Of a DNA stretch of 64,000 nt, positions 1 through 64,000 are shown piece after piece. Below the pieces are notes generated by a model. The model was not told where the DNA came from, did no database searches, and saw only the letters and a list, made by a program, of their open reading frames with translations. The position numbers were made by a program, and so were the translations under genes. Numbering within the stretch: position 1 is the first letter of the stretch; each line of letters begins with the position of its first letter. The DNA is from Candidatus Bathyarchaeota archaeon (GTDB lineage Archaea; Thermoproteota; Bathyarchaeia; Bathyarchaeales; Bathycorpusculaceae), in NCBI GenBank assembly GCA_963832745.1, contig CAWHVC010000005.1:384001-448000 (forward strand), in the 5' to 3' direction.

Positions 1-302
1 ACATCTTGTTTTACGGTAGGAGCAAACAGTTGATCGTTAGGGTCTTGGAAAACAAAGCCTACACGGCGTCTAAGTTCAAGCAACGCTTTAGAGTCATAGC
101 CTAAGGGTTTGTCTTCATAGTAAATGGTGCCTGAAGACGGCTTTAGTATGCCGTTAAGGTGGTTAAGAAGGGTTGTCTTGCCTGAACCGTTAGTGCCAAG
201 TAGGGCAATGCGGTCGCCATGGTCAAAACTTAAAGAAACATCATCAAGCGCGATTGTTCCATCTGAATATTGATGTACCAAATGATCAATTCTAAACAAC
301 AT
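1..302 (-). CDS. cbiO: Cobalt ECF transporter ATP-binding subunit (5' part; runs off the window)
   Basis: Manual translation from ATG at 302: MLFRIDHLVHQYSDGTIALDDVS...GTNGSGKTT (Walker A)...VGFVFQDPNDQLFAPTV (ECF Q-loop); overlaps the cbiQ stop. Confidence 0.9.
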   Translation of the reverse strand, partial: MLFRIDHLVHQYSDGTIALDDVSLSFDHGDRIALLGTNGSGKTTLLNHLNGILKPSSGTIYYEDKPLGYDSKALLELRRRVGFVFQDPNDQLFAPTVKQD

Positions 303-1104
303 ATTGCAAGACTCCAAAGTTTAACGTCAAATAAACAGCAAAAGCAAGCAACACATCAAAACAAACTATGGCGACAAGCATGATTTTGTTTGGTTTAGGA
401 AATTCTTCCAAAACCCGTATAGTTCCGTCGTAGCCTCTTGAACTCATTGCAGTGAAAGTACGTTCTGCCTGCTCCAACGCCCGTATGAAAAGGTTACCGG
501 CAAGCAAAGCTAAGCCGCGAATTTTTTTCATCCAGCCGCCTTTGCCTAAACGCATTGTTTGAGCTATCGTCATTTGCTCAGCAACCTCTAAAAAGACAAA
601 AATGTAACGGTAAATTAGCGTTGATATTTCCACAAGCGTTTTTGGCACATGTGCACGTCTAAGCAGAAGGCTAAGGTCAGTAATTGATGTTGTTAATACC
701 AGCAAAAATGTGCAGGAAAGTGCGCCTTCAACTCTGAAAAAGATAGTGGTCGCTAATTCTACGCTGCTTCTAAAAATTGTCCAAGTAAATCCGAGGAAGG
801 ACAGTTGAGTTAAAGCTTCACCGCTGCTAAAAGGATACAATGCAATAATAAGGCAGCTTAAAGCAACCATAAAAGTTGGGTAACGAAGAAGATTAACATA
901 AAAACGGGCTTTAACACCAGCCAACCCCAACACTAAAGCGGACATTATCACAAAAACAATTATTGGCACAAGGATTGATTGCGCAGAAACCGTAATAACT
1001 AAAGTAGAAAGGGCAAAAAAAGCCTTAGTTACTGGACTGCATTTAGACAGGTTGTTTGTGTAAGCATACCTGTCGATTTGCGCATAGTAATCGCTGTGAG
1101 CCAT
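292..1104 (-). CDS. cbiQ: Cobalt ECF transporter T component
   Basis: Hydrophobic protein with LIYRYIF, AQTMRLG and AMSSRGY (EcfT xRx motifs); lies in the cbiMNQO order. Confidence 0.9.
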   Translation of the reverse strand: MAHSDYYAQIDRYAYTNNLSKCSPVTKAFFALSTLVITVSAQSILVPIIVFVIMSALVLGLAGVKARFYVNLLRYPTFMVALSCLIIALYPFSSGEALTQLSFLGFTWTIFRSSVELATTIFFRVEGALSCTFLLVLTTSITDLSLLLRRAHVPKTLVEISTLIYRYIFVFLEVAEQMTIAQTMRLGKGGWMKKIRGLALLAGNLFIRALEQAERTFTAMSSRGYDGTIRVLEEFPKPNKIMLVAIVCFDVLLAFAVYLTLNFGVLQYVV

Positions 1105-1129
1105 ACAGTTTTTCGTCCGAGGTATAAGG

Positions 1130-1420
1130 CTACGTTGGAGCCTTTATTTCTTTTTTCGCTCTTTTTCCGCGTTCATACCCGACAAAGTACCCAATTACTA
1201 TTGCGCCTAACGCTGCCTGTAAGGCAAACAAGAGGCTTTCTATTTCACCGCTGGGTGGCTCCCAAATTGGGGTAAACCAGGGTTGATATCCTGTGTCGGA
1301 GATAGCTTGTTCAGCGCCTCCGTCTGCGCCGCCGAATTCTGCGTTTGGCAAAAGAATCAATGGGGCTACAAAGAGTCCAATCATAATGGCTATTAAGATT
1401 ATGTAGTGTTTACTGTTCAT
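1130..1420 (-). CDS. cbiN: Cobalt transport protein CbiN
   Basis: EFGGADG...YQPWFTPIWEPPSGEIESLLFALQAA signature, two TM segments. Confidence 0.95.
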   Translation of the reverse strand: MNSKHYIILIAIMIGLFVAPLILLPNAEFGGADGGAEQAISDTGYQPWFTPIWEPPSGEIESLLFALQAALGAIVIGYFVGYERGKRAKKEIKAPT

Positions 1421-2112
1421 TGCTGTTTTGCCTCCGCGGTTTTCTCCATTTTAGGTAGTTTTATCACTTTTAATGCAGCTAAGAGTTGTCCTTTGTATTT
1501 TGCCAGGAAATCAAAGAGTATCACTGCAAGTATGCCTTCGCCGATTGCTAAGGGGATTTGGGTTACTGCAAAGATTCCGCCGAACAGTAAAAAGCCATCC
1601 ATGAATCCGTTGCCGATTGGGATTGCTAATGCGAGTTGGATTGAGGTTACAACGTAAGTGAATAAGTCTCCGAGTGCTGCTGCAAGAAATATTCCGATTG
1701 CAGGTTTAACATGGGCTTTCTGGCAAATTTTCCATATTGCGTAAGCTAGGAATGGTCCGGCGATACCCATAGAGAATAGGTTTGCGCCCAAGGTTGTTAA
1801 GCCGCCGTGGGCTAGAAGTAAGGCTTGGAATACAAGCACTATCATTGAGAGCACGGAGGTTATTCCGGGTCCAATGATTACTGCGGATAGGCCTGTGCCG
1901 GTGGGGTGTGAACAGCTACCGGTTACGGAGGGGAGTTTTAGTGCTGAGAGTACAAATATGAATGCACCCATTAGGGCAAGGAGGGGTTTTGATTCTGGAA
2001 CGTTTTTAGTCACTTTAATTAATCGATAAACGCCATATGCTACTATTGGTATTGAGATTGCGAACCATATTTCCCACCATGGACTTGGCAGGAAGCCTTC
2101 CATTATGTGCAT
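1417..2112 (-). CDS. cbiM: Cobalt ECF transporter S component
   Basis: Canonical N-terminus MHIMEGFL (ATG at 2112 with GGAG SD; the ORF-track start at 2151 is probably too long); GSCSHPTG and AHGGLTTLGAN motifs. Confidence 0.95.
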   Translation of the reverse strand: MHIMEGFLPSPWWEIWFAISIPIVAYGVYRLIKVTKNVPESKPLLALMGAFIFVLSALKLPSVTGSCSHPTGTGLSAVIIGPGITSVLSMIVLVFQALLLAHGGLTTLGANLFSMGIAGPFLAYAIWKICQKAHVKPAIGIFLAAALGDLFTYVVTSIQLALAIPIGNGFMDGFLLFGGIFAVTQIPLAIGEGILAVILFDFLAKYKGQLLAALKVIKLPKMEKTAEAKQQ

Positions 2113-2156
2113 GTGTTTTTTGGGTCTCCTTTGCGTATTTATTCCAGCCAATAAGC

Positions 2157-2195
2157 ATATAAACGTTCATTTAACATAAGTTAACCTAAGGTTGA
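2157..2195. promoter_or_regulatory. cbiM TATA box plus phased palindromic operator array in the divergent cbiM/regulator promoter
   Basis: ATATAAACgttcaTTTAAcataagTTAAcctaagGTTGA; TTTATAT on the minus strand; aligns without gaps to 38084-38122. Confidence 0.65.
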
Positions 2196-2204
2196 ATAGG
2201 AAAA

Positions 2205-3038
2205 ATGCATAAACAACCGCGAGACATTCTGCTACGCGACAAAGGAGAATTTACTAAATTCCAGATTTTACTGGAAGTAATGAGAAACCAACCTCACGTT
2301 AAACAAAAAGACATCAGCGACTCACTTGGCATAACAATTCAGGCGATATCTAAATATTTTAAAAAGTTAACCAAAGAAGGCCTGCTTGAAGCCGGATCCG
2401 AACGTGCCGATTACCGTTTAACCCCAAAAGGCATCACCAAACTGCGTGAAGACCTAAAAAACCTTGACTTGTACGTGAAATCCATCAAAAATGAGCTTAA
2501 AATTGACCACGCTTGGATAGCCATGGCAACCATGCCAGTGAAAATTGGTGAACAGGTGGGGCTAATCACTAAAGGCGGCATCTTTTACACGGTACCAGTT
2601 AAAGACCCCCAAGTTGAAGCTGTCGGAGTAGCGGCAAACGACGCGGTTCCCGGCGAAGACATCGGTTTAAAAGACTTAAAAGGCAAAGTAAAACTAAAAC
2701 AAGGCAAAATCTTAATCATTAAACTGCCAAGCATCCGCAAAGGCGGCTCAAGAACTGCTGACTTACCAAAAATCAAGGGGTACATTGACGAGTTTAAGCC
2801 TGACCGCATCGGAGTTATGGGCGCTGTTGGCAGGGCAGTTGTGAATAAGTTGGGGCTTAAAGCAGATTTGGAATTTGGAATCAGTCACTCTGCCGCAGTT
2901 GCTGCCTCACGTGGCTTAAACGTGTTGGTGCTTGTCGTGGGCAGGATGGTTAACAAGATGATTCAAGAAATCGATTCGCAAAACATGCGGTTTGTCGGCG
3001 ACATCATCTACGAAGTTAAAGACGCCCAAATGAGTTAA
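2205..3038 (+). CDS. Winged-helix transcriptional regulator (resembles archaeal COG1497-type)
   Basis: N-terminal HTH (QKDISDSLGITIQAISKYFKKLTKEGLL), uncharacterised C-terminal domain; divergent from cbiM. Confidence 0.75.
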   Translation: MHKQPRDILLRDKGEFTKFQILLEVMRNQPHVKQKDISDSLGITIQAISKYFKKLTKEGLLEAGSERADYRLTPKGITKLREDLKNLDLYVKSIKNELKIDHAWIAMATMPVKIGEQVGLITKGGIFYTVPVKDPQVEAVGVAANDAVPGEDIGLKDLKGKVKLKQGKILIIKLPSIRKGGSRTADLPKIKGYIDEFKPDRIGVMGAVGRAVVNKLGLKADLEFGISHSAAVAASRGLNVLVLVVGRMVNKMIQEIDSQNMRFVGDIIYEVKDAQMS

Positions 3039-3102
3039 CGGTTAGTTTTTTAAGCTCTAACCATCAAATCTTTTTAGAAAAACGCAGAAGGTAAGTGCCG
3101 TT

Positions 3103-3933
3103 ATGAGTATTGAGTTAACTGAAGCTAACATCCTTGCAGGCCAAATGAATGAGGAAATAGTGGGCAAAACAATCGCAAGCTACCAAGTGCAGAATCCAGG
3201 ACAGCTTCAACAAAAAGGCTTCATAAGCAAAAACCCCGAACTTGAACAGCTTGTCGGCAAAAAAGTCCTCTCCGTAAAATCAAGAGGCAACACAATTTTA
3301 GTTAAGCTTAGCGATGGGTGGAATCTGGTTTTGGCGCCTGAATACGGCGGCATCATCCAACTGCACAAGCTGCAAGCGGAGTTGCCCAAGTTTCATTTAA
3401 AACTTGACCTCCAAGACTCCGTCTTAACAGTGACTTTGACGGGCATGGGCTGCATCCAAGCTGTCCAAGACGCTTTTCTGCAAAACAATTACCTGTACAG
3501 GCGCGACTTCAGCGACATTCTTAATCCACTTGAAGCTGATTTTACGTACGAACGGTTTAAAGAGAAACTGGATAGCAGAAAACAGAACATTAAAGCCGCT
3601 TTAGTGGGCAAAACGGCAGTTATCGTTGGGGTTTCGAACAGCGCTTTCCAAGACATCATTTACCGCGCCAAAATCAGCCCCAAACGCAACACTGGCACAC
3701 TCACTGGCGAAGAAAAAAAGGCGCTTTACAACGCGATTGTTGAAATGGTTATTGACAGGTTGGAAGCTGAGGGAAAAGACCAGTTCACTGATTTGCATGG
3801 CAAACCTGGATTGTACAAACCAAAAATGGGCTCCAACCAGAGAGACCAAACCTGCCCAACCTGCGGAACCAAAATCGAGAAAATCAGTCATGGCGGGGGA
3901 CAAGTCTACGTTTGTCCAACCTGCCAAAAATAA
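3103..3933 (+). CDS. Fpg/Nei (MutM)-family DNA glycosylase-like protein with non-canonical catalytic residues
   Basis: ELxE N-terminus, H2TH region (GVSNSAFQDIIYRAKISP), C-terminal CPTC-CPTCQ zinc finger. Confidence 0.8.
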   Translation: MSIELTEANILAGQMNEEIVGKTIASYQVQNPGQLQQKGFISKNPELEQLVGKKVLSVKSRGNTILVKLSDGWNLVLAPEYGGIIQLHKLQAELPKFHLKLDLQDSVLTVTLTGMGCIQAVQDAFLQNNYLYRRDFSDILNPLEADFTYERFKEKLDSRKQNIKAALVGKTAVIVGVSNSAFQDIIYRAKISPKRNTGTLTGEEKKALYNAIVEMVIDRLEAEGKDQFTDLHGKPGLYKPKMGSNQRDQTCPTCGTKIEKISHGGGQVYVCPTCQK

Positions 3934-4119
3934 GCTAAACTTCAACATGTTTATGGGCTGAAAAAACGCCATTAACACCTAACACCCCCCATTAGCGATT
4001 TTTAGACCTGCATCAAAGTCACAGAGAAATAATGTAGGCTTATGGGAAAAAGAAAGGTTTGCTTAGTTGAGCTAACTAAAATTTATATGGATTTATGGCT
4101 TTGTTGTTTGTGATATCCT

Positions 4120-4707
4120 TTGGATTTCCTTAAAAAGCTTAGCAGCCATTTAACCGCACCTAAAGCAGACGCCAATTTACAGTTGTCTGAACAGTTCGTT
4201 GTGGTTGGTGATTGTTTGGAAGGAACCTTAGCGGTTTTGCCTCATGAAACAATTGACATTGATGAGGTACGATGTGAACTAAACTGTACGGAAACTGCTC
4301 AAGTAATAAGAAACATTTATGACCCCACTATCAAACGGATGGTTGCAAGTCAAGTAACTGAAAACAGAACACTTTACCAGACACACTGCGTCTGTAACCC
4401 TGCAACACAACTAATCAACGGCGTAAACAGAGATTTTAAAGTAAACGTAAACATTCCAGTAGGTTCTCGCCCTACGTTTAATTCAATTAATGATTCGGTC
4501 GTGTGGGAAATCAAAGGTGTTGTTGCGGTTCATGGCAGACCGGACTTGACTACAAGGACGCTCCAGCTTCAAGTTATTCCTGAAAATCAACGACCAACAA
4601 GCCAGACACCCAAAATTAGGCTGGTTAACTGTGAGTACTGCCAAACTGCCATGCCAGAGACAATTTTGGCTTGTCCAAATTGTGGAGCAAGAAGAAAAGC
4701 AGTATAA
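4120..4707 (+). CDS. Arrestin/SpoOM-fold-like protein with C-terminal zinc ribbon
   Basis: Beta-rich pattern LEGTL...EVRCELNCTE...FKVNVNIPVGSRPTF...WEIKGVV; CEYC-CPNC at the C-terminus; TTTATAT at 4082. Confidence 0.55.
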   Translation: MDFLKKLSSHLTAPKADANLQLSEQFVVVGDCLEGTLAVLPHETIDIDEVRCELNCTETAQVIRNIYDPTIKRMVASQVTENRTLYQTHCVCNPATQLINGVNRDFKVNVNIPVGSRPTFNSINDSVVWEIKGVVAVHGRPDLTTRTLQLQVIPENQRPTSQTPKIRLVNCEYCQTAMPETILACPNCGARRKAV

Positions 4708-4983
4708 AAGCCAAAAAAAGTTAGGTTACAAGGCCTAAGTTTGCCTTATTGGCGGTACCGATTCCTTTTCTTTGGAATGTTACGGCGTCTTTTTCCAGGC
4801 GGATTGTTGGTTGTAATAGGATAGTTGGAATGTCTCCGCTCTTTCTATTTTTACTTATATACTCATTTCTCTACAACAGGCACCGAAATGGCTATCAAGC
4901 GAAACATATTTTAAATTTTTTGTTTAATGTGAATTAAGTGATAACAAGTAAACGCTGTTATGTAAGTAAAACGGGGTGATAAA

Positions 4984-5091
4984 TTGCCAGTACCTAAAGT
5001 GAAACGGGGTAAATGGGAAAAAGAAAGAGAAAGAAATGAAGATGGAAGTTGGAGAAAGAAACGTTCTGATGCTGGAAAAAGTCGAGATTAA
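4984..5091 (+). CDS. 35-aa basic microprotein MPVPKVKRGKWEKERERNEDGSWRKKRSDAGKSRD
   Basis: TTG start after GGGGTGA SD (4973-4979); open frame to TAA; not in the ORF track. Confidence 0.6.
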   Translation: MPVPKVKRGKWEKERERNEDGSWRKKRSDAGKSRD

Positions 5092-5223
5092 GAAACTGGG
5101 ATATTAAACACCAAGAAAGTATCTAAAGTGTGCTTAATTGGCGCCACCATAACTAACCAGCAGGAATTCTGTTACGCCCACTATTTTTAAGACTTTGAAG
5201 TTGCTACAGGGCATAACCCATTG

Positions 5224-5346
5224 TTATAGTGGTACTTCTGCCAGTGAGTAAATGCTTTTGTGCGCTTTTAGCCTGTGCTCTCTTAAAATGTTTGGGTTAG
5301 CTAGAATTTTCTTACAAATTGGACATGTCAAAGTGTTGTTATCCAT
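5224..5346 (-). CDS. 40-aa C2H2 zinc-finger microprotein
   Basis: MDNNTLTCPICKKILANPNILREHRLKAHKSIYSLAEVPL = C-x2-C-x12-H-x4-H; GTGA SD and TTTAAA box upstream; not in the ORF track. Confidence 0.75.
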   Translation of the reverse strand: MDNNTLTCPICKKILANPNILREHRLKAHKSIYSLAEVPL

Positions 5347-5650
5347 AAAAAATCACTTTATGAAACAATCGTTTATACTTTAAACAAGGATACAGAAACA
5401 AGTTATAGAGCTTTGTTGGTTGCACATGGTGACAACATTTGCTTTTATTTCAAAATTTGCATATATTTGAGTGTGGAAATCTGGGCGAGGTTTTAGGCGA
5501 CCTATCTGCTAACAAGAACTGGGAGGCGTACCCCATTGTTTTTTTGCCTGCCCTATCTATGTTAGAGCACGGGTAGAAACGCTTATACATATTTTTGAAA
5601 AGAACAAAACTTGAGCATATACAAAGTTAAGACGGCTAAGCATTAAACCA

Positions 5651-6619
5651 TTAAACACCAATAACGTAAAGCCTTAACGCCACAATCGGCACCACCAATA
5701 CGAGCCCAAAAAGGATCGCAGTCACTTCCATTATCCTAAGTGCCTTAAAAATGTCATCAGGTGCTATAGCCCCTTCATCACCCAACGCGTAGTGTCCGGG
5801 TTTTGCAAGCTGCGTTTCCAAGGCACCTGCCATTGCACTAATAGTGTAGCCTGCATTTGGAGATGCTGTATTGTTTTTGTCACGTTTCAGAATACGCCAA
5901 GATTCTTTAGCGTTTTCCCCCACAAGTCCAGCGGCAACTACCATTAACAGAGCGGTAAGCCGTGAAGGGATATAGTTGGCTGCAGTGTCCATTTTCGCGC
6001 TAAACCAGCCGATGTTGCGAAGTTCAGGCGTTTTGTAGGCCACCATAGAATCATGCGTGTTGATTACGCGGTAAATGAATGCGCCGGGGACGCCGAGGAA
6101 CGCAAAAAAGAAGAAGGGTCCAGTGATGCCGTCGGTTGTGCTTTCCGCTATTGACTCCACAGCGGCGGAGATTATTTGGCGTTCGTTTAGGCTGTTTGGG
6201 TCACGGCGGACAATGTAGGGTAGGTACTTGCGGGCGCCATCTAAATCGTTGGTTTTAAGCGCTTTGGCAATTGGCACAGTGTAACGCCGCATGCACTTGA
6301 TGGCAAACGTGGATTTGAACAGGATTGCCCCAACTATGATGTAGGGGATTGAACCTAAATAGAAACGGATAACCCATAAACCCAAGAAAACCGGCAATGC
6401 GGCAAGCAACGCAACTGTAACCAGAAGCAGTACGCCGTTTGCTTTCTCAATTTTAGGATTCTTATTCTTACAGTAGGGCTTAAGATAGGCTATGACTTTT
6501 CCTATGCCCACGGTTGGATGAATCTGGTCAGGAATCTCGCCTAAAACAATGTCGATTATGAAAGCTAGGGCAAAGATGAATACGCCGTCTGTAAGTAGGC
6601 TTAAGTCTAGCTGGAACAT
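5651..6619 (-). CDS. cbiB: Adenosylcobinamide-phosphate synthase
   Basis: HPTVGIG, AAVESIAESTTDG, YRVINTHDSMVAY and SPNAG motifs. Confidence 0.93.
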   Translation of the reverse strand: MFQLDLSLLTDGVFIFALAFIIDIVLGEIPDQIHPTVGIGKVIAYLKPYCKNKNPKIEKANGVLLLVTVALLAALPVFLGLWVIRFYLGSIPYIIVGAILFKSTFAIKCMRRYTVPIAKALKTNDLDGARKYLPYIVRRDPNSLNERQIISAAVESIAESTTDGITGPFFFFAFLGVPGAFIYRVINTHDSMVAYKTPELRNIGWFSAKMDTAANYIPSRLTALLMVVAAGLVGENAKESWRILKRDKNNTASPNAGYTISAMAGALETQLAKPGHYALGDEGAIAPDDIFKALRIMEVTAILFGLVLVVPIVALRLYVIGV

Positions 6620-6650
6620 AGGCTACTGCTTACCCAATTTGGCAGGGTTC

Positions 6651-7772
6651 TTAAATTACTTTACCCAAAGCTTCCAGCAAGTGCACGTTTTCGTTGTGGA
6701 GCTTAACTGCAATTCGAATGTAGTACTGGTCTAAACCTTGGAAGCTGGTGCAGTCACGAACCATAATGCCCTGCTCAAGCAGTTTCTGGGTCAACAACGC
6801 CGCCGTCAAACCTGTTTCCCGGATGTCTATAAAGAAAAAGTTTGCATCTGGCGCATACATTTTAAATCCGCGGATTCCGCTTAAGCCTTCTTGCAAAAAA
6901 GTTTTTTCCTGTCGAATTAGCTTGCGAGTTTTTTGCAGATGCTCATCATCGTTCAAGGCAACCACCGCAGCCGCTTGCGCAAGGCAGTTAACGTTCCAAG
7001 GAATCTTTGCGCACAGTAACACATCGATGATTTCTGGGTTTGCAATACCGTAGCCGACTCGTAAGCCGGTTAAGCCAAAGAGTTTAGTGAAGCTGCGCAG
7101 GATGAACAGGTTGGGGTATTTGCCGATGCTTCTTATCATGGAGAGTTGCGGCTCGCCTTCCACAAACTCCAAAAAGTCCTCGTCCAAGAAAACCAAAATG
7201 TTCTGTTCTAAGGCTGCATCAAGAATACGTATCAACTGCTCGGTAGGGGTCAACAGGCTAGTAGGGTTATTTGGATTGCAAACAAAAACCATTTTTGCGC
7301 CAGCCATGCCCACGATGAAGGCGTCAACGTCAAGCTTCATGTCGCTGCCCAATTTGACAAATTTGATATCTGCACCGGTTTTCCGTACAGCACCCTCATA
7401 CTCACCAAATGTTGGCGCCGCCATAACAGCGAAATCGCCCTTTGAGAGGAAAGACTCGGCGAACAAGTACATGAGTTCGGTTGAACCGTTGCCGACGACT
7501 ACGTTGTTTTTAGTTACGCCGTAATGCTTGGCGATAACTTCTCGCAGTTCTGTTGAGGCGGAGTCGGGGTAAGCAGCGATTTGACCAAAACCAGCCTGTA
7601 CTGCAGCAAGCGCCTTTTTAGATGTGCCAAGCGGGTTGACGCTGGAGCTAAAATCTAAAAGGTCCTCTTGTTTGATTCCGGTTTTAGATGCGGCGTCGTG
7701 GACTTCTCCTCCGTGAACGCATGGCTTTAGGTTTTTAATGTTATCCTTCACTAAGCTTCGAATTGGCTTCAT
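6651..7772 (-). CDS. cobD: L-threonine-O-3-phosphate decarboxylase (PLP, HisC-like)
   Basis: HGG N-terminus, LDFSSSVNPLG, CNPNNPT, SFTKLFGLTGLRVGY (PLP lysine); adjacent to cbiB. Confidence 0.8.
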   Translation of the reverse strand: MKPIRSLVKDNIKNLKPCVHGGEVHDAASKTGIKQEDLLDFSSSVNPLGTSKKALAAVQAGFGQIAAYPDSASTELREVIAKHYGVTKNNVVVGNGSTELMYLFAESFLSKGDFAVMAAPTFGEYEGAVRKTGADIKFVKLGSDMKLDVDAFIVGMAGAKMVFVCNPNNPTSLLTPTEQLIRILDAALEQNILVFLDEDFLEFVEGEPQLSMIRSIGKYPNLFILRSFTKLFGLTGLRVGYGIANPEIIDVLLCAKIPWNVNCLAQAAAVVALNDDEHLQKTRKLIRQEKTFLQEGLSGIRGFKMYAPDANFFFIDIRETGLTAALLTQKLLEQGIMVRDCTSFQGLDQYYIRIAVKLHNENVHLLEALGKVI

Positions 7773-7777
7773 AACTG

Positions 7778-9016
7778 TTACCCGCTGATTTTTTGTGGTT
7801 TACCCATGTAATTTAGGGCCATGGGCATTACGTCTTTGCCGTTGATACGGCTAAGTCCACCCTTATAGACTGAACGCTCACTATACACGGTTACTCCATC
7901 CGAAATCACTTCGCCGCCTGCAAAACAAACTGGCACAGCATCGCCAGTGTGCGCTCGACTTTTGCAAGAAGTGGCATGGTCAGGCACCAAAATCATGCAG
8001 GTTTCAGCTAAATCCACGCCAGCCAGAATTCTTCCGACCATTGCATCAATTTTTTGGATTATGGCGATTTTGCCTTTGATGTTACCGTCGTGGCTTGCCT
8101 CGTCAGCTGCTTCAACATGAACATAAACAAAATCACTTCCAGCCGCCAACGCCGAAAGTGCGGCATCAGCTTTTGCGAGGGTATCAGTATCAAGTTCGCC
8201 AGTTGCTCCGGGCACGTCTGGAACATTCATTCTGCTAAATTTGCCGATGCCCTTGATTAGGCTGGCTGCAGCGACACAGGTGGCTTTTAAGCCGTATTTT
8301 TCTTGGAACGGCGTCATTTCTGGCTGTTTGCTTCCGCTCCAGGGTAGAACAGCGTTTGCAGGTTTTTGCCCGTTGGATTTGCGTTTGATGTTGACTGGGT
8401 GACTGTTTAGAGTGTCATGTGTTAGTTTTATGAATTCGTTTAGGGCGTTGGCTGTGTGTTTTGCTTCAATGGAGCCGTCTAAGGGTCTTATTGCCGTGGT
8501 TGGGCAACCGGTTTTGGGTAGGGTGTATGTGACTTTAGGGGAGAGTTTATCGCCCCGCAGAACTAATGCAGCTTTGAAGCCTAAGGTCTGCTTAAAATGG
8601 ACTTCAACATCCGAGTTAACTTCAAGTTTAACTTGCGCGATGGCTTCCGCTAAAGTTTTAGCTTCAACACCGATCCTGCCAGCCCGTTCATCCACCAAAC
8701 ACAAACCCTCATCTACAGTGGCAAAGTTGCATCTAAACGCCAAATCACCCCGCTTAAGCTCCAGTCCTGCACCTGCTGCCTCAAAAGGTCCACGCCCCCC
8801 GCAGACAAGCCATGGGTCATAGCCTAAAAGTGTCAAGTTTGCTGCGTCACTACCGGGCGCAATTCCCGGAGCAATGGGGTCAAGCAGTCCTGAAGCACCT
8901 AATGATACGAGTTTATCCATGAACCGTGGGTTAGCGGCTTCCAGTGGAGTTTTAAAATCCAGTTCCTGCAGTGGTCGGTCAGCCATGCCGTCGCCGACAA
9001 TTAAGATGCAACGCAT
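7778..9016 (-). CDS. ApgM-family (cofactor-independent phosphoglycerate mutase-like) metalloenzyme
   Basis: DGMADRP, TPLEAA, PGSDAA (catalytic Ser), GRGPFEAAG, DEASHDG, PDHAT, HTGDAVP; ATG at 9016 preferred. Confidence 0.85.
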   Translation of the reverse strand: MRCILIVGDGMADRPLQELDFKTPLEAANPRFMDKLVSLGASGLLDPIAPGIAPGSDAANLTLLGYDPWLVCGGRGPFEAAGAGLELKRGDLAFRCNFATVDEGLCLVDERAGRIGVEAKTLAEAIAQVKLEVNSDVEVHFKQTLGFKAALVLRGDKLSPKVTYTLPKTGCPTTAIRPLDGSIEAKHTANALNEFIKLTHDTLNSHPVNIKRKSNGQKPANAVLPWSGSKQPEMTPFQEKYGLKATCVAAASLIKGIGKFSRMNVPDVPGATGELDTDTLAKADAALSALAAGSDFVYVHVEAADEASHDGNIKGKIAIIQKIDAMVGRILAGVDLAETCMILVPDHATSCKSRAHTGDAVPVCFAGGEVISDGVTVYSERSVYKGGLSRINGKDVMPMALNYMGKPQKISG

Positions 9017-9193
9017 AACGATATAGTCCCTCAAGGTGACAGTTTACGGTTTTCTGATTGTTCATTTGTCAAGTTTAACGTAGCCGATATAAAGTTTTAG
9101 TTGCACACGATAGTCACAAGCTGCTTGGTGAAAAAGGAAAAGCGACGGAACATTTTATTATTTTGAACCTTAAGCTAAACTACTGGTACTGCT

Positions 9194-9991
9194 ATGAAGG
9201 AACTTGTCTTTGTAGGCTTAGGATTAAACGACGAATACGGCATCACCCTAAAAGGGCTAGAAGAGACCAAGACGGCGGATGCAGTGTTTATGGAAACCTA
9301 CACCAGCCGCATGCCCGACTTTAACATGCAACATTTCGAAGAACTCTGCGGCAAAAAAATCCAAATCATCACACGCCAAACCTTAGAGGAAGAGAACGGC
9401 AAACGTCTTCTTCAAGCCGCAGAAACTGGAAAAGCCGTGTTTCTGGTTCCCGGAGACCCTTTCATCGCAACCACCCATGTCACGTTACGTATTGATGCGG
9501 AAAAAATGGGCATTCACACCCGAATCGTGCACGGCATCTCTATCATGTCAGCAATAGTTAGCCTCTCGGGCTTGCACAATTACAAGTTCGGCAAAACCGT
9601 TACTGTTCCGTTCCCAGACACACCAGCAGACACACCCTACAAGGTAATAGCTCAAAACAAAAAGCTCGGTTTGCATACTCTATGCCTTTTGGATTTGAGG
9701 GAGCCTGAGAAGCGTTATTTGTCGATTAATCAGGCAATCAAAACTTTACAGTCGGTAGAAGAGAAAAAACAGGAAAAAGTAATAACATCAGACACAGTGG
9801 CTGTTGGAGTTGCACGTGCAGGCAGCAACCAGCCAACTCTCAAAGCAGGGTTTGTAAAGGACTTGGCAGATTTTGATTTCGGCGAGCCACCTTACAGCTT
9901 GATTTTTCCAGGCGATTTGCATTTCATGGAGGTTGACGCGCTCGTGGCTTTTGCGGGTGCACCAGTGGAGTTTAAGAGGTTGTTTAGATGA
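9194..9991 (+). CDS. dph5: Diphthine synthase
   Basis: LVFVGLGL, ETYTS, GDPFIATTH, YKFGKTVTVP, LHTLCLLD motifs. Confidence 0.95.
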   Translation: MKELVFVGLGLNDEYGITLKGLEETKTADAVFMETYTSRMPDFNMQHFEELCGKKIQIITRQTLEEENGKRLLQAAETGKAVFLVPGDPFIATTHVTLRIDAEKMGIHTRIVHGISIMSAIVSLSGLHNYKFGKTVTVPFPDTPADTPYKVIAQNKKLGLHTLCLLDLREPEKRYLSINQAIKTLQSVEEKKQEKVITSDTVAVGVARAGSNQPTLKAGFVKDLADFDFGEPPYSLIFPGDLHFMEVDALVAFAGAPVEFKRLFR

Positions 9992-10272
9992 GCCTTGAAA
10001 CCTTAACAGCCAAATACATTGCTTCAGCAGAAATTGTGCTTAACACTATGCAGCGTAACCCAACCCCAGTTAATGTTACCGAAGAAGGCGTCAGCAACCT
10101 GATAAGTTACGTCTACGATTATTTGGAGGATGCAAAGTATTATAAGGCAAGCGGTAAGCTTGAAACAAGTCTAACCTCGGTCGCGTACTGTGAAGGGTTA
10201 CTTGACGCCTTAAAACTGTTGGGAGCAGTGACGTTTGAATGGCCAACCAAGAAAACGGAAACAGAAAAGTAG
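9988..10272 (+). CDS. DUF357-like protein
   Basis: YLEDAKYY...SVAYCEGLLDALKLLG; usual neighbour of dph5. Confidence 0.8.
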   Translation: MSLETLTAKYIASAEIVLNTMQRNPTPVNVTEEGVSNLISYVYDYLEDAKYYKASGKLETSLTSVAYCEGLLDALKLLGAVTFEWPTKKTETEK

Positions 10273-10703
10273 TCTTAGCAAGTGGCGTATTTGACCTGCT
10301 TCATCTGGGGCACGTCAAGTTCCTTGAAGAAGCTAAACGTGCAGGTGGAGAAAATGCTGAACTCATCGTTGTCATCGCCCGAGACAGCACAGTTGAGCAG
10401 GCTAAAGGCAGAAAACCCATAATGCCCGAGGACCAACGACGAGCTCTCGTCGAATCTCTAAAAGTTGTTGACATTGCAGTTTTAGGTTTTGAAAACTTGG
10501 ACATAGGCGAAGTAGTTGCGAAGATAAAGCCTGACATTATCGCTTTAGGTTATGACCAAGAAAAAATGGCTCAAAACGTTGAAGCTTACCTTAAAACTCA
10601 CAATTTGCCTGTAAAGATTGTTAGAATTGGCAAATTCGGAGAGGATGCTTTAGATAGTTCCTCGAAGATTAGACAGAAAATAGTTGAGAAGTTTTCAAGA
10701 TGA
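10239..10703 (+). CDS. ribL: Archaeal FAD synthase (cytidylyltransferase family)
   Basis: GVFDLLHLGH (HxGH), VIARD, KPDIIALGYDQ, SSSKI; next to riboflavin kinase. Confidence 0.85.
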   Translation: MANQENGNRKVVLASGVFDLLHLGHVKFLEEAKRAGGENAELIVVIARDSTVEQAKGRKPIMPEDQRRALVESLKVVDIAVLGFENLDIGEVVAKIKPDIIALGYDQEKMAQNVEAYLKTHNLPVKIVRIGKFGEDALDSSSKIRQKIVEKFSR

Positions 10704-11326
10704 TAGTTAAAATCCCCAAAAGCTCACAGAAATTCAGAGTAACGTACGTGTTGATTGCGATAAACATTGCAATCTATATTTACGGTGCTATTGTCGGCGG
10801 GGATGCACTAGTCACGGGCTACAATGTTGTTTACCAGTGGGGACAGTATAACCTGCTGGTTTTGTCCTACGGTGCCTACTATCAATTGTTCACTTCAATG
10901 TTTATTCATGCGTCCATAGTCCACTTAGCGGGCAACATGCTGTTCTTGTTAATTTTTGGTTTAAGAGCAGAAGAAATGTTTTCGCTGCCTGAATACTTGG
11001 GGATCTACTTAATAGGCGGCTTAGTCGGCAATATGCTCTCGTTAGTTTTTGGACCAGACTTTCTTTCAGTAGGCGCTTCAGGAGCAATATTTGCGTTATT
11101 TGGAGCCACAGTAATTTACGACAGAAAAGCAATGCAGCAATCAATCGTTGGCGCACTCATATTTGCATTCTTTCTGTTCTTCATAAACATGGGTGAAGGC
11201 GTTAACATTTTGGCGCATCTTGGCGGATTAGCCTTCGGACTAGTTGTAGGCTACATTATTGCGTCTAGACGTAAACCTGAAAAACAAGCTCAGTACACAA
11301 TTAATTACTCGTATCAACCGATTTAG
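10700..11326 (+). CDS. Rhomboid intramembrane serine protease
   Basis: HLAGNM, GASGAIF (catalytic Ser), AHLGG (catalytic His). Confidence 0.92.
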   Translation: MIVKIPKSSQKFRVTYVLIAINIAIYIYGAIVGGDALVTGYNVVYQWGQYNLLVLSYGAYYQLFTSMFIHASIVHLAGNMLFLLIFGLRAEEMFSLPEYLGIYLIGGLVGNMLSLVFGPDFLSVGASGAIFALFGATVIYDRKAMQQSIVGALIFAFFLFFINMGEGVNILAHLGGLAFGLVVGYIIASRRKPEKQAQYTINYSYQPI

Positions 11327-12020
11327 AGGGAGAAGTAAAAACTTCAACCTTCACTTTATGCCCATCCTTAAGGTTTAACTGTTTACGCAAGCAAACAGGT
11401 GCAATGATTTCCAGCACTGAAACATCATAGTGGCTACGTGTAGCAGTTACCAAGGCACCCTTTACCTTGTTGTCAATGATTGCGGGGTAACATTTAACCA
11501 GTCCAAAGCTGCGGTCAGTGTTTTTGAATCCTTCAACTTGAATAGCTGGGTAAGCGTCAAGTTCCATGCGTGTTTTGATGTCATAATCACTGTTAAGTTT
11601 AAGGTTCAATGTGCCAAGGTATGGTTCAAAACCAAGTTTTTCTGTTAACTGCTTACGATAATTTTCCTTTGAAATGTAATATGCACCCTCGCCAAGCCCT
11701 GTAAAAACGGTACCTTCAAGGGTAACTGAAGGCGGAAAATCGGTTTCAATAACAACCTTAAGACTAGAATAAAGCCGCAGGAGTTCACGTACACCTGGTT
11801 CGTCAATTTTTATTAGGCTGCCTTCGGGGGTTATGTTGCGTTTAATCCAGCCTTTGCGTTCAAGCTCAATAAAGTAGCGGGAAGCCGTCTGTTGAGAAAT
11901 GCCAAGCTTTTCAGCTAAGAATTCGGTGGAGATTTTGGCGATTCGACGGTAAGCACCCATCTCTGCCAGTTTCAAAAGCATGTAAACGTGTTGCCATTCC
12001 TGCTTTTCAGTCAATGACAT
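11301..12020 (-). CDS. ribK: HTH-fused CTP-dependent riboflavin kinase (RbkR-type regulator/kinase)
   Basis: N-terminal HTH (LAEKLGISQQTASR) plus GTVFTGLGEGAYY, PYLGTLN, LEIIAPVCLR. Confidence 0.9.
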   Translation of the reverse strand: MSLTEKQEWQHVYMLLKLAEMGAYRRIAKISTEFLAEKLGISQQTASRYFIELERKGWIKRNITPEGSLIKIDEPGVRELLRLYSSLKVVIETDFPPSVTLEGTVFTGLGEGAYYISKENYRKQLTEKLGFEPYLGTLNLKLNSDYDIKTRMELDAYPAIQVEGFKNTDRSFGLVKCYPAIIDNKVKGALVTATRSHYDVSVLEIIAPVCLRKQLNLKDGHKVKVEVFTSPSKSVDTSN

Positions 12021-12175
12021 TGCCCCAATTCAGGGTACATTAAGAAGGCTAATTATTATTTAAGCCCTCTTAAATAAAAAGGGCAAAACACCAGCTAACA
12101 ACCAAGTTTTAGTAAAAAACGTTTTATCACAGTACAAAACAAACAAACCCAAAGGATACACGGTGAAAAGACACG

Positions 12176-12979
12176 GTGCAACAAAACGTTTTTGACACTA
12201 TGGGCAAATATTGGCAGGAAATCGCCGACAAAGGACCCACGCAAAAGCAAATCCAATTCATCAAAGACAACGTTTCTCCTGAGGGTTGGGTTTTGGATTT
12301 AGCTTGCGGAACAGGCAGACACACCATTCCCCTGATGAAAGAAGGCTTTAGCGTAGTCGGTTTAGATATTTCGTCAAAGCTGCTTAAAATCGCCAAACAA
12401 CACCAGTCTCAAGCACAACTGGTAAAAGCAGACATTCAGCACCTACCCTTTAAAGAGAAAACGTTTTCTGCAGTCTTAAGTTTGGACAACAGTTTCGGTT
12501 ACCTTCCATCCGAAAAGGCTGACTTGGAAAGCCTAAAAGAAACCGGCCAAATCCTCCGCCAAAGTGGTTTGTTTGTGTTAGATGTTTTTAACCGTGAACA
12601 ACTTGTTCTAAAATATGGCAAGTTTCTGGTAAACCTCCAGTGGCTCATTTTGCCACCCCTAATAAAGTATCCAAACCGTCTTTCCCAAAGCCTACTATGG
12701 ATAATTTACAAGTGGAAAAACTATCCCAGCTTCTTTTTGCTTCAAAAAAGAACCGTGAACGTTGAGGCAGAACAACTTTGCGATTTGTGGATAACAATTG
12801 ATAAGGCAGACAGAAAAATGCACATGTTTAGGCATTATGCACGATTGTATAAGTTGGGGCGCTTGAAAGAGTTGCTGTTTAAGGCAGGTTTTGTGGTTGA
12901 ACGGGTTTGCGGAGGCTATGAAGGGCAAGATTTCAGTGTAAAATCGCTCAGGCTGATTTTTTTGGCAGATGTAACTTAG
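12176..12979 (+). CDS. Class I SAM-dependent methyltransferase
   Basis: VLDLACGTGRH, VVGLDIS, ADIQHLPF, SFGY. Confidence 0.88.
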   Translation: MQQNVFDTMGKYWQEIADKGPTQKQIQFIKDNVSPEGWVLDLACGTGRHTIPLMKEGFSVVGLDISSKLLKIAKQHQSQAQLVKADIQHLPFKEKTFSAVLSLDNSFGYLPSEKADLESLKETGQILRQSGLFVLDVFNREQLVLKYGKFLVNLQWLILPPLIKYPNRLSQSLLWIIYKWKNYPSFFLLQKRTVNVEAEQLCDLWITIDKADRKMHMFRHYARLYKLGRLKELLFKAGFVVERVCGGYEGQDFSVKSLRLIFLADVT

Positions 12980-13080
12980 CATGTTCTGGTGCATCAATTT
13001 CGGGCGCGAAATAATTCGGTAACCGCATAAAAGTTATAAGCGCGCAGTGAAAGACTTTGAAGAGTAGTTAGTGACCGTTA

Positions 13081-14091
13081 ATGAACGCTTGGAAACTCCG
13101 TTTTTCAATGGTTGGAACCTTAGCGGTAATCTTTGGTTTATCAACCCTCGTATTTACAGCTGTTTTAACACTTGCCGGAATCGGATTAAGTTTAATGACT
13201 ATCGGCATACTCGTCGTTGTCTTTAACATTGCCCAATGGCTATTCTCGCCTTACCTTGTCGGCGCAATCTATAAAGCAAAAGAAATGCCAGCTAACGAAA
13301 ACCCTGAACTGCACCAGATGATTCAAGAGTTAAGCCTTAAAAGCAAAATCCAGCCGCCCAAACTAATGCTTGCACAAATCCCAATGCCAAACGCTTTTGC
13401 CTACGGTTCACCATTAACAGGCAGCCGCGTGGCAGTTACCCAAGGCTTACTAAAGTCACTTGACAAAGGCGAAGTTGAAGCAGTCATTGGACATGAATTA
13501 GGCCATTTAAAACATCGAGACGTCCAAGTAATGATGACCGTTTCATTTCTGCCGTCATTATTCTATTTCATCGGTTACTCCTTAATGCTTTCCGGCATGT
13601 TTGGAGGCAGAGACAGCCGCAGCAACGACGGTAGCAGCGCCATAATCGGCATAGCATTCATGGCTTTCTCATGGATACTAAACATGTTCACCTTATACCT
13701 AAGCCGCCTGCGAGAGTACTATGCAGACAGACATAGCGTATCCATCGTTGAAAACGGCGCCGAGAAACTTTCAACCGGTTTAGTTACAATCGTTAACGAA
13801 AGCAAAAATCAAAACCAGTACAGGCGAGCTAACAGCAGAAGAAGAGATGAACAAAAAACCAATACTTCCTTTAAGGCTCTATTCATCAGTGACCCTGACC
13901 GTGCAGAGGCAGACGCAGAAGAACTCCACGCAAACGGCTATGCAGATAAAAAAGCGTTACTAAAAGAAACCTTATCTAAAGATTTGACAGGCGCAGACAA
14001 ATTCGCTGAAATCTTCTCAACACACCCCAACATCATAAAACGGCTTCGGGCGTTACAAGAACAAGCCCAAGTCCAAACTATTCAAGCTTAA
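13081..14091 (+). CDS. htpX: Zinc metalloprotease HtpX (M48)
   Basis: PNAFAYG, HELGH, SRLREYYAD, FSTHP. Confidence 0.93.
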   Translation: MNAWKLRFSMVGTLAVIFGLSTLVFTAVLTLAGIGLSLMTIGILVVVFNIAQWLFSPYLVGAIYKAKEMPANENPELHQMIQELSLKSKIQPPKLMLAQIPMPNAFAYGSPLTGSRVAVTQGLLKSLDKGEVEAVIGHELGHLKHRDVQVMMTVSFLPSLFYFIGYSLMLSGMFGGRDSRSNDGSSAIIGIAFMAFSWILNMFTLYLSRLREYYADRHSVSIVENGAEKLSTGLVTIVNESKNQNQYRRANSRRRDEQKTNTSFKALFISDPDRAEADAEELHANGYADKKALLKETLSKDLTGADKFAEIFSTHPNIIKRLRALQEQAQVQTIQA

Positions 14092-14161
14092 TTTTTCTTT
14101 TTTGTGTATGGCAAACTGTTATAGCTTAGCCGCTGATTCTTTTTTTGTTGAAGGCACAGTT

Positions 14162-15388
14162 ATGGATAAAACGGCAGTTTTCGGTCAAATTGATAATTTG
14201 AAACAGGAAATGGCGCAAGCTTTAGTGGCGCTTATCAGCATTCCCGCCGTTGCTCCCGAGAATGGTGGAGATGGGGAATACCAAAAAGCTCAACGGCTAA
14301 TTCAATTGTTGAACGAGGCAGGCTTTGACAAAATCGAATGCTACAACGCAGTTGACAGACGGGTTTCCAGCGGCAAACGCCCAAACGTCATCGCCTACCT
14401 CAAAGGCTCCTCAGACGAGAAGCGTCTATGGATAATAACTCACATGGACGTGGTTCCACCCGGAGAAGAGGCGGCGTGGACAGATACACAGCCGTTCAAG
14501 CCAGCTTTGATTGGTGACCGTATTGTTGGTAGAGGCAGCGAAGACAATGGACAATCACTGGTCGCCTCAATTTACGCACTAAAGGCACTTAAACAGCTAG
14601 GCATCAAACCCAAATTCACCGTTGGCCTCGCGTTTGTAGCTGACGAGGAGCAGGGCAGCGAATACGGAATTCAGTATCTTCTCGGCCAAAACATTTTCAA
14701 GCCAAACGATCTTATCGTTGTTCCAGACAGCGGCAACGAACAGGGCAGCTTTATTGAGGTGGCAGAAAAAAGCATCCTGTGGCTAAAAATACGTACCTTA
14801 GGCAAACAAACTCATGGCAGTCGCCCAAACGATGGTTTAAACGCTCATAGAATCGGCATGGAAGTCGCCTTGGCATTGGATAAGATGCTGCATGAGAAGC
14901 ACCCAGACAAGGATGAGTTGTTTGATGTTCCAGTAAGCACTTTTGAGCCAACCAAAAAAGACCGCAACGTTGACGCTGTTAACGTGATTCCCGGCGAAGA
15001 CACATGTTATTTTGACTGCCGCATTTTGCCAAGATACAGCCTTGACGAGATATTAGCTGATATTGAAGGGTTGCTCAGTTATTACATGGAGAAAACTGGC
15101 GCCAAAATCATGCTGGAACTGCTGCAAAAACAGACGTCGCCCTTACTTGAAACGGATAACGCGGAAGTTGTGTTGCGGCTTAAAGCAGCTATTAAGGAGG
15201 CGCGGGGCATTGACGCGTCGGTTGGCGGTATCGGCGGCGGTAGTTGTGCAGCGTTTTTCCGTAAACAGGGAATCCCAGCAGTGGTATGGAGCACAATTTT
15301 GGAGCTTGCACATCAACCTAACGAGTACGCAAACGTTTCCAACATGGTTGCTGACGCGAAAGTTTTTGCACTCTTAGCCATGACCTAA
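14162..15388 (+). CDS. M20 metallopeptidase (ArgE/DapE family)
   Basis: HMDVVP, GRGSEDN, DEE, AHQPNE; start placed at ATG 14162. Confidence 0.88.
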   Translation: MDKTAVFGQIDNLKQEMAQALVALISIPAVAPENGGDGEYQKAQRLIQLLNEAGFDKIECYNAVDRRVSSGKRPNVIAYLKGSSDEKRLWIITHMDVVPPGEEAAWTDTQPFKPALIGDRIVGRGSEDNGQSLVASIYALKALKQLGIKPKFTVGLAFVADEEQGSEYGIQYLLGQNIFKPNDLIVVPDSGNEQGSFIEVAEKSILWLKIRTLGKQTHGSRPNDGLNAHRIGMEVALALDKMLHEKHPDKDELFDVPVSTFEPTKKDRNVDAVNVIPGEDTCYFDCRILPRYSLDEILADIEGLLSYYMEKTGAKIMLELLQKQTSPLLETDNAEVVLRLKAAIKEARGIDASVGGIGGGSCAAFFRKQGIPAVVWSTILELAHQPNEYANVSNMVADAKVFALLAMT

Positions 15389-15463
15389 CCGCGTATTGCA
15401 ATCAAAAGAATTTTAAAGGGAACCTGCATGTCATTCCTTGCAAACTAATGGAGACGTTAAAAC

Positions 15464-16159
15464 GTGAATAAGACTGATAAAATAATCGCTCAAGCCCGCA
15501 GTGAAAACCGTAAAGCACTCCTTGAGTCTGAAGCTAAAACTATAGTTAAGGAATACGGCATCACCGTTCCACAGTTCCAATTAGCAACAAACGAGAAGGA
15601 AGCAGCAAAAATAGCCACTGAAATCGGCTTCCCAGTTGTTGCAAAAATTGTTTCTCCGGAAATCATCCACAAATCCGACGCTGGAGGAGTCAAAGTTGGC
15701 CTCAAAACCGCTGCGGATGTTGAAGCAGCCTACAAAACAATTATTGAAAACGCCAAAAAATACAATTCTAAAGCAAACATTCTTGGTGTTCTTGTTATGG
15801 AAATGGCTCCAGCAGGAACAGAAGTTATTGTTGGCGCAATCAAAGACCCACAGTTCGGCGCTACACTTATGTTCGGCTTGGGCGGCATCTTTGTTGAAGT
15901 ACTAAAAGACGTCACCTTTAAAATTGCACCAGTCTCTATGGATGAAGCAAAAGAAATGATTACTGGTCTTAAGGCTTCTGCATTGTTGAAGGGTTACCGT
16001 AACACTCCAGCAGCAGATATTGATGCTCTTGCACAAATTATTGTTAGCGTATCTAAGCTTCTTACTGATTATCCAGAAATTAAAGAGCTTGACTTAAACC
16101 CAGTCATGGCATACGCTAAAGGCGCAAGCACAGTCGACGCAAGAATTATTCTTGAATAA
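15464..16159 (+). CDS. acdB: Acetate-CoA ligase (ADP-forming) beta subunit, ATP-grasp
   Basis: IGFPVVAKIVSPEIIHKSDAGGV, DPQFG, FGLGGIFVE, ELDLNP; no alpha subunit in the window. Confidence 0.88.
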   Translation: MNKTDKIIAQARSENRKALLESEAKTIVKEYGITVPQFQLATNEKEAAKIATEIGFPVVAKIVSPEIIHKSDAGGVKVGLKTAADVEAAYKTIIENAKKYNSKANILGVLVMEMAPAGTEVIVGAIKDPQFGATLMFGLGGIFVEVLKDVTFKIAPVSMDEAKEMITGLKASALLKGYRNTPAADIDALAQIIVSVSKLLTDYPEIKELDLNPVMAYAKGASTVDARIILE

Positions 16160-16164
16160 ACGCC

Positions 16165-16220
16165 TTAATTCTTTCTTTTTCGTTTTTCTTTTTTGTTTTC
16201 GATTTTCTTTCTATTTTTTG
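16165..16220 (+). terminator. Oligo-T tract, probable archaeal terminator of acdB
   Basis: Several T5-T6 runs immediately after the stop codon. Confidence 0.5.
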
Positions 16221-16319
16221 GCGTTGCAAAAACAGGTATAGAATATAGGGTTCTATAGAAAATAAAATGACAATCCTTAAAAGCAAAAAGGTTCCCTTAG
16301 TCATGTAAAAGGAATCCAC

Positions 16320-16799
16320 GTGAATGCACAATTACATCCTTATGTAGTTTTTCTTCCAGCAGAAAAAAAAGACAAAATCCTATCTGCCATCTTCGGCTCA
16401 AAAGGCGGCGTAGACATCCTACGATACAGCCTAAAACAAGGCATAGACAAAAGCCTCTACCAAAAAGACCTCGTAGCAAAACTAAACTACTCCAACAAAA
16501 CCGTTATTGAAAACCTCAAAGCCCTCACAGCCCTAGGCGTTCTTGACGAAAAAATGGAAAAAAGCGAGAAAGACGGCAGAATCACATGGATAAAAAGCTA
16601 CCAACTAACAACCTTGGGCAGATGGTTCGCCCTGTTACTTGCAGAAGAGCAAGAAATCACCGCTGAAGAAAAAACCGAAATCCTCCAAAGCCTATTCCGC
16701 ACCTACGTAAAACAGACAAAACGGCTTGCGGAAGAAATCGGCATCGACAAGAAAAAACTTGAAGAAACATTCAAAGAAGAAATGACAAGCACACAATAA
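16320..16799 (+). CDS. Winged-helix DNA-binding protein
   Basis: YQKDLVAKLNYSNKTVIENLKALTALGVL (HTH) and wing YQLTTLG. Confidence 0.7.
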   Translation: MNAQLHPYVVFLPAEKKDKILSAIFGSKGGVDILRYSLKQGIDKSLYQKDLVAKLNYSNKTVIENLKALTALGVLDEKMEKSEKDGRITWIKSYQLTTLGRWFALLLAEEQEITAEEKTEILQSLFRTYVKQTKRLAEEIGIDKKKLEETFKEEMTSTQ

Positions 16800-16873
16800 A
16801 CTGTTTTTTTTAACCCCGTTGTTTTCGGGTTAGTTTAATTAAATGCGTCCCACATATTTTGGCTTGAAGTAAC

Positions 16874-17767
16874 ATGAGTGTTCTTCCCGTGAGGGTTGGA
16901 ATACCCATTGCCAAAACAAGGCTAATTGGAGCAGCAGTAACCGCGTTAGGATTTGGAATCCTGCTGTATTTGGCAGCCATAGGTCCGTACGGATTCACAG
17001 TTACAAGTGGACTTTACCTGTTCTGGGGCATCACAGTGGGAAGCGTTACAGGCTTATATGAAGCTAAACTGGTTTTATCCCAGATAAACCAGAGAACGTT
17101 CATGTGGCTATGGAGAATATCAGTAGTCACAGCTGTTTTGGTTTTGGCGCCAATGGTGCTTGCGCTACTATTTTTGGGTGAATCTGAAGGAGCAGGCTTT
17201 ATGGTGTACGCCGTCTTGCCTGCGATTCCAGCCTTTTTAGGTGCAAGCGGATACCGCTACAACAAGTTTGAGCAAGAAAATGGGGTTCAAATCTTTTCGG
17301 CTCCGTGGGGATTCGAGTTTTGGACAGAACCCGTGGTGGATAGAAACGAAAAATTCTACCTTTTCATCCGAGACATACAAGTCAAAGACACATCCACAAT
17401 GTGGCAACAAATCGGCTACGCCAAAATCTACCAGCGCGAACTAAAAAAATGCCAAAACCTCTCAGCAGAAACAAAAGAGAGCCTTATGGGCATTTTGGGA
17501 ATGTTTAACAGGTACAGGATTTGGTGCTTAACATGCCTTGCAGTGATTACTATTGTTATCCCGTTGATTTTTGCGTTCACCTTTACAAAAGGCTTTGGCA
17601 CACTGAATCTTCCGTTAAACGCCATCACCAATATCACAATACCAATCGCCGGGGCACTTTTCATATCGATTTTTGTGGCGACTTTTAGCCTTATGCACTT
17701 ATTTAAAAAGAGAACAGCCACAATGCTCGCGCAAATTAACACAGACGAACTCTACAAAGCACAATAA
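16874..17767 (+). CDS. Hypothetical multi-pass membrane protein
   Basis: About six hydrophobic segments; long open frame. Confidence 0.65.
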   Translation: MSVLPVRVGIPIAKTRLIGAAVTALGFGILLYLAAIGPYGFTVTSGLYLFWGITVGSVTGLYEAKLVLSQINQRTFMWLWRISVVTAVLVLAPMVLALLFLGESEGAGFMVYAVLPAIPAFLGASGYRYNKFEQENGVQIFSAPWGFEFWTEPVVDRNEKFYLFIRDIQVKDTSTMWQQIGYAKIYQRELKKCQNLSAETKESLMGILGMFNRYRIWCLTCLAVITIVIPLIFAFTFTKGFGTLNLPLNAITNITIPIAGALFISIFVATFSLMHLFKKRTATMLAQINTDELYKAQ

Positions 17768-17790
17768 CCAAGCAACTCACCTATTGCCGC

Positions 17791-18612
17791 CTATTTTGAA
17801 GATCTACGGTGTTTGCGTGTAAAAAAGAGGAGCAAACCTCCAGCGGCACAGACAAGTACAGTGGCAGTTATCGCTGTTACACAGGTTTCTGGGTCGATAT
17901 TTGTTACTGCCTCGTTTTTTGTTTCAAAAATTACAGTTTGATTTTTTACAGCGTTACCGTCAGTGTTGTTGGCATAGATTGTTAAAGTGTGTAAACCATT
18001 GGGCAGTTCAGGTAAAGTCAAGTTTCCATTCACTGTCATGTTTGCTTGGTTATCTATACTGTAACCAACCCAGTTGGCGTGGTTAGTCAAACTGTAGGAT
18101 AAAGGAACAGATTTTGTTGTGTAAGTTGTGTTTAAAGGCGAAATTAATAGGAGGTCAAAGGATTCAGCGGCAATCGAAGATTCAGAGGGTGTTGTTTCAT
18201 TAACGAAAACCCAGATGCCTCCTGGATTAAAAACGTTATATACAGTATCGCCTGAGGAATCTGTGATTTTAATAGAAATGCTGTAGGTTCCAGCTTTTGA
18301 GAAACTGAAGTTAAAAATGGGTTCGGTAGCGTCTTTTACGGGCACTTCGCTGCCAAGAGGCTGGGTTGGATAAGGTGTGCCTGGCTTCCAAGTTGGCCAT
18401 AGTTGGGTGTACCATTGGTAAGTGTAGGGTGATAAGCCCCCGCTTGGTGTAGCAGTAAACGTGACTGGCTCATTTACAAGGGTTGTTTGGTAGCCGGGCG
18501 AAACACTGACAGTTAAAGAGTTTGCCCTAACAGAACCAGCCCCAGAAAAGACCAAAGAAAGCAGCAAAATAAAAATCAAAACCCAACATTTTTGCATTTG
18601 ACCACTAACCAA
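17791..18612 (-). CDS. Secreted/surface protein with PKD-like and Ig-like domains and a C-terminal TM anchor
   Basis: Signal peptide; VTFTATPSGGLSPYTYQW...AGTYSI (PKD-like); TM followed by RKHRR. Confidence 0.75.
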   Translation of the reverse strand: MVSGQMQKCWVLIFILLLSLVFSGAGSVRANSLTVSVSPGYQTTLVNEPVTFTATPSGGLSPYTYQWYTQLWPTWKPGTPYPTQPLGSEVPVKDATEPIFNFSFSKAGTYSISIKITDSSGDTVYNVFNPGGIWVFVNETTPSESSIAAESFDLLLISPLNTTYTTKSVPLSYSLTNHANWVGYSIDNQANMTVNGNLTLPELPNGLHTLTIYANNTDGNAVKNQTVIFETKNEAVTNIDPETCVTAITATVLVCAAGGLLLFFTRKHRRSSK

Positions 18613-18710
18613 AAGCTAAATAGTTCAAATATTTAATTTTTTTTCAAAAAAGCTAATTCAGTTAATAAAAACTAAATTTACCAGATTTTGGAAAAAATTA
18701 GTTAACACCT

Positions 18711-18760
18711 TTTTTGGCTTTAGTTGACTTATATTGACTCCAGTTGACTTTATTTGACGT
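18711..18760. repeat. Tandem 10-bp repeat with invariant TTGAC core (4 copies plus 1 degenerate)
   Basis: tttTTGGCtt tagTTGACtt ataTTGACtc cagTTGACtt tatTTGACgt. Confidence 0.8.
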
Positions 18761-18878
18761 GGTCTGCTACCGTTATAAACGCTAATTTAAAAAAGCAGCC
18801 CAAAACAAACGCTAAAAAAACCAGCGGAAAAACATAAAAGAGCAAAAATCCGAAGCCCTCTGGAGACAAACATTTTGG

Positions 18879-19160
18879 TTACGCTAAGATGGCTAGTTTT
18901 TGTAGAATTATTATTATTGAGAATATGAAGGTTGCATAGGTGCCTGTGGTTAACCATTCGATGCCTTTCTTGTATGAAAATGTTAGGATGGCAAATGCTA
19001 CGGTGTATTCGATTATGCCGGCGTAGTCGATGGGGTAAAGGATGCAGTTGAATAGGGCTGGCAGGTAATGGTTGGCGGTGTAATCCATTGTGGTGTCAAA
19101 GAGGAAAAAGCAGCCGATAACAACGGCGATTAGTAGTAAACGTTTAGCGCCTTTAGCCAC
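18879..19160 (-). CDS. Small hypothetical membrane protein
   Basis: Three hydrophobic segments; GGAGAGGGGG purine run upstream of the GTG start. Confidence 0.55.
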   Translation of the reverse strand: MAKGAKRLLLIAVVIGCFFLFDTTMDYTANHYLPALFNCILYPIDYAGIIEYTVAFAILTFSYKKGIEWLTTGTYATFIFSIIIILQKLAILA

Positions 19161-19348
19161 ATGTTCCCCCTCTCCACGCCGCTAATGTTGCATCATATTT
19201 AATGCTACCTTAAAAAAACGCTGCCAAAAAATTAGCAGAAGCAGACCAGTTTCACAAACGGCACCAGCAAAAGCCAACCCTGAACTGAACAGGTTACAGA
19301 AACAGCAAACAACAATTTTTCAATGACAACGCAAGCGAGCAATGACAG

Positions 19349-20724
19349 CTACTCCACGCATAGAACGGCACTCCTAGAAAAGTTTTGACTATGTTTATGC
19401 TTCTTATAGACAAATAAGCCTAAAACAGCAAGTCCAACGGATACTCCAAAAAAGCCTAAAACAAAGCTGATTGAAAAAGCCTCTGGTGCTTCAACCTTAA
19501 AGTTGATTGTTTCAGAAAAGTCGTTTCCAAACTCGTCTTTTGCGTTTATTATTAACGTGTGGTTTCCATTGGTTAATCCTGTTAGCGTTATGTTTCCTGT
19601 GATGGTAACATTTTCTTTTCCGTCTAGACTATAACTTATCCGTGATGCTAACTTATCAGCGGCAAACGTTAAAGGAACATTGCATTCATTGTAAGTTTTA
19701 TTTTGAGGAGAAACAACAGGACAAACATTGACGTATCCAACGGGAATGTATTGTTCAGTTACTGCGCTAGCGTGCATGTCAACAAAGTAGCCCCATGAAC
19801 CAGAACGACCGCCCACAACAAAAAAAGTATCAGCTACAACCGTGACACCAGTACAATAACGAATTGTAGGCATAGAAGCGCCAGTAGCCCAACTGTCAAT
19901 GTTGGGGTCATAAATGTTTGTCACGTTATCCATAAAGAAGTAAATCCGCGAGGGCGCCATAACTCCTGATGTAACGCCTCCAGCACCATACAAGTCAAAG
20001 GATGAAGGACGAGAGCTCACTGTACTCCAACTATCAGTTACAGTATCATAGACTTGGATGTCACTTTGCATCGAAGAATTTTGTAGTCCACCTTCAAAGA
20101 ATATTTTGTTTCCAATAACGGCAGAAGTAAAACCGGTGACTTGGTATGGTGGAGGAGTTTTTGAAGCCCAAGAGTCAGTTTCCGGGTCATAAACCTCAAA
20201 CGTATCGGTGCTGAGTAATGGTAAAACGTAGATTTTACTGTTCACAACATTTGCAGTCAGTAAAGATTGGGCGGAAGGTAAAGAAGACATTAGTCTCCCA
20301 ACTGTTGGTAGCAGGGTCATAAACTTCATTCACGTTAGTGTCAGAATAATCCTTTGTCCAACCGCCAATGCAATAAATTTTGCCTTCATAAACGGCTACG
20401 CCTAAGCCTGCTCTAGGTGTCGGCATTGATTCTTTCAATGTCCACGTGTCATCAATTGGATTGTACTCCTCGTTGGTGCCCACAACGTGTACTGGTTTTT
20501 CCTGTTGCGGTACCAGCGTTACCCATATAACCACCGCTGTCGCCTCCGATAGCGTATATTTTTTCGTTAACCACTGCAACACTCAAGTAAGCTCTTGCCT
20601 GGTGCATGGATGCTTTAGAGACCCAAGTGTTTTCAGCTAAATTGTCTGAGAAGACTGGTTTTACAAAAAGAAACGAGGCAAACAGAACAAATAAAACAAG
20701 CAAAAAAGCAGTTAGTTTACTCAT
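19349..20724 (-). pseudogene. Kelch-repeat surface protein with Ig stalk and TM anchor, split by two +1 frameshifts (decay or sequencing error)
   Basis: Three overlapping ORFs continue the same Kelch repeats (KIYAIGG, NEEYNP..DTW, KIYCIGG, EVYDP..NSW); shifts near 20495 and 20292. Confidence 0.8.
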
Positions 20725-21164
20725 GCTTATCACAAATAGCGGTAAAACATTTTTTGTTTTAAACTTTTTTGTCAAGAAACAAGAAACATATACTAAAAAG
20801 GCAAATCTTAGTCAACAAATCTTTAGTTCAAGCTTCACTACTCACCGACCACCATAAAATGCCATCAACCTCAAACGTCAGGCAGGTTCTCTAAATATTG
20901 TTCCCGTTGCCATAAACAGCTTGGCAAGGTACATAGCATAACAGGTAACAAAAAAAGAATTGCTAAAAATACACCTAACCCGAATAACCAATAAAGATAA
21001 CACACTCTAAAACTGCTTGCAAACCCAGCCACAACCAACCAGCAACCCACCACACAAACAAAACACAAAAAACAACCAGCCCCACAACCCGTTAGTTGTT
21101 GTTGTGCTAAGAAACACAGCGGCAACAACATCTAAACAAAAAACAAAAAATAAAAACCAAACTT

Positions 21165-21294
21165 GGAAGCGTTCCCGGGGTTGTCCCATTGTTGGGGTTT
21201 GTGGGGCTTGGAGATAGTTTGAGGGGGGAGAAGGGAGAGCGTGCAAAAATAATATTGTTCTCCAAACCTTTCCACCAACCCGGGGGTTGCTTCC
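21165..21294 (+). repeat. 130-nt element with imperfect terminal inverted repeats and nested stems (MITE-like or structured RNA)
   Basis: GGAAGCGTTCCCGGGGTTG pairs with CAACCCGGGGGTTGCTTCC; inner GGCTTGGAGA pairs with TCTCCAAACC. Confidence 0.5.
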
Positions 21295-21337
21295 TGTCTT
21301 GCCTTTTGCCTTGTTTTTTAGTTTGCCTCCTTTTTGG

Positions 21338-22519
21338 TCAGAGGGCTTTGAAAGCCTCAAACCACCTATTGTACTGCGAGAGCATGTCTAAGCTGACGCT
21401 TGGTTTACGTTCTTCAAGGATTTGTCTGAAATCCGCCATTGTTAAGGGCCGAGGTTTTGCTTCCTTGTCAGTTGCTTTACCTGACTCAAAGAACTCGCCG
21501 ATTAAGCTGAGCTGTGCTGATTGGCAAACGTCACGGATATCGCTTCCAGAGAAGCCTTCTGCAAGACGCGCCAGTTCAGGCAAGTCTACGTCGGCGCCGA
21601 TTGTAAGGTTGCTTGAGTAATGCTTCATCATGTTAAACCGTGTTGAATTATCCGGCAACGGTACCAAGATACGCTTCTGGAAACGTCTGATGAAAGCCCA
21701 ATCGAGGTCCCAAGGCTTGTTGGTGGCGCCGATTACGTAGACGTGGAGGTTTTTGCCTTTGTCAGTAATTCCATCCATTTCTTTAAGAAACTGGTTTTTA
21801 ACGCGAATTTCACCGCCAACCTCGTTTGAATGAGTACCCATGAGAGAATCTAATTCGTCAACAAACACGATTGCCGCTTTACCTTCAGTAGCGACTTTAC
21901 GTGCACAACCAAACAGTTTAGCAACATTCTGCTCAGCTTCACCAAGCCATTTAGACATGATTGAGGCGGCATCGATGCTGTAGAAGTTGGCGTCAATTTC
22001 TGTTGCAACCGCAGCTGCCAGCAATGTTTTACCGCAACCTGGGGGACCAAAGAGCAGAATGCCTCGAGGCCAACCAAGCGGGAACAAGTCAGGCCGCTGC
22101 ACGGGGTAAACTATAGCTTCTTTAACAGCCTTCTTAGCGATATCTAAACCTACGACTTCAGCCCAGCTAACCATCGGTCGCTCAGTAACAATGATTTCTT
22201 CATTGTTTGTTTTTCCTGTTCCATCATTCTCCATTGTTGCCGCTCCTCCTCCTGCAGCGTCATTGTTTGCTTCAGCACGCATTTCAGATGAAGAAACTAC
22301 TCCTTGCAATGCTTTGATACGTTCCTGATACGCGATTGCGCGTTGAACGTAAACCTTGTTTAAACCGTATTCTGGGTATAATTGTACAAGTTGCAACAGG
22401 CTTTCTATTGCTTTTTGGTAAAGGGTAATAGCTCTTCCTTTTTGCCCTTGTTTATCCATACGAACAGCATCCAGCGCGTAAGCTGTTGCTGCTTTTTCAA
22501 GTTCATGTGAAGCACTCAT
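21338..22519 (-). CDS. cdvC: Vps4-like AAA+ ATPase with MIT domain
   Basis: MIT helices (AVRMDKQG...AITLYQKAIE), GPPGCGKT, SKWLGEAE pore loop, VFVDE, ATNKPWDLD, RRFQKR. Confidence 0.93.
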   Translation of the reverse strand: MSASHELEKAATAYALDAVRMDKQGQKGRAITLYQKAIESLLQLVQLYPEYGLNKVYVQRAIAYQERIKALQGVVSSSEMRAEANNDAAGGGAATMENDGTGKTNNEEIIVTERPMVSWAEVVGLDIAKKAVKEAIVYPVQRPDLFPLGWPRGILLFGPPGCGKTLLAAAVATEIDANFYSIDAASIMSKWLGEAEQNVAKLFGCARKVATEGKAAIVFVDELDSLMGTHSNEVGGEIRVKNQFLKEMDGITDKGKNLHVYVIGATNKPWDLDWAFIRRFQKRILVPLPDNSTRFNMMKHYSSNLTIGADVDLPELARLAEGFSGSDIRDVCQSAQLSLIGEFFESGKATDKEAKPRPLTMADFRQILEERKPSVSLDMLSQYNRWFEAFKAL

Positions 22520-22538
22520 TTGTCTTGTTCTTCTCCCC

Positions 22539-23459
22539 TTATTCTGGCGATTTTAATTCTAATTTTATTTTACCCTGAGTCCCAAGATTTTCAAGGGCAC
22601 GTTCAATTTCCCGGTTAGACGTTTTAAGCTCACTTGAACAACGTGACAGATCGATTTCTCCGTTGCATTTACGCACGTATTCAAGAAGCACTTCTTCAAG
22701 TGTCTGCTGCTTGGAAACTGGCTGCTTAACTTCCATAGTGATTTCTTTAACTTCAGACTTTTTATACGAAATCAGAGTCTTTGAAACATCAAACCCTGAC
22801 TCCTTAACCTCTGTCTTGCCAAAAATTTCAGAGGTAGTTGCCGACAAAGCAACAAGCTCCTTAATTGGAGTCTTCGGAGTTTTAACCGTCTTAACAGTAG
22901 AAGTTACTGGCGGTTCAGGCAAGTCTTGAGCAATCTTTCGCTCGATGAAACTAGAGACTTCTTTAAGAATTTCTTCGCCGCCTTCAGTCTTTTGACCAAC
23001 TGGAATCATGGTCTCATCATTCCGTAATTTTGTGGCGTGAAGAGTCTCCTGAATTGTATCGTTAACAGTGTTTAATTCAGAACTAACGTCTGGTAATACT
23101 TGGAATAAATCTGATGAAACGTTTTGAAGCAACTTTAAAGCTGGCTTCAAATCAACCACTATATCACTTAATTCACGAATAGTTTCAAGCCGAAGAATAA
23201 CACGTTCTATAGCTAACTGCACGCTATAAAGGAACTTTACCAAGCGGCGCACTTCGGCAAGTTCAGTGGCGCATATCGCGGCTTTTTCTTTATTATTCTT
23301 TTTTAATGCACCCATACAGGTTTCAAAAAGGATGCGGTCACGTTCTTTTAAGCGGTAACTGGCCTGATCCAGTTTGCTTTGTTGAATTCGAAGAGTAGAA
23401 ATAGATTTTGTAGCGACATCACGGATGGGAGGAGGATTTTTGTTTGTTCCAAAGTCCAT
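22539..23459 (-). CDS. cdvB: ESCRT-III (Snf7-family) protein with MIM2-like motif and C-terminal winged helix
   Basis: AAICATELAEVRR...QLAIERVILRLET core, LPEPP, terminal wH (EIERALENLGTQGKI); ATG 23459 follows GGAGG. Confidence 0.88.
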   Translation of the reverse strand: MDFGTNKNPPPIRDVATKSISTLRIQQSKLDQASYRLKERDRILFETCMGALKKNNKEKAAICATELAEVRRLVKFLYSVQLAIERVILRLETIRELSDIVVDLKPALKLLQNVSSDLFQVLPDVSSELNTVNDTIQETLHATKLRNDETMIPVGQKTEGGEEILKEVSSFIERKIAQDLPEPPVTSTVKTVKTPKTPIKELVALSATTSEIFGKTEVKESGFDVSKTLISYKKSEVKEITMEVKQPVSKQQTLEEVLLEYVRKCNGEIDLSRCSSELKTSNREIERALENLGTQGKIKLELKSPE

Positions 23460-23504
23460 TTTTTCCTTTCCCTCCATGTTTATGATGTCAATTCATGTTT
23501 TTGT

Positions 23505-24266
23505 TTAAAGTCCGGCTTTGCCGATTTCTTTCACGTAGACGACAACTGGTGGCTCTGGCAAATCAGCAGCGGGAGAGCTTACGTTAGTTGTTGTAGTTGT
23601 AATTGGCTTTTGTGTTGTTGTTACTTGTTCAGCGTAAATCTTGTTTGGTTTTGGCATCTGGGTTGATGGGTCACCGATTAGGATGCTTGAAACTTTGCTT
23701 TTTATGAGTTCGTAATCTGTTCTTTCTGTGGAAGCACGCTTTAAACTGTCTTGCAAAAGGCTAAATGCTGTCTGGTAGGTTGGTTCATCTACTTGACCGA
23801 TTTCGTGTTCAAGTTCAAGGTTAGCTATGGCATAGCTTAATGATTTTATTTCTTCCTCACACCGGGCTATTTCTACTGCTGACTCGTCAATTATTACTTG
23901 ACCGTCCTTTTTGAGTTGGTTCAAAACGCCTTCGAAGCTGCTGTGTAATTCCTGAAACAGTTCAGGAGCAATTTTGCGTTTATCATTTAGATCTTTTACT
24001 GCTTGGTCTTTTCTCCAAAGCAACGGGATTTGGTCACACAGCATGTTTGCTTGGGACTTAATTTTTGAGACAAAGGTTACTTCTGACCCATTGAATCTCA
24101 AGTTTTCCATGGGTTGTTTTGAGAATTGCCCGTCTGCAAACTCGACGAATACAGCATCAAATTTTCCATTTGGAGCTAATGCGAATGAGGCTACTTTACC
24201 GATAATTTTCCCATACTCGTTTTTGATGGGTTTACCAAGAGAAAGAAAAAGATTGGAGTTAGACAT
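23505..24266 (-). CDS. cdvA: Cell division protein CdvA
   Basis: N-terminal PRC barrel (LGKPIKNEYGKIIGKV), coiled coil, LELEHEIGQVDE, C-terminal PVVVYV strand; sits between ESCRT-III genes. Confidence 0.85.
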   Translation of the reverse strand: MSNSNLFLSLGKPIKNEYGKIIGKVASFALAPNGKFDAVFVEFADGQFSKQPMENLRFNGSEVTFVSKIKSQANMLCDQIPLLWRKDQAVKDLNDKRKIAPELFQELHSSFEGVLNQLKKDGQVIIDESAVEIARCEEEIKSLSYAIANLELEHEIGQVDEPTYQTAFSLLQDSLKRASTERTDYELIKSKVSSILIGDPSTQMPKPNKIYAEQVTTTQKPITTTTTNVSSPAADLPEPPVVVYVKEIGKAGL

Positions 24267-24287
24267 TTTTGTTTAGCTCCTACCTTT

Positions 24288-24953
24288 TTAGTATCCTTCT
24301 GTGGTTCTTTCTGCTTGTGCAGGTGCTGTTGATGGCATTCCTGGCGGCAGATCTGGGAATTTGTCTTTAATCTTTTGTTCTGCAACGGTTGCGGCTTCTG
24401 TTAGAATCTTTGAGGCGTCTTCGTTAACTGAGTCAAAGTTGAGAGTCATTCCACTGCCTTGGCCTGCTTCAATCATGATTCCACTTAGCATGTTACCGAT
24501 TTCACCGAGTTCATTCTCAGCTTCTGGGAACACACTAACTAATCCACTTCGGACACTTCGCAGTACACCAACTGCTGGACCTAATGTGGAGACGACATCG
24601 CCTAATTCGGATACTGTTCTTAAACGTAATGTAATCTGTTCAAGCGCAAGTTTTGCGTTCATAATTAATTTTGACATTTTGCGTACTTCAGCGAGCTCGT
24701 TTGCAAAGACGTTTGCGCGTGCACTATCATGTTTTGTGTATGCATCAACGATTTTTGCGAATATTGCACGGTCTCTTTGTGCAAATCTTTCATTAGCTTG
24801 GTCAAGTTTTTGAACCTGGAGATCGATGCGGCGGGTTGCAAAATCCAACCTTGGTTTTAGTGGTCCTGGTGGTTTCACCGCGTCTTTTATTCTGTTTGTG
24901 AATGGCGCTTCCTCGCGTTTAGTTTCCCATTTCTTTGCGAATCTTTCTGACAA
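24288..24953 (-). CDS. ESCRT-III paralog (CdvB1/B2-like, no winged helix)
   Basis: ARANVFANELAEVRK...KLALEQITLRLRTV; EDASKILTEAA; FPDLPP; GGAGGT SD. Confidence 0.9.
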   Translation of the reverse strand: MSERFAKKWETKREEAPFTNRIKDAVKPPGPLKPRLDFATRRIDLQVQKLDQANERFAQRDRAIFAKIVDAYTKHDSARANVFANELAEVRKMSKLIMNAKLALEQITLRLRTVSELGDVVSTLGPAVGVLRSVRSGLVSVFPEAENELGEIGNMLSGIMIEAGQGSGMTLNFDSVNEDASKILTEAATVAEQKIKDKFPDLPPGMPSTAPAQAERTTEGY

Positions 24954-25024
24954 TTAATTTTACCTCCTAAATCACATTGAACTGCAGAAAACAGAGTTAT
25001 ACATTGTTAATATGACTACAATAT

Positions 25025-25052
25025 GCACGTATATACGTAGGTATATACATGC
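25025..25052. promoter_or_regulatory. Inverted-repeat operator candidate upstream of the cdv operon
   Basis: GCACGTATATAC-GTAG-GTATATACATGC (arms 11/12 complementary; two GTATATAC palindromes). Confidence 0.55.
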
Positions 25053-25182
25053 CATCAAAACGTCCATGAACCTTGACTTAATACGTTAAAGACCACATAC
25101 ATGCTTGCTAGCGTTTATACAGAAACATGTAAGTTACACTAAAAAGATGCAAAAACTATCCTAAAACAAACAGGTGAATTGT

Positions 25183-25407
25183 ATGAGCAGTAGAGTAAAA
25201 ATCTTCGGATTAATAGCCCTTTTAGGCTTCGTCGCAGGCATAATAGCACAAGTCGCTGCAACTTACTTTGTTCCATGGCTAGTCTCAGTTCTACCCCTAC
25301 TTGGTGGACTCACAAACTTTTTGGTTTCAGGTGTTGCAGGCGCAGTCTTAACAGTTGCAATCATAAGCGTTTGGGCTTACATGACCGGAAACAAAGACAG
25401 TTACTAA
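25183..25407 (+). CDS. Small membrane protein divergent from the cdv operon
   Basis: AGGTGA SD before ATG 25183; Gly/Ala-rich hydrophobic helices. Confidence 0.7.
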   Translation: MSSRVKIFGLIALLGFVAGIIAQVAATYFVPWLVSVLPLLGGLTNFLVSGVAGAVLTVAIISVWAYMTGNKDSY

Positions 25408-25607
25408 ACTGTTTTTGTTCCGCCGGATTTTCTTTCAACCGTTTGTTTAAGACACTTTTTAAATTTAAAAGTAAAGTTTAATTTTTGATTTTGGACTCGG
25501 TAGCGGAAAAAGTATTCACAAGCCTACAGCATAATTTCCCCGCTTTCAGCTTCATCGTACCTCGATTTCCTCATCGTCCAACATGTAAGGAAATCGTCCA
25601 ACTTTTA

Positions 25608-25715
25608 TTAATTGCGCTTCCTAAACAGTTTACGCCCTTCAACTTTGGCAACATATTCAAAGCTAACACTGTAAACTCTGCTGCTTCACTAACCGTTTAA
25701 CCGCTTTTACAGTCC
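25608..25715 (-). pseudogene. Possible degenerate C-terminal remnant of an archaeal tyrosine recombinase/integrase
   Basis: Frameshifted pieces TVKAVK / TVSEAAEF / SFEYVAKVEGRKLFRKRN* resemble the KTVEEA...GFEYV...G.KLFRKRK tail I recall for such integrases. Confidence 0.35.
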
Positions 25716-25888
25716 TTGGATGACGCATTTTGCAATCTTTAATAGATTCAAAAGGTTTATTGAGCGCTTATAAGTTATAACGTAAAGACCACAGGCAAGC
25801 ATATTTAGGCAAATATTTAGTTAAATACTATATTAATCAAGCTAAAATTTTTAAATTACAAACTCATACTAGCTTTTTTGAGGGTTTT

Positions 25889-26401
25889 ATAACGATTTGG
25901 AAAAAAACTCTCTTATTATTTTCAGCGACTGCATTATTGTTTGTTTCAGGTGTTTGCGCGTCTGATGTCGATCAACAGTTTACTGTTGATTTGGGGTATT
26001 ACACATTGTATCACTTGCGGCTCGATGCTGGCAATTACGTCAATGGCACATTCTCGGTGTACCCCACAGGGCTTTACTTTTCAATAATAGATCCACAAGG
26101 AAACAAAATCCTTGATTATGGTTTAGTAAACAAAACATACACATTCGACTTCACAGCCAACCTTTCAGGAACTTATGAACTTAATTTTTCAAACCCTATT
26201 GACCTCAATCTTCCATCCTCAGCTATGCACTCACAGATCATAACGTTAAAAGTGGACACCCCGCAACCTGACCCCATCAGAATCAACTATGATGTTTTCA
26301 TCACTATAATTGGAGTAGTTGTGGCTGGAGGAGTTGTTGCTTATGCAGTAATTAGGAACCGCAAAAACTGGTCTAAAAATCGCCAAACCAAACAGCCTTA
26401 A
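25889..26401 (+). CDS. emp24/p24 GOLD-domain-like type I membrane protein
   Basis: FSIIDPQGNKI...FDFTANLSGTYELNFSN; C-terminal TM and basic tail; a full signal peptide needs a start upstream of TTG 25937 (in-frame ATA at 25889 after GAGGG). Confidence 0.6.
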   Translation: MTIWKKTLLLFSATALLFVSGVCASDVDQQFTVDLGYYTLYHLRLDAGNYVNGTFSVYPTGLYFSIIDPQGNKILDYGLVNKTYTFDFTANLSGTYELNFSNPIDLNLPSSAMHSQIITLKVDTPQPDPIRINYDVFITIIGVVVAGGVVAYAVIRNRKNWSKNRQTKQP

Positions 26402-26722
26402 GCTTATCAGTTTTTTCTTAAGAAAGCCACCTGATGCAAGGCATTTTTTTTAACAAGGAAATGCTTTACTGAAAAAATAGGATTACGTCTAAACGCAACC
26501 TCCATTTTTACATTAACCCTCAAATTTAGCAGCGATAGAAAAAAGAGAACTTTATCAGTACAAAATAAGGGATGTCTCGATAACTTTTTGGTTCAAATTT
26601 TTGCACAAGAAAAACTGATTCAAAGGCATTTTTGGAGAAGCATCAATATTTGTCTCCTTAAAGTGGGCTTTAGAAAACAAAAAGCTAAAAAAAGAAGCGG
26701 TTTTGTGCCAAAAAATGGGGGT

Positions 26723-27469
26723 TTAGATGCTTGCTTTATTGAGGGCATACATGCTTCCTATGAAAAACGCCAAACCGAAACCTAACAGAACCGCCAGAGA
26801 TAGCCATGGAAAAGCATCTCCCAAAGCCGCTGCCCGCAAACATACACTTGACTGGGTAAGAGGCAAAGTTGACAACACAATTTTGGCTGCATCCGGCAAC
26901 TGGTTTAGTGAAAAGAATGTGCCGCAAAGGAAAGTCATCGGTAGAATAACCAGGTTGCTGAACGTATTCATGTTTTGATGACTATTTATCACCAGAGCTA
27001 CAAGCACACCGAAGAGCGAAAATGCAAAGCAGGAAACTATCAGCGACACAATGAAAAGGGGATTAACAATCAAAGTTGGTGACAACAATAAGCCAACCGC
27101 TAATATTGCAGATGCACTTAAGAGCCCCCGTAAGGCACCGATTAGCGTTTTGCCCAATATGATTGAGTATGGCTGGATTGGCGACATTAAGAGTTCGTCG
27201 AAGCTTTTGTAGAATAAACGGTCTACCTGAAGTTTTGAGGCTGCACCGTTGAAACTGGCAGAAAAAGCGGTTAACGCAACGATTCCGGGCACGACAAATG
27301 CAAGGTAGCTGACTTCGCCGACGCTGACATCTCTGCCTAAACCGTAACCAAAAGCCACTAAATACAGCAATGGCAAAATAAGGCTGGTAACTACAGTAGA
27401 ACGCCAATGTCTCCTTAAATTACGCAAATCAACCCAAAACACTGAGTAAATATCACTTAAAGCATTCAT
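26723..27469 (-). CDS. ABC-2 type exporter permease
   Basis: YLAFVVPGIVAL, ELLMSP, PMTFLCGTFF; six TM segments. Confidence 0.88.
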   Translation of the reverse strand: MNALSDIYSVFWVDLRNLRRHWRSTVVTSLILPLLYLVAFGYGLGRDVSVGEVSYLAFVVPGIVALTAFSASFNGAASKLQVDRLFYKSFDELLMSPIQPYSIILGKTLIGALRGLLSASAILAVGLLLSPTLIVNPLFIVSLIVSCFAFSLFGVLVALVINSHQNMNTFSNLVILPMTFLCGTFFSLNQLPDAAKIVLSTLPLTQSSVCLRAAALGDAFPWLSLAVLLGFGLAFFIGSMYALNKASI

Positions 27470-28353
27470 TAAGCATCACCTACTTTTTCACCGGTCTGTT
27501 CAACAAAGACGTCTTCCAGGTTTGTTTCACGTATAATGATAGTTTTAGCGTCAACTGACAGGTTTTGGATGTGCCGTGTTGCTTCTGCACGATCTGGGAA
27601 ATATTGATAATGGGTTTCTTTGTTGTCAACAAGGGTTTCTACCGTTATTTGGCCTAGCTTTTTTCTTAATTCTTTAGGGGTGTCCAATGCTATTAATCCG
27701 CCATGATGCATTATTCCAACGCGTCCACAGAGGGCTTCGGCTTCTTCAATATAATGGGTTGTTAAGAAAATGGTTGTGCCATCCAAGTTTAAGCGCCGTA
27801 TTAAATCCCACAGTTTGCGGCGGGCTTGAGGGTCCAAACCTACGGTTGGTTCATCTAAGAACAGGACTGAAGGCTCATGAAGCAGGCTGCAGATGATGGC
27901 TGCTTTTTTCTTCATGCCACCAGACAGAGTGTCAACCATTTTGTCGGCATATTCGGTGAGTTCTACGTAGGTTAGCAATTCAGAAATGCGTTGTTTACGG
28001 TTAGAACCATCTAAATGGTGAAGTCTAGCGTGAAATTCCATGTTTTCTTTAACGGTTAAATCACGGTCTAAACTGATATGTTGCTGAACTACGCCGATTA
28101 CTTCTTTGACTTTTTCAGGCTCTTTTAACACATCAAAGCCACCTACTAACGCTGTTCCTGAAGTAGGCTTAGTTAAAGTAGTTAAGACACGAATAGTCGT
28201 GGTTTTTCCTGCACCGTTTGGACCTAAAAAACCAAAGATTTCGCCTTTATGAATGGACAAGTCAAGGTCGTTTATGGCTTTGATGTTAGCGTATTGTTTG
28301 GTTAATTTTTTTGTTGAAATGAAATCTTGCATACAAATGCTCCTAATTGTCAT
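27469..28353 (-). CDS. ABC exporter ATP-binding subunit (DrrA/NodI-like)
   Basis: GPNGAGKTT, LSGGM, LDEPTVGLD, TTHY; alternative start ATG 28332. Confidence 0.9.
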   Translation of the reverse strand: MTIRSICMQDFISTKKLTKQYANIKAINDLDLSIHKGEIFGFLGPNGAGKTTTIRVLTTLTKPTSGTALVGGFDVLKEPEKVKEVIGVVQQHISLDRDLTVKENMEFHARLHHLDGSNRKQRISELLTYVELTEYADKMVDTLSGGMKKKAAIICSLLHEPSVLFLDEPTVGLDPQARRKLWDLIRRLNLDGTTIFLTTHYIEEAEALCGRVGIMHHGGLIALDTPKELRKKLGQITVETLVDNKETHYQYFPDRAEATRHIQNLSVDAKTIIIRETNLEDVFVEQTGEKVGDA

Positions 28354-29101
28354 GTTTTTTTAATGCGTCGGTTACGGCAGTTTTGGCTGCTGCACCGATT
28401 AACTCACCCATTTTTGTGTGCCCGCCAGTGTGGCAAATGACATTTGTTGGGTCGGTTCCTGAAACTATAATCATGCTGTCGGTTCCTGTACCTGTTGCTT
28501 GGATTTTTGGCGAACTGGAACTGCGGTAATCGAGGTCTTGAAGTGCAGCGGTTTTGGCTTCAGTTGCGGTCATGATTGCTCTGGCCATGGCGCCTTCAGT
28601 TAGGACAACATTAGTTAACAAGAGAATGTTTATAGTTCCTGAAGCCATTTGGAAGCCTTCACTTTTTTCCAGCCAACCACCTATGTCTACGCCGGTTCGA
28701 AGCGCATTGTTTTTGGCGCCTGCAGTTGCTAAGCAGCAAACGTGGAAGTCTTTGTATGATTTTTCGTTTACAGCTAACTTTTCCATGTCTACTCCTGTGC
28801 TCATCAAGGCTATTTCGGACGGTTTAATTCCTAGTGTGAGGGGCAAGGTTTTTTGAAATTTTTGGTAGGCTTTTATGGTCATTATTTCTTCGGAGAGTCG
28901 CAGTGGAACGTAAGTGTTTGCTACGTGGTTGACTTTTTTTAGTCCGTCAAGGGTTGAGAGCACCTTACGTTTTTCCACAAAAGAGATTAGTAAAGTGTTT
29001 AATTCTACGTCGTTGTATGAATGATAAACTATTTTGACATCTATTGGATCTAATTCAAGATTTACTCGTGTTTCTTTAAATTTTGTTAAATCATATTTCA
29101 A
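28343..29101 (-). CDS. cbiZ: Adenosylcobinamide amidohydrolase
   Basis: ATAG..NA, GTINILL, TATEAKTAAL, ATGTGTD. Confidence 0.9.
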   Translation of the reverse strand: MKYDLTKFKETRVNLELDPIDVKIVYHSYNDVELNTLLISFVEKRKVLSTLDGLKKVNHVANTYVPLRLSEEIMTIKAYQKFQKTLPLTLGIKPSEIALMSTGVDMEKLAVNEKSYKDFHVCCLATAGAKNNALRTGVDIGGWLEKSEGFQMASGTINILLLTNVVLTEGAMARAIMTATEAKTAALQDLDYRSSSSPKIQATGTGTDSMIIVSGTDPTNVICHTGGHTKMGELIGAAAKTAVTDALKKHDN

Positions 29102-29133
29102 ATTTATTTTCTCCTCATCAATTCAATATTTGA

Positions 29134-32100
29134 TTATTTTTCGTTTGATTCTTCAAGCAAACCTTCCACGTTTAAACAGATTTTTTGAAGAGCCCGTTTC
29201 ATTTCCTCAGAAGCATTCCACATGTTGCGTTCAATAGCTTCCAGCAGACGTTCAACCATGTTTTGAAGCGCATACGGGTTAACCTCTTCAAGCCACTGCT
29301 GCATAGCTTTGTCTAAAACGTATTTTTTCGCCAAATCCTCATACATCCAATCCTCAACAACCTCAACCGTAGCATCCCAACCCAAAACGTTATCCAACGT
29401 TTTAGAGAGGTCAGCGGCGCCTTGGTATCCATGACGCTTCATGCTTTCAATGTACTTAGGGTTGAGAAGACGTGAACGGAAAACGGTGCAGGTTTCTTCT
29501 GCAGTGCTCCTCACTTTCACTCGGTTAGGGTCTGAACTGTCGCCACAGTATGAACGGGGTACCTTGCCACCAGTAACTTTTACAGCAGTAATCATGCCGC
29601 CGTGAGCATCATACCAGTCGTCGCCATCCAAAATGTCATATTCACGTGAATCCTGATTTTTTACGGTAACATTGATTCTGCTTAGGCACCGTTTGAACTG
29701 TTCAGGCATTTGACGCCCGTAGGTTTTACGGGTGTAGGCGTAGCTGCCCCAGTTGATGTAGATGTCGCTTAGGTCTTTTTGGTCTTTCCAGTTTTTAGAA
29801 TCTACTGCTTCGCTTACTCCACAACCATAAGCGCCTGGACGGTCACCGAAAACTCGGTAAAGGGCTTCTTCATGCGCTACTTTAGCAGCTACACCTTTTG
29901 CCGTTTGTTCCGAAACTTGAGTTTCTACATGTTTAGCGATAAAATTCTGTTCAGGAGACTCTTTTAAACCTGCAATTAAGCTTACAGCTTCATCCAGTAA
30001 ATTGACAACGTTTGGGAAGGTGTCACGGAATAATCCGCTTATCCGCATGGTAACGTCAATCCGGGGCCTCTTCAATTCTTCAAGAGGTATTGCTTGGATG
30101 CCGGTGACTCTGCCGCTAGACCGTTCCCACACGGGCTTTACACCCATCAAGTACAGGATTTCAGCGATGTCATCGCCTTTGGTTTTCATTATGTCGGTGG
30201 CCCAAATGATTATACCAACGCTTTCAGGGTATTTGCCTTCTTCTTTGAGGTAACGTTCCAGCAAAGCGTCTCCCAGAGCCACGCCAACTTTCCATGAAGC
30301 CGTTGTAGGGACGGTTCGGGGGTCTACTGAATAAAAGTTTCTGCCGGTAGGCAAAATGTCAGCCATTCCCCGAGTGATGGAACCAGAAGGACCAGGTGGA
30401 ACGTAACCTGCAGAGCAACCAGAAATAGTGTTAGTTAACTCGTCAGTGGTAGCGGCTAATGCAGGTGCAAGAAAGTTTACTATGTAATAGAGGACACTGT
30501 GAACTTGGGGGTCATCTTTGCCGAGCACTTCAAAGAGTATTTTGGGAATGGCTTGCTCATTGAAGTTTTGAGCGTGCAGTTTCTGGATGAGTTCAAGCGA
30601 AACCTCGTAGAGTTCTTTGAGTCGGTCGCCGTTGGTTTTGTCGTCACTGCAGAGTTTGCCTCGATGCACCAGCAGGTCTTCATAGTCATAGCCGTAATGT
30701 TCCGCAAGAGATTCACGCAGTGAAGGCACAGAACCGTTACTTAAACGGGTTAAAGTAACCAGAAATTCGTCCAACTGTTGGTCTTTTGGCGCTTCACCTA
30801 AAATGTGCATGCCATCACGTATTTGGGCATCCGACAACTCGTTAATGTAACCGTGAAGCCTCTCCAAGAAATCGTCAAAATCAGCAAACACGGCGTCTTG
30901 GGTAACGTTTAGGTCTTGGTCAAGTTTTGCTTGAACCACGTTTTCCCAGATTAAGTTACGGTAAACAGGTAGTTTATCTGGATCAACGATTTTTGCGTGG
31001 TAATACTCTTGGAGTTGAACTTCAAGTTTCGCCAGTTCCTCGTAAGAGTCGGCGTTGTGCATAACTGGAACAAGATACTCTATGATACAGCAGTAGCTTC
31101 GCCGTTTAGCTTGAGTGCCTTCGCCGGGGTTAGTGATTACGTATGGGTAAATGTTTGGTAAATCAGAAATTGCAATGTCAGGCTGGCAAGAAGCAGATAA
31201 CCCAACAGATTTTCCAGGTAACCATTCGAGTGAGCCGTGAGTACCGATGTGCATGATTACGTTGGCTTTAAACACGTCACGTATCCAACGGTAGTATGAA
31301 TGGTAATGATGAGGCATGGTTATGTCTGGGCTATGGTAAAGGCTTGAAGATGAAGTATCTAAGTAGCCGCGTGGAGGCTGCAGTCCTATGAATACGTTGC
31401 CGTTGATTATGCCTGCAACTAACAGTTTGTCATTGAAGGTGAAGATTTTGCCTGGATGCGTTCCCCAGTCCGTATCCATTTTGCTGGAAACGTCAAGAGG
31501 CAACTCGTTAAACCATTCCGTGTACTGTTTGCTTGAGATTTTGTCTAAGGCGCGGTCATAGAGTTCTTTGGGGCTTGCCCATCTGCGGTCGTTTGTTAAA
31601 CCGTTAATTATTGTGTCCATTAGTTTTTGGCTGCTTTCAGGCAACGCATCAAGAGTATAGCCTTCAGTTTTTAGTGCTTTCAGGATATTCATAACTGATA
31701 CGGAAGAATCCAAGCCAAACGCGTGTCCAATGGTGTCATTTCTTGGCGGATAATTATGAAAAATAATCGCAACTTTCTTTTCACCGTTAGTTAACCTGCG
31801 CAGTTTACCCCAGTTTATAACTAAATGAACGAGTTTCTGTATTCGTTCAGGCAATGGCTCATATTTGATTAGCCGCGTCTTTGTGGATGAGTTAGTTTGA
31901 CAGCAATCCATAGCGGCAACTGGCACAGTTATCAATGCACCATCCAATTCGGGCAATGCTACATTCGCAGGTATATCCATGATGCTTAAGCCTTGAATGG
32001 AGTCACGCCACTCCTGTGCAGTATTGCAGGTAAGGATTGCTTTGATTATGGGAACCCCAAGTTTTTTGAGTACCCCAGAAGCTTCTGCACCGGAAAGGCA

Positions 32101-32880
32101 GGTTGTGAATGAGAAAGAGAACAGGCTAACGACGACGTCAACTACGGGTTTGCCGCCTTTTCGGAAGTAGTTATCAATCACCCATTCAAGACCGTTAATG
32201 CCAAGTTTCTGGTTTTTTGAACCACTAAAAAACACGGGCAACACGTTTGCGCCTTGACCTTCAATTTCGCGGATTGTATAATCGATGAAGCTTGTGTTTC
32301 CGCCTTGCCAGTGACTTTGATGGAACCATAATCCCACAGTCACTTTGTTGGAGGCTACTTTCTTTTCTAAGTATTCAGCCAGCGTGGGGAGATAATCTTT
32401 AAAGTCAGGGTGATAAATGCCTTCCCAAACCGGTTTAGAGGGAGCCTCGAAACGGTAGTCGGCACCAGTGAAACGGTTGGCAACACAATATAGCAAGTTT
32501 TCAAAATTCTTTTTTCCACCATAGTTGAGGTAGAAAAAGATTTTTTGGCGATCTTCCGGTTCAATTGTAGAGTATTTGTTGTAGTCTTTAGCTCCAAAAA
32601 ACGAGGAACACACTACAAGCGGAACCTTAACCTGTTTTAGCGTTTCAACCAGTTTATCCATTTCAGGCAAATCACCCATCAAGTGAACAATAACTAAATG
32701 TGCGGTTTTTGAGAACTGGATAAAATCGTCCAAGACGCCGAAATCCCGAAAATCGCCGCCTGTACGAAGACACAACTCAATACTGCAGGGGGTTTTTTGG
32801 TTTATTGTTTTAGCCGCTTCTATGGCTGGTACTGCGTCGGTTGGAATTGTTGTGACTAATGCTATTTTTGTAGGGTTCAT
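29134..32880 (-). CDS. cobN: Cobaltochelatase CobN subunit
   Basis: HIGTHGSLEWLPGK, PGEGTQAKRR, LPTGRNFY, RPRIDV, ISGLFRD, RLLNPKYIESMKRHGY. Confidence 0.95.
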   Translation of the reverse strand: MNPTKIALVTTIPTDAVPAIEAAKTINQKTPCSIELCLRTGGDFRDFGVLDDFIQFSKTAHLVIVHLMGDLPEMDKLVETLKQVKVPLVVCSSFFGAKDYNKYSTIEPEDRQKIFFYLNYGGKKNFENLLYCVANRFTGADYRFEAPSKPVWEGIYHPDFKDYLPTLAEYLEKKVASNKVTVGLWFHQSHWQGGNTSFIDYTIREIEGQGANVLPVFFSGSKNQKLGINGLEWVIDNYFRKGGKPVVDVVVSLFSFSFTTCLSGAEASGVLKKLGVPIIKAILTCNTAQEWRDSIQGLSIMDIPANVALPELDGALITVPVAAMDCCQTNSSTKTRLIKYEPLPERIQKLVHLVINWGKLRRLTNGEKKVAIIFHNYPPRNDTIGHAFGLDSSVSVMNILKALKTEGYTLDALPESSQKLMDTIINGLTNDRRWASPKELYDRALDKISSKQYTEWFNELPLDVSSKMDTDWGTHPGKIFTFNDKLLVAGIINGNVFIGLQPPRGYLDTSSSSLYHSPDITMPHHYHSYYRWIRDVFKANVIMHIGTHGSLEWLPGKSVGLSASCQPDIAISDLPNIYPYVITNPGEGTQAKRRSYCCIIEYLVPVMHNADSYEELAKLEVQLQEYYHAKIVDPDKLPVYRNLIWENVVQAKLDQDLNVTQDAVFADFDDFLERLHGYINELSDAQIRDGMHILGEAPKDQQLDEFLVTLTRLSNGSVPSLRESLAEHYGYDYEDLLVHRGKLCSDDKTNGDRLKELYEVSLELIQKLHAQNFNEQAIPKILFEVLGKDDPQVHSVLYYIVNFLAPALAATTDELTNTISGCSAGYVPPGPSGSITRGMADILPTGRNFYSVDPRTVPTTASWKVGVALGDALLERYLKEEGKYPESVGIIIWATDIMKTKGDDIAEILYLMGVKPVWERSSGRVTGIQAIPLEELKRPRIDVTMRISGLFRDTFPNVVNLLDEAVSLIAGLKESPEQNFIAKHVETQVSEQTAKGVAAKVAHEEALYRVFGDRPGAYGCGVSEAVDSKNWKDQKDLSDIYINWGSYAYTRKTYGRQMPEQFKRCLSRINVTVKNQDSREYDILDGDDWYDAHGGMITAVKVTGGKVPRSYCGDSSDPNRVKVRSTAEETCTVFRSRLLNPKYIESMKRHGYQGAADLSKTLDNVLGWDATVEVVEDWMYEDLAKKYVLDKAMQQWLEEVNPYALQNMVERLLEAIERNMWNASEEMKRALQKICLNVEGLLEESNEK

Positions 32881-32895
32881 TTCTGTTTTCTCCGT

Positions 32896-33702
32896 TTAAA
32901 TTGTACTGATAAATGGTGACTGTTTAGGAATGGAGTCGGTTAAAATCGGGGTTATTTGGGGTTTACCGATAACTGAACTGGATACTTTTGCTTTGATTCC
33001 GTAAACTGCTTCAATATTTTCTTCAGTCAATACTTCTTCTGGGGTGCCTACTGCGTAAATGGCGCCTTTTTTAAGCATAAGCATTCGATCGGAAAAGCGG
33101 CTTGCTAAATTCAAGTCATGCAGGGTTACTATGACTGAGCGTTCTTTGCTTTGCGACAGACTTTTTAGTAAACAGAGGATTTCGAGTTGATGCTTAATAT
33201 CCAAGGAACTGGTGGGTTCGTCAAGCAGCATAAGTTTTGGTTGTTGGGCAAGCGCTCGTGCAATTATGACTTTTTGCTGTTCACCACCGCTAAGTTCATT
33301 AAAATGCCGCATTGCCAAATGACCGATGCCCAAAAAATCCAGCATGTTAACAACGATTTCGCTGTCTCGGTCGCTTACGCTCCAGTGAATGTAGGGTTTT
33401 CTACCCATCATGACAACGTCGAAAACGGTGAAGGGAAAAGTGCTCGATGAACTTTGGGGAACGTACCCCATGAGTTTAGATAATTCTTTGATGTTAAGTT
33501 GGTTAAGGTCTGTGTTGTCTATCGTGACGGTTTTTTGTTTGGTTTTCAGTATTCTGTTAATGCATTTGAGGAGGGTGCTTTTTCCTGAACCGTTGGGACC
33601 AACTATACTTAGCATTTCGCCGAGGCCAACTTCGAGCGTTATTTCTTTTAGGATTTGAACGTCAGTGTAGTTGAATGAAAGCTTGTTTATTGAGAGTTTC
33701 AT
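32896..33702 (-). CDS. Cobalamin/Fe-siderophore ABC importer ATPase (BtuD/FecE-like)
   Basis: GPNGSGKST, LSGGEQQKV, LDEPTSSLD, HDLNLA. Confidence 0.9.
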   Translation of the reverse strand: MKLSINKLSFNYTDVQILKEITLEVGLGEMLSIVGPNGSGKSTLLKCINRILKTKQKTVTIDNTDLNQLNIKELSKLMGYVPQSSSSTFPFTVFDVVMMGRKPYIHWSVSDRDSEIVVNMLDFLGIGHLAMRHFNELSGGEQQKVIIARALAQQPKLMLLDEPTSSLDIKHQLEILCLLKSLSQSKERSVIVTLHDLNLASRFSDRMLMLKKGAIYAVGTPEEVLTEENIEAVYGIKAKVSSSVIGKPQITPILTDSIPKQSPFISTI

Positions 33703-34790
33703 TTGAAGCTTTGCCTCCGCTTGTTAACAAGCAAGTAAATGAAGAAGGGTACACCGAGCAAGGACGTTACAATGCCGACTGGAATTTCAGTTGGCATAAT
33801 GATTAATCGCCCAACAGTATCCGCCATCAGAAGGGTAAATGAACCAACAAGAATGCTGCAGGGAATTAGGTAACGGTGGTCATTGCCGATTAGCATTCTT
33901 GCAATATGAGGAGCAACTAAATCGACAAAACCAATCACGCCAGTGAAAGCGATTATGCTTGCAGTCGCAACTGTTTCGAGTATCATGTTTATGCTTAGAA
34001 CTCGTTTGGAGTTGACGCCTAAGCTTACAGCAACGTCTTCGCCCATGCTCATTATATTGATGTTCCATGACTGGAAAATCATGATAATTATTGTTACTGC
34101 AACGATTGGCAAGCAGATGAGTATGTTATCCCAGTTTGCAGTGTATAAGCCACCCATTAGCCAGAAAACTATGGCTTGCACGGCTTTTTCCTGAGGCGCA
34201 ACGTACTGAATCAAGGAAAGCAATGCAGAGAAGAGAAAACCAACCGCAACGCCTGCCAGAATCACGGTTTCTGAACTCATACCTCTAACCCGCGCGATAC
34301 AATAAACCACTATCATCGCTAGCATGCAGAAAATGAAAGCGTTACCGACAACAAGGTACCCGCCGACGGCAGATATTACGCCTACACCAAAGACCATGGC
34401 TAACGCGGCGCCGAACCCTGCAGCGGAAGAAATCCCTAAAACGTAAGAAGAAACAAGAGGATTGCGTAGAATGCCTTGCATTGTTGCTCCTGCAGCGGCT
34501 AAACCTGCTCCGGCAATTATTGCCAAGACTATTCTGGGCAACCGTATGGTCCAAATTATTGTTTGCTCCAGCGTTGAGCCGGGGTCAAGATGCAGGAACG
34601 GAAAAGTTTTTGCTGCAATTACACGCAAAGCTGCTTGAATGCTTGGCGAAGCAGCCCCTAGGCTAATAGACACGCAAGCTACAGCTATTAAAGCCAAAAA
34701 AATAGAGAAAATTACGAGTATTTTTCGTTTTTTACCTTTGCTATACTGCTTTTTTACCTCAAGCATTGTAGTATTAGCGGTTGTTGTCAT
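33699..34790 (-). CDS. FecCD/BtuC-family permease
   Basis: IRLPRI, QGILRNPL, LGISSAA, GVIGFVDLVAPHIAR, EIPVGIVT. Confidence 0.92.
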   Translation of the reverse strand: MTTTANTTMLEVKKQYSKGKKRKILVIFSIFLALIAVACVSISLGAASPSIQAALRVIAAKTFPFLHLDPGSTLEQTIIWTIRLPRIVLAIIAGAGLAAAGATMQGILRNPLVSSYVLGISSAAGFGAALAMVFGVGVISAVGGYLVVGNAFIFCMLAMIVVYCIARVRGMSSETVILAGVAVGFLFSALLSLIQYVAPQEKAVQAIVFWLMGGLYTANWDNILICLPIVAVTIIIMIFQSWNINIMSMGEDVAVSLGVNSKRVLSINMILETVATASIIAFTGVIGFVDLVAPHIARMLIGNDHRYLIPCSILVGSFTLLMADTVGRLIIMPTEIPVGIVTSLLGVPFFIYLLVNKRRQSFK

Positions 34791-36007
34791 GGATACGCAA
34801 ACGTCCCTTCAATTTGTGTTCCAAAAAATTTCTGATTCAATTCTTGGTTAACAGTTGCTGGGTCTATGTCAGAGAAGAGGCTTGGCTGCATCCATTTTGC
34901 CCAGTAAAGATAGCCAACTACACTTCTAACACCATTTCTAGCGCTAAAGTCACAGATGTAGACTCTACCGTTTTTGACTGCGTCGACATCTTGGAGGGTA
35001 GCTCTGCTCATTATATCATTTCTTGCTGCAATGAAATCGTTAGTGTCATGCGTTGTGCTGCTGATCAATGAAATGATTACTGAAGGGTTCTGTTCTACTA
35101 CGAATTCAGGACTAAGTATTGGTGAGAAAACGCTTTGGTTTTCTGCAATGTTGATTCCGCCGCCTTGATACACGGTTTGAGTTACAAATGTTTGATAAGG
35201 ATAGCCGTACCATTCAAGGAAAACTTTGGCTTGCTGTTCAGGTTCTAATGTGTAAATGCGGTCTTTTACGAGTTTATTGTAACTTTGTGCCCAATCAACG
35301 TATTGGGTTACTTGTTCTTGGTGTCCAACGATTGTGGTGAGGTTTTGCATTAAGCCGCAGGCAAAGTCAATTGTTGTCGGTGAAGCATAAAGCTCGTCTT
35401 TAGTCAGCTCAGAGGGGTTAACTGGTTCAGGACTAGTAGTGTCAACGATGTAAACTGGTATGCCTGAACCCTTTAGCTGTTCATAAGCAGTTGGATTGTA
35501 GGGCAACATTGAACTTGCAAAAATAACGTCAGGATTAAGCTCTATTGTGGCTTCAACGTTTGGTGCATAATCATTTTCACCAAGCGAGGTAACGTTTTGG
35601 ATTGAAGGGGGCATGGTGCAGCTGGTTGTGCGTCCAACAATCAGGTTTTGAACGCCCATTGAGCAGAGAATTTCTGTGATGCCGCTGTCTAGGCTAACGA
35701 TGCGTTTTATGGGCAAAGAAATTGTCATGGTATTTCCGGCGCCGTCAGTTACGGTTACGCTTGTTGGACTGGCTGTTGGGGTAAGTGTGGGTGTTGGGGT
35801 TGCTGTTGGTGTGGTGGTAGCGGTTGGATTGGTTGTTTCTGAAGGTGTCGGTGTTGAAGTTGCCGCTGGAGTGTTTGTTGAAGAAGTACTGGGGCCAGGA
35901 GTGGTAGCAGGGGAACCAGACAGGAAAAGGTTGTAAGTTCCGTAAACCAAAGCTGATGCAACAACTAGAATTAGAACGGTTGCGATGATTGTAGCTCTTT
36001 TATTCAT
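34787..36007 (-). CDS. BtuF-like substrate-binding protein with N-terminal TM anchor and Thr/Pro linker
   Basis: VTVTDGAG...PIKRIVSL, PNVEATIELNPDVI, AVKNGRVY. Confidence 0.88.
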   Translation of the reverse strand: MNKRATIIATVLILVVASALVYGTYNLFLSGSPATTPGPSTSSTNTPAATSTPTPSETTNPTATTTPTATPTPTLTPTASPTSVTVTDGAGNTMTISLPIKRIVSLDSGITEILCSMGVQNLIVGRTTSCTMPPSIQNVTSLGENDYAPNVEATIELNPDVIFASSMLPYNPTAYEQLKGSGIPVYIVDTTSPEPVNPSELTKDELYASPTTIDFACGLMQNLTTIVGHQEQVTQYVDWAQSYNKLVKDRIYTLEPEQQAKVFLEWYGYPYQTFVTQTVYQGGGINIAENQSVFSPILSPEFVVEQNPSVIISLISSTTHDTNDFIAARNDIMSRATLQDVDAVKNGRVYICDFSARNGVRSVVGYLYWAKWMQPSLFSDIDPATVNQELNQKFFGTQIEGTFAYP

Positions 36008-36026
36008 TTTTTCTTGTCACCTCTCA

Positions 36027-38042
36027 TTAATCATTTTTATTGTTGATTATCCCGGGACTGTGAAACAATTGATGTTTAACTGCAGAAGCGATGGGTGCAG
36101 CGCTTAATTCTTCCAAACGCAAGTATCGTCCACCCATTTCAGCAGATATCTGCTTGACTAAACCAAAAGGCAAGAAGCACTGTTCCGTATCCAAAGCAAT
36201 CGAAGGGATACTTGTGGAACCTATTTCACGTGCTACAGCTTTGGCTTCCTCTACAGGATCGCCGCCGTACAAGTTGACGTTCGCACGTCCATCAGAAACC
36301 AGAACCAGAAGAGGAACCGCTTCACGGTCTCGACGCATGCAATCTTTAATGGTTTCCATGCCGAGTTTTAACCCGTGAGCCATCGGCGTACGTCCACCTG
36401 TAGGCAGCTGAGTTAGGCATTTCTGGGCTAAATCTACACTATTAGTAGGAGGTAAAACTAGCTCGGCGGTGTTTTTACGGAAAACAATCATGCCTACGCG
36501 GTCTCGCCGTTGATACGCATCAAGCAAAAGAGACAAAACAGCGCCTTTAGTAGCAACCATGCGTTCCTCAGCAGCCATTGAACCACTGCCGTCAACAACA
36601 AAAACGATTAAATTGCCCATTTTTGTTTCGCGGATTTTTTCCCGCAAATCGTAATTTTCGATGATCAAAGTATTGTTACTTGTGGATTCTTGTTTTCGCC
36701 TGTTCTGGAAGGGCGCAGCTGCGCGCAGAGTAGCATCAAAAGCTAAATCGGAAACTTTTCCTTTTGGAACAGCACTATCAACATAACGCCCTTTTTTGTT
36801 GCCGCTTAACGTTTTGGAACGGCGTCCTGCACTGTTACGTTGCATTTCGTCAAGAACTGGAATGGCAAAAGGTTTTACTGTGTAGGGTTGGTCTGCTTGA
36901 AAAACCTGTTCTTTTCCTGCGGATTCCTGCTGCGGTGGCGAAGCTGAAGGGTTTTCTGTATTTTCATGCTCGGACTCTGGAGGTGACTGGTTTGGCTGCT
37001 TGTCTTGGCTCCATTTTTGAAGGCTGTCTTGAATTTGTTGCTGTTCAAGATTGGGTTCTTCAAAGGGTTGACGCCGGTGACGGTGGGGAAGCACAAGTTC
37101 AGCGGCTTCCTTAATATCGTCTTCAACTACTGTGGTGCGTCCATTGTAAGCGGCAAGGGTGCAGGCTGTTTTGTACATTGCTATATCTGCGCGGTGACCG
37201 TCAACGCCTAAATCAGTGCAGATTTGTGTAATCAAGTTTAGCAGGTCACTGCTCAAGGTTACTTTAGGCAAAAGAGCAGTAGCATCATGAATTTTTTGTC
37301 TAACTTGATTTTGATTATCAAACTGTGAAGCAGCAAAAGCTGAGGGGTCATTTTCGTATGCTACACGGCGCCTAATGATTTCTGCACGGGCTTCCTTGTA
37401 AGGAATGCCTTTAACTTCCACTGAAAGAGCGAAACGGTCAAGCAGTTGAGGTCTTAATTCGCCCTCTTCAGGGTTCATAGTGCCAATAAGAATAAATTGT
37501 GACGGATGGCTAAAGGATACGCCTTCTCTTTCGACATAGTTTACGCCCATTGCGGCGGCGTCAAGCAAAACGTCAACTAAATGGTCATCAAGCAGGTTAA
37601 CTTCGTCAATGTAGAGAATATTACGGTTAGCTTCTGCGAGGATACCGGGCTCGAAATGTTTTTGGCCAGTTTTGATGGCTTTCTCTATGTCGATTGTGCC
37701 GACGAGTCGGTCTTCGGTTGCGCCTACAGGCAACTCTACTACATTAACGGCTCGAGGGGTTACTGGAAGTTTTTTACCTTGTGCGGTTTTTGAGAGGCAG
37801 TCATCGCATAATTCTTTTGGCTTGTTTGGGTCGCAGTGGAATGGGCATCCGGAGACGGCGTCAACATTTGGGAGCAGGTTTGCTATGGCGCGGACGGTTA
37901 GGGATTTGCCGGTTCCTTTTTCGCCTCTGAGGAGTACTCCACCTATTTTTGGGTTGATTACGTTTAGGATTAGGGATAGTTTCATTTTTTCTTGGCCGAC
38001 GATAGCGCTGAAGGGGTAGATGGTTTTGTTTCGTGGGTTCAC
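36027..38042 (-). CDS. Chelatase AAA+/vWA subunit (ChlI-ChlD-like fusion), probable CobN partner
   Basis: [43 protein letters not shown]; vWA MIDAS DGSGS, GGRTP, SDGRAN. Confidence 0.92.
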
Positions 38043-38083
38043 TCTGCTTCCCTCTTAATGGTTGGTTTATTTCAATACTGAAG

Positions 38084-38157
38084 ATATAAACCTTGGTTTA
38101 AATTGAATTAATCCCAAGTTGATAAACTCTGGTTGAGCAAAACATCTAACAGAGTTA
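38084..38157. promoter_or_regulatory. TATA box and phased operator array of the chelatase/corrinoid operon
   Basis: ATATAAACcttggTTTAAattgaaTTAAtcccaaGTTGA, then TAAACtctgGTTGA and TAACagaGTTA; matches 2157-2195. Confidence 0.65.
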
Positions 38158-38205
38158 ACAACCCCAAAAACAAAACAAAAACCAAAAAGAAGACCAAATA
38201 AGCCC

Positions 38206-39423
38206 TTATTGGAAAATCTTCTGAACGCGATAAATTTGCCACCCTACAGGAAAAGTAATCGTTCTAACCAGTTTCCCTTCAGGCGTAACCTCAACAATTA
38301 CGGCGCCAGAATTATCAAAGTCCCAAGGCTGATTCTGATCAAACTGGTGAGTAGGCGTTCCAAAGCAACCCATAAAATTGCCGTTTGGCAGAATTATTGT
38401 GGAACCAAGGTAGGGGGTCCAGTAGCTTTTTGGCGCTGTCCAGCTCCATGTTGTTTTGGCAGTCATATCGGTTTCATTAACACTAACAAGTATCATGCGA
38501 GATTGACAATTGTCAGGGTTAGTTATGTTGTCAAAGTCGTTGTCAAACATGGAGAAAACGTTTGGCGCAACCTGTGCGAGGTCATGACTATGGTACCATA
38601 GGCTGATTGGTGAGCTGCCGTTTTCATCTAAGAGAGTAAAATTGCCGAATTGTCCGCACGCCCAAATTATGCTACCATCCGACTGGTTGATTTTGTAGAA
38701 TGTGTTTGTGTGACGCAGGTTTAAGTAGATTATACTGTTATTGTAGTCCCAATCTAATGCGTTAGCATGCGTGAAATCTATTACTGTTTGGGAACCCACT
38801 GTTACTGTTAGGTTAAAAGGATCAGCTTCAGTTAAGGGTATATTATTATAGGTATCCCAAATCCAAAGGACGCCTCCTGTTGCGTTTACCAATTCAATCT
38901 TGTCATACAAGTAAGTGTTGTTGCCAACGGTTCGAATGTAGGGTTGAAGCGTCATGAAAGTGTTGTTAACAGGATTATAAGCGATATCATGATGGCTCTG
39001 AACATCAGGGAAGTTTGTAGTCTGATTGACAAGATAATTCCAAAAATGTGTTGCAGCCAAAGGATCATTCCCTATCGTAGTTGTGGGTTCGCCTTGAAAA
39101 AGCAAAGTATTAGCTGCTAAATTTTTTATGGCCCAATAATTTTGGCCGCTGGTTTGTCGCCAGTAGAAAAGTTTGCCTTCAGTGTTCATTATAACAAGGG
39201 TACTGCCATACGTGACGTCGAGATTGTTTGGGTCAAGATGCATTGCGCCAAAAGTTATGTTTCCCTGCCAAGCAGCGTCTTTGTCATACGTCTTTATGGT
39301 AAAGGGCAAATCAGGTTGAACAATTTTAGAGTTATTTTGAATCACTAAAAAGAAAACAGCAGTAGCTAAGACAATTATCGCTATAACAAGAAAAGCCAAA
39401 ACTGCCCTTGTTGTTTTAGGCAA
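38206..39423 (-). CDS. Arylsulfotransferase (ASST)-like membrane-anchored beta-propeller protein
   Basis: SHHD, DFTHANAL, NLRH, YHSHD, FDND, YRV motifs; N-terminal TM. Confidence 0.75.
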   Translation of the reverse strand: MPKTTRAVLAFLVIAIIVLATAVFFLVIQNNSKIVQPDLPFTIKTYDKDAAWQGNITFGAMHLDPNNLDVTYGSTLVIMNTEGKLFYWRQTSGQNYWAIKNLAANTLLFQGEPTTTIGNDPLAATHFWNYLVNQTTNFPDVQSHHDIAYNPVNNTFMTLQPYIRTVGNNTYLYDKIELVNATGGVLWIWDTYNNIPLTEADPFNLTVTVGSQTVIDFTHANALDWDYNNSIIYLNLRHTNTFYKINQSDGSIIWACGQFGNFTLLDENGSSPISLWYHSHDLAQVAPNVFSMFDNDFDNITNPDNCQSRMILVSVNETDMTAKTTWSWTAPKSYWTPYLGSTIILPNGNFMGCFGTPTHQFDQNQPWDFDNSGAVIVEVTPEGKLVRTITFPVGWQIYRVQKIFQ

Positions 39424-39465
39424 AAAAATCGCAACAATAAGATATTGTTAGGGGAGGATTTAAGT

Positions 39466-40389
39466 TTAATTTGCATGCAGTTGAAGGTATTTTTGTTTTG
39501 AGAATTTCTTTAATAGTAGCACTGTTAAGGTTCCAAGAAATATTGGTACAGCAATCCAAGACGAGAATTCTGGAATTTCAGGGTTATAGGTGGTTACTTT
39601 AAAGCTTGAACCGTTATCTGTAAGATTTGAAACGTAGGCTAACTGGGTGGAATTATCGCTGGTATGCAATCCTTGGAACATTAGTAATTGAGCAAACGGG
39701 TAACTGTTTATTGGTCCTGTCTGATTGTTGATTGTTGCTGTGCAGTTAGTGTAAGTTAAGCTGCTTATGTTTGCCAGTGTTGCAAGACTCTGGTTCACTG
39801 TGGGTCGTTCAAATATCCATTCCGCAGAATTTTGAGAGGAAGGATAAATTATTGTTCCCTGAAACTGTTCAGTACCATTAGAAACGGTTACCTGCCACAA
39901 GCCAGTATTTGGATTAATAAGAGCTAATGAAGCTGTAATGTTAGCGCCCGGCACAACAGTAAGCGCATCTAATGTAACGGCATCGTTAGGCAAAACTTCA
40001 TACCATAAATCATAAACTGCTTGACCATTTATTGAATCCTGTTCACTTCCCACTTGGATAAGTGAACGGTCAAAAAATCCGCCAACGCCAATCCAAATTG
40101 CAGAGAAAGAATCGTTTTCTGAAACAGTCACCTGCGGAATAGTCCAAGAAGCATTGATTTGAGTCACAGTTTGTGATGGATTTAAAAGATCAGAAGCAGC
40201 AATGTATCCAGCCCAGTTTGAATCATTCTCAATTATTGGCTGATTAGAAATTACAGGCGAATTTGAACAATAAACAGGAGTTGCAGCATAATTTTGGTTT
40301 ATTACGCCGTAAACTGCAAGAATAGCCAAAAATAATATGCCTATGAGAAATAATGACTGAAGTTTGGTCGTTTTACTCAAATCAATCAC
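39466..40389 (-). CDS. Glutamic peptidase family G1 (eqolisin-like) with PEF-type C-terminal anchor
   Basis: SNWAGY, SAIWIGVGG, LIQVG (Gln), WYE, SAEWIFERP (Glu); IPEF + TM + KK. Confidence 0.85.
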   Translation of the reverse strand: MIDLSKTTKLQSLFLIGILFLAILAVYGVINQNYAATPVYCSNSPVISNQPIIENDSNWAGYIAASDLLNPSQTVTQINASWTIPQVTVSENDSFSAIWIGVGGFFDRSLIQVGSEQDSINGQAVYDLWYEVLPNDAVTLDALTVVPGANITASLALINPNTGLWQVTVSNGTEQFQGTIIYPSSQNSAEWIFERPTVNQSLATLANISSLTYTNCTATINNQTGPINSYPFAQLLMFQGLHTSDNSTQLAYVSNLTDNGSSFKVTTYNPEIPEFSSWIAVPIFLGTLTVLLLKKFSKQKYLQLHAN

Positions 40390-40484
40390 CTTTTAGAATA
40401 GAGCCTTCAGCAATACTGCTTTTGAAGACTTAAATGAACTTATGTGACTGTAACAAAACTACCAAAAATCATCAAAAAGGTAAA

Positions 40485-40814
40485 TTATAAGTGTGGTTTA
40501 TCGCATTCTTGCTTAAGGTTTATGTCTTTTATGCGTTTGTTTATTACTTTTTTGATTTGCGGGTCGTCTTCTTTTTTGTCTGCTTCAGTTAGTAACCGTT
40601 TTGCTAAGATGAGGCTTTTTGGACCAAAGGTTTTTGCGAATTTACTTGAACGTTTTTCCAGAAGCCGGAAGTATCGGGGTAGGACACAGACGAAGTTTAA
40701 GGGGTATTGACTGGATTTGTCTAGGTCTACGACGACTAGTTGGATGTCGGAGCCTGTTTGTTGGTTCCCTTTTTTTATAGCGCACAATTTTAGTTTCACG
40801 TTGTACCCCCACAT
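40485..40814 (-). CDS. Hypothetical basic protein
   Basis: Protein-like frame (LVVVDLDKSSQYPLNFVCVLP) with GCGGTTGA upstream; no family recognised. Confidence 0.6.
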   Translation of the reverse strand: MWGYNVKLKLCAIKKGNQQTGSDIQLVVVDLDKSSQYPLNFVCVLPRYFRLLEKRSSKFAKTFGPKSLILAKRLLTEADKKEDDPQIKKVINKRIKDINLKQECDKPHL

Positions 40815-41080
40815 TTCAACCGCTAATTTGTTGTCAAGATTATACTAACTCTTGGTTCAACAATTCCCACATCTTCATAGCTAGGAACGCAACCATATAT
40901 AATTATCCATCAAAAACACCAGAAAAACCCAAAACATAAAAATCTCCAAGAAATGAAAAATCATCAAAGAAAAAACAGCCAAAAAGACAATAATAAGCAA
41001 AAGCAAAAACAAGGTTTTTCAGGCTTAATCTCGACCTTTCTAAGCTAAAAAGTTAAAACCACACAATTCTATGCAACAAT

Positions 41081-43969
41081 ATGGCAAACCCAAGCGCAAC
41101 TTCAGTTTTCACCCTCCTTGCATCGCCAATCCAAGATGCCTTAGCCAAGCTTGGGTTTACAGAACCAACCTTGCCACAAACCAAAGCATTTCCAGCAGTT
41201 CTTAATAACGAAAACGTGCTGCTGGTTGCGCCGACGGGGAGCGGAAAAACAGAGGCGGTCATGTTGCCCGTTCTTTCAAAGCTTGTCGAGTTAAAAGAAA
41301 AACCCTTAGGAATTGCCGTAATTTATATTACTCCTCTGCGTGCGTTAAACCGTGATATGCTTAGGCGTTTGACTTTTTGGGCAGAAGAACTGGGCATAAC
41401 AACGCAAGTTCGCCATGGTGACACTGAACTAAAAACTCGGCGGCAGCAAGCCAAAAAACCACCCCAGATGTTGGTCACCACTCCCGAAACTTTACAGGCG
41501 ATTTTGCCGGGGGCACAGATGAGGCGACACCTCAAAACTGTTCAATACGTGATTGTGGATGAAGTGCATGATTTGGCTTCAAGCAAACGTGGAGCTCAAC
41601 TCTGCTTGGCATTGGAACGCCTACGTGAGGTTACTCAGAGGGATTTTCAGCGAATCGGCTTGTCCGCAACCGTTGGAAACCCCGAGGAAATCGCCAAATA
41701 CATCGCTGGAACCAACCGAAAAATCAACATAATCCAAGCGTCACCAGAAAAAAGTTACCACTACAATGTGGAGAATCCGTCGCCTGTGGAAGCCGATTAT
41801 GATGTTGCAGGAAAACTAGACACTTTACCCGAGGCGGCTGCACGGATTCGGCGTATGCTTGAGTTGATTGATTCTCACCAGTCAACCTTACTTTTTGTTA
41901 ACAGCCGCACCCTTGCTGAAGCGTTAGGGCACAAGTTTATGCTGTTACATCGTGACGACATTGCTGTCCACCATGGCTCCATTTCCAAAGAGGAACGGAT
42001 TGCCATTGAGGACGCTTTTAAGGCTGGCGAGTTGAAGGCAATTATTTGCACTAGTACATTGGAGTTAGGCATTGATGTTGGCAGCGTAGACTTGGTTATT
42101 CAGTACATGTCTCCAAGGCAAGTTAGCAGTCTTATTCAACGTGTTGGTAGAAGCGGTCACAGCCTTTCCAAAGCTTCAGAGGGCACCATTATCACCGTTT
42201 ACCCAGACGACACGTTAGAAGCTTTAGCCAGCGTCAAAAACGCAAAACAAGGCTTAATCGAGCCAGTCTTGATGCATGAAAAAGCCCTTGACGTGCTGGC
42301 GCATCAAATCTGCGGTTGCTTGATGGATGAGCAGCCTGTAACAGTCTCGGAGCTACTGCGGCTAATCCACCGTGCCCATCTTTACCGAAGCCTCCAGAAA
42401 AACGAGCTGCTTGACCTGCTACACTTTTTAGACAGCCTAAACCAATTAAGAATCAACGAAGACGACACGGTTTTGACCAAAACCCGAAAAACCCGCGAAT
42501 ACTACTACAACAACCTATCCATGATACCCGACGAACGCCGCTATCCAGTAATCAACATTTTGAGCGACCGCAAAATCGGCACTTTAGGCGACGAATTCAT
42601 GGCGTTGCACGCGCGGGTGGGCTTGAATTTTATTATGAAGGGCAAAGTGTGGCGTATTGTGCAGATAGAGGAAGAAACGGGAACGGTTCACGTGGTTCCT
42701 TCTGAGGACCCGATGGCGTCGGTGCCAGGTTGGGATGGAGAAATCTTGCCAGTACCGTTTGAGCTTGCACAACAGACCGGGGTTAATAGGCAAAAAATTG
42801 CTGATGCTCTAAAAATAACTGGCAATACGGAAGCGGCAGTGGAAGTTTTAGCCAAGGAATTAGGGTCAGACAAATTCAGCATGCAAACTGCCATCGCAGA
42901 AGTGGAAGAGCACATCAAGCAAGGTGCCCCACTGCCAACACAGGACCATATCGTGATTGAAGTTTACGACAAATACCTTGTTGTTCACGCCTGTTTTGGC
43001 GAATTGGTCAACAAGACATTGGGCGGCATCTTTGATACTGTGCTTTCGGAGCGGGAAGTTATTAGTGGCTGGTGGACTGACGGTTACCGCATCCTAATTG
43101 AGGGTCCACGCAAGTTTAACAAACTTGAAATCGCTGAGTTACCCCAAACCCTTTTCGGTCTAAACGACGAGCAAGTAGATTATGCGTTTGAGAAGTACTT
43201 GCAGGCCAAGTTCCCATTCGGTTATAAGATGAAGTTTGTTGCGGAACGCTTCGGCGTTTTGCCGCGCGGTAAAACGATGAGTTACCAACGCCAAGCCGAA
43301 CTCAAATCGCGTTTTGATAATACGCCGGTTTACCGTGAAACCATCAGGGAAGCCATGATGGAAAAAGTCGACCTTGAACGCGCCAAACAGGTAATGCGGG
43401 ACGTTAAAGAGGGCAAAATTAAGGTTTCAACCCTAATTGACTACGAAAATCCCACGCCACTTGCTTATCACATTCTATCCAAGTTTGCCGACGTAACCGA
43501 GCTGATGGCGCCCGAACGCGTAATCGTCAACAACATAGACAAACTCAAAATGGCAATAGACGCACGCGAAACCACGCTCATGTGCATGAAATGCGGTCAA
43601 TGGAGCACACACCAAAAAATCAAAGAACTGTCAGACCAGCCAGAATGCGGAAACTGCGGCTCAAACCTGCTTGCACCCCTGTATCGAAGCCAAGACGAAT
43701 CCCATTTACGAGATATGCTTCAGCGTAGGCGTGAAAGCAAAGAATTAACTCCGGAAGAGCTTAAAGAACTTAGCCAAGCACGTCGCAAAGCGGATTTGGT
43801 TTTGAGTTACGGCAAAGACGCGGTTAGAGCATTGCAGGTTAAAGGGGTAGGCCCAGAAACTGCCTCACGCATTCTAGGCAAAATGCATCCAGAAGAGAAC
43901 AAATTTTATTTGGACCTGCTAAAGGCTAAGATACAGTTTCTTCGTACAAGAGAATTCTGGGACAAATAA
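41081..43969 (+). CDS. lhr: Lhr-like SF2 helicase
   Basis: APTGSGKT, PLRAL, DEVH, LSAT, HHGS, TSTLELGID, QRVGRSGH; C-terminal CxxC-CxxC. Confidence 0.9.
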   Translation: MANPSATSVFTLLASPIQDALAKLGFTEPTLPQTKAFPAVLNNENVLLVAPTGSGKTEAVMLPVLSKLVELKEKPLGIAVIYITPLRALNRDMLRRLTFWAEELGITTQVRHGDTELKTRRQQAKKPPQMLVTTPETLQAILPGAQMRRHLKTVQYVIVDEVHDLASSKRGAQLCLALERLREVTQRDFQRIGLSATVGNPEEIAKYIAGTNRKINIIQASPEKSYHYNVENPSPVEADYDVAGKLDTLPEAAARIRRMLELIDSHQSTLLFVNSRTLAEALGHKFMLLHRDDIAVHHGSISKEERIAIEDAFKAGELKAIICTSTLELGIDVGSVDLVIQYMSPRQVSSLIQRVGRSGHSLSKASEGTIITVYPDDTLEALASVKNAKQGLIEPVLMHEKALDVLAHQICGCLMDEQPVTVSELLRLIHRAHLYRSLQKNELLDLLHFLDSLNQLRINEDDTVLTKTRKTREYYYNNLSMIPDERRYPVINILSDRKIGTLGDEFMALHARVGLNFIMKGKVWRIVQIEEETGTVHVVPSEDPMASVPGWDGEILPVPFELAQQTGVNRQKIADALKITGNTEAAVEVLAKELGSDKFSMQTAIAEVEEHIKQGAPLPTQDHIVIEVYDKYLVVHACFGELVNKTLGGIFDTVLSEREVISGWWTDGYRILIEGPRKFNKLEIAELPQTLFGLNDEQVDYAFEKYLQAKFPFGYKMKFVAERFGVLPRGKTMSYQRQAELKSRFDNTPVYRETIREAMMEKVDLERAKQVMRDVKEGKIKVSTLIDYENPTPLAYHILSKFADVTELMAPERVIVNNIDKLKMAIDARETTLMCMKCGQWSTHQKIKELSDQPECGNCGSNLLAPLYRSQDESHLRDMLQRRRESKELTPEELKELSQARRKADLVLSYGKDAVRALQVKGVGPETASRILGKMHPEENKFYLDLLKAKIQFLRTREFWDK

Positions 43970-44084
43970 AGTCAGAACCAACCCATTTGGATGCTATTAG
44001 AAACTCATTGCAGAAACCTATAGGGGTAGGTGCTATTGGAGTTTCTGCAAGTCAAAGTATGTTGAAAAAGGGAAAGTAAAGAGT

Positions 44085-46967
44085 TTATTCGATGTAAATT
44101 GCTGGTTGATACGGCATTGCCATCGGTGCACGGTTTTTGGGGTCAAAACGGTCTTTGTCGTCTTCACTGTAAACGCTGACTTCAGCTCCGAAACGGTCCT
44201 TAAGGAAACCCAAAGCGTCGGCAACAATCTGCTTCTCATCGACGGTTTGGATTTTAACCATGTTTGCTTTTCGGTTACTTGCCAGTTTTGTTGATGCTTT
44301 GATGATTTTGGGTACCAAGGCGGCGATGTCTTTCATGTGTGGTTTAAGTTCAGGGTCTGCGGCGAATTCTTTCATGAGTTCGGGAATTTTCGCTTCACCG
44401 GAAACGACTTTTTCGAGGACTTTTAAGTAGATTTGCCATTTCCAAGCTGCAGCAGCGTAGAAGACGAGGCGTTTGGGCGTGATTTTGGTTGCTTTGAGGA
44501 TGTTTTGTGTGTCGGTTAAGATGTCGGTGATTAGGTTTTCTTGCTCTTCAGCGGCAAAATCCAGTTTAGCTTCGTCAAACTCTGGCCATTTAGCTACACT
44601 AATAAAGCCAGTTTCGCCTGTTTGGCTCCAAAGTTCCTCACACATATAAGGAGCAAACGGGGTAAGCATCTTAATCCAAACCTTAACCGTCTCGACAAGC
44701 GCGGCTGCGTTTGCGTTGCCTTTCCTTTGAATGTACCATCGCAGGTCATTCCACACTTCGAAAAGCGCCGTTTGCAGCGCAGTGCGTGTTTTAAGTTCAT
44801 CAAGACTCTCGGTAACTTCACGGATGCGGTACTGCAGTTTGCTTTGCAGCCAACGTTCCAGCACAGTGTTTTCATCCTGTTTGGTGGTTGCGATGATGTT
44901 GCTTGCAAAACCATTTAGGGATTCAAACTTGGTTTTGAGGTCGCTTACGTTGTCTGCTCGCCAGTCTGGGTCATCCATGCCTTCAGCGCCAATCATGAGT
45001 CCACAGCGGGTGGCGTCTGCGCCGTATTTGTCGATGGCGCCTTTCATTGTGATGAAGTTGCCTTTGCTTTTGTGCATGCCTTGACCTTCAACCATGAGCA
45101 TGCCGTTTACGCCGATGCCTTTTGGCCAATGTTCTGGCGGGAACAGGGCGGCGTGGTGGAAGATGCAGAATGAGAGGTGGTTGGGTACGAGTTCTTTTGC
45201 AGAGTTTCTTAGGTCGAATGGGTACCAGTAAAGGAATTCGTTGCGCATTGAATCTAAAAGCTCAACGCTGATGCCGGTTGCGGTGCTAATTTGGTTTTTG
45301 TCGCCTTTGCCATAGTAAATGTAGTCAAAAACTTCTGGAACAAGCGCTTCTGGAGCGATCTTGTTTTGGTTAATGTGCTTGTTTATGGTGTAGAATGCCA
45401 TGTAAATGGTGGAGTCGCTTAAGGTTTCAATTATCCAGCCTTTACCCCAGGGCAACGGCGTTCCAAAACCGGTGGTTCTTGCGCAAGCCCATTCACGGAG
45501 CCAATCGATGGTGGTGTAGAAGCCTGTGCGGGCGCCTTCAGGGTAAATCCTCATTTGCGCCACCACTTCTTTGGCTTTCTCTTTCCACTGCGGGTCAGAA
45601 TAGTTTAGAAACCATTGGTCAGAAAGAATCTTGACAATGCACTGTGTCATGCATCGGCAAACCACTTGTTCAGGCAAATCATACATGCTGTCGGAAACGC
45701 CAAGTTTGTGGAAGTCAGCAATCAATAAATCTTTAACTTCACGGATTGATTTGCCAGCGTAGACGCCGCAGTTGGGTTTTAGTTTGCCGCTGTGGAATTC
45801 TTTCTTGTAAAGCTCTTTAGTGGCTTGATCCGCTTTGGGGTCATGCTGATCTTTGATTCCCATCTGCTCAACAATTTCAACAGCTGGATACTCTCCGAAC
45901 CCGTCAACTTTAATGATTGAAATCGGCTTAATCTGCAAAACCACTTGTGGGTCAACACCGAAATCGCGCATGACTTCGGGTTTCTGCTGCAAATCCTTCA
46001 ATGCCAACCAGTCGAAGGGTGCGTGAGCAGGAACGCTGTAAACGACACCTGTTGCCGTTTTGGGATCAACAAACCAGCCTGGCAGGATCGGGAACTTTTC
46101 GTGGGTAACTGGATTTTCAAATGTTTTGCCGATTAATTCTTTACCTTTGAAAACGCGGTGTATTGTGACGGTTTTTTGTTGCTCTTTTAGTTTTTCTGCG
46201 GCTTCTTGGCTGATTATCCAGTTTTCACTGTTAACCGTGGCTTCTACGTAGGTAGAGTCGGGGTTAATCCACAAGTTGGTTATGCCGTAAATGGTTTCTG
46301 GACGGAAAGTTGCTGCTGGCAAAACTGTGGTTTCATCAAGTTTGTACTTGATTATAGTGTATTCTTCAGGGGTTACGCCTTCACCGATTTGACGGTCATG
46401 GTCGCCGGTGGGGCTTTGGTCTTTTGGACACCAAACAACCGGATGAGTGCCCCGTGTAACGTAGCCTTTTTCTTTTAGGTTTTTGTATTGCCATTCAATA
46501 AATTTCTGAAAAGTCGGCCAAACCGTAGTGAATTCTCTGCGCCAGTCAACTGAGAATCCGATGCGTTTAGCGGCGATTTTGCCTTCACTTGTGTAATATT
46601 GAGCCATATATTTTGGGTCAACAAACTTTTGCAGTTGCTCTTCTGGGACGCCGTCTACTTCGCGCAGGACACGGATGAATTCTTGGTCGCCTCTTGCTAC
46701 ACGTTGACTTGCACCCAGCAGAGGTTGTCCAGTCCAATGCCATGCCCAAGGCCAAAGCACGTTGTAGCCTTGCATGCGTTTGAAGCGGGCGTAAGCGTCA
46801 ACTCTGCTGGCGGAGAAAGCGTGACCAACATGTAAGGGTCCGTTCATGTATGGGAACGGGAATGTTACCATTACTTTTTGTCTTGCCGGGTCTGGGTCTG
46901 CTTCGAATATGTGTGCGGCTTCCCATCGGGATAGCCATTTTTCCTCGACTTGCTTTGTTTGGCTCAT
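44085..46967 (-). CDS. leuS: Leucyl-tRNA synthetase (archaeal type)
   Basis: FPYMNGPLHVGH, editing-domain ATFRPET and SVPAHAPFD, ETLSDSTIY, MHKSKGN. Confidence 0.95.
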   Translation of the reverse strand: MSQTKQVEEKWLSRWEAAHIFEADPDPARQKVMVTFPFPYMNGPLHVGHAFSASRVDAYARFKRMQGYNVLWPWAWHWTGQPLLGASQRVARGDQEFIRVLREVDGVPEEQLQKFVDPKYMAQYYTSEGKIAAKRIGFSVDWRREFTTVWPTFQKFIEWQYKNLKEKGYVTRGTHPVVWCPKDQSPTGDHDRQIGEGVTPEEYTIIKYKLDETTVLPAATFRPETIYGITNLWINPDSTYVEATVNSENWIISQEAAEKLKEQQKTVTIHRVFKGKELIGKTFENPVTHEKFPILPGWFVDPKTATGVVYSVPAHAPFDWLALKDLQQKPEVMRDFGVDPQVVLQIKPISIIKVDGFGEYPAVEIVEQMGIKDQHDPKADQATKELYKKEFHSGKLKPNCGVYAGKSIREVKDLLIADFHKLGVSDSMYDLPEQVVCRCMTQCIVKILSDQWFLNYSDPQWKEKAKEVVAQMRIYPEGARTGFYTTIDWLREWACARTTGFGTPLPWGKGWIIETLSDSTIYMAFYTINKHINQNKIAPEALVPEVFDYIYYGKGDKNQISTATGISVELLDSMRNEFLYWYPFDLRNSAKELVPNHLSFCIFHHAALFPPEHWPKGIGVNGMLMVEGQGMHKSKGNFITMKGAIDKYGADATRCGLMIGAEGMDDPDWRADNVSDLKTKFESLNGFASNIIATTKQDENTVLERWLQSKLQYRIREVTESLDELKTRTALQTALFEVWNDLRWYIQRKGNANAAALVETVKVWIKMLTPFAPYMCEELWSQTGETGFISVAKWPEFDEAKLDFAAEEQENLITDILTDTQNILKATKITPKRLVFYAAAAWKWQIYLKVLEKVVSGEAKIPELMKEFAADPELKPHMKDIAALVPKIIKASTKLASNRKANMVKIQTVDEKQIVADALGFLKDRFGAEVSVYSEDDKDRFDPKNRAPMAMPYQPAIYIE

Positions 46968-47102
46968 GAAACCTGTTGAGTAAGAATTTAGCTATTAAGA
47001 CTTTTGCTTCCTAACCATTTTTGAATTATACAGAAAACGTAAAAGCAAGCGTATAGCGGTGGTTAAGAAAAAGTTAAATCAGGTTACCGCTAACGATACT
47101 TT

Positions 47103-48113
47103 ATGTCAAGGGAAAGCTTAGCGGAAAAACTAATAGCTACATTGAACCAGAAAAGCGAAAAAGCCATTGACGCAGCAAAACAGTTAATTTTAGAAGAAAA
47201 ATTTTGTGGGGAAAAAGTTAACCAGACTCTTGAACAGTACACTGCAAAGTGGAGTGATAGCACAAGACCGGGAACGTTGGCTTTAGCGTTTGAAGCCGTA
47301 GGGGGAAACCCGGGTGATGTGGTGCCTCTTCAGACTGCGTTAGTGCTTATTGACGCCACAATGGATGTTCATGACGACATTATTGATGGTTCAATCGCCA
47401 AAAAGAACGTTAGAACGGTTTATGGCAAACTTGGGAAAGAAGCCACTTTGCTTCTGGGCGACGCTTTTATGGTTAAAGGTTTTAGGCAACTAAATAAGGC
47501 CACCGAGAATTTATCGAAAGAAAAAAGACAACAAATTGTAGATGCAGTTAACAGTTTTCTTCTTGAAGTAGTTGACGCACACATCAGCGAAGCACAGTTA
47601 AAGACTAAGAAGTGGAATATAACTCCTGAAACGTACCTGCAAGTTTTAACTGGTAAAGCGGCTGATATTGATGGGCGCATGAAAGTTGGCGCTATTTTTG
47701 GTGGAGGGTCACCAGGTGAGGTTGAAGCTTTGGGCAAGCTTGGAAGAAACCTTGGGGTTTTGCTGGTGATTAGGGCAGAATATGTGGACATGTTTGAGAC
47801 TGATGAGTTATCAAACCGTGTTAAGAATGAATGTTTACCCTTGCCTGTACTCTATGCCATTCAAAACAGGACCGCGAAAGGAAAAATCAAAAAAATCTTG
47901 TTAAAAGAAAAAATTACTCAAAAGGATTGCGAAGCTGTTCTTGAAATTTTGGACAAATCGAAGGAAATGAAAAATCTTAAAGAATATTTAGCAAAAATTG
48001 CTTTTGAATCAAAAATATTGGCAGAAAGTATAAAGGGAATTCAAGCACGAAACGACTTAAACAATTTAATCGCTTCATTGCTTGAAAATCTTATAGTCCT
48101 CTTTAGATGGTAA
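47103..48113 (+). CDS. Polyprenyl-synthase-fold (trans-prenyltransferase-like) protein with degenerate second Asp-rich motif
   Basis: RP, HDDIID (FARM), LLLGDA; SARM position reads IRAEYVD; ECLPLP. Confidence 0.8.
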   Translation: MSRESLAEKLIATLNQKSEKAIDAAKQLILEEKFCGEKVNQTLEQYTAKWSDSTRPGTLALAFEAVGGNPGDVVPLQTALVLIDATMDVHDDIIDGSIAKKNVRTVYGKLGKEATLLLGDAFMVKGFRQLNKATENLSKEKRQQIVDAVNSFLLEVVDAHISEAQLKTKKWNITPETYLQVLTGKAADIDGRMKVGAIFGGGSPGEVEALGKLGRNLGVLLVIRAEYVDMFETDELSNRVKNECLPLPVLYAIQNRTAKGKIKKILLKEKITQKDCEAVLEILDKSKEMKNLKEYLAKIAFESKILAESIKGIQARNDLNNLIASLLENLIVLFRW

Positions 48114-48153
48114 AGCGGACTGGTTTCTTTCTCACTTGTTTAACTGCCTTCAT
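48103..48153 (-). CDS. 16-aa basic peptide MKAVKQVRKKPVRFTI
   Basis: CAGGTGA SD 5 nt before ATG (48159-48165) and AAAGCTTATAT BRE/TATA (48189-48199) on the minus strand; not in the ORF track. Confidence 0.6.
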   Translation of the reverse strand: MKAVKQVRKKPVRFTI

Positions 48154-48295
48154 CCCTTTCACCTGTATATCTGTAGAACGCAGACACAATATAAGCTTTG
48201 TTGTACTACAGACATACAAGTGATAAAAAGCATGCTAAAAATACGTATTTTAGATTCATAAGGTTATAGGGCATGTATGCAATAGCACTACTTAG

Positions 48296-49613
48296 ATGTG
48301 CAAAACAAAACTCACCGATTGGCCAGTACTTTTTCTGGTTGCGAACAGCATATCCTGGTTTAGCCTTACCATGCTTATTATCGGAGATTTTGCTGGAGCA
48401 TATTCAACAAATGAAACATTAACTATTGCAGCAGGCTATTTCGGTGGCCTAATAATATCGGCAACAATAGGCGCCACCATTTTACAAAACAAATTAAGAA
48501 ACAAAGGGTTTTTGGCCTCATGGATTCTCTTTGGTGTTGCAACGTGCATAATATTTTCCCAAGTGGGCTTCACGGACGTTTTAAACATTACTTTAGCCTC
48601 ACTAGTCCTCGGAGTATCAGTGGGTTTAGGAATACCAACATGTTTTTCATTCTTTGCAAATCAAACAAAAATTGAAAACAGGGGAAAAATAGGGGCAATA
48701 CTGTTCTTTCTCATCCAATTTTTCAGTGCCATAATAATTCTTTCACAAACTGACATGGGAATCAGCAATCAATTTTTAATACTTGCATTATGGCGATTGA
48801 TAGGCGCAGTAGGAATCATTAGTTACAAATCACCATTGAATCAACAAAAAGAACCGGCGACATCCATTAGGTCAATCATCAAAGAAAGACCCGTTCTCCT
48901 TTTCTTCCTGCCATGGTTCCTGTTTACCTTAGTGAATTTTATTGAGTCACCAGTAATTGAGACTTATTTTGGTCCAGAACTTTTCAATAGTTCAGTGATA
49001 GCAACCACTTTTATTAGCAGCATTTCAGCGTTCCTTGCCGGAACGCTCTGCGATATCAAAGGTCGAAAAATCACAGGCATAATAGGTTTCGTTCTTTTAG
49101 GCTTAGGTTACGCGTTTCTAAGTTTTCTTAACTGGTCCTGAGAAGATTATTGCACAATATCTGTACATTTTATGCGATGGATTAGCATGGGGCATTCTTT
49201 TTGTTACATTCATTTTTGTCGTGTGGGGAGACTTATCAGAAGGCAAAAACCGTGAAAAATATTATCTTGTGGGCAGCATGCCTTTCCTCTTTTCAGGCAT
49301 GATAGAAATGCTAATTCAACCAATTGCAAAGGACATTGCTATAGGCACAGCATTTTCTCTTGCCAGTTTCTTCTTGTTCTTAGCAATCGTCCCATTGCTT
49401 TATACAACTGAAACTTTGCCTGAAAAAGCCATGAAAGATAGGGACCTTAAGAGTTATCTTGAAAAAGCTCAAAAAGTTGCTGAAAAAGAAGCCGCCAAAA
49501 AACATCATAAAGAAAAATCTAAATCTCAGAAAAAAGAAGAAAAGGAAACTGCTGAGGAAGAGAATTTTAAAGAGTACGAAGAAGCTCAAAAATTGGCAGA
49601 ACAATACTATTAA
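48296..49613 (+). pseudogene. MFS-type transporter interrupted by one +1 frameshift near 49130 (possibly a sequencing error)
   Basis: ENRGKIG and GTLCDIKGRK MFS motifs; after skipping one base the frame continues GPEKIIAQYLYILCDGLAWG...VVWGDL into ORF 49221-49613. Confidence 0.75.
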
Positions 49614-49637
49614 GCACGCGTTACGTAATGGCTTGGC

Positions 49638-50768
49638 ATGTTCTTTCACGTGATACTCACCACGGACTGCAACCTTCAATGTAAATACTGCTTCGGCGAA
49701 TCCCTTGACGATTTTGACGAAGACTTCAGTGACGACTTAACAGTAGACTATTCATTGCCAAGAAAAATCACTTATAACATCAAAATGTTAAAAGAATTTT
49801 GCAGCAAAGACCCCGACTGTGTATTGACGTTTTATGGCGGCGAACCTTTGATGCAGATGGAGCCGCTTAAGCAAATCATGGACAATATTGAACCTAAAAT
49901 GTACATGATGCAAACCAACGGTTTACTTCTTGACAAACTTGAGTCCAAGTACGTTAACCGTTTCCACACCCTGCTTGTCTCAGTTGACGGCGAGGAAGTT
50001 TTAACTGATTATTACCGTGGAGCGGGCACTTTTCGCAAAGTCGTCGATAACCTAAAACTCATAAAACAAAACGGCTTCAAAGGCGAATTAATCGCCAGAG
50101 TCACAGTGATGGAGCAAACAGACATTTACAAACAAATCCGCTGGCTACTTGAAAACAAAGAGTTCCCATTCACTTCGTTACATTGGCAGCTTAACGCTGG
50201 TTTCTGGGGCAACGATTACCAAAGACGCAACTTCAAAGAGTGGTCAGAAACCAACTATATTCCAGGTGTTAGGGCGCTTGTCAAATTCTGGGTTGATACT
50301 ATGGAACAGAAAGGTCAGGTGCTAAAGCTTTACCCAATTTTAGGCGTAGCATACTCAATGCTGCATGATGAAAACGTGAATTTTCTGCGTTGCGGCGGCG
50401 GATGGGTAAATTATGCCATTCAAACAGACGGTTACATTTTGGCTTGTCCAACAATGTGGGGAATGACGCAGCATTACCTGGGACACATCGCTGATGCACA
50501 TCCGCTTAAGCTTGAGAAAGTGTTTGTTAATCAGCCGCCTTGCTCTGAATGTGAAATTCTAAACATGTGCGGTGGCAGATGCTACTACGCCAACGTAACG
50601 CAACGGTGGAGCGTGGATGCTTACAAGGAAGTCTGCAACACAGTCAAAGCCCTTGTTGATGATGTCTCAGTGGAGGTTCCACGCATAAAACAGTTAATAG
50701 CTCAAGAAAAAATCAGCTTAGCAGATTTTGACTTTATCAAATACAACGGCGCTGAAATCATTCCATAA
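49638..50768 (+). CDS. Radical SAM/SPASM protein (resembles AF_0577/TIGR04084 putative peptide-modifying family)
   Basis: CNLQCKYC, FYGGEP, QTNG, SVDG; SPASM CGGG...DGYILACP...CSEC...CGGRC...C; ends AEIIP. Confidence 0.85.
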   Translation: MFFHVILTTDCNLQCKYCFGESLDDFDEDFSDDLTVDYSLPRKITYNIKMLKEFCSKDPDCVLTFYGGEPLMQMEPLKQIMDNIEPKMYMMQTNGLLLDKLESKYVNRFHTLLVSVDGEEVLTDYYRGAGTFRKVVDNLKLIKQNGFKGELIARVTVMEQTDIYKQIRWLLENKEFPFTSLHWQLNAGFWGNDYQRRNFKEWSETNYIPGVRALVKFWVDTMEQKGQVLKLYPILGVAYSMLHDENVNFLRCGGGWVNYAIQTDGYILACPTMWGMTQHYLGHIADAHPLKLEKVFVNQPPCSECEILNMCGGRCYYANVTQRWSVDAYKEVCNTVKALVDDVSVEVPRIKQLIAQEKISLADFDFIKYNGAEIIP

Positions 50769-50817
50769 ATAACCCTTTTTTATGAATTGCAACCCATTTT
50801 TCGAGTTTTAGAAATAG

Positions 50818-53163
50818 TCAAGTTTGGGGTAGCTGGGGTTGTTCAGGATTAAGCGGAATTTTAACGGTCACAGTTGTTCCTTGTCCAAGTGTGCTGTCAA
50901 TCAAGAGCTTGCCGCCGTGAGCTTCCACGATACGTTTGCAGATGGGTATCCCGAAACCCATGCCCTTAGCTTTTGTTGTAAACAAGGGGTTACCCAGCTT
51001 CTGCAACGTTTCTTTAGTCATGCCCTCGCCGGAATCAGTGAAAGCTACAACCCAGTTTTTCCTAGTCTGTTTGCTGATTATTGTTAGGTTTCCTCCTTTT
51101 GGCATAGCATCAAAAGCGTTCTTGAGGATGTTTAAAAAGACGCGAAGCATTTTTGCCGAGTCAAATTTTACTGGAGCATCATTTGAGGCTTGATGGACAA
51201 CTTTGATGTTCTGCGGTACCTGAATTGTTGATAAAGTGTAAGTGAAGAATATTGACGGATTGTTCTCGGTTAAGTCTACCTTGACAGTTCTTGAGTATTC
51301 CAGCAGGTCGTTCACGATTTTGTTTGATTGATCTATGCAGTCATCGATTAAGTCAAGCATTTCCTTGGTTTTAGGGTTAGAATCATTTCTTGTTTTTCCC
51401 TTCAAATAGTATGTTGCAGCTTTCATGCCCGTTAATGGGTTACGCAAGTCATGACCCACCATCGCGGCTAATTCGCCGATGGCTGCGAGCCTTTCCGTTT
51501 TTACCAGTTTTTCTTGTGTTTCTTTAAGCTGCTTTGTTCTCGCCTCAACTAGCCGTTCCAGTTTTGTTGAATGTTGGCTTTCCAGTCGCCTTTTTTCGGT
51601 TACATCTACAGCTAACTCTAACGCAGACATAATCTTGCCGTTTTCATCTTTAATCGGGGTTACAATAAGTTCTGTGCATCTTTGTTCGCCCTTCTTGTTG
51701 ATGAAGTAGTAATCGTGACGATTTACTGATTCGAGGTTATCAAAAATCTTTTGAACACCACAGCCATCACATACGCCTTGTTCATTGTTAAATATTGTAT
51801 AGCAAAGCTGATTTTGGATAGACTCATTCCGTAATCCCCGCATAAGCTTGTTAGCCCATAATATCCGGTAATCTCTACTAATGATGGCAAGGCCTGCATC
51901 AATGTTTTCTGTAATTGTTTCAAGAAGGTCACGTTCCTGTTTTAGGGACTCTTCCATTTTTTTACGGTTAGAAACGTCATGAACGACACCTGCAACGTAT
52001 TTTTTGTCTTTAAGCTGAAGACTAGTTGCTGACAATTCAGCTGGGAAAAAGGTTTTGTCTTTTCTAACAGCGGTAACTTCGAGAGCTTTGTTACTTTTCT
52101 GTTTGTTTTTAGCAAGTTTCTTAAGGCAAAACTTGTGATCTTCCCGGTTTTCGGCTGGAATAACTAAGTCACTTAACCTTTTTCCAATTGCCTCTTGTAT
52201 GGGGTAACCAAACATTTTTTCAGCTGATGGATTCCAATAAACAATTTTATCGTCTTCGTCAACTAAAATTAATGCATCAATCGCTGTTGTGGCTATGGCG
52301 CGGAATTTTTCTTCACTTGCGATTAAATCGTCTTCAAGCTTTTTACGTTCAGAAATATTTTTAGTGTTAACCACAAACCCAATTATTTTCCCGTTTCTAT
52401 TTACTGGGTTTGAATTAATTTCTGCAGGGAACTCTTGGCCAGCTTTATTTGTTAAGGTGTATATTTCTGTTTTAAGAATGCCAGTTTTAATAATTTTTTC
52501 TAAGGCATACTTAACCCGTTTTTGTTCTCTTTCCGGTACGTGCTTGAAAATATTCAGGTTAATTGCTTCGTCTCTAGATGAGTAACCAAAAAGTTTCATG
52601 GCGCCCATATTATAATCTAACAATCGACCATCAGGTGTAATAAATGATATAGCATCAGGCGATGATTCGAAAATAGTCCGCATCTTTTCAGCGCTTTCTT
52701 GGATTTCACGTACTTTTTCGTTAACTAAAGAGGCAAGTCTTTGAGAGTCTTCCTTTAATTTTTGCTCAACAAGTATCCTGTTAGTTATATCTCTAAGAAT
52801 GATTAAAACAGATGATTGATAACCGAAGAAATTAATTTTTTTAGCGTTTAACTCAAAGTATCTTTTCGTATTATCTGCAGATTTTATACTTATCTCGTAC
52901 GGGGGAACTTCAATATCTAAAAGTCTTTTTTCCAGATTTTCTTTTACTAAAGCTAAATCTTCAATCATCAAATTATCAGTTACAAAAGAGCTTTTACCAG
53001 TCCATTCATCATTTCGGTGGCCTGTAACTTTTTCGAATGCATGATTTATCAGCAAATAGTTGCCTTTTTCGTCAATTATTGCTGCTGGGTCGGCGATAAA
53101 GTTTAGCAACAAGAGAAAGTTATCTATTGCATGTTCAGCGTTTGTATCCTGCATGCTTTTCAC
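50818..53163 (-). CDS. Cytoplasmic multi-PAS histidine kinase
   Basis: Four PAS/PAC repeats; GHDLRNPL H-box, NILKNAFDA, DSGEG, FTTK, GMGFG. Confidence 0.92.
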   Translation of the reverse strand: MKSMQDTNAEHAIDNFLLLLNFIADPAAIIDEKGNYLLINHAFEKVTGHRNDEWTGKSSFVTDNLMIEDLALVKENLEKRLLDIEVPPYEISIKSADNTKRYFELNAKKINFFGYQSSVLIILRDITNRILVEQKLKEDSQRLASLVNEKVREIQESAEKMRTIFESSPDAISFITPDGRLLDYNMGAMKLFGYSSRDEAINLNIFKHVPEREQKRVKYALEKIIKTGILKTEIYTLTNKAGQEFPAEINSNPVNRNGKIIGFVVNTKNISERKKLEDDLIASEEKFRAIATTAIDALILVDEDDKIVYWNPSAEKMFGYPIQEAIGKRLSDLVIPAENREDHKFCLKKLAKNKQKSNKALEVTAVRKDKTFFPAELSATSLQLKDKKYVAGVVHDVSNRKKMEESLKQERDLLETITENIDAGLAIISRDYRILWANKLMRGLRNESIQNQLCYTIFNNEQGVCDGCGVQKIFDNLESVNRHDYYFINKKGEQRCTELIVTPIKDENGKIMSALELAVDVTEKRRLESQHSTKLERLVEARTKQLKETQEKLVKTERLAAIGELAAMVGHDLRNPLTGMKAATYYLKGKTRNDSNPKTKEMLDLIDDCIDQSNKIVNDLLEYSRTVKVDLTENNPSIFFTYTLSTIQVPQNIKVVHQASNDAPVKFDSAKMLRVFLNILKNAFDAMPKGGNLTIISKQTRKNWVVAFTDSGEGMTKETLQKLGNPLFTTKAKGMGFGIPICKRIVEAHGGKLLIDSTLGQGTTVTVKIPLNPEQPQLPQT

Positions 53164-53285
53164 CGATATTTACCCAAGGAAGTTCAAGTATGCTAACTCG
53201 GTGATACTAAAAGGGTTTTATGAAAGCATAATACACATTACCAATTTAGTCCGCAAGAGCAGACGGCGGGTTAAAGGTAAGGTTA

Positions 53286-53567
53286 TCAAAGTTTTTTGTA
53301 AACCACATCGCGTTCGCGGGCTTGTTGCGACAGTTTTAACCCGATGCTTTGTCCAGCTTGAGCTCGCGAAATGCTTTTTCGGTCTATCTGTATTGAATCG
53401 ACCGTTTGGTCGAAATCTGTTAATGGCCCCTTGATTGATATTCGGTCTCCCACGGATAAAGGCAGTTTCAAATCGACAACTGCTAAGTTGATTTTTGTGG
53501 AAAAATGCGCTACACTTCCAATTTCAATAACGTCCTCTTCCATTTTTGACCCATCAGCCTCTGGCAT
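53286..53567 (-). CDS. Small beta-barrel protein (EF-Tu domain II / U32 C-terminal-like)
   Basis: IGSVAHF...LSVGDRI...VDSIQID...AQAGQSIGLK...ARERDVVY. Confidence 0.75.
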   Translation of the reverse strand: MPEADGSKMEEDVIEIGSVAHFSTKINLAVVDLKLPLSVGDRISIKGPLTDFDQTVDSIQIDRKSISRAQAGQSIGLKLSQQARERDVVYKKL

Positions 53568-53750
53568 ATTCCTACAGTTGATTAAGAATAAAAGATTTAC
53601 CACACTTATCAAACAGGAAAAGGCTTTTTTTAGTTTGATTCAAAAAATTAAACTGTATAACAGTTTCACAAAAAATGTGCAGAAAGATGAAAAACCATAA
53701 CAACCTGGTAAAACGAATGATTTAGCATATGCAGCATATGCTCCAGAAAT

Positions 53751-53924
53751 TTACCAACCTGCTGTCGCGTCGTCTCCTGTTTGTTCCAAGGCTTTCTTGT
53801 CTTCCTCACTTACATCAGGAGGAACATCAACTCGGTGACCTCCTTCCTCAAAGATTTCCCGCTTCTTTTTCTTGCGTTCAATTGTAATTTGCCCTTTCTT
53901 AGTCTCGTCAGATAAACCCGGCAC
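53751..53924 (-). CDS. Small charged hypothetical protein
   Basis: Frame VPGLSDETKKGQITIERKKKKREIFEEGG...TAGW; start uncertain. Confidence 0.45.
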   Translation of the reverse strand: MPGLSDETKKGQITIERKKKKREIFEEGGHRVDVPPDVSEEDKKALEQTGDDATAGW

Positions 53925-53965
53925 CCCCAGAGAAAGTAATAACAAAGCAAAAATGGAGGAGGAAC

Positions 53966-54178
53966 TTATTTTTTGAGTGTAACACGCACGGACCATTCAA
54001 GCTTATCAATTAATTCGGAAGCATCTTCGTTAATAGCGTTATTTTTCAGGTAATCAGCAAGTGCATCTTCTACTTTGTTCCAGACGTTCTCAGTATCCAA
54101 CTCCTCCACAAGTGTTCGTCCAACATTTTCGCAGATTTCTGTTCCCTGCCTATCACTAATATTTACGGTTTCCAACAT
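53966..54178 (-). CDS. Small acidic hypothetical protein
   Basis: Strong GAGGTGA SD; 70-aa protein-like frame. Confidence 0.7.
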   Translation of the reverse strand: MLETVNISDRQGTEICENVGRTLVEELDTENVWNKVEDALADYLKNNAINEDASELIDKLEWSVRVTLKK

Positions 54179-54384
54179 TTTTCACCTCATCAAATAGCAG
54201 AAAAGCTCCATAATTAATCTGCGTGACTGTAAAGCATCAGCAACAAAATTTTGTTTTTAGCTTGATTTTTAGCCGTTAGGACCTGCACTTCTTAGGTTTA
54301 TGCAATGAGTTTCTAATAGGATCCAAATAGACTGGTGATTTCTCTGCAGATTAGGAAGAGTTGAATAGATGCTTTCTTTGCAGC

Positions 54385-54990
54385 TTATTCGTGGGTTTTA
54401 TTGTTTTTGAGCATTTTTATGCTAATGATGATTACCCAGATGGAGCCGGTTAAGCCTGAAATGGTTTCTGGGATGGCTACGTTGGGAACATAGTGTATGG
54501 TGTAGTAGAGAATCCATGGTGCCGCAGCAACGAAAGAGGCAACCAATGTGAAGACTGCTAATCCAACCTTGCGCCTCAGATACAATGCCGCGGTTATAAC
54601 CCAAAAAGCAATCGGCAAAGTAACAAAAAACAACACTGAAACAATGTAATGTATGGGACGAAAACTTTCGTTAAATATGCCAATCGCCATCAACCAAATG
54701 GTTGCAACTGCAAAAACCATAGCTCCAGCTCTTCCAACATTGGAGCCTTTGAAATAACTAAATAAGCCCATGACGGCAAAAAGGAATCCTAACAAGCCCG
54801 CCGTGAAAAGGCCTGAGTTGAAAACGGGACCAGTTATGCCAGCTACGACGCCTAAATCGCTTAAAGCGTTATTGACCCAGCTAAATTCTGCGTAAGAAAT
54901 AATCGCTATACCAATGCAAGTGAATGCAACTATAGGTACCGCTAAACCGCAGGCTGCACCTATTTTCTTCAAGACTATCTGAGTTGACAT
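54385..54990 (-). CDS. DUF998-like membrane protein
   Basis: FSWVNNALSDLG, FNSGL, IGIFNE, H; AIPE. Confidence 0.8.
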   Translation of the reverse strand: MSTQIVLKKIGAACGLAVPIVAFTCIGIAIISYAEFSWVNNALSDLGVVAGITGPVFNSGLFTAGLLGFLFAVMGLFSYFKGSNVGRAGAMVFAVATIWLMAIGIFNESFRPIHYIVSVLFFVTLPIAFWVITAALYLRRKVGLAVFTLVASFVAAAPWILYYTIHYVPNVAIPETISGLTGSIWVIIISIKMLKNNKTHE

Positions 54991-55173
54991 GAAGGTTCCT
55001 TGTTTGTGGTATCAGCGTTTAGGGTTTTAAGCGTTTGCGTTTATTCTCAAGCCAAACCTCAACGCACCAGTTTCTTTTTGTATTATTTTATAGATTATTT
55101 TTTCACTTTTTTGTGGTTAATTTTAAATTACGCGATAATAACTTAAAGAGGAATTGAGAGGGGAAAATATTCA

Positions 55174-58100
55174 ATGGCAAAAGAAGCGAATAGCCTACGT
55201 CGGTTTGGAGTCGACCTTGTAGGAGCAATTCCGTGGGGAACCCATCTTTGCCAGTTTTACGTTTCAAAACAGGATTTAATCGATATTTTAGTTCCATATT
55301 TTGCTGAAGGCTTACGAAGTAACGAGTTTTGTATGTGGGTTACTTCTTTGCCGCTTGAGGTTGAAGAAGCAAAAACGGCTCTCAAAGAGCGAGTTCCCGA
55401 TTTAGAAGATTACATCAAAAAAGGGCAAATCGAAATAATCAGTTATGACCACTGGTACTTGATAGATAGCCAGTTTGGTTCAAAGCAAATCTTGCAAAAC
55501 TGGGTAAATAAAGAAAAAACTGCAATCGAACAGGGTTTTGAAGGGTTACGGTTATCTGGAAACACGTTTTGGGTTGAGCATGATTTATGGGAAAGCTTTA
55601 CCGATTACGAACATGACGTCAACTCAGTACTAAAACAGCATAAAATTATTGCGTTGTGCACTTACGGCTTAAACCACTGCACAGGAACAGACGTTTTAGA
55701 TGTTTTACGTAACCACATAGGCACTTTAGTTAAGCATAATGAAAGATGGTTAATGCTTGAAGATGCCTCAAGACGCAAAGCGGTAAACGGTGCCCTAAAA
55801 GTTAGCAAACAAAAATACAGTACATTATTTCAAAACATGGCAAGCGGTTTTGCGTACCACAAAGTAATCTACGACTCTAACGGTAAGCCGATTGATTATG
55901 TTTTTCTTGAAATTAATGATACTTTTGAAAAAATGACAGGGCTTAGACGGGAAAAAATTATAGGCAGACCCGTAACTGATGTTCTTTTGGGAATCCAAAA
56001 TGACCCTGCTGATTGGATAGGAAAATACGGAAATGTAGCTTCCACTGGTTGCACTGCAAAGTTTGAAGACTACAATCAAGCTTTAGACAAATGGTTTTCG
56101 GTTTCAGCTTTTAGTCCAGAAAAAGGCTATTTTATTGCTACATTTGAGGATATTACTAACCACAAAAAAGCTGAAGAAGCGATAAAAGAAAATGAGGCAA
56201 GACTCAAAAAATTAAACCGCACCTTAAGAGCCATTAGCAACAGCAACCAAGCCATCATGCGAGCCACCGATGAAGAATCATTCATGAAGGAAGCTTGTAG
56301 AATTGTAGTTGAAGATTGCGGCTACAAGATGGTTTGGGTAGGCCTTGCATTAGAAGACACAGCAAAAAATGTTAAGCCCGTTGCTTTTTCAGGTTTTGAT
56401 AAAACCTACTTAGATTCTTTAAAGATTACTTGGGCAGACACTGAACGCGGACAAGGCCCCACGGGAAGAGCTGTCCGAACTGGTCAACCCCAGTTTTGTC
56501 AAAGCATGGCAAACGATGTACTATTCAAGCCTTGGCGTGAAGAAGCCCTAAAACGTGGGTACGCCTCATCCGCCGCTTTACCCTTGAAAATAGGCGGCAA
56601 AGTAATTGGCGTATTAACATTATACTCAACAGAACCCACAGTATGCTCCGATGAAGAAATTAAGCTTCTTACCGAGCTGGCAAGTGACTTTTCACAAGGA
56701 ATGAAAATTCTGCGTATCCGCAAAGAAAAAGAACAAGCCGAAATTGATATTCAACGACAAGCGGCGCTTCTTGATTTAAGTCCCGATGCCATTTTTGTCC
56801 GCAAGTTAGATGGCACAATTACTTTCTGGAGCAAAGGCGCGGAAAAGAGCTACGGTTGGACAAAAGAAGAAGCGATAGGGCAAAACTCGCATTCTATCCT
56901 TAAAACCAAATTTCCGCAACCATATGATGAAATAATTGCTCAAGTTAAACATACTGGAAAATGGTCAGGTGAACTTTTACACACTGCCAAAGATGGCAGG
57001 CAATTAACGCTTCAAAGTTTTTGGCAAGCAATATTTGACCTTAACGGGGAAATCGCTGAACTCTTAGAATCTAACTTGGACATTACTGAACGTAAACAGT
57101 TTGAGCAGGCACTTGAAAGAGCCAAAGTCGATTGGGAACGCACTTTTAACAGTGTACCTGACCTGATTGCTATTCTTGATGATAAACATAGGATTGTACG
57201 TGCTAACAAAGCTATGGCGCAAGTGTTAGGAACAGACCCAGAAAACTGTGCTGGACTTAACTGCTTTGAATGTGTACATGGTCAAGACGCTCCTCCCTCG
57301 TTCTGTCCACATACATTGGCAATGATGGATGGACAAGAACACACAGCGGAAGTGCATGAAAAACGACTCGGTGGCGACTTTATCGTTAGTGCTACACCAC
57401 TTAAAGATGAACACGGTCACATACTTGGTTCAGTGCATGTTGCCCGCAACATTACGTTACGTAAACAGATGGAAGATAAGCTTGAAGAATACTCAAAAGA
57501 GCTTGAACATTTAGTTGAGGAACGGACTAAACAGCTTAGGGATTCTGAACGGTTAGCAACTATTGGTGCTACAGCAGGTATGGTTGGGCATGATATTCGT
57601 AATCCTCTGCAGGCTATTGCTAGCAGTTTGTATTTGGCAAAAACTGATTTAGACGCACTTTCAGAGGGTAAAGACAAAGAAGCCATAGTGGAGAGTCTAA
57701 CAGAGATTGAAAAGAACGTTGATTACATTAACAAAATAGTAGTTGACCTTCAAGATTTCGCTAAACCTCTTAAACCCCTTCTTGCGAGCATTGACTTGTC
57801 TATGATTGTTCAAGATGTTATAAAAAGCCGTGTGTTTCCAGAAAACATCATCGTTACTACTTCGGTGGATTCTCAAGCGAACTGTTTTGTCGCTGACGCA
57901 ACATATGTTCGACGTATACTAAGCAACCTTGTAAATAATGCTATGCAAGCAATGTCTAACGGTGGAAACTTAACCATAAGAGCTACCTGTGAAAAAGGTA
58001 ACGTTGTAATTAATGTGCAAGACACGGGCATGGGTATTCCTGAAGAGGCAAAAGGCAAACTATTCACACCCCTGTTTACAACAAAATCAAAGGGTCAAGG

Positions 58101-58215
58101 ATTCGGTTTGGCTGTTGTTAAACGGATGTCTGAAGCGCTGGGAGGCTACGTGTCTTTTGAAAGTCAGGCAGGCAAAGGAACAAACTTCACGGTACGGTTG
58201 CCCATCAAACATTAA
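55174..58215 (+). CDS. MEDS-PAS-GAF-PAS-PAS histidine kinase
   Basis: WGTHLCQFY...ALCTY (MEDS), GAF (GQGPTGRAVRTG, SSAALPL), PAS repeats, GHDIRNPL, HATPase boxes. Confidence 0.92.
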   Translation: MAKEANSLRRFGVDLVGAIPWGTHLCQFYVSKQDLIDILVPYFAEGLRSNEFCMWVTSLPLEVEEAKTALKERVPDLEDYIKKGQIEIISYDHWYLIDSQFGSKQILQNWVNKEKTAIEQGFEGLRLSGNTFWVEHDLWESFTDYEHDVNSVLKQHKIIALCTYGLNHCTGTDVLDVLRNHIGTLVKHNERWLMLEDASRRKAVNGALKVSKQKYSTLFQNMASGFAYHKVIYDSNGKPIDYVFLEINDTFEKMTGLRREKIIGRPVTDVLLGIQNDPADWIGKYGNVASTGCTAKFEDYNQALDKWFSVSAFSPEKGYFIATFEDITNHKKAEEAIKENEARLKKLNRTLRAISNSNQAIMRATDEESFMKEACRIVVEDCGYKMVWVGLALEDTAKNVKPVAFSGFDKTYLDSLKITWADTERGQGPTGRAVRTGQPQFCQSMANDVLFKPWREEALKRGYASSAALPLKIGGKVIGVLTLYSTEPTVCSDEEIKLLTELASDFSQGMKILRIRKEKEQAEIDIQRQAALLDLSPDAIFVRKLDGTITFWSKGAEKSYGWTKEEAIGQNSHSILKTKFPQPYDEIIAQVKHTGKWSGELLHTAKDGRQLTLQSFWQAIFDLNGEIAELLESNLDITERKQFEQALERAKVDWERTFNSVPDLIAILDDKHRIVRANKAMAQVLGTDPENCAGLNCFECVHGQDAPPSFCPHTLAMMDGQEHTAEVHEKRLGGDFIVSATPLKDEHGHILGSVHVARNITLRKQMEDKLEEYSKELEHLVEERTKQLRDSERLATIGATAGMVGHDIRNPLQAIASSLYLAKTDLDALSEGKDKEAIVESLTEIEKNVDYINKIVVDLQDFAKPLKPLLASIDLSMIVQDVIKSRVFPENIIVTTSVDSQANCFVADATYVRRILSNLVNNAMQAMSNGGNLTIRATCEKGNVVINVQDTGMGIPEEAKGKLFTPLFTTKSKGQGFGLAVVKRMSEALGGYVSFESQAGKGTNFTVRLPIKH

Positions 58216-58322
58216 CTGCTCTTTTTTCACGTTACAGTAGCGCTAAGCAACCCATAACAAAAGCGGATGTTACTGGGTCGCTACAGTCACATATTGTTAT
58301 TTTTCCAAACGCAAACAAGTAC

Positions 58323-59333
58323 ATGGAAAATATGCCAGACATAATTACAGTAAAAAATTTGAAAATGACTTACGGCGACGGAACAAAAGCCGTAGACGAT
58401 ATTTCTTTTAACGTTAATCAAGGTGAATTTTTCGGTTTTTTAGGTCCAAACGGCGCTGGAAAAAGCACAACCATCAAAATCTTGACTACTCTTCTAAGAA
58501 AAACTGGGGGCACCGTCTTTATTGCTGGGCATAATCTTGAAATTGGTTCCTCTGAAATTCGAAAAATCATTGGTGTTCAAAGTCAAGATACAACTGTTGA
58601 TGGCGACTTGTCTGGCCGAGAAAACTTGATGCTTCAAGGTCATTTTCAGCAAATGCATGGTGACGCGTTAAAGACGCGTGTTGCTGAGTTGCTTAAACTT
58701 GTAGAGTTGGAGTCGGCTGCTGATAGGCGTGCAAGAAATTATTCGGGTGGCATGAAGAAACGACTGGATTTAGCCACTGCCCTTGTGCATAGGCCTAAAC
58801 TGCTGTTTTTGGATGAACCCACAACGGGGTTGGATCCGCAGTCACGTTTGGCTATTTGGAGTTACCTGCAACGGTTAAACAAGGAGGAGGATACAACCAT
58901 TTTTTTGACAACTCAGTATTTGGAAGAAGCTGACAGGCTTTGTGAACGTTTAGCAATTATTGATTTTGGAAAAATCGTTACCACTGGTTCCCCGGTTGCG
59001 CTCAAACGGGAAATTGGCGCGGATTCGATAAAATTGTCGATTGAAAACTGTGAACGTGATAAGCCCAAAGCCAAAGAATTACTTAATAGTCTTGAAGGCG
59101 TAACCAGCGTGATTGATTCTGGTCCAGAAGAATGCTTAACTGTTTATGCTAAAAACGCTGGACCCTTAGTCGCCGATATAGTACGTGCTTTTGACAGCAG
59201 TAACATTAAGCTTTTGTCAGTGACGTTTTCTTCACCCAGTCTTGATGACGTGTTTCTGCAGCATACGGGCAGAACGATACGTGCTGAAGACCTTGTAAAG
59301 GCGCCAAGCAGAATGCTGGGAGGGCGGCGATAA
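58323..59333 (+). CDS. ABC exporter ATP-binding subunit (DrrA-like)
   Basis: GPNGAGKST, YSGGMKKRLD, LDEPTTGLD, PSLDDVFL. Confidence 0.92.
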   Translation: MENMPDIITVKNLKMTYGDGTKAVDDISFNVNQGEFFGFLGPNGAGKSTTIKILTTLLRKTGGTVFIAGHNLEIGSSEIRKIIGVQSQDTTVDGDLSGRENLMLQGHFQQMHGDALKTRVAELLKLVELESAADRRARNYSGGMKKRLDLATALVHRPKLLFLDEPTTGLDPQSRLAIWSYLQRLNKEEDTTIFLTTQYLEEADRLCERLAIIDFGKIVTTGSPVALKREIGADSIKLSIENCERDKPKAKELLNSLEGVTSVIDSGPEECLTVYAKNAGPLVADIVRAFDSSNIKLLSVTFSSPSLDDVFLQHTGRTIRAEDLVKAPSRMLGGRR

Positions 59334-60107
59334 ATGACAATGCTTTCGGATACACGTTACCTGTTTGTTCGGTCACTGAAAAAACTTGTTCGGAACCCTA
59401 TTTTGCTGTTTTTTTCTCTGTTTCAACCCATTATTTTTCTGGTGCTTTTTACGCAGCTTTTTTCGGAACTGGCAAATTTTCCAGGGTTTCTACCGCCGGG
59501 CGTGAGTTATTTAGAGTTTGCAACCGCTGGCATTATTCTTCAGAACGCTTTTGGCAGTTCACTTCAGTCGGGCACTTCCATCGTGTTGGATATTGATTCA
59601 GGTTTCTTGCAGAAAATGCTTGTCACTCCTGTTCAGCGTCCAGCGATTCTGTTAGGCCGCTTAACCAGTGACGCTTTTCGGGTTGTTGTTCAATCAGCCA
59701 TAATTCTGGTTCTTTCTTACCTGCTAGGTGGCTATGTTGTTACAGGCATTGCAGGTGTACTTTTAATCTTTTTTACAATAGCGTTTTTTGGGCTTGCATG
59801 GTCGGGGATTTCATTGGCGATAGGTTTGCGGACGCGTAGTTCTGAAACAGTTTTTGCTATCGGCGGCTTCATAACTTTTCCGTTGCTGTTTTTGAGCACT
59901 GCTTTGGTTCCGTCTGCCTCGTTGCCCAGTTGGATTAATACGATTTCACAGTTTAACCCGATTAGTTACGCGGTTAATGCTATTCGGGCGCTTATGATTA
60001 CGGGGTTTGATTGGCCAACAATTCTTGCTGCTTGGGGAGTAATTGCCTTGATAGCGGTTGTTACGTTGGGGGCAACGTTGTATCAGTTTAGAAAAGTAGT
60101 GCGTTAA
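59334..60107 (+). CDS. ABC-2 permease (DrrB-like)
   Basis: QPIIFLVLF, GFLQKMLVTP, NPISYAV; abuts the ATPase gene. Confidence 0.9.
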   Translation: MTMLSDTRYLFVRSLKKLVRNPILLFFSLFQPIIFLVLFTQLFSELANFPGFLPPGVSYLEFATAGIILQNAFGSSLQSGTSIVLDIDSGFLQKMLVTPVQRPAILLGRLTSDAFRVVVQSAIILVLSYLLGGYVVTGIAGVLLIFFTIAFFGLAWSGISLAIGLRTRSSETVFAIGGFITFPLLFLSTALVPSASLPSWINTISQFNPISYAVNAIRALMITGFDWPTILAAWGVIALIAVVTLGATLYQFRKVVR

Positions 60108-60113
60108 AAAATT

Positions 60114-60698
60114 TTAAACTGTAACGTTTAGGTTCTGTACGGCTAAGTAGATTTCGTTCCAGTTGTAAACTCGTTTAGTCAAGTTTCTTACGTTTAATGT
60201 CCGGTTCCATGGTTGGTCGTAAAGCAGCACGTTCTTGACTTTGTGTGTCCATTCTAAAGCGTCTACAAGTGAGTCTTCGACAATCAAGTCAAGCGGGTCA
60301 ACGTTTGCGCGATATTTTTCGCCGACATTTAGCATGTGGAGTTGCGTGTAAGGTATGCCTTTTTCTTTTAGCCATGATTGTGTAATGTCTCGTAGGTATT
60401 CATAGCGGCCTGTTAAAAGGAGAATGTTGTGTCCTTCGCGGCTGAGTTTTTCAAGGGTTTCTTTTGCGCCAGCGTTAAGTGGTAAATCTTTTTTTAGTGT
60501 TTGGTTTACGAGTTGGTTGCCTTCGTCTTTGGTTATGCCTAAAACAATGTTTAAGTCGAAAGTGTAAATGTCAGTGGTTTTCAGGTTTACGCCGTAGTTT
60601 TCTTTGATGACGTCAAGAAGTGGCTGTGTAAAGTTGGCGATAACGCCGTCTATATCAAAGCCTAAATTCAAATGCACTTTTCCCCTTGTTCGCTTCAA
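60114..60698 (-). CDS. HAD-family 5'(3')-nucleotidase-like (NT5C) protein
   Basis: GFDIDGVIA, LTGR, WL, IVED, PWN. Confidence 0.82.
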   Translation of the reverse strand: MKRTRGKVHLNLGFDIDGVIANFTQPLLDVIKENYGVNLKTTDIYTFDLNIVLGITKDEGNQLVNQTLKKDLPLNAGAKETLEKLSREGHNILLLTGRYEYLRDITQSWLKEKGIPYTQLHMLNVGEKYRANVDPLDLIVEDSLVDALEWTHKVKNVLLYDQPWNRTLNVRNLTKRVYNWNEIYLAVQNLNVTV

Positions 60699-60796
60699 CT
60701 AGATAGTAACCGTGACTTTAAAGTTAAACTGTAAAACAGTCAACTATTGGATATAGATTTTTTGTTACTTTTGGCCCCAAACGGTTGCTGAATATG

Positions 60797-61351
60797 TTAA
60801 AGCATTCTTAACAAGTCAGCCTTAGTAATAATTCCAATGATTGAACCTTTTTTTGAGACTAGTACAGCAGGATACGTCTGTAAAAGGCTAGTTATCAACG
60901 TTAAGGGTGCATCTTCGTTGATTTGTGGAAAGGCTTCCTCCATGATGTCTCCCGTAGACTTTCTGGAAACTTCTTTAAGGTCTTTGCCTGCAAGAATCTG
61001 CCGCAAAATAGTTTTTTCCGATATGCTGCCTACGGATTGTTTGCCTTCAAACACTGGAACCTGAGAGTAACCGTGCTCTTTCATAAGGTTGACAACTTTG
61101 GATATGGGTTCATGCCGTTGAATACTGACTACGTCGTTTTGGACGATTTTTTCTGCTTGAACCTTATTTTTGAATTCCAGCTTTTCAAGTACCGTAAAGA
61201 TGGTTTTTGCTTTAGTGTATGATGGGTCGATGGCGCCTGCTTCCAGTTTGGCAATTAAGGATTGGCTTACACTCGCCATTTTTGCGAGTTCAGACTGCTT
61301 TAAACCCAGTTGACGTCGACGTTTCGCTATGTCTTCAAGCGGGGGAAACAT
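60797..61351 (-). CDS. HTH-CBS-domain transcriptional regulator
   Basis: RRQLGLKQSELA...SQSLIAKLEAG plus CBS pair (YSQVPV, GIITKADLL); start placed at ATG 61351. Confidence 0.9.
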   Translation of the reverse strand: MFPPLEDIAKRRRQLGLKQSELAKMASVSQSLIAKLEAGAIDPSYTKAKTIFTVLEKLEFKNKVQAEKIVQNDVVSIQRHEPISKVVNLMKEHGYSQVPVFEGKQSVGSISEKTILRQILAGKDLKEVSRKSTGDIMEEAFPQINEDAPLTLITSLLQTYPAVLVSKKGSIIGIITKADLLRML

Positions 61352-61447
61352 GGCAAAAATATGAGCTTTAACATTGTTATATCTTTTTTGAGAAATGCGC
61401 AGTAAATTTTTCTGCAATTGACTTTGAAAGGTTATAGAAGAGCTTAA

Positions 61448-61603
61448 ATGGCAAGTTTGACCGCTCAGTACTCAGATATGCCGAAAAAAGCGATTTCTTC
61501 AAACGCGATAGATTTCATTCTGTCGCCCGATGAAATTGCTTCTGAACTTGAAAAAATTTCTAAAAACCCCCAATTGCTGAACATGATTTTTGCAGCGTTG
61601 TAA
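61448..61603 (+). pseudogene. Fragment resembling the C-terminal end of a CheB methylesterase domain
   Basis: TAQYSDMPKKAISSNAIDFILSPDEIASELEKISKNP matches the CheB MP..AI....VDFIL.P..IA.EL tail; no catalytic part present. Confidence 0.55.
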
Positions 61604-61834
61604 GCCCAGAGCAGGGTTGTGTAGACCCAGAGTGTCAGGAATAGGGCTTTCTTTTTTCTCAAGGGCCAATTACTTACCTGTTTAATGGTTTTTTAGGTTT
61701 AAAGTTGCTTTTGGGTCCACTTGTCTGTTATCCATTAAAACGCCTGTAAATTTCAAAATTTACATAGTGTAATTTAAAAAAATTAATATTTAAAACTTTA
61801 AAAATAACAATGTTAAATCAGCTATCGAACAAAA

Positions 61835-62338
61835 ATGAATCTCTTGAGAAGCAAAGAATTCTGGGCTGCCTTATCCATTGTCATCGTCACTGTTATTTTG
61901 ATGGCGACGATTTTACTGGACCTATTTAGCATAGGTTTCCGCTTGGGACCTTTCAGAGCAAATCATTGGCTTGTATGGATAGGAACCCTCTACATTGCAA
62001 TCGCAGTACCCACACTAGCTATTCTAAAAAAACGGCGACCACAGAAGTACCTGACGCTTTTCAGAATTCACGTTTTCGGAAACCTATTTGCATTCCTGCT
62101 GATTTCCCTGCATTTCGCTAGCCAAATCGGTCGACCAGCAACCGCCTATCCAGAGTTGGGAACAGGATTAGCCCTCTACATCGTCATGATTTTGCTTGTT
62201 GCAACCGGCTTCAACCACCGCTTCCAAATAATACCCCAAATAAAATCCACAACAAGACGTTTCATGCATGTTGCATTAGCCTTTTCATTTTACATTATAA
62301 TAGTTGTTCACATCTTGCATGGACTGGGAATAATTTAA
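61835..62338 (+). CDS. Membrane protein with spaced His residues (cytochrome b / ferric-reductase-TM-like)
   Basis: Five TM segments with NHW, IHV, LHF, MHV, VHI. Confidence 0.65.
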   Translation: MNLLRSKEFWAALSIVIVTVILMATILLDLFSIGFRLGPFRANHWLVWIGTLYIAIAVPTLAILKKRRPQKYLTLFRIHVFGNLFAFLLISLHFASQIGRPATAYPELGTGLALYIVMILLVATGFNHRFQIIPQIKSTTRRFMHVALAFSFYIIIVVHILHGLGII

Positions 62339-62492
62339 CCTAAACCAGTTGGCATCTACAAGTTGCTAAATACCCTTGCTCACCAGTCTATTTCTAAACC
62401 GCAGAAACTTAAGAGCATGGTCTGTACTGGCTAAAAAAACAGTTCAAAAGTACGGTTAAAAAACATTAAAACCCTGAAATGTTAGATTGGAA

Positions 62493-62570
62493 TGGTGGGC
62501 CGAGCCGGATTTGAACCGGCGACCTTTCGATTATCAGTCGAACGCTCCAGCCGTGCTGAGCTACCGGCCC
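62493..62570 (-). tRNA. tRNA-Ile(GAT), intronless, CCA encoded
   Basis: GGGCCGGTAGCTCAGCACGGCTGGAGCGTTCGACTGATAATCGAAAGGTCGCCGGTTCAAATCCGGCTCGGCCCACCA; anticodon arm TTCGA-CTGATAA-TCGAA. Confidence 0.97.
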
Positions 62571-63615
62571 ACTTTTTTGTGCGTGTCTGAAGTAAATATT
62601 AGTGTAGGTTTATAAGAATAACGGATAACGTTTTTTTCGTTTACCATGCTTTTATTTAGATAACGCTTTTTTCTTTAGTAGTTGTTGCTGAAAAAAGCCT
62701 TTGGCCAATAAACGTTTATTATCTAAAGAATTGGAGAACCTAAGAAAAGGCGACACTAGCTGCAATCAGTAAAACGCCGACAATAAAGAGAAAATTTTTT
62801 CACAAGTCTATAACTCCACTTGTGATTCTATCGTTAATTCTTGTTACAGTATGCAGGCTCGCTATATCGATGCTAATAGGGATTCTGGTACAGTCTTTAA
62901 GCCAAGAGTGTTAGCTATTTAAGGGTGCTTTTTTAAGTGCTTAACTGCTCGTGTGTAATTGTTTAATACTTTAGTTTTGTATAGATTAGAATTCTTATTG
63001 CTTGACTCTTCCATAGCGAAGATTTCTCTTCTTTTAGGTGCATTTAGCACTATCGCTTTATTGGCGATAAGCCTGGCGTCTCAAAAGCTTTCATAAAAGA
63101 GAAAACGGCGCCAACTAAATTTACTCGCGACTCTGTTAGCAGTTTTTAATTTTTGTTTCTTTGTGTGGATGTGGGGCTCTAAGTTTTTACACACTACACT
63201 GGGGACTTTGGAACTGGTTGCTTTTTTGGTTTGGGCTGTTTTTCTGCTGTGGTTTGAGTGTGGGGAAAATATTTGCGTCTCACTGTAACGTGAAATCCAT
63301 GTTGGGATGTGGCAGTGTGGGTGTGGGATATGTTTGGTGTGGATGGGTAAACGGGCGGCAGACCTCTTTTTTCAACTAAATCCATCGTGTCCGTGCAATA
63401 GGATTAGAGAGGCAAACTCGTCAGATACGTTTTGGGTTTTTCGCAGAGCAAGCAATAATTGTTTACTTTATTTCTACACGTGAAAAAACATACAAACGAC
63501 AAACGGTAAAGGCAAATAGGCAAACAAGAAACCATGCTTCACCTTGAAGATGGATTTAATAGGGATTACCATAAATCTTTATGTGCCACACCATTATTGT
63601 CTTTTCAGGAATCAG

Positions 63616-63635
63616 GGGCTCGTAGCCTAGCACGG
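63616..63635 (+). other. tRNA 5'-end-like fragment without a 3' half
   Basis: GGGCTCG-TA-GCCT-AGCACGG; D-loop AGCACGG is identical to that of tRNA-Ile; no T-arm follows. Confidence 0.4.
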
Positions 63636-63820
63636 CATAACGTCGAAGTGGTGACATCACCTTCAAGTTTTCTCTCAGCGAAACGCAGCTTCCCTTTTTT
63701 CGCGGGTGAAGCCGCCTAGTCCTCTAAAACATTATTCTTTACAAAGTCGTTTGGTTCCTTTTTGGTTTAAGACTCAAAGAGTCTAACTTCCAATGGGTTG
63801 AAATCTAAGAAAACTTAAAC

Positions 63821-64000
63821 TTATGATGCAGTGGCTCTCCAGCCGATTTTTTTCTCATTATCAAGAACTGACTCTGACTTGATAAATTTGACAAGTTCAA
63901 TCTTACCATTTTCCAGGTATATACACCAAACTTCTTTGATCCAATGACTGCAAAAATCGTTAAATAGCATCGACCAAACTCTTCCAATAGGAGTATCACC
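63821..64000 (-). CDS. 3' end of a hypothetical protein entering from beyond the window
   Basis: Open frame GDTPIGRVWSMLFNDFCSHWIKEVWCIYLENGKIELVKFIKSES...ATAS*. Confidence 0.4.
   Translation of the reverse strand, partial: GDTPIGRVWSMLFNDFCSHWIKEVWCIYLENGKIELVKFIKSESVLDNEKKIGWRATAS

Follow-up and report, generated by a model that had tools for sequence, protein, structure and literature searches.

The locus analysed here is one copy of a gene cassette that is conserved in part of Bathyarchaeia and joins a polyprenyl-synthase homologue (PPSL), a convergent micro-gene and an MFS transporter gene. By analogy, it looks like the lipid-peptide signalling systems of bacteria, a kind of system undescribed in archaea. 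The window, i.e. the whole analysed stretch of 64 kb, comes from a Bathyarchaeia genome of 3.0 Mb. The data below establish the genes themselves, their linkage across genomes, the micro-gene as a coding sequence and the motif pattern of PPSL, and a paralogous cassette adds support for binding at the level of a structural model. All genes named in a preliminary description of this DNA (PPSL, micro-ORF, MFS, radical SAM/SPASM enzyme and multi-PAS kinase) were found in place, and the features are as follows:

47103..48113, plus strand: PPSL, polyprenyl-synthase fold, 336 aa (PF00348, 71.6 bits, E 7.6e-20)
48103..48153, minus strand: micro-gene for the 16-aa peptide MKAVKQVRKKPVRFTI, convergent with PPSL and overlapping its last 11 nt
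48154..48230, minus strand: putative control region of the micro-gene, with SD-like and TATA-like elements and an inverted repeat
48159-48163, minus strand: SD-like GGTGA upstream of the micro-gene
48189-48199, read on the minus strand: TATA-like AAAGCTTATAT upstream of the micro-gene
48159-48179 and 48203-48223: inverted-repeat arms flanking the TATA-like box, 21 nt, 86% complementary
48296..49613, plus strand: MFS gene, broken in the window into ORFs 48296-49141 and 49221-49613 (PF07690, 42 bits)
49638..50768, plus strand: radical SAM/SPASM gene of TIGR04084 (AF0577-type; 307 bits, cut-off 225), starting 24 nt past the MFS stop
50818..53163, minus strand: multi-PAS histidine kinase (Pfam PAS, HisKA, HATPase_c), convergent with the radical SAM gene

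The preliminary description had made its reading depend on conserved linkage, and such linkage was indeed observed: PPSL, the micro-ORF and MFS occurred together in essentially every locus examined. Where at least 700 nt of DNA were available downstream of PPSL, MFS directly followed it in 56 of 56 loci. A minus-strand micro-ORF was present in the PPSL-MFS spacer in 51 of 54 loci; these counts, like the other locus counts given here, draw on related genomes and are not independent samples. Most relatives have an unbroken MFS ORF of about 400-455 aa. The frameshift noticed earlier in the window copy was traced to a single surplus T: the T-run at 49123-49126 counts four T, against three in the close relatives L014 and L015. 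In L015, the gene forms a single ORF of 437 aa (9194-10507). A search for sequencing runs listed no RNA run and returned one DNA run, with a 0.07 share of words.

The micro-peptides of this family are 13-22 aa long and consist of a conserved basic N-terminus closing in Pro-x-Arg and a hypervariable short tail of 2-9 residues. In the window peptide, MKAVKQVRKKPVRFTI, the basic, leader-like N-terminus runs up to Pro-Val-Arg and is followed by the three-residue tail FTI. It contains neither Trp nor Cys, as had been pointed out, and its last residue is Ile. Trp was detected in the tail of 23 of the 48 unique micro-peptides and as the last residue in 13, and 11 of the 48 had no aromatic residue in the tail. 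Given the Trp-less window peptide and these 11 tails, a purely ComX-like prenylation of Trp cannot be general and, to judge from the peptides, the acceptor residue cannot be Trp throughout the family.

At the codon level, mean entropy at positions 1, 2 and 3 amounted to 1.21, 1.02 and 1.62, respectively, in 37 unique codon-anchored micro-gene sequences. The Pro codon is invariant at positions 1 and 2 (CC) and varies at position 3, and Arg is written CGN or AGR; such a pattern reads as a signature of purifying selection. The start is ATG in 47 of 51 micro-genes, an SD-like motif accompanies all 51 (51/51), and an A/T (TATA-like) box, mostly located about 40-46 nt before the start, was found in 44 of 51. 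The alignment revealed a control-region block conserved over 34 spacers, which may act as a promoter or operator. A pattern scan for the micro-ORF gave 42 matches on the minus strand of the PPSL-MFS spacer, against seven in 787,712 bases outside the spacer in the same loci (at least three of the seven are further true copies) and two in 179,492 bases of control loci. By these sequence measures, the 16-aa micro-ORF is a real gene, far beyond chance. It is tandemly duplicated in L021, L024, L032 and L069, as RiPP precursor genes often are. In two related loci, L052 and L056, the canonical micro-ORF is missing; both carry a radical SAM gene that is broken or truncated, as is MFS in L052.

Two further observations concern this region. 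Comparison of 47900-48500 with Rfam (E <=10) yielded nothing but chance matches of the microRNA type, a reflection of the inverted repeat. Separately, a conserved micro-gene of 13-22 codons represents a clear case of a gene missed by gene callers.

In alignments, PPSL keeps the first Asp-rich motif (HDDIID), and its second motif is replaced by AExxD (RAEYVD). This agrees with the degenerate second motif implied in the preliminary description by its comparison with ComQ: PPSL has LVIRAEYVD where the canonical GGPPS of the same genome reads FQMQDDILD. All 17 aligned family members carry (A/S)ExxD in place of DDxxD, and D88, H90, D91, D92 and D95 are invariant in the same 17. Relative to the GGPPS of its own genome, PPSL also has KKN for RRG and xxTR for GKRxR; the GGPPS retains all these motifs and is located elsewhere, adjoining an IPP isomerase gene. 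The first Asp-rich motif of synthases binds metal and diphosphate, and canonical enzymes use the second motif and the basic residues lost in PPSL for isopentenyl diphosphate. PPSL lacks the combination of two DDxxD motifs and IPP-binding basic residues that marks trans-prenyl diphosphate synthases. Its AlphaFold model (pLDDT 91.7) has P. horikoshii GGPPS (1WY0, TM 0.81) as the closest solved fold. The best NCBIfam match is IdsA, with 87 bits against a cut-off of 468, and the score lies far below every NCBIfam equivalog cut-off. A ComQ model was absent among the 14 NCBIfam matches of PPSL (E <=0.01), the presence of such a model in the library being unconfirmed. Judged by these matches and by the closest solved fold, PPSL would stand no nearer to ComQ than to the ordinary synthases of archaea.

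The same genome contains a second cassette (L002), in which a small protein of 72 aa occupies the position of the micro-gene. A conserved protein of 72-75 aa is found at the same convergent position in L002 and L089-L091, and the small proteins of L092 and L093 comprise 87 and 85 aa, respectively, both ending in Trp. The 72-aa family gave a weak hhalign match to the small protein of L093 (probability 61%, E 7.9e-5) and nothing to that of L092. Nif11/NHLP leader profiles did not match the L002 protein in Pfam (E <=1) or any of the six small proteins in NCBIfam (E <=10). The complex predicted for PPSL-B and the 72-aa protein scored 0.69, compared with 0.00 for the best of three controls. This mark is passed by 58 of 80 solved complexes and by 2 of 110 mismatched pairs, counts that are only rough because 4-row custom alignments were used. 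At least 67% of contacts agreed between the runs, the pLDDT of the partner was at least 74, and the modelled interface includes PPSL-B residues 97-99, just past the first motif, and 223-230, just past the pseudo-second motif. The fold model and its controls, which concern the paralogous pair and not the 16-aa peptide of the window, support binding of the small protein to its synthase homologue. A gene for a GGR-like FAD oxidoreductase adjoins the cassette in seven loci and also three paralogue modules (L092, L093 and L095), an arrangement that a lipid product would explain as readily as a peptide.

The membership of the radical SAM gene in the cassette is uncertain, because only one family shows the linkage and TIGR04084 enzymes are widespread without the cassette. 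It was adjacent in 28 of the 47 genomes holding both TIGR04084 and PPSL, all 28 of them in family f1; TIGR04084 was present without PPSL in 82 of 251 surveyed genomes and missing from 13 of 60 PPSL-positive ones. In 14 TIGR04084 loci of genomes lacking PPSL, genes for MFS, PPSL, GGR or PadR were absent, and no neighbour was conserved. The preliminary description had already named this gene as a possible unrelated neighbour. It lies downstream of MFS in 41 of 47 loci (median gap 34.5 nt) and is probably co-transcribed with it. The translation contains CxxxCxxC from residue 11 and, at the C-terminus, CxxCx5Cx3C, the SPASM cysteine signature. Related profiles are the PapB family (95 bits) and anSME (66 bits), and solved relatives are CteB and anSME. 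Pfam returned only Radical_SAM and Fer4_12. No RRE/PqqD-like recognition domain was found in the enzyme, in which the start of CxxxCxxC at residue 11 leaves no N-terminal extension for one, and the locus showed no PqqD-like gene. The family is uncharacterised, a literature search for TIGR04084/AF0577 having found no relevant paper, and a protein-atlas look-up of the enzyme returned only its own archaeal clusters. A TIGR04084 match above the cut-off also occurs in Sulfolobus acidocaldarius. As a lead, calditol synthase Cds (Saci_1489) was considered for this member; the part of PMC13459092 available to us is silent on its identity.

As for the PAS kinase, it has no obvious membrane sensor, in line with the earlier caveat, and no strong hydrophobic segment, the maximal Kyte-Doolittle mean being 1.6 over 19 residues. 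A homologue was located nearby in just 11 of 62 clustered loci, and the locus showed no response regulator. A membrane sensor kinase and a response regulator encoded together with enzyme and peptide, the ComQXPA arrangement, are thus not what this locus holds. The kinase is a neighbour of doubtful relevance to the cassette. The earlier reading of a RiPP or quorum-type system is supported in part: gene linkage, coding status of the micro-ORF, PPSL motifs and the model of the paralogous pair speak for it, and it is weaker where it relied on the lineage-bound radical SAM gene and the rarely conserved kinase, and in view of the Trp-less peptides.

To explain these data, we tentatively propose a system of peptide prenylation and export like ComQ/ComX or PalQ/PalX, an assignment by analogy that may well be right, even if we stop short of calling it probable. 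At its first motif, PPSL would ionise an allylic prenyl diphosphate, and the prenyl group would pass to the peptide and not to isopentenyl diphosphate, in the manner of ComQ with ComX and PalQ with PalX. The conserved N-terminus of the micro-peptide would serve as the docking (leader-like) part, the variable tail would carry or neighbour the modified residue, and MFS would export the modified peptide. A second modification may come from the radical SAM enzyme, which accompanies the cassette only in the family of the window. Prenylation of the peptide, the residue that accepts the group, export and a part for the radical SAM enzyme are inferred. The points that we count for the proposal are conserved linkage, the coding signature, the specificity of the pattern scan, expression signals, tandem duplication, the conserved N-terminus with its hypervariable and often Trp-bearing tail, the ComQ-like motifs, the other small genes at the same convergent position, the paralogous complex model and the joint losses in L052 and L056.

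The main competitor, which we consider unlikely but worth keeping in sight, is that PPSL and MFS make and move a non-peptide isoprenoid, i.e. an irregular or specialised prenyl compound or a lipid, the small product being not a substrate but a subunit of PPSL or the transporter, with an accessory or regulatory role. Its counterpart would then be the small subunit found in heteromeric prenyl diphosphate synthases. The trans-prenyl-synthase fold of PPSL is an ordinary one and its first motif is intact, GGR-like oxidoreductase genes stand beside some of the cassettes, and the peptides without an aromatic acceptor would be no obstacle here; a subunit would account equally well for the modelled binding of the 72-aa protein to PPSL-B. 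However, hypervariable tails, leader-like N-termini, tandem duplication and frequent terminal Trp are typical of precursors and not of subunits, and the small subunits known to us are much larger than 13-22 aa.

It is improbable that the peptide is a substrate of the radical SAM/SPASM enzyme alone (for cross-linking, epimerisation or similar), with another role for PPSL. The close spacing of this gene behind MFS, its nearest characterised relatives being peptide or protein maturases (PapB, anSME and CteB), and its disruption in both loci without a canonical micro-ORF would agree with this. Nevertheless, the micro-gene tracks PPSL-MFS and is present in L043, L049, L063, L069, L033 and L068 with no radical SAM gene nearby, and the 14 radical SAM loci of PPSL-less genomes have no such cassette; the enzyme also lacks an extension that could house a recognition domain, and its family occurs in S. 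acidocaldarius as well. Finally, the genes might be unrelated neighbours and the 16-aa ORF a by-product of the T-rich terminator region after PPSL, since the plus strand past the PPSL stop is T-rich and produces Lys codons on the minus strand. We give this hardly any credence: neither the codon-position pattern, with synonymous Arg switching and the invariant Pro codon, nor the conserved start, SD-like and TATA-like elements would be expected from it, and the micro-ORF persists in 51 of 54 loci despite differing outer neighbours and is strongly enriched over the background of the same loci.

Going beyond peptide prenylation and export, we can only speculate that Bathyarchaeia use such ribosomal micro-peptides, lipidated by PPSL, optionally modified by the radical SAM enzyme and exported by MFS, as secreted signals and counterparts of the ComX pheromone; this we regard as rather a long shot. 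If it were true, the variability of the tails would represent a pherotype-like diversification, with the paralogous cassettes of a genome acting as channels in parallel. In sediments, Bathyarchaeia rank with the most abundant archaea, yet they have barely been brought into culture. A conserved cassette for peptide lipidation and export would give a first handle on their peptide chemistry or signalling, and PPSL would add a new type of prenyltransferase for peptide engineering.

Among known systems, PPSL shares with the canonical short-chain trans-prenyl diphosphate synthases of archaea (IdsA/GGPPS) the fold, the first motif and the Pfam family, but differs from them in the absence of the second DDxxD and in the altered RRG and GKRxR basic residues, and a separate canonical enzyme exists in the genome. 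Radical SAM/SPASM systems with tiny precursors include PqqE/PqqA and MftC/MftA. The window enzyme resembles PapB, CteB and anSME in its CxxxCxxC and SPASM cysteines and in the very short precursor-like gene nearby; unlike them, this TIGR04084 enzyme has no recognition domain, and its family is mostly found away from any such peptide gene. Paper titles from the literature search nowhere linked ComQ-type enzymes to archaea or Bathyarchaeia. According to the parts of PMC10853753 and PMC13731918 available to us, Bacillus and Paenibacillus are the only known sources of ribosomal peptides prenylated by enzymes of the synthase fold.

As described in the available part of PMC10853753, the small precursor of PalQ/PalX in Paenibacillus alvei has a conserved part for docking and a Trp at the C-terminus, and it lies beside a prenyltransferase of the isoprenoid-synthase superfamily and a kinase. 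The terminal Trp of 13 of the 48 micro-peptides and of the L092 and L093 small proteins recalls PalX; however, PalX is a precursor of the NHLP type, the six archaeal small proteins have no Nif11/NHLP match, and the window peptide ends in Ile. ComQ has the first Asp-rich motif and lacks the second, and the pseudo-second motif is implicated in acceptor binding (PMC10853753, available part). With ComQ, whose traits are taken from PMC10853753 and PMC13731918 (available parts), PPSL shares the isoprenyl diphosphate synthase fold, a retained first Asp-rich motif and a degenerate second one. Further parallels are the small ribosomal peptide gene with a variable C-terminal part beside the enzyme gene and, in the window, a histidine kinase gene nearby. 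On the other hand, the host is an archaeon, PPSL showed no specific affinity to ComQ among its NCBIfam matches, and the kinase of the archaeal locus is soluble, without a response-regulator partner and seldom conserved. No Trp acceptor near the C-terminus, as in ComQ-type precursors, is offered by the window peptide, and 25 of the 48 unique micro-peptides likewise have no Trp. The archaeal peptide is just 13-22 aa long and very basic, its gene is convergent, unlike comQX, and has its own promoter-like region, and the archaeal cassette always includes a dedicated MFS gene.

The window belongs to a genome of 3.02 Mb assembled in 5 contigs, and homologues of its proteins came from sources named Bathyarchaeia or Bathyarchaeota. 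The preliminary description had placed here a prenyl-synthase-fold gene converging on a 16-aa peptide gene, then an MFS transporter and a radical SAM/SPASM gene, with a multi-PAS kinase converging on the latter. As an account of the genes it was correct in every item, all of them being found at the locus:

44085-46967, minus strand: leucyl-tRNA synthetase (LeuRS), left flank of the four-gene stretch
47103-48113, plus strand: PPSL, a polyprenyl-synthase homologue (PF00348, 71.6 bits)
48103-48153, minus strand: micro-gene, an ORF of 16 codons (MKAVKQVRKKPVRFTI), with an 11-nt overlap at the PPSL stop
48296-49141 and 49221-49613, plus strand: MFS gene, in two frames
49638-50768, plus strand: radical SAM/SPASM gene (TIGR04084, 307 bits vs a cut-off of 225), with its start 24 nt beyond the MFS stop
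50818-53163, minus strand: multi-PAS histidine kinase, right flank of the four-gene stretch
54385-54990, minus strand: DUF998 membrane protein (PF06197, 82.7 bits)

Homologues of the DUF998 protein (cluster c12) lie directly upstream of a PadR pair and PPSL in six other loci (L043, L048, L049, L065, L066 and L069).

A pattern scan of species-representative genomes picked out 61 loci, almost all of them under Bathyarchaeia or Bathyarchaeota titles; L043 and L069 carry the label Bathyarchaeum. Gene linkage in these loci was scored by tblastn with the window proteins. MFS followed PPSL in all 56 loci with at least 700 nt beyond PPSL; in the five loci without an MFS match, the available DNA extends no further than 500 nt past PPSL. 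Among the 47 loci with at least 600 nt beyond MFS, the radical SAM gene came next, in the same orientation, in 41 and was missing by tblastn from the other six (L033, L043, L049, L063, L068 and L069). In the full set of 46 radical SAM matches, with truncated ones counted, the gap to MFS had a median of 34.5 nt and was at most 150 nt in 37. The outer neighbours vary by locus, with LeuRS upstream in 21 and a divergent PadR regulator pair in 28. A GGR-like FAD oxidoreductase gene adjoins the cassette in seven loci, and a PAS kinase was near it in only 11 of 62 clustered loci. We take PPSL, micro-gene and MFS as the core unit of the cassette.

The spacer between PPSL and MFS is typically 170-230 nt long, and an alignment of 34 loci shows its core to be strongly conserved. 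A short minus-strand ORF was present in the spacer of 51 of the 54 loci having both genes; L052 and L056 lack the canonical micro-ORF, and L064 has a disrupted one. The start codon is ATG in 47 of these 51, a purine-rich, SD-like motif lies within 16 nt of the start in all 51 (under a permissive pattern), an A/T box is found upstream in 44, mostly at about 40-46 nt, and in most loci the stop is located 2-8 nt from that of PPSL. Among 37 unique codon-anchored sequences, mean entropies at codon positions 1, 2 and 3 were 1.21, 1.02 and 1.62. In the Pro codon (CCN) of these sequences neither C varies and the third base has an entropy of 1.69, and the Arg after it is written CGN or AGR. From the invariant CC with its free third base, the switching between CGN and AGR and the codon-position entropies, it can be inferred that selection acts on the peptide and not on the DNA. 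A strict peptide pattern matched 42 times in spacers vs 7 times elsewhere over the 787,712 bases of these loci, and twice in 179,492 bases of control loci carrying only the radical SAM gene. Among these seven matches, those in L042 and L048 were spacer copies missing from the ORF table, and that in L017 was an extra identical copy upstream of PPSL, at about 7621 on the minus strand. Four loci (L021, L024, L032 and L069) contain a tandem second copy, encoding an identical peptide about 220-310 nt away. By these patterns of conservation, the micro-gene is real.

The 48 unique micro-peptides, 13-22 aa long, are rich in Lys and Arg over an N-terminal part that closes with (K/V)-P-(V/I/K)-R, after which the tail varies. 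Of these tails, 23 contain Trp (13 of them as the final residue), 14, including the RFTI of the window, have Phe or Tyr as their only aromatics, and 11 lack aromatics altogether. The almost invariant Pro-x-Arg may serve in recognition or processing, or may itself be what is modified.

In the window, a promoter-like, TATA-like box is flanked by inverted-repeat arms (48159-48179 and 48203-48223) which are 86% complementary and conserved family-wide; in the aligned spacers of the window and L015-L073 they read CTGTATAT.TGTAGAACA and TGTTGAACA.A.ATACAG. No Rfam family corresponds to this repeat. The repeat might represent an operator, and the bracketing of the box by conserved arms, together with the PadR pair sitting directly upstream of PPSL in 28 loci, suggests that the micro-gene is controlled by a repressor.

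The two MFS frames of the window are explained by one extra base in a homopolymer (TTTT at 49123-49126, TTT in L014 and L015), which points to an assembly error or else to a pseudogene of very recent origin. In L015 the gene is a single ORF of 437 aa, and split ORFs also appeared in L044, L052, L058, L064 and L070. The C-terminus encoded in the window (49420-49613) is a long Lys/Glu-rich tail ending in AEQYY (AEKYY in L015), alignable over its full length only among closer relatives.

The distribution of PPSL and the radical SAM gene was surveyed in 251 Bathyarchaeia genomes that are at least 80% complete, using a profile of the PPSL family alignment (E at most 1e-30) and TIGR04084 (E at most 1e-50). 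PPSL was detected in 60 genomes and TIGR04084 in 129; from a reading of the two tables together, 47 genomes had both, 13 only PPSL, 82 only the radical SAM gene and 109 neither. In one genus (g25), all four genomes had PPSL and none the radical SAM gene. Both genes lay within 5 kb of each other in 28 of the 47 genomes, all 28 from the window's family f1; outside f1 they were far apart or on separate contigs. A Sulfolobus acidocaldarius control gave a TIGR04084 match above cut-off, and the accessible text of PMC13459092 names Saci_0343 and Saci_1489/Cds as radical SAM genes already knocked out in this species. At 14 radical SAM loci of PPSL-less genomes, the proteins were only 32-51% identical to that of the window, and no MFS, PPSL, GGR or PadR gene and no conserved neighbour was found nearby. 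The survey counts, the S. acidocaldarius match and these 14 loci indicate that TIGR04084 also exists independently of the cassette. Its tight placement behind MFS suggests, without proving, that it was recruited into the cassette in family f1. The related loci L052 and L056 offer a further hint, since both lack the canonical micro-ORF (only MKINKKTFIK stands at its position in L056) and both carry a damaged radical SAM gene, frameshifted in L052, where MFS is fragmented too, and truncated at 169 aa in L056; this is effectively one event.

The source genome contains three PF00348 genes: a canonical synthase, PPSL, and a second divergent paralogue on contig 4, PPSL-B. The canonical enzyme (218 bits, motifs VIDDIED and FQMQDDILD) adjoins a type-2 IPP isomerase gene. 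It was aligned with PPSL and 16 relatives of the latter at 39-81% identity. In the PPSL family, D88, H90, D91, D92 and D95 of the first Asp-rich motif (HDDIID) are invariant, while the second DDxxD has become (A/S)E(Y/F)(V/I)D; compared with the canonical enzyme, KKN replaces RRG after the first motif and xxTRPG replaces GKRxRP. The top NCBIfam match of PPSL, IdsA, scored 87 bits vs a cut-off of 468. Its AlphaFold model is confident (pLDDT 91.7) and comes nearest to Pyrococcus horikoshii GGPPS (1WY0, TM 0.81), also matched by profile with 98.8 bits. By motifs, IdsA score and model, PPSL has thus kept the fold and the donor-binding motif, while the parts for isopentenyl diphosphate condensation are altered. 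By its sequence, PPSL is not an ordinary synthase.

Paralogous cassettes encode larger small proteins. On contig 4 of the same genome (L002, 44-3828), a 72-aa ORF convergent with PPSL-B comes next after it, then MFS; upstream of PPSL-B stand a gene for a ParA/MinD-like ATPase and one for a winged-helix protein. Three further genomes (L089, L090 and L091) encode homologues of the 72-aa protein at 40-50% identity (lengths 72-75 aa), with invariant CRxAKIP and C-terminal K(W/Y)P. Further PPSL/MFS modules, L092 and L093, adjoin GGR-like oxidoreductase genes and have convergent ORFs of 87 aa (3688-3948, minus strand) and 85 aa (3807-4061, plus strand), both ending in Trp. None of the six small proteins from these paralogue cassettes matched Nif11 or NHLP profiles. 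Complex prediction for PPSL-B with the 72-aa protein scored 0.69, vs 0.00 for the best of three controls; 58 of 80 solved complexes score at least as high, as do 2 of 110 mismatched pairs, an approximate benchmark, as own alignments of 4 rows were used. The runs shared at least 67% of contacts, partner pLDDT was at least 74, and the modelled interface covers PPSL-B residues 97-99, just past the first motif, and 223-230, just past the pseudo-second motif. The model supports, without demonstrating, binding of the 72-aa protein by PPSL-B, and concerns this paralogue rather than the 16-aa peptide of the window.

We tentatively interpret the cassette, at a little under an even chance, as a prenyltransferase acting on the peptide, together with export, along the lines of the enzyme/precursor pairs ComQ/ComX of Bacillus and PalQ/PalX of Paenibacillus alvei. 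Such a reading would account for an enzyme that kept the donor motif and lost the elongation residues, for a small gene resembling that of a precursor, conserved in its docking part and hypervariable at its end, where Trp is often present, for tandem precursor copies and a dedicated transporter, and for an interface placed by the paralogue model at the active-site mouth. Trp cannot be the acceptor throughout, as the peptide of the window and roughly half of the family do not contain it.

The main rival, which we consider rather unlikely, is that a lipid or isoprenoid is the product and the small protein an accessory subunit; the recurrent GGR-like genes would fit this. A peptide system using the radical SAM enzyme only is improbable, as the counts fit it poorly, and they fit a chance neighbourhood so badly that we give the latter hardly any credence.

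The peptide prenyltransferase reading finds a parallel in ComQ, which, as far as the accessible text of PMC10853753 goes, has the first motif and lacks the second, just as PPSL does, its pseudo-second motif being implicated in acceptor binding. A supplementary-figure legend (PMC13731918) states that residues of the ComQ second motif vary considerably. In the accessible parts of the literature on TIGR04084/AF0577, Bathyarchaeota RiPPs, ComQ/ComX and ComQ in archaea, we found no description of such a system in archaea. New here would be a system of ComQ-like logic in an archaeal setting, which uses a micro-peptide as precursor, has an MFS of its own and, in one family, is joined by a radical SAM partner.

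Follow-up and report, generated by a model that had tools for sequence, protein, structure and literature searches.

On the evidence of sequence comparison, a 16-codon open reading frame (ORF) on the minus strand of Candidatus Bathyarchaeota DNA is a genuine protein-coding micro-gene with a regulated promoter of its own, and it belongs integrally to a module of three genes that are inherited together. It was analysed within a 64,000-nt stretch of contig CAWHVC010000005.1, here called the window. The module consists of a divergent polyprenyl-synthetase paralogue (PPS), the micro-gene, arranged tail-to-tail with PPS, and an MFS transporter gene lying back-to-back with the micro-gene. That the ORF is a real, translated gene tied to the PPS-MFS module is very probable. 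Bathyarchaeia rank with the most abundant archaea of sediments, yet the class is almost uncultured and we know of no small proteins from it. The micro-gene is too short for gene callers, yet it is conserved, under purifying selection and bound to an enzyme-transporter-regulator module, which makes it a well-defined and testable case of an archaeal micro-protein.

The micro-ORF and its expression signals

An earlier note on this DNA had described a BRE/TATA element, a Shine-Dalgarno (SD) site, a spacer, an ATG, 16 codons and a TAA on the minus strand. All of them were found at the coordinates claimed (Table 1), and script translation of the ORF reproduced the peptide. The neighbour that had been called prenyltransferase-like is confirmed as a polyprenyl-synthetase family gene, and the 3' end of the micro-ORF is indeed antisense to it, the two ORFs overlapping by 11 nt.

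The earlier note argued that correctly spaced signals make chance less likely. A single instance of TTATAT-N18-30-AGGTGA-N3-9-ATG is present in the window, and none of 100 dinucleotide shuffles contains this combination. Taken alone, the 11-mer AAAGCTTATAT is unremarkable, with 4 copies in the genome against about 4 expected at 41.8% G+C. The real weight against chance lies in conservation. Since the 3' end of the 16S rRNA of this genome reads ...GGATCACCTCCT, AGGTGA constitutes a six-base SD match. SD-like 4-mers are found at -17 to -4 in 377 of the 1302 long ATG-ORFs of the genome and in 100 of 1302 when a control interval is scored, which indicates that SD-led translation is in use. A transcription start within ATATACAG, as predicted, would leave a 5' leader of about 13 nt. 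T-runs directly follow the stop codon and, in the window, a stable hairpin comes after the ORF (48040-48085, z = -3.2). An Rfam search of the window returned one tRNA only, with no match at the micro-ORF locus.

Table 1. Features of the micro-gene locus (positions are those of the window)
Feature	Position	Strand	Remarks
PPS, divergent polyprenyl-synthetase paralogue	47103..48113	+	PF00348, 71.6 bits; convergent with micro-ORF
Micro-ORF	48103..48153	-	16 codons + TAA; basic peptide, Pro-Val-Arg core, hydrophobic tail
Stop codon TAA	48105-48103	-	End of micro-ORF
Start codon ATG	48153-48151	-	16 sense codons after ATG
Shine-Dalgarno site CAGGTGA	48159..48165	-	5-nt spacer to ATG; complementary to 16S rRNA 3' end
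ATATACAG, predicted transcription-start region	48163..48170	-	About 24-27 nt downstream of TATA; inferred
Proximal palindromic box	48172..48180	-	Between TATA and predicted transcription start
BRE/TATA-like element AAAGCTTATAT	48189..48199	-	23 nt between element and CAGGTGA
Distal palindromic box, TGT-W-S-W-ACA type	48202..48210	-	Immediately upstream of BRE/TATA; presumed operator half
MFS transporter gene	48296..49613	+	PF07690; divergent from micro-ORF
TIGR04084 radical SAM/SPASM gene	49638..50768	+	307 bits against a cut-off of 225; full-length member

Conservation and coding evidence

A strict degenerate pattern applied to 401 genomes of the class gave true matches in 5 genomes (G000, G320, G326, G368 and G393) and chance-like matches in 6; a reversed control pattern matched in 2. 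Being too narrow, this pattern was replaced by a sequence model, R1. The model matched 74 of 151 genomes of the window's own family, a figure to be read with the fact that R1 also scores promoter-only matches (locus L049, and PadR-gene promoters, which made up the second-best match in 4 of 4 cases). Among the 29 best foreign R1 loci, 28 carry a basic ORF of 12-24 codons behind the conserved promoter and adjoin a PPS orthologue at its 3' end, and the MFS gene is syntenic in 27. A search begun independently from PPS recovered the ORF in 14 of 20 genomes, including 6 of 9 belonging to other families (f4, f5 and f6). Further named Bathyarchaeia records also carry it.

The complete minus-strand unit, comprising the BRE/TATA element, the ATATACAG start region, the SD and a basic ORF of 12-23 codons, is present in 82 of 91 related PPS-to-MFS loci, these being the loci that scored 7 or more under a scheme favouring the same motifs that are counted below in their 57 distinct peptides. 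In the control for this scoring, the expected strand gave 47 of 57, the other strand 2 of 57 and shuffled sequences 32 of 1140. The earlier note had proposed looking for orthologues and paralogues. The former exist, the peptide family being recognisable in four or more families within a single order of Bathyarchaeia; the latter do not, as the window's own genome holds the micro-ORF in a single copy. The ORF occurs in a single order, where only genomes with PPS have it, and is duplicated in loci L005 and L007. A ribosomal or housekeeping micro-protein was considered and rejected on account of this patchy distribution and the duplications.

Start, stop, frame and the 16 codons are all kept in L002-L008, relatives whose neighbouring PPS proteins are 51-82% identical. 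Between the window and L003, none of the 48 nt of the micro-ORF differ, with PPS being 80% identical. Changes between close relatives are mostly synonymous (dN/dS 0.02-0.3). Thus, L004 and L013 are separated by 7 synonymous codon changes and 1 non-synonymous (dN 0.027, dS 1.56), the window and L013 by 4 and 2, respectively, and the two L005 copies by one synonymous Arg codon. On a wider scale, the length of the ORF stays at 12-23 codons while its nucleotide sequence diverges almost wholly. No conserved RNA structure was detected at the micro-ORF (consensus -2.45 kcal/mol). The upstream signals are likewise conserved: of 9 aligned relatives, 7 have exactly AAAGCTTATAT and the two L005 copies an A/T-variant of it, with elements of the type AAAGCTT(A/T)TAA as its equivalents across the family; ATATACAG is nearly invariant in alignments A1 and A2 and in most of 49 family promoters; and the GGTG core of the SD is invariant in A2. 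Altogether, conservation at the amino-acid level, whose absence the earlier note had listed among the signs against its proposal, is clear, and the reading of this site as a hidden, independently expressed 16-codon gene is supported.

Six longer members of the family were all absent from a collection of 15 billion proteins. Full-text literature searches on small ORFs, on small proteins of Bathyarchaeia and on precursor peptides turned up nothing on the micro-gene.

Features of the peptide family

The peptides are 12-23 residues long (16 in the window). In the layout that they share, a strongly basic head (net charge +3 to +10) is followed by a Pro-(Val/Ile)-Arg core and then by a hydrophobic tail that is short and usually aromatic; a signal-like hydrophobic stretch is absent from the peptide. 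Pro occurs in 56 of the 57 distinct peptides and Pro-x-Arg/Lys in 51. An aromatic residue lies within the last six positions in 50, leaving 7 with none there. Trp is found within the same interval in 36, the other 21 including the window's own peptide, which has Phe and no Trp. In 10 peptides a Pro is among the last three residues; a Cys was seen in just one. The tail changes rapidly in both sequence and length between close species, and no residue within it is invariant.

Organization and co-inheritance of the module

The ends of the PPS and micro-gene ORFs lie 40 nt or less from each other in 42 of 49 loci and overlap in 15 loci, and the distance from the ATG of the micro-ORF to the MFS start has a median of 192 nt. 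Encoded, as it always is, between the two genes, the peptide may be a product or a partner of PPS or of the transporter. The MFS protein has no solved relative and no curated family. In the window, comparison with L002, L003 and L004 reveals that the MFS gene is split by a +1 frameshift at a T-run (49123-49126). No protease, receptor kinase or importer gene was found to be conserved beside the module.

The micro-ORF was not found in six genomes (G127, G094, G139, G098, G071 and G004). Two of these are cases of co-loss: G127 retains the radical SAM gene, with PPS, the ORF and the MFS gene all missing, and G094 lacks PPS together with any convincing ORF. In G139 the PPS and MFS genes are intact and the ORF is absent. 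Within one order, synteny can last through descent alone.

Promoter boxes and PadR regulators

A peculiarity of the micro-gene promoter is the pair of palindromic boxes flanking the TATA, an arrangement that occurs only here in the 3.02-Mb genome. Most of the related promoters have a box at the position of the distal one. Palindromic boxes are also present in PadR intergenic regions, and in all 4 genomes examined the divergent PadR gene has a box of the proximal type ahead of it, with AATACAG and an SD after the box. Modules of sister families additionally hold a PadR regulator gene, or two of them. In all 5 loci studied outside family f1, PadR is the gene immediately upstream of PPS and, in families f4 and f5, it occupies the position downstream of the micro-ORF, on the other strand. 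The two boxes are presumably operators of a PadR-type repressor, in which case the peptide gene would switch together with the module.

The PPS enzyme

The genome contains three PF00348 genes, the canonical one scoring 218 bits. The AlphaFold model of PPS (pLDDT 90.8) adopts a trans-IPPS fold. Structure comparison of this model placed 1wy0 first (TM 0.81) and the indole prenyltransferase Ord1 at rank 21 (TM 0.70); by sequence as well as fold, PPS is nearest to ordinary GGPP synthases and no closer to Ord1. Across 33 PPS orthologues, the FARM D-D-x-x-D is present in all and the Arg next to it is replaced by Lys in all. The position of the motif-I Lys is Lys or Arg in just 4, and the second Arg after the FARM is Arg in 1. 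Following the farnesyl-diphosphate-synthase literature, we take these positions to be IPP-binding residues. The first SARM position varies (D 11, E 10, A 6, S 4, H 1, N 1), the second is E in 24 and D in 9, and the last Asp is found in 33 of 33. From these alignments, PPS apparently keeps its prenyl-donor site, and the residues that canonically hold isopentenyl diphosphate are unconserved. PPS would then mark a divergent IPPS subfamily with an unconserved isopentenyl-diphosphate site.

Possible function of the peptide

The earlier note's likening of the peptide to a precursor or docking peptide is a guess. A precursor or cargo role is the most likely reading, which we advance tentatively: the PPS-MFS module would have the peptide as its trans-acting cargo and export it. 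The conserved basic and Pro-x-Arg part would be used for recognition and the variable tail would be the working part; the MFS pump would export the peptide and the IPPS paralogue might modify it with a lipid. Such prenylation is a sub-step that we consider doubtful. The whole architecture would parallel that of ComQ/ComX or of the microcin C genes. Were the peptide indeed a cargo of this sort, the module would represent the first ribosomal peptide signal or lipopeptide cluster of its kind in Archaea. One could go further and envisage an archaeal signalling or lipopeptide system, where the IPPS enzyme prenylates the aromatic tail, the MFS pump releases the product and PadR senses it, closing a feedback loop. 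This extended scheme is improbable; if true, it would be a counterpart of ComQ/ComX assembled from different parts. Counted against the cargo reading are the frameshifted MFS gene of the window, the lack of the ORF in G139, a SARM that is not Asn-Asp, the closeness of PPS to ordinary GGPP synthases, the 21 peptides without a Trp in the tail and the 7 without any aromatic residue there, the missing signal-like stretch, and the lack of a conserved protease, receptor kinase or importer gene beside the module.

A somewhat unlikely alternative is that the peptide stays in the cell unmodified, where it would cooperate with the module at the membrane. It could bind an anionic lipid or polyprenyl diphosphate, the synthase, the charged tail of the transporter, or PadR, for which it could be an inducer. 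Conservation, synteny and co-regulation speak for such an intracellular partner just as much as for an exported cargo. A polybasic stretch combined with an aromatic anchor is a composition typical of binding to membrane surfaces, and the basic head and aromatic tail match it; moreover, PPS resembles an ordinary synthase by its fold and no gene specific for processing or export is conserved nearby. The fast variation of the tail, however, is unusual for docking on conserved proteins, and G139 retains both large genes without the ORF. It is also conceivable, with a still lower probability, that the function resides in the RNA: a regulated antisense transcript that overlaps the synthase gene at its 3' end would lower synthase expression in cis, the small ORF serving to load ribosomes or as a stalling sensor. 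The tight, conserved tail-to-tail layout, a promoter under tight control of its flanking boxes and the hairpin of the window would all suit an antisense or dual-function RNA. Pro-containing peptide ends slow termination, and the subset of peptides with a Pro near the end fits with the stalling version. A pure antisense RNA would need neither purifying selection on amino acids nor a peptide motif common to four families, though, and there is no conserved RNA structure; furthermore, the T-runs directly after the stop could terminate the transcript early. The absence of a conserved same-strand gene downstream excludes a classical leader (attenuator) peptide, the downstream minus-strand DNA being the antisense of PPS. 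The next gene on the minus strand encodes LeuRS (44085-46967), 1.1 kb from the micro-ORF.

Two further explanations fare worse. It is very unlikely that the peptide is a very short RiPP precursor, cross-linked by the neighbouring TIGR04084 radical SAM/SPASM enzyme, a family on which no literature was found. In favour of this, the next-best matches of the enzyme are peptide maturases of the PapB type, aromatic-rich tails resemble the substrates of cyclophane-forming enzymes, and all f1 loci of sufficient extent have the radical SAM gene after the MFS gene. The linkage is limited to f1, and for this reason the radical SAM gene is probably not a partner: none of 5 modules outside f1 has the gene nearby, and all 14 enzyme loci from other families are without a PPS or MFS gene beside the enzyme. 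The enzyme exceeds the cut-off in 62 of 121 class genomes, as compared to 21 of 121 for PPS; it lies 205 kb from the module in G090 and persists in G127 where the module is absent. Nor do the tails offer an invariant residue, what with a Cys in 1 of 57 peptides and no aromatic residue in 7. As to the ORF being an untranslated chance occurrence, conserved by virtue of flanking promoters and operators, we regard this as extremely unlikely. The intergenic region does contain conserved operator-like boxes, and R1 also matches PadR promoters that have no such ORF. Yet substitutions are biased toward synonymous ones, the SD is conserved at the right spacing, the length is held despite nucleotide divergence, and the two strands differ sharply in the scoring control.

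Comparison with known systems

Prenylation of a small peptide encoded next door by an enzyme of the IPPS fold has precedent, as described in two reports (bioRxiv 10.64898/2026.08.29.745113; PMC5331326). Both define the ComQ family by a pseudo-SARM, Asn-Asp-x-x-x, in place of the second DDxxD (bioRxiv 10.64898/2026.08.29.745113; PMC5331326); the latter describes a DDxxD at the SARM position as unsuitable for Trp prenylation, and an 11-residue C-terminal piece as the minimal ComX substrate (PMC5331326). Membership of PPS in the ComQ family was rejected, as the pseudo-SARM hallmark is absent, the SARM position stays acidic and Ord1 is not nearer. In ComQ/ComX of Bacillus and StheQ/StheX of Sphaerobacter, as here, an all-alpha trans-IPPS-fold enzyme with an intact FARM adjoins a small peptide gene. 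A Trp or other aromatic residue near the C-terminus, as in ComX and StheX, is found in most of the peptides here as well, and the tail of ComX, too, varies between close relatives; its minimal substrate is comparable in length to the whole of the peptides described here. However, those systems are bacterial and co-directional whereas this one is archaeal and convergent, and ComX/StheX-type peptides have 53-73 residues as opposed to 12-23. No ComP or ComA domains were detected among 60 neighbouring proteins of 7 loci; PadR was found and the MFS pump is present.

Microcin C is made from mccA, a 7-codon gene, with a modifying enzyme and the MFS exporter MccC. The likeness lies in a tiny gene of its own for a very short ribosomal peptide, beside a modifying enzyme and an MFS pump. 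The modifying enzyme of microcin C is an adenylyl-transferase, unlike the IPPS paralogue seen here; its genes form a bacterial operon on one strand, and no immunity peptidase was seen at the module. The streptococcal SHP and XIP/ComS pheromones are specified by 17-35 codons, with a basic N-terminus and a hydrophobic C-terminus, often containing Trp-Trp, and they depend on receptors of the Rgg/ComR (RRNPP) type, with PptAB for export and Opp for import. Like the micro-gene, they are unannotated micro-ORFs encoding a basic head and a hydrophobic tail, each with its own regulated promoter beside a regulator. They are much more hydrophobic than the present peptides; Rgg/ComR, PptAB and Opp are not seen here, and the regulator is of the PadR type.

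The window also recalls PqqA-like RiPP precursors in having a short basic peptide near a radical SAM/SPASM gene, but the linkage is not conserved outside f1 and no invariant modifiable residue exists. With leader or arrest peptides and dual-function small RNAs, the micro-gene has in common a size of 12-23 codons, a strong SD, an antisense position and, in a subset, Pro-rich ends. It differs from them in lacking a conserved downstream gene on the same strand, in encoding a peptide motif that extends over four families, and in having its own operator-flanked promoter.

The module is also present in CP122380.1, Ca. Bathyarchaeum tardum, a named species that has been cultured in enrichment, and experiments are therefore feasible.

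Sequence features of the 16-codon ORF

The elements that the earlier note had described on the minus strand were all found: a BRE/TATA-like sequence, an SD motif 23 nt further on, a 5-nt spacer, and an ATG followed by 16 codons and TAA, whose translation is the peptide quoted there. Since the 16S rRNA of this genome (3.02 Mb, 5 contigs; the window is C5:384001-448000) ends in ...GGATCACCTCCT, the AGGTGA portion of the SD can form six base pairs with it. SD-like words stand upstream of 377 of 1302 long ORFs in the same genome, an excess over the 100/1302 of a control window. A pattern combining TATA, SD and ATG matched the window once and none of 100 shuffles. By itself the TATA 11-mer shows no enrichment: the genome contains 4 copies, with about 4 expected by arithmetic. 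The 3' end of the micro-ORF is indeed antisense to the prenyltransferase-like gene, overlapping the stop-proximal end of this polyprenyl-synthetase paralogue (PPS) by 11 nt.

About 20 nt past the micro-ORF stop lies a stable hairpin (131-nt fold, -31.8 kcal/mol, z = -3.2), antisense to the final PPS codons and not conserved in distant relatives.

Features of the micro-gene and its surroundings in the window
Feature	Coordinates	Strand	Basis or remark
LeuRS	44085-46967	minus	
PPS	47103-48113	plus	PF00348, 71.6 bits
Hairpin	48040-48085	minus	fold
Micro-ORF (16 sense codons)	ATG at 48153; TAA at 48105-48103	minus	sequence
SD CAGGTGA	48165-48159	minus	sequence; followed by 5-nt spacer
BRE/TATA-like AAAGCTTATAT	48199-48189	minus	sequence; followed by 23 nt
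MFS transporter	48296-49613	plus	PF07690
Radical SAM/SPASM protein	49638-50768		full TIGR04084 member, 307 bits (cut-off 225)

Conservation as a coding sequence

Seven related contigs were found through PPS (81-51% protein identity), whose relatives are all titled Bathyarchaeia or Bathyarchaeota. Past the PPS stop, all seven keep the promoter, the ATATACAGGTG segment and an ATG with a 16-codon ORF. In L003, the micro-ORF matches the window's at 48 of 48 nt while PPS is 80% identical. Elsewhere, codon changes are biased towards synonymous ones: 7 synonymous to 1 non-synonymous between L004 and L013 (dN 0.027, dS 1.56), 4 to 2 between the window and L013, and 5 to 4 between L006 and L007. Conservation at the amino-acid level, whose absence the earlier note had named beside a missing transcript as a refutation, is thus present. 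RNAalifold returned no shared structure for the relatives of the micro-ORF (-2.45 kcal/mol). Judged from these alignments, the substitution pattern and the absent RNA structure are the signature of a translated gene. We consider the micro-gene very probably real, and that it is a chance ORF is extremely unlikely.

Two contigs carry micro-gene and promoter twice (L005, 2571-2621 and 4002-4052; L007, 3998-4048 and 4307-4357), the second copies stemming from segmental duplications that take in the tail of the PPS gene. The two L005 copies differ solely by one synonymous Arg codon.

Extent of the peptide family

A strict degenerate pattern, searched over 401 genomes, identified true members in 5, closest relatives only, with chance-like matches in 6; its reversed control matched in 2. 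A sequence-only covariance model built from promoter and ORF (R1) matched in 74 of the 151 genomes of the window's family. Among the best 29 foreign R1 loci, 28 show the conserved promoter followed by an ORF of 12-24 codons for a basic peptide, sitting where a PPS orthologue (30-55% identity) ends; the MFS gene is also present in 27. L049, one of these 29, was rejected as a promoter-like false match.

When the search started from PPS (E <= 1e-25, 121 class genomes), the enzyme was detected in 21 genomes: f1, the family that includes the window, 11/14; f5, 4/4; f4, 2/4; and f6, f14 and f32, 1/1 each. The 20 foreign genomes yielded a micro-ORF in 14 (six from f4, f5 and f6) and a weak candidate in 2 more; none was found in G139, G071, G098 and G004. 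Directly past the PPS stop of L120 (G098:C37) lies a decayed micro-ORF, with a family-like start, no TATA and no stop, whose frame continues antisense into the PPS gene.

A profile scan of named genomes placed the PPS subfamily (at least 32% identity) in Bathyarchaeia records only, with one exception, and added further micro-ORFs, including one in CP122380.1, titled Ca. Bathyarchaeum tardum. The exception, CAYGAW010000072.1, is labelled 'uncultured Anaerolineales bacterium'; it carries an archaeal PPS-ORF-MFS module with a Bathyarchaeia-type promoter and is probably mis-binned.

By a peptide score that favours the very features counted here, 82 of 91 pooled PPS-to-MFS intervals reached at least 7, giving 57 distinct peptides of 12-23 residues (median 16) with a net charge of +3 to +10 (median +6). 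Pro occurs in 56/57 and Pro-x-Arg/Lys in 51/57; the last six residues include Trp in 36/57 and any aromatic in 50/57; Cys occurs in one. Because of this built-in preference, strand and shuffle controls were run: scores of at least 8 were reached by 47/57 intervals on the expected strand, versus 2/57 on the other strand and 32/1140 shuffles.

Composition of the module

In 42 of 49 loci no more than 40 nt lie between the end of the micro-ORF and that of PPS; the two overlap in 15, and a median of 192 nt separates the micro-ORF's ATG from the first aligned MFS residue. In orientation, the unit is therefore always tail-to-tail with PPS and back-to-back with MFS. One extra T in the run at 49123-49126 breaks the window's MFS gene into two ORFs (48296-49141 and 49221-49613). 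At this run L002 and L003, with three T, keep the frame intact, and L004 has a different, in-frame length; the break is either a homopolymer assembly error or a recent pseudogene.

A radical SAM gene lies downstream of MFS throughout f1, and TIGR04084 exceeds its cut-off in 62/121 class genomes of the Bathyarchaeia sample. In other families, TIGR04084 loci have neither PPS nor MFS upstream (14/14), the radical SAM gene was not found near any of 5 non-f1 modules, and in G090 gene and module are 205 kb apart. In G127, from the window's own genus, the radical SAM gene beside LeuRS is kept and PPS, micro-ORF and MFS are missing together; in G094 PPS is missing and no convincing micro-ORF was seen. 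Hence the module consists of PPS, micro-gene and MFS. The window's TIGR04084 gene is an orphan of AF0577 type (motif CX2CX5CX3C), and its family has no conserved neighbours outside f1 in the Bathyarchaeia genomes sampled.

At non-f1 loci PPS is directly preceded by a co-oriented PadR regulator gene (5/5), and a second, divergent PadR gene comes next (4/5), with genes for a DrrA-like ABC transporter and an amidohydrolase beside it. In G114, the gene immediately before PPS on the same strand (L137, 5770-6912) encodes a geranylgeranyl-reductase-like flavoprotein, a hint that in some genera the setting is one of isoprenoid lipids.

The PPS enzyme

Of the genome's three PF00348 genes, the canonical member scores 218 bits and PPS 72. 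In 33 PPS orthologues the first Asp-rich motif (FARM) is invariant and followed throughout by Lys in place of Arg, and the second motif (SARM) has the form (D/E/A/S)-(E/D)-x-x-D. Lys or Arg stands at the motif-I Lys position in just 4/33, and the second of the Arg residues past FARM is kept in 1/33; from farnesyl-diphosphate-synthase structures, we take these two residues to hold isopentenyl diphosphate. PPS would thus have kept the donor site but not the canonical acceptor site. Its AlphaFold model (pLDDT 90.8) has an ordinary trans-IPPS fold, with Pyrococcus GGPP synthase 1wy0 as top structural match (TM 0.81); the indole prenyltransferase Ord1, also compared by sequence, ranks 21st (TM 0.70). 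ComQ-family enzymes prenylate the Trp of an adjacent small peptide and are marked by an Asn-Asp pseudo-SARM (10.64898/2026.08.29.745113; PMC5331326); in contrast, the 33 PPS orthologues do not have this feature.

Two f5 loci (L131, 6679-8749; L132, 6564-8634) each encode two tandem PPS paralogues, 35-39% identical to the window's, which overlap by about 10 nt and may form a heteromeric enzyme.

Shared promoter boxes

Promoter conservation reaches far past the TATA box, which is flanked on either side by a palindromic TGT-W-S-W-ACA-type box. The genome contains 238 such boxes (0.079 per kb); only the micro-gene promoter has a pair around a TATA. In 4/4 genomes examined, the second-best R1 match, some 1.6 kb distant, is the divergent PadR gene's promoter, which shares with the micro-gene promoter the proximal box, AATACAG and SD. 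Boxes also occur in G136 and G077 within the PadR intergenic regions, and about 200 nt upstream of 3/4 PadR paralogues in the window's genome. These three (C1:257009-257314, C1:172307-172609 and C4:257590-257895; one box each) share 47-65% identity with the PadR genes that belong to the module in other families; in the window's genus the regulators have left the module. From the shared motifs we infer that a PadR-type repressor may control the micro-gene together with the module.

In the divergent PadR promoters of G302, G448 and G434 (L218, L219, L220), the TATA-region position, upstream of the proximal box that they share, is taken by a near-perfect ATATGTCC...GGACATAT-type palindrome. This palindrome resembles a classical operator for PadR autoregulation.

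Possible function

The peptides show bipartite conservation, a conserved basic, Pro-x-Arg part preceding a fast-changing aromatic tail. Because this goes together with an exporter, an altered enzyme and shared regulation, the best fit, held tentatively, is that the peptide acts in trans as cargo of the PPS-MFS module and would be exported via MFS, perhaps after lipidation; prenylation as a sub-step is itself doubtful. Against the cargo reading stand the missing ComQ hallmark, the tails without Trp (21/57) or without any aromatic residue (7/57), the retention of PPS and MFS without a micro-ORF in G139 and the frameshift in the window's own MFS gene; synteny inside one order can also be inherited. 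An intracellular partner that stays unmodified is somewhat unlikely. A cis-antisense or dual-function RNA acting on PPS, with which the ORF overlaps, is improbable beside the coding signature. That the peptide is a radical SAM substrate, as the f1 gene order might suggest, is very improbable; this role failed its test, and a classical leader role and a ribosomal-protein role failed theirs.

All six family members of sufficient length were absent from a collection of 15 billion proteins, and full-text literature searches, which covered papers without their supplements, brought up no mention of a gene like this. Tiny peptide genes linked with an enzyme and an exporter are a known kind of arrangement; were the cargo mechanism true, the present one would be the first archaeal case of its type.
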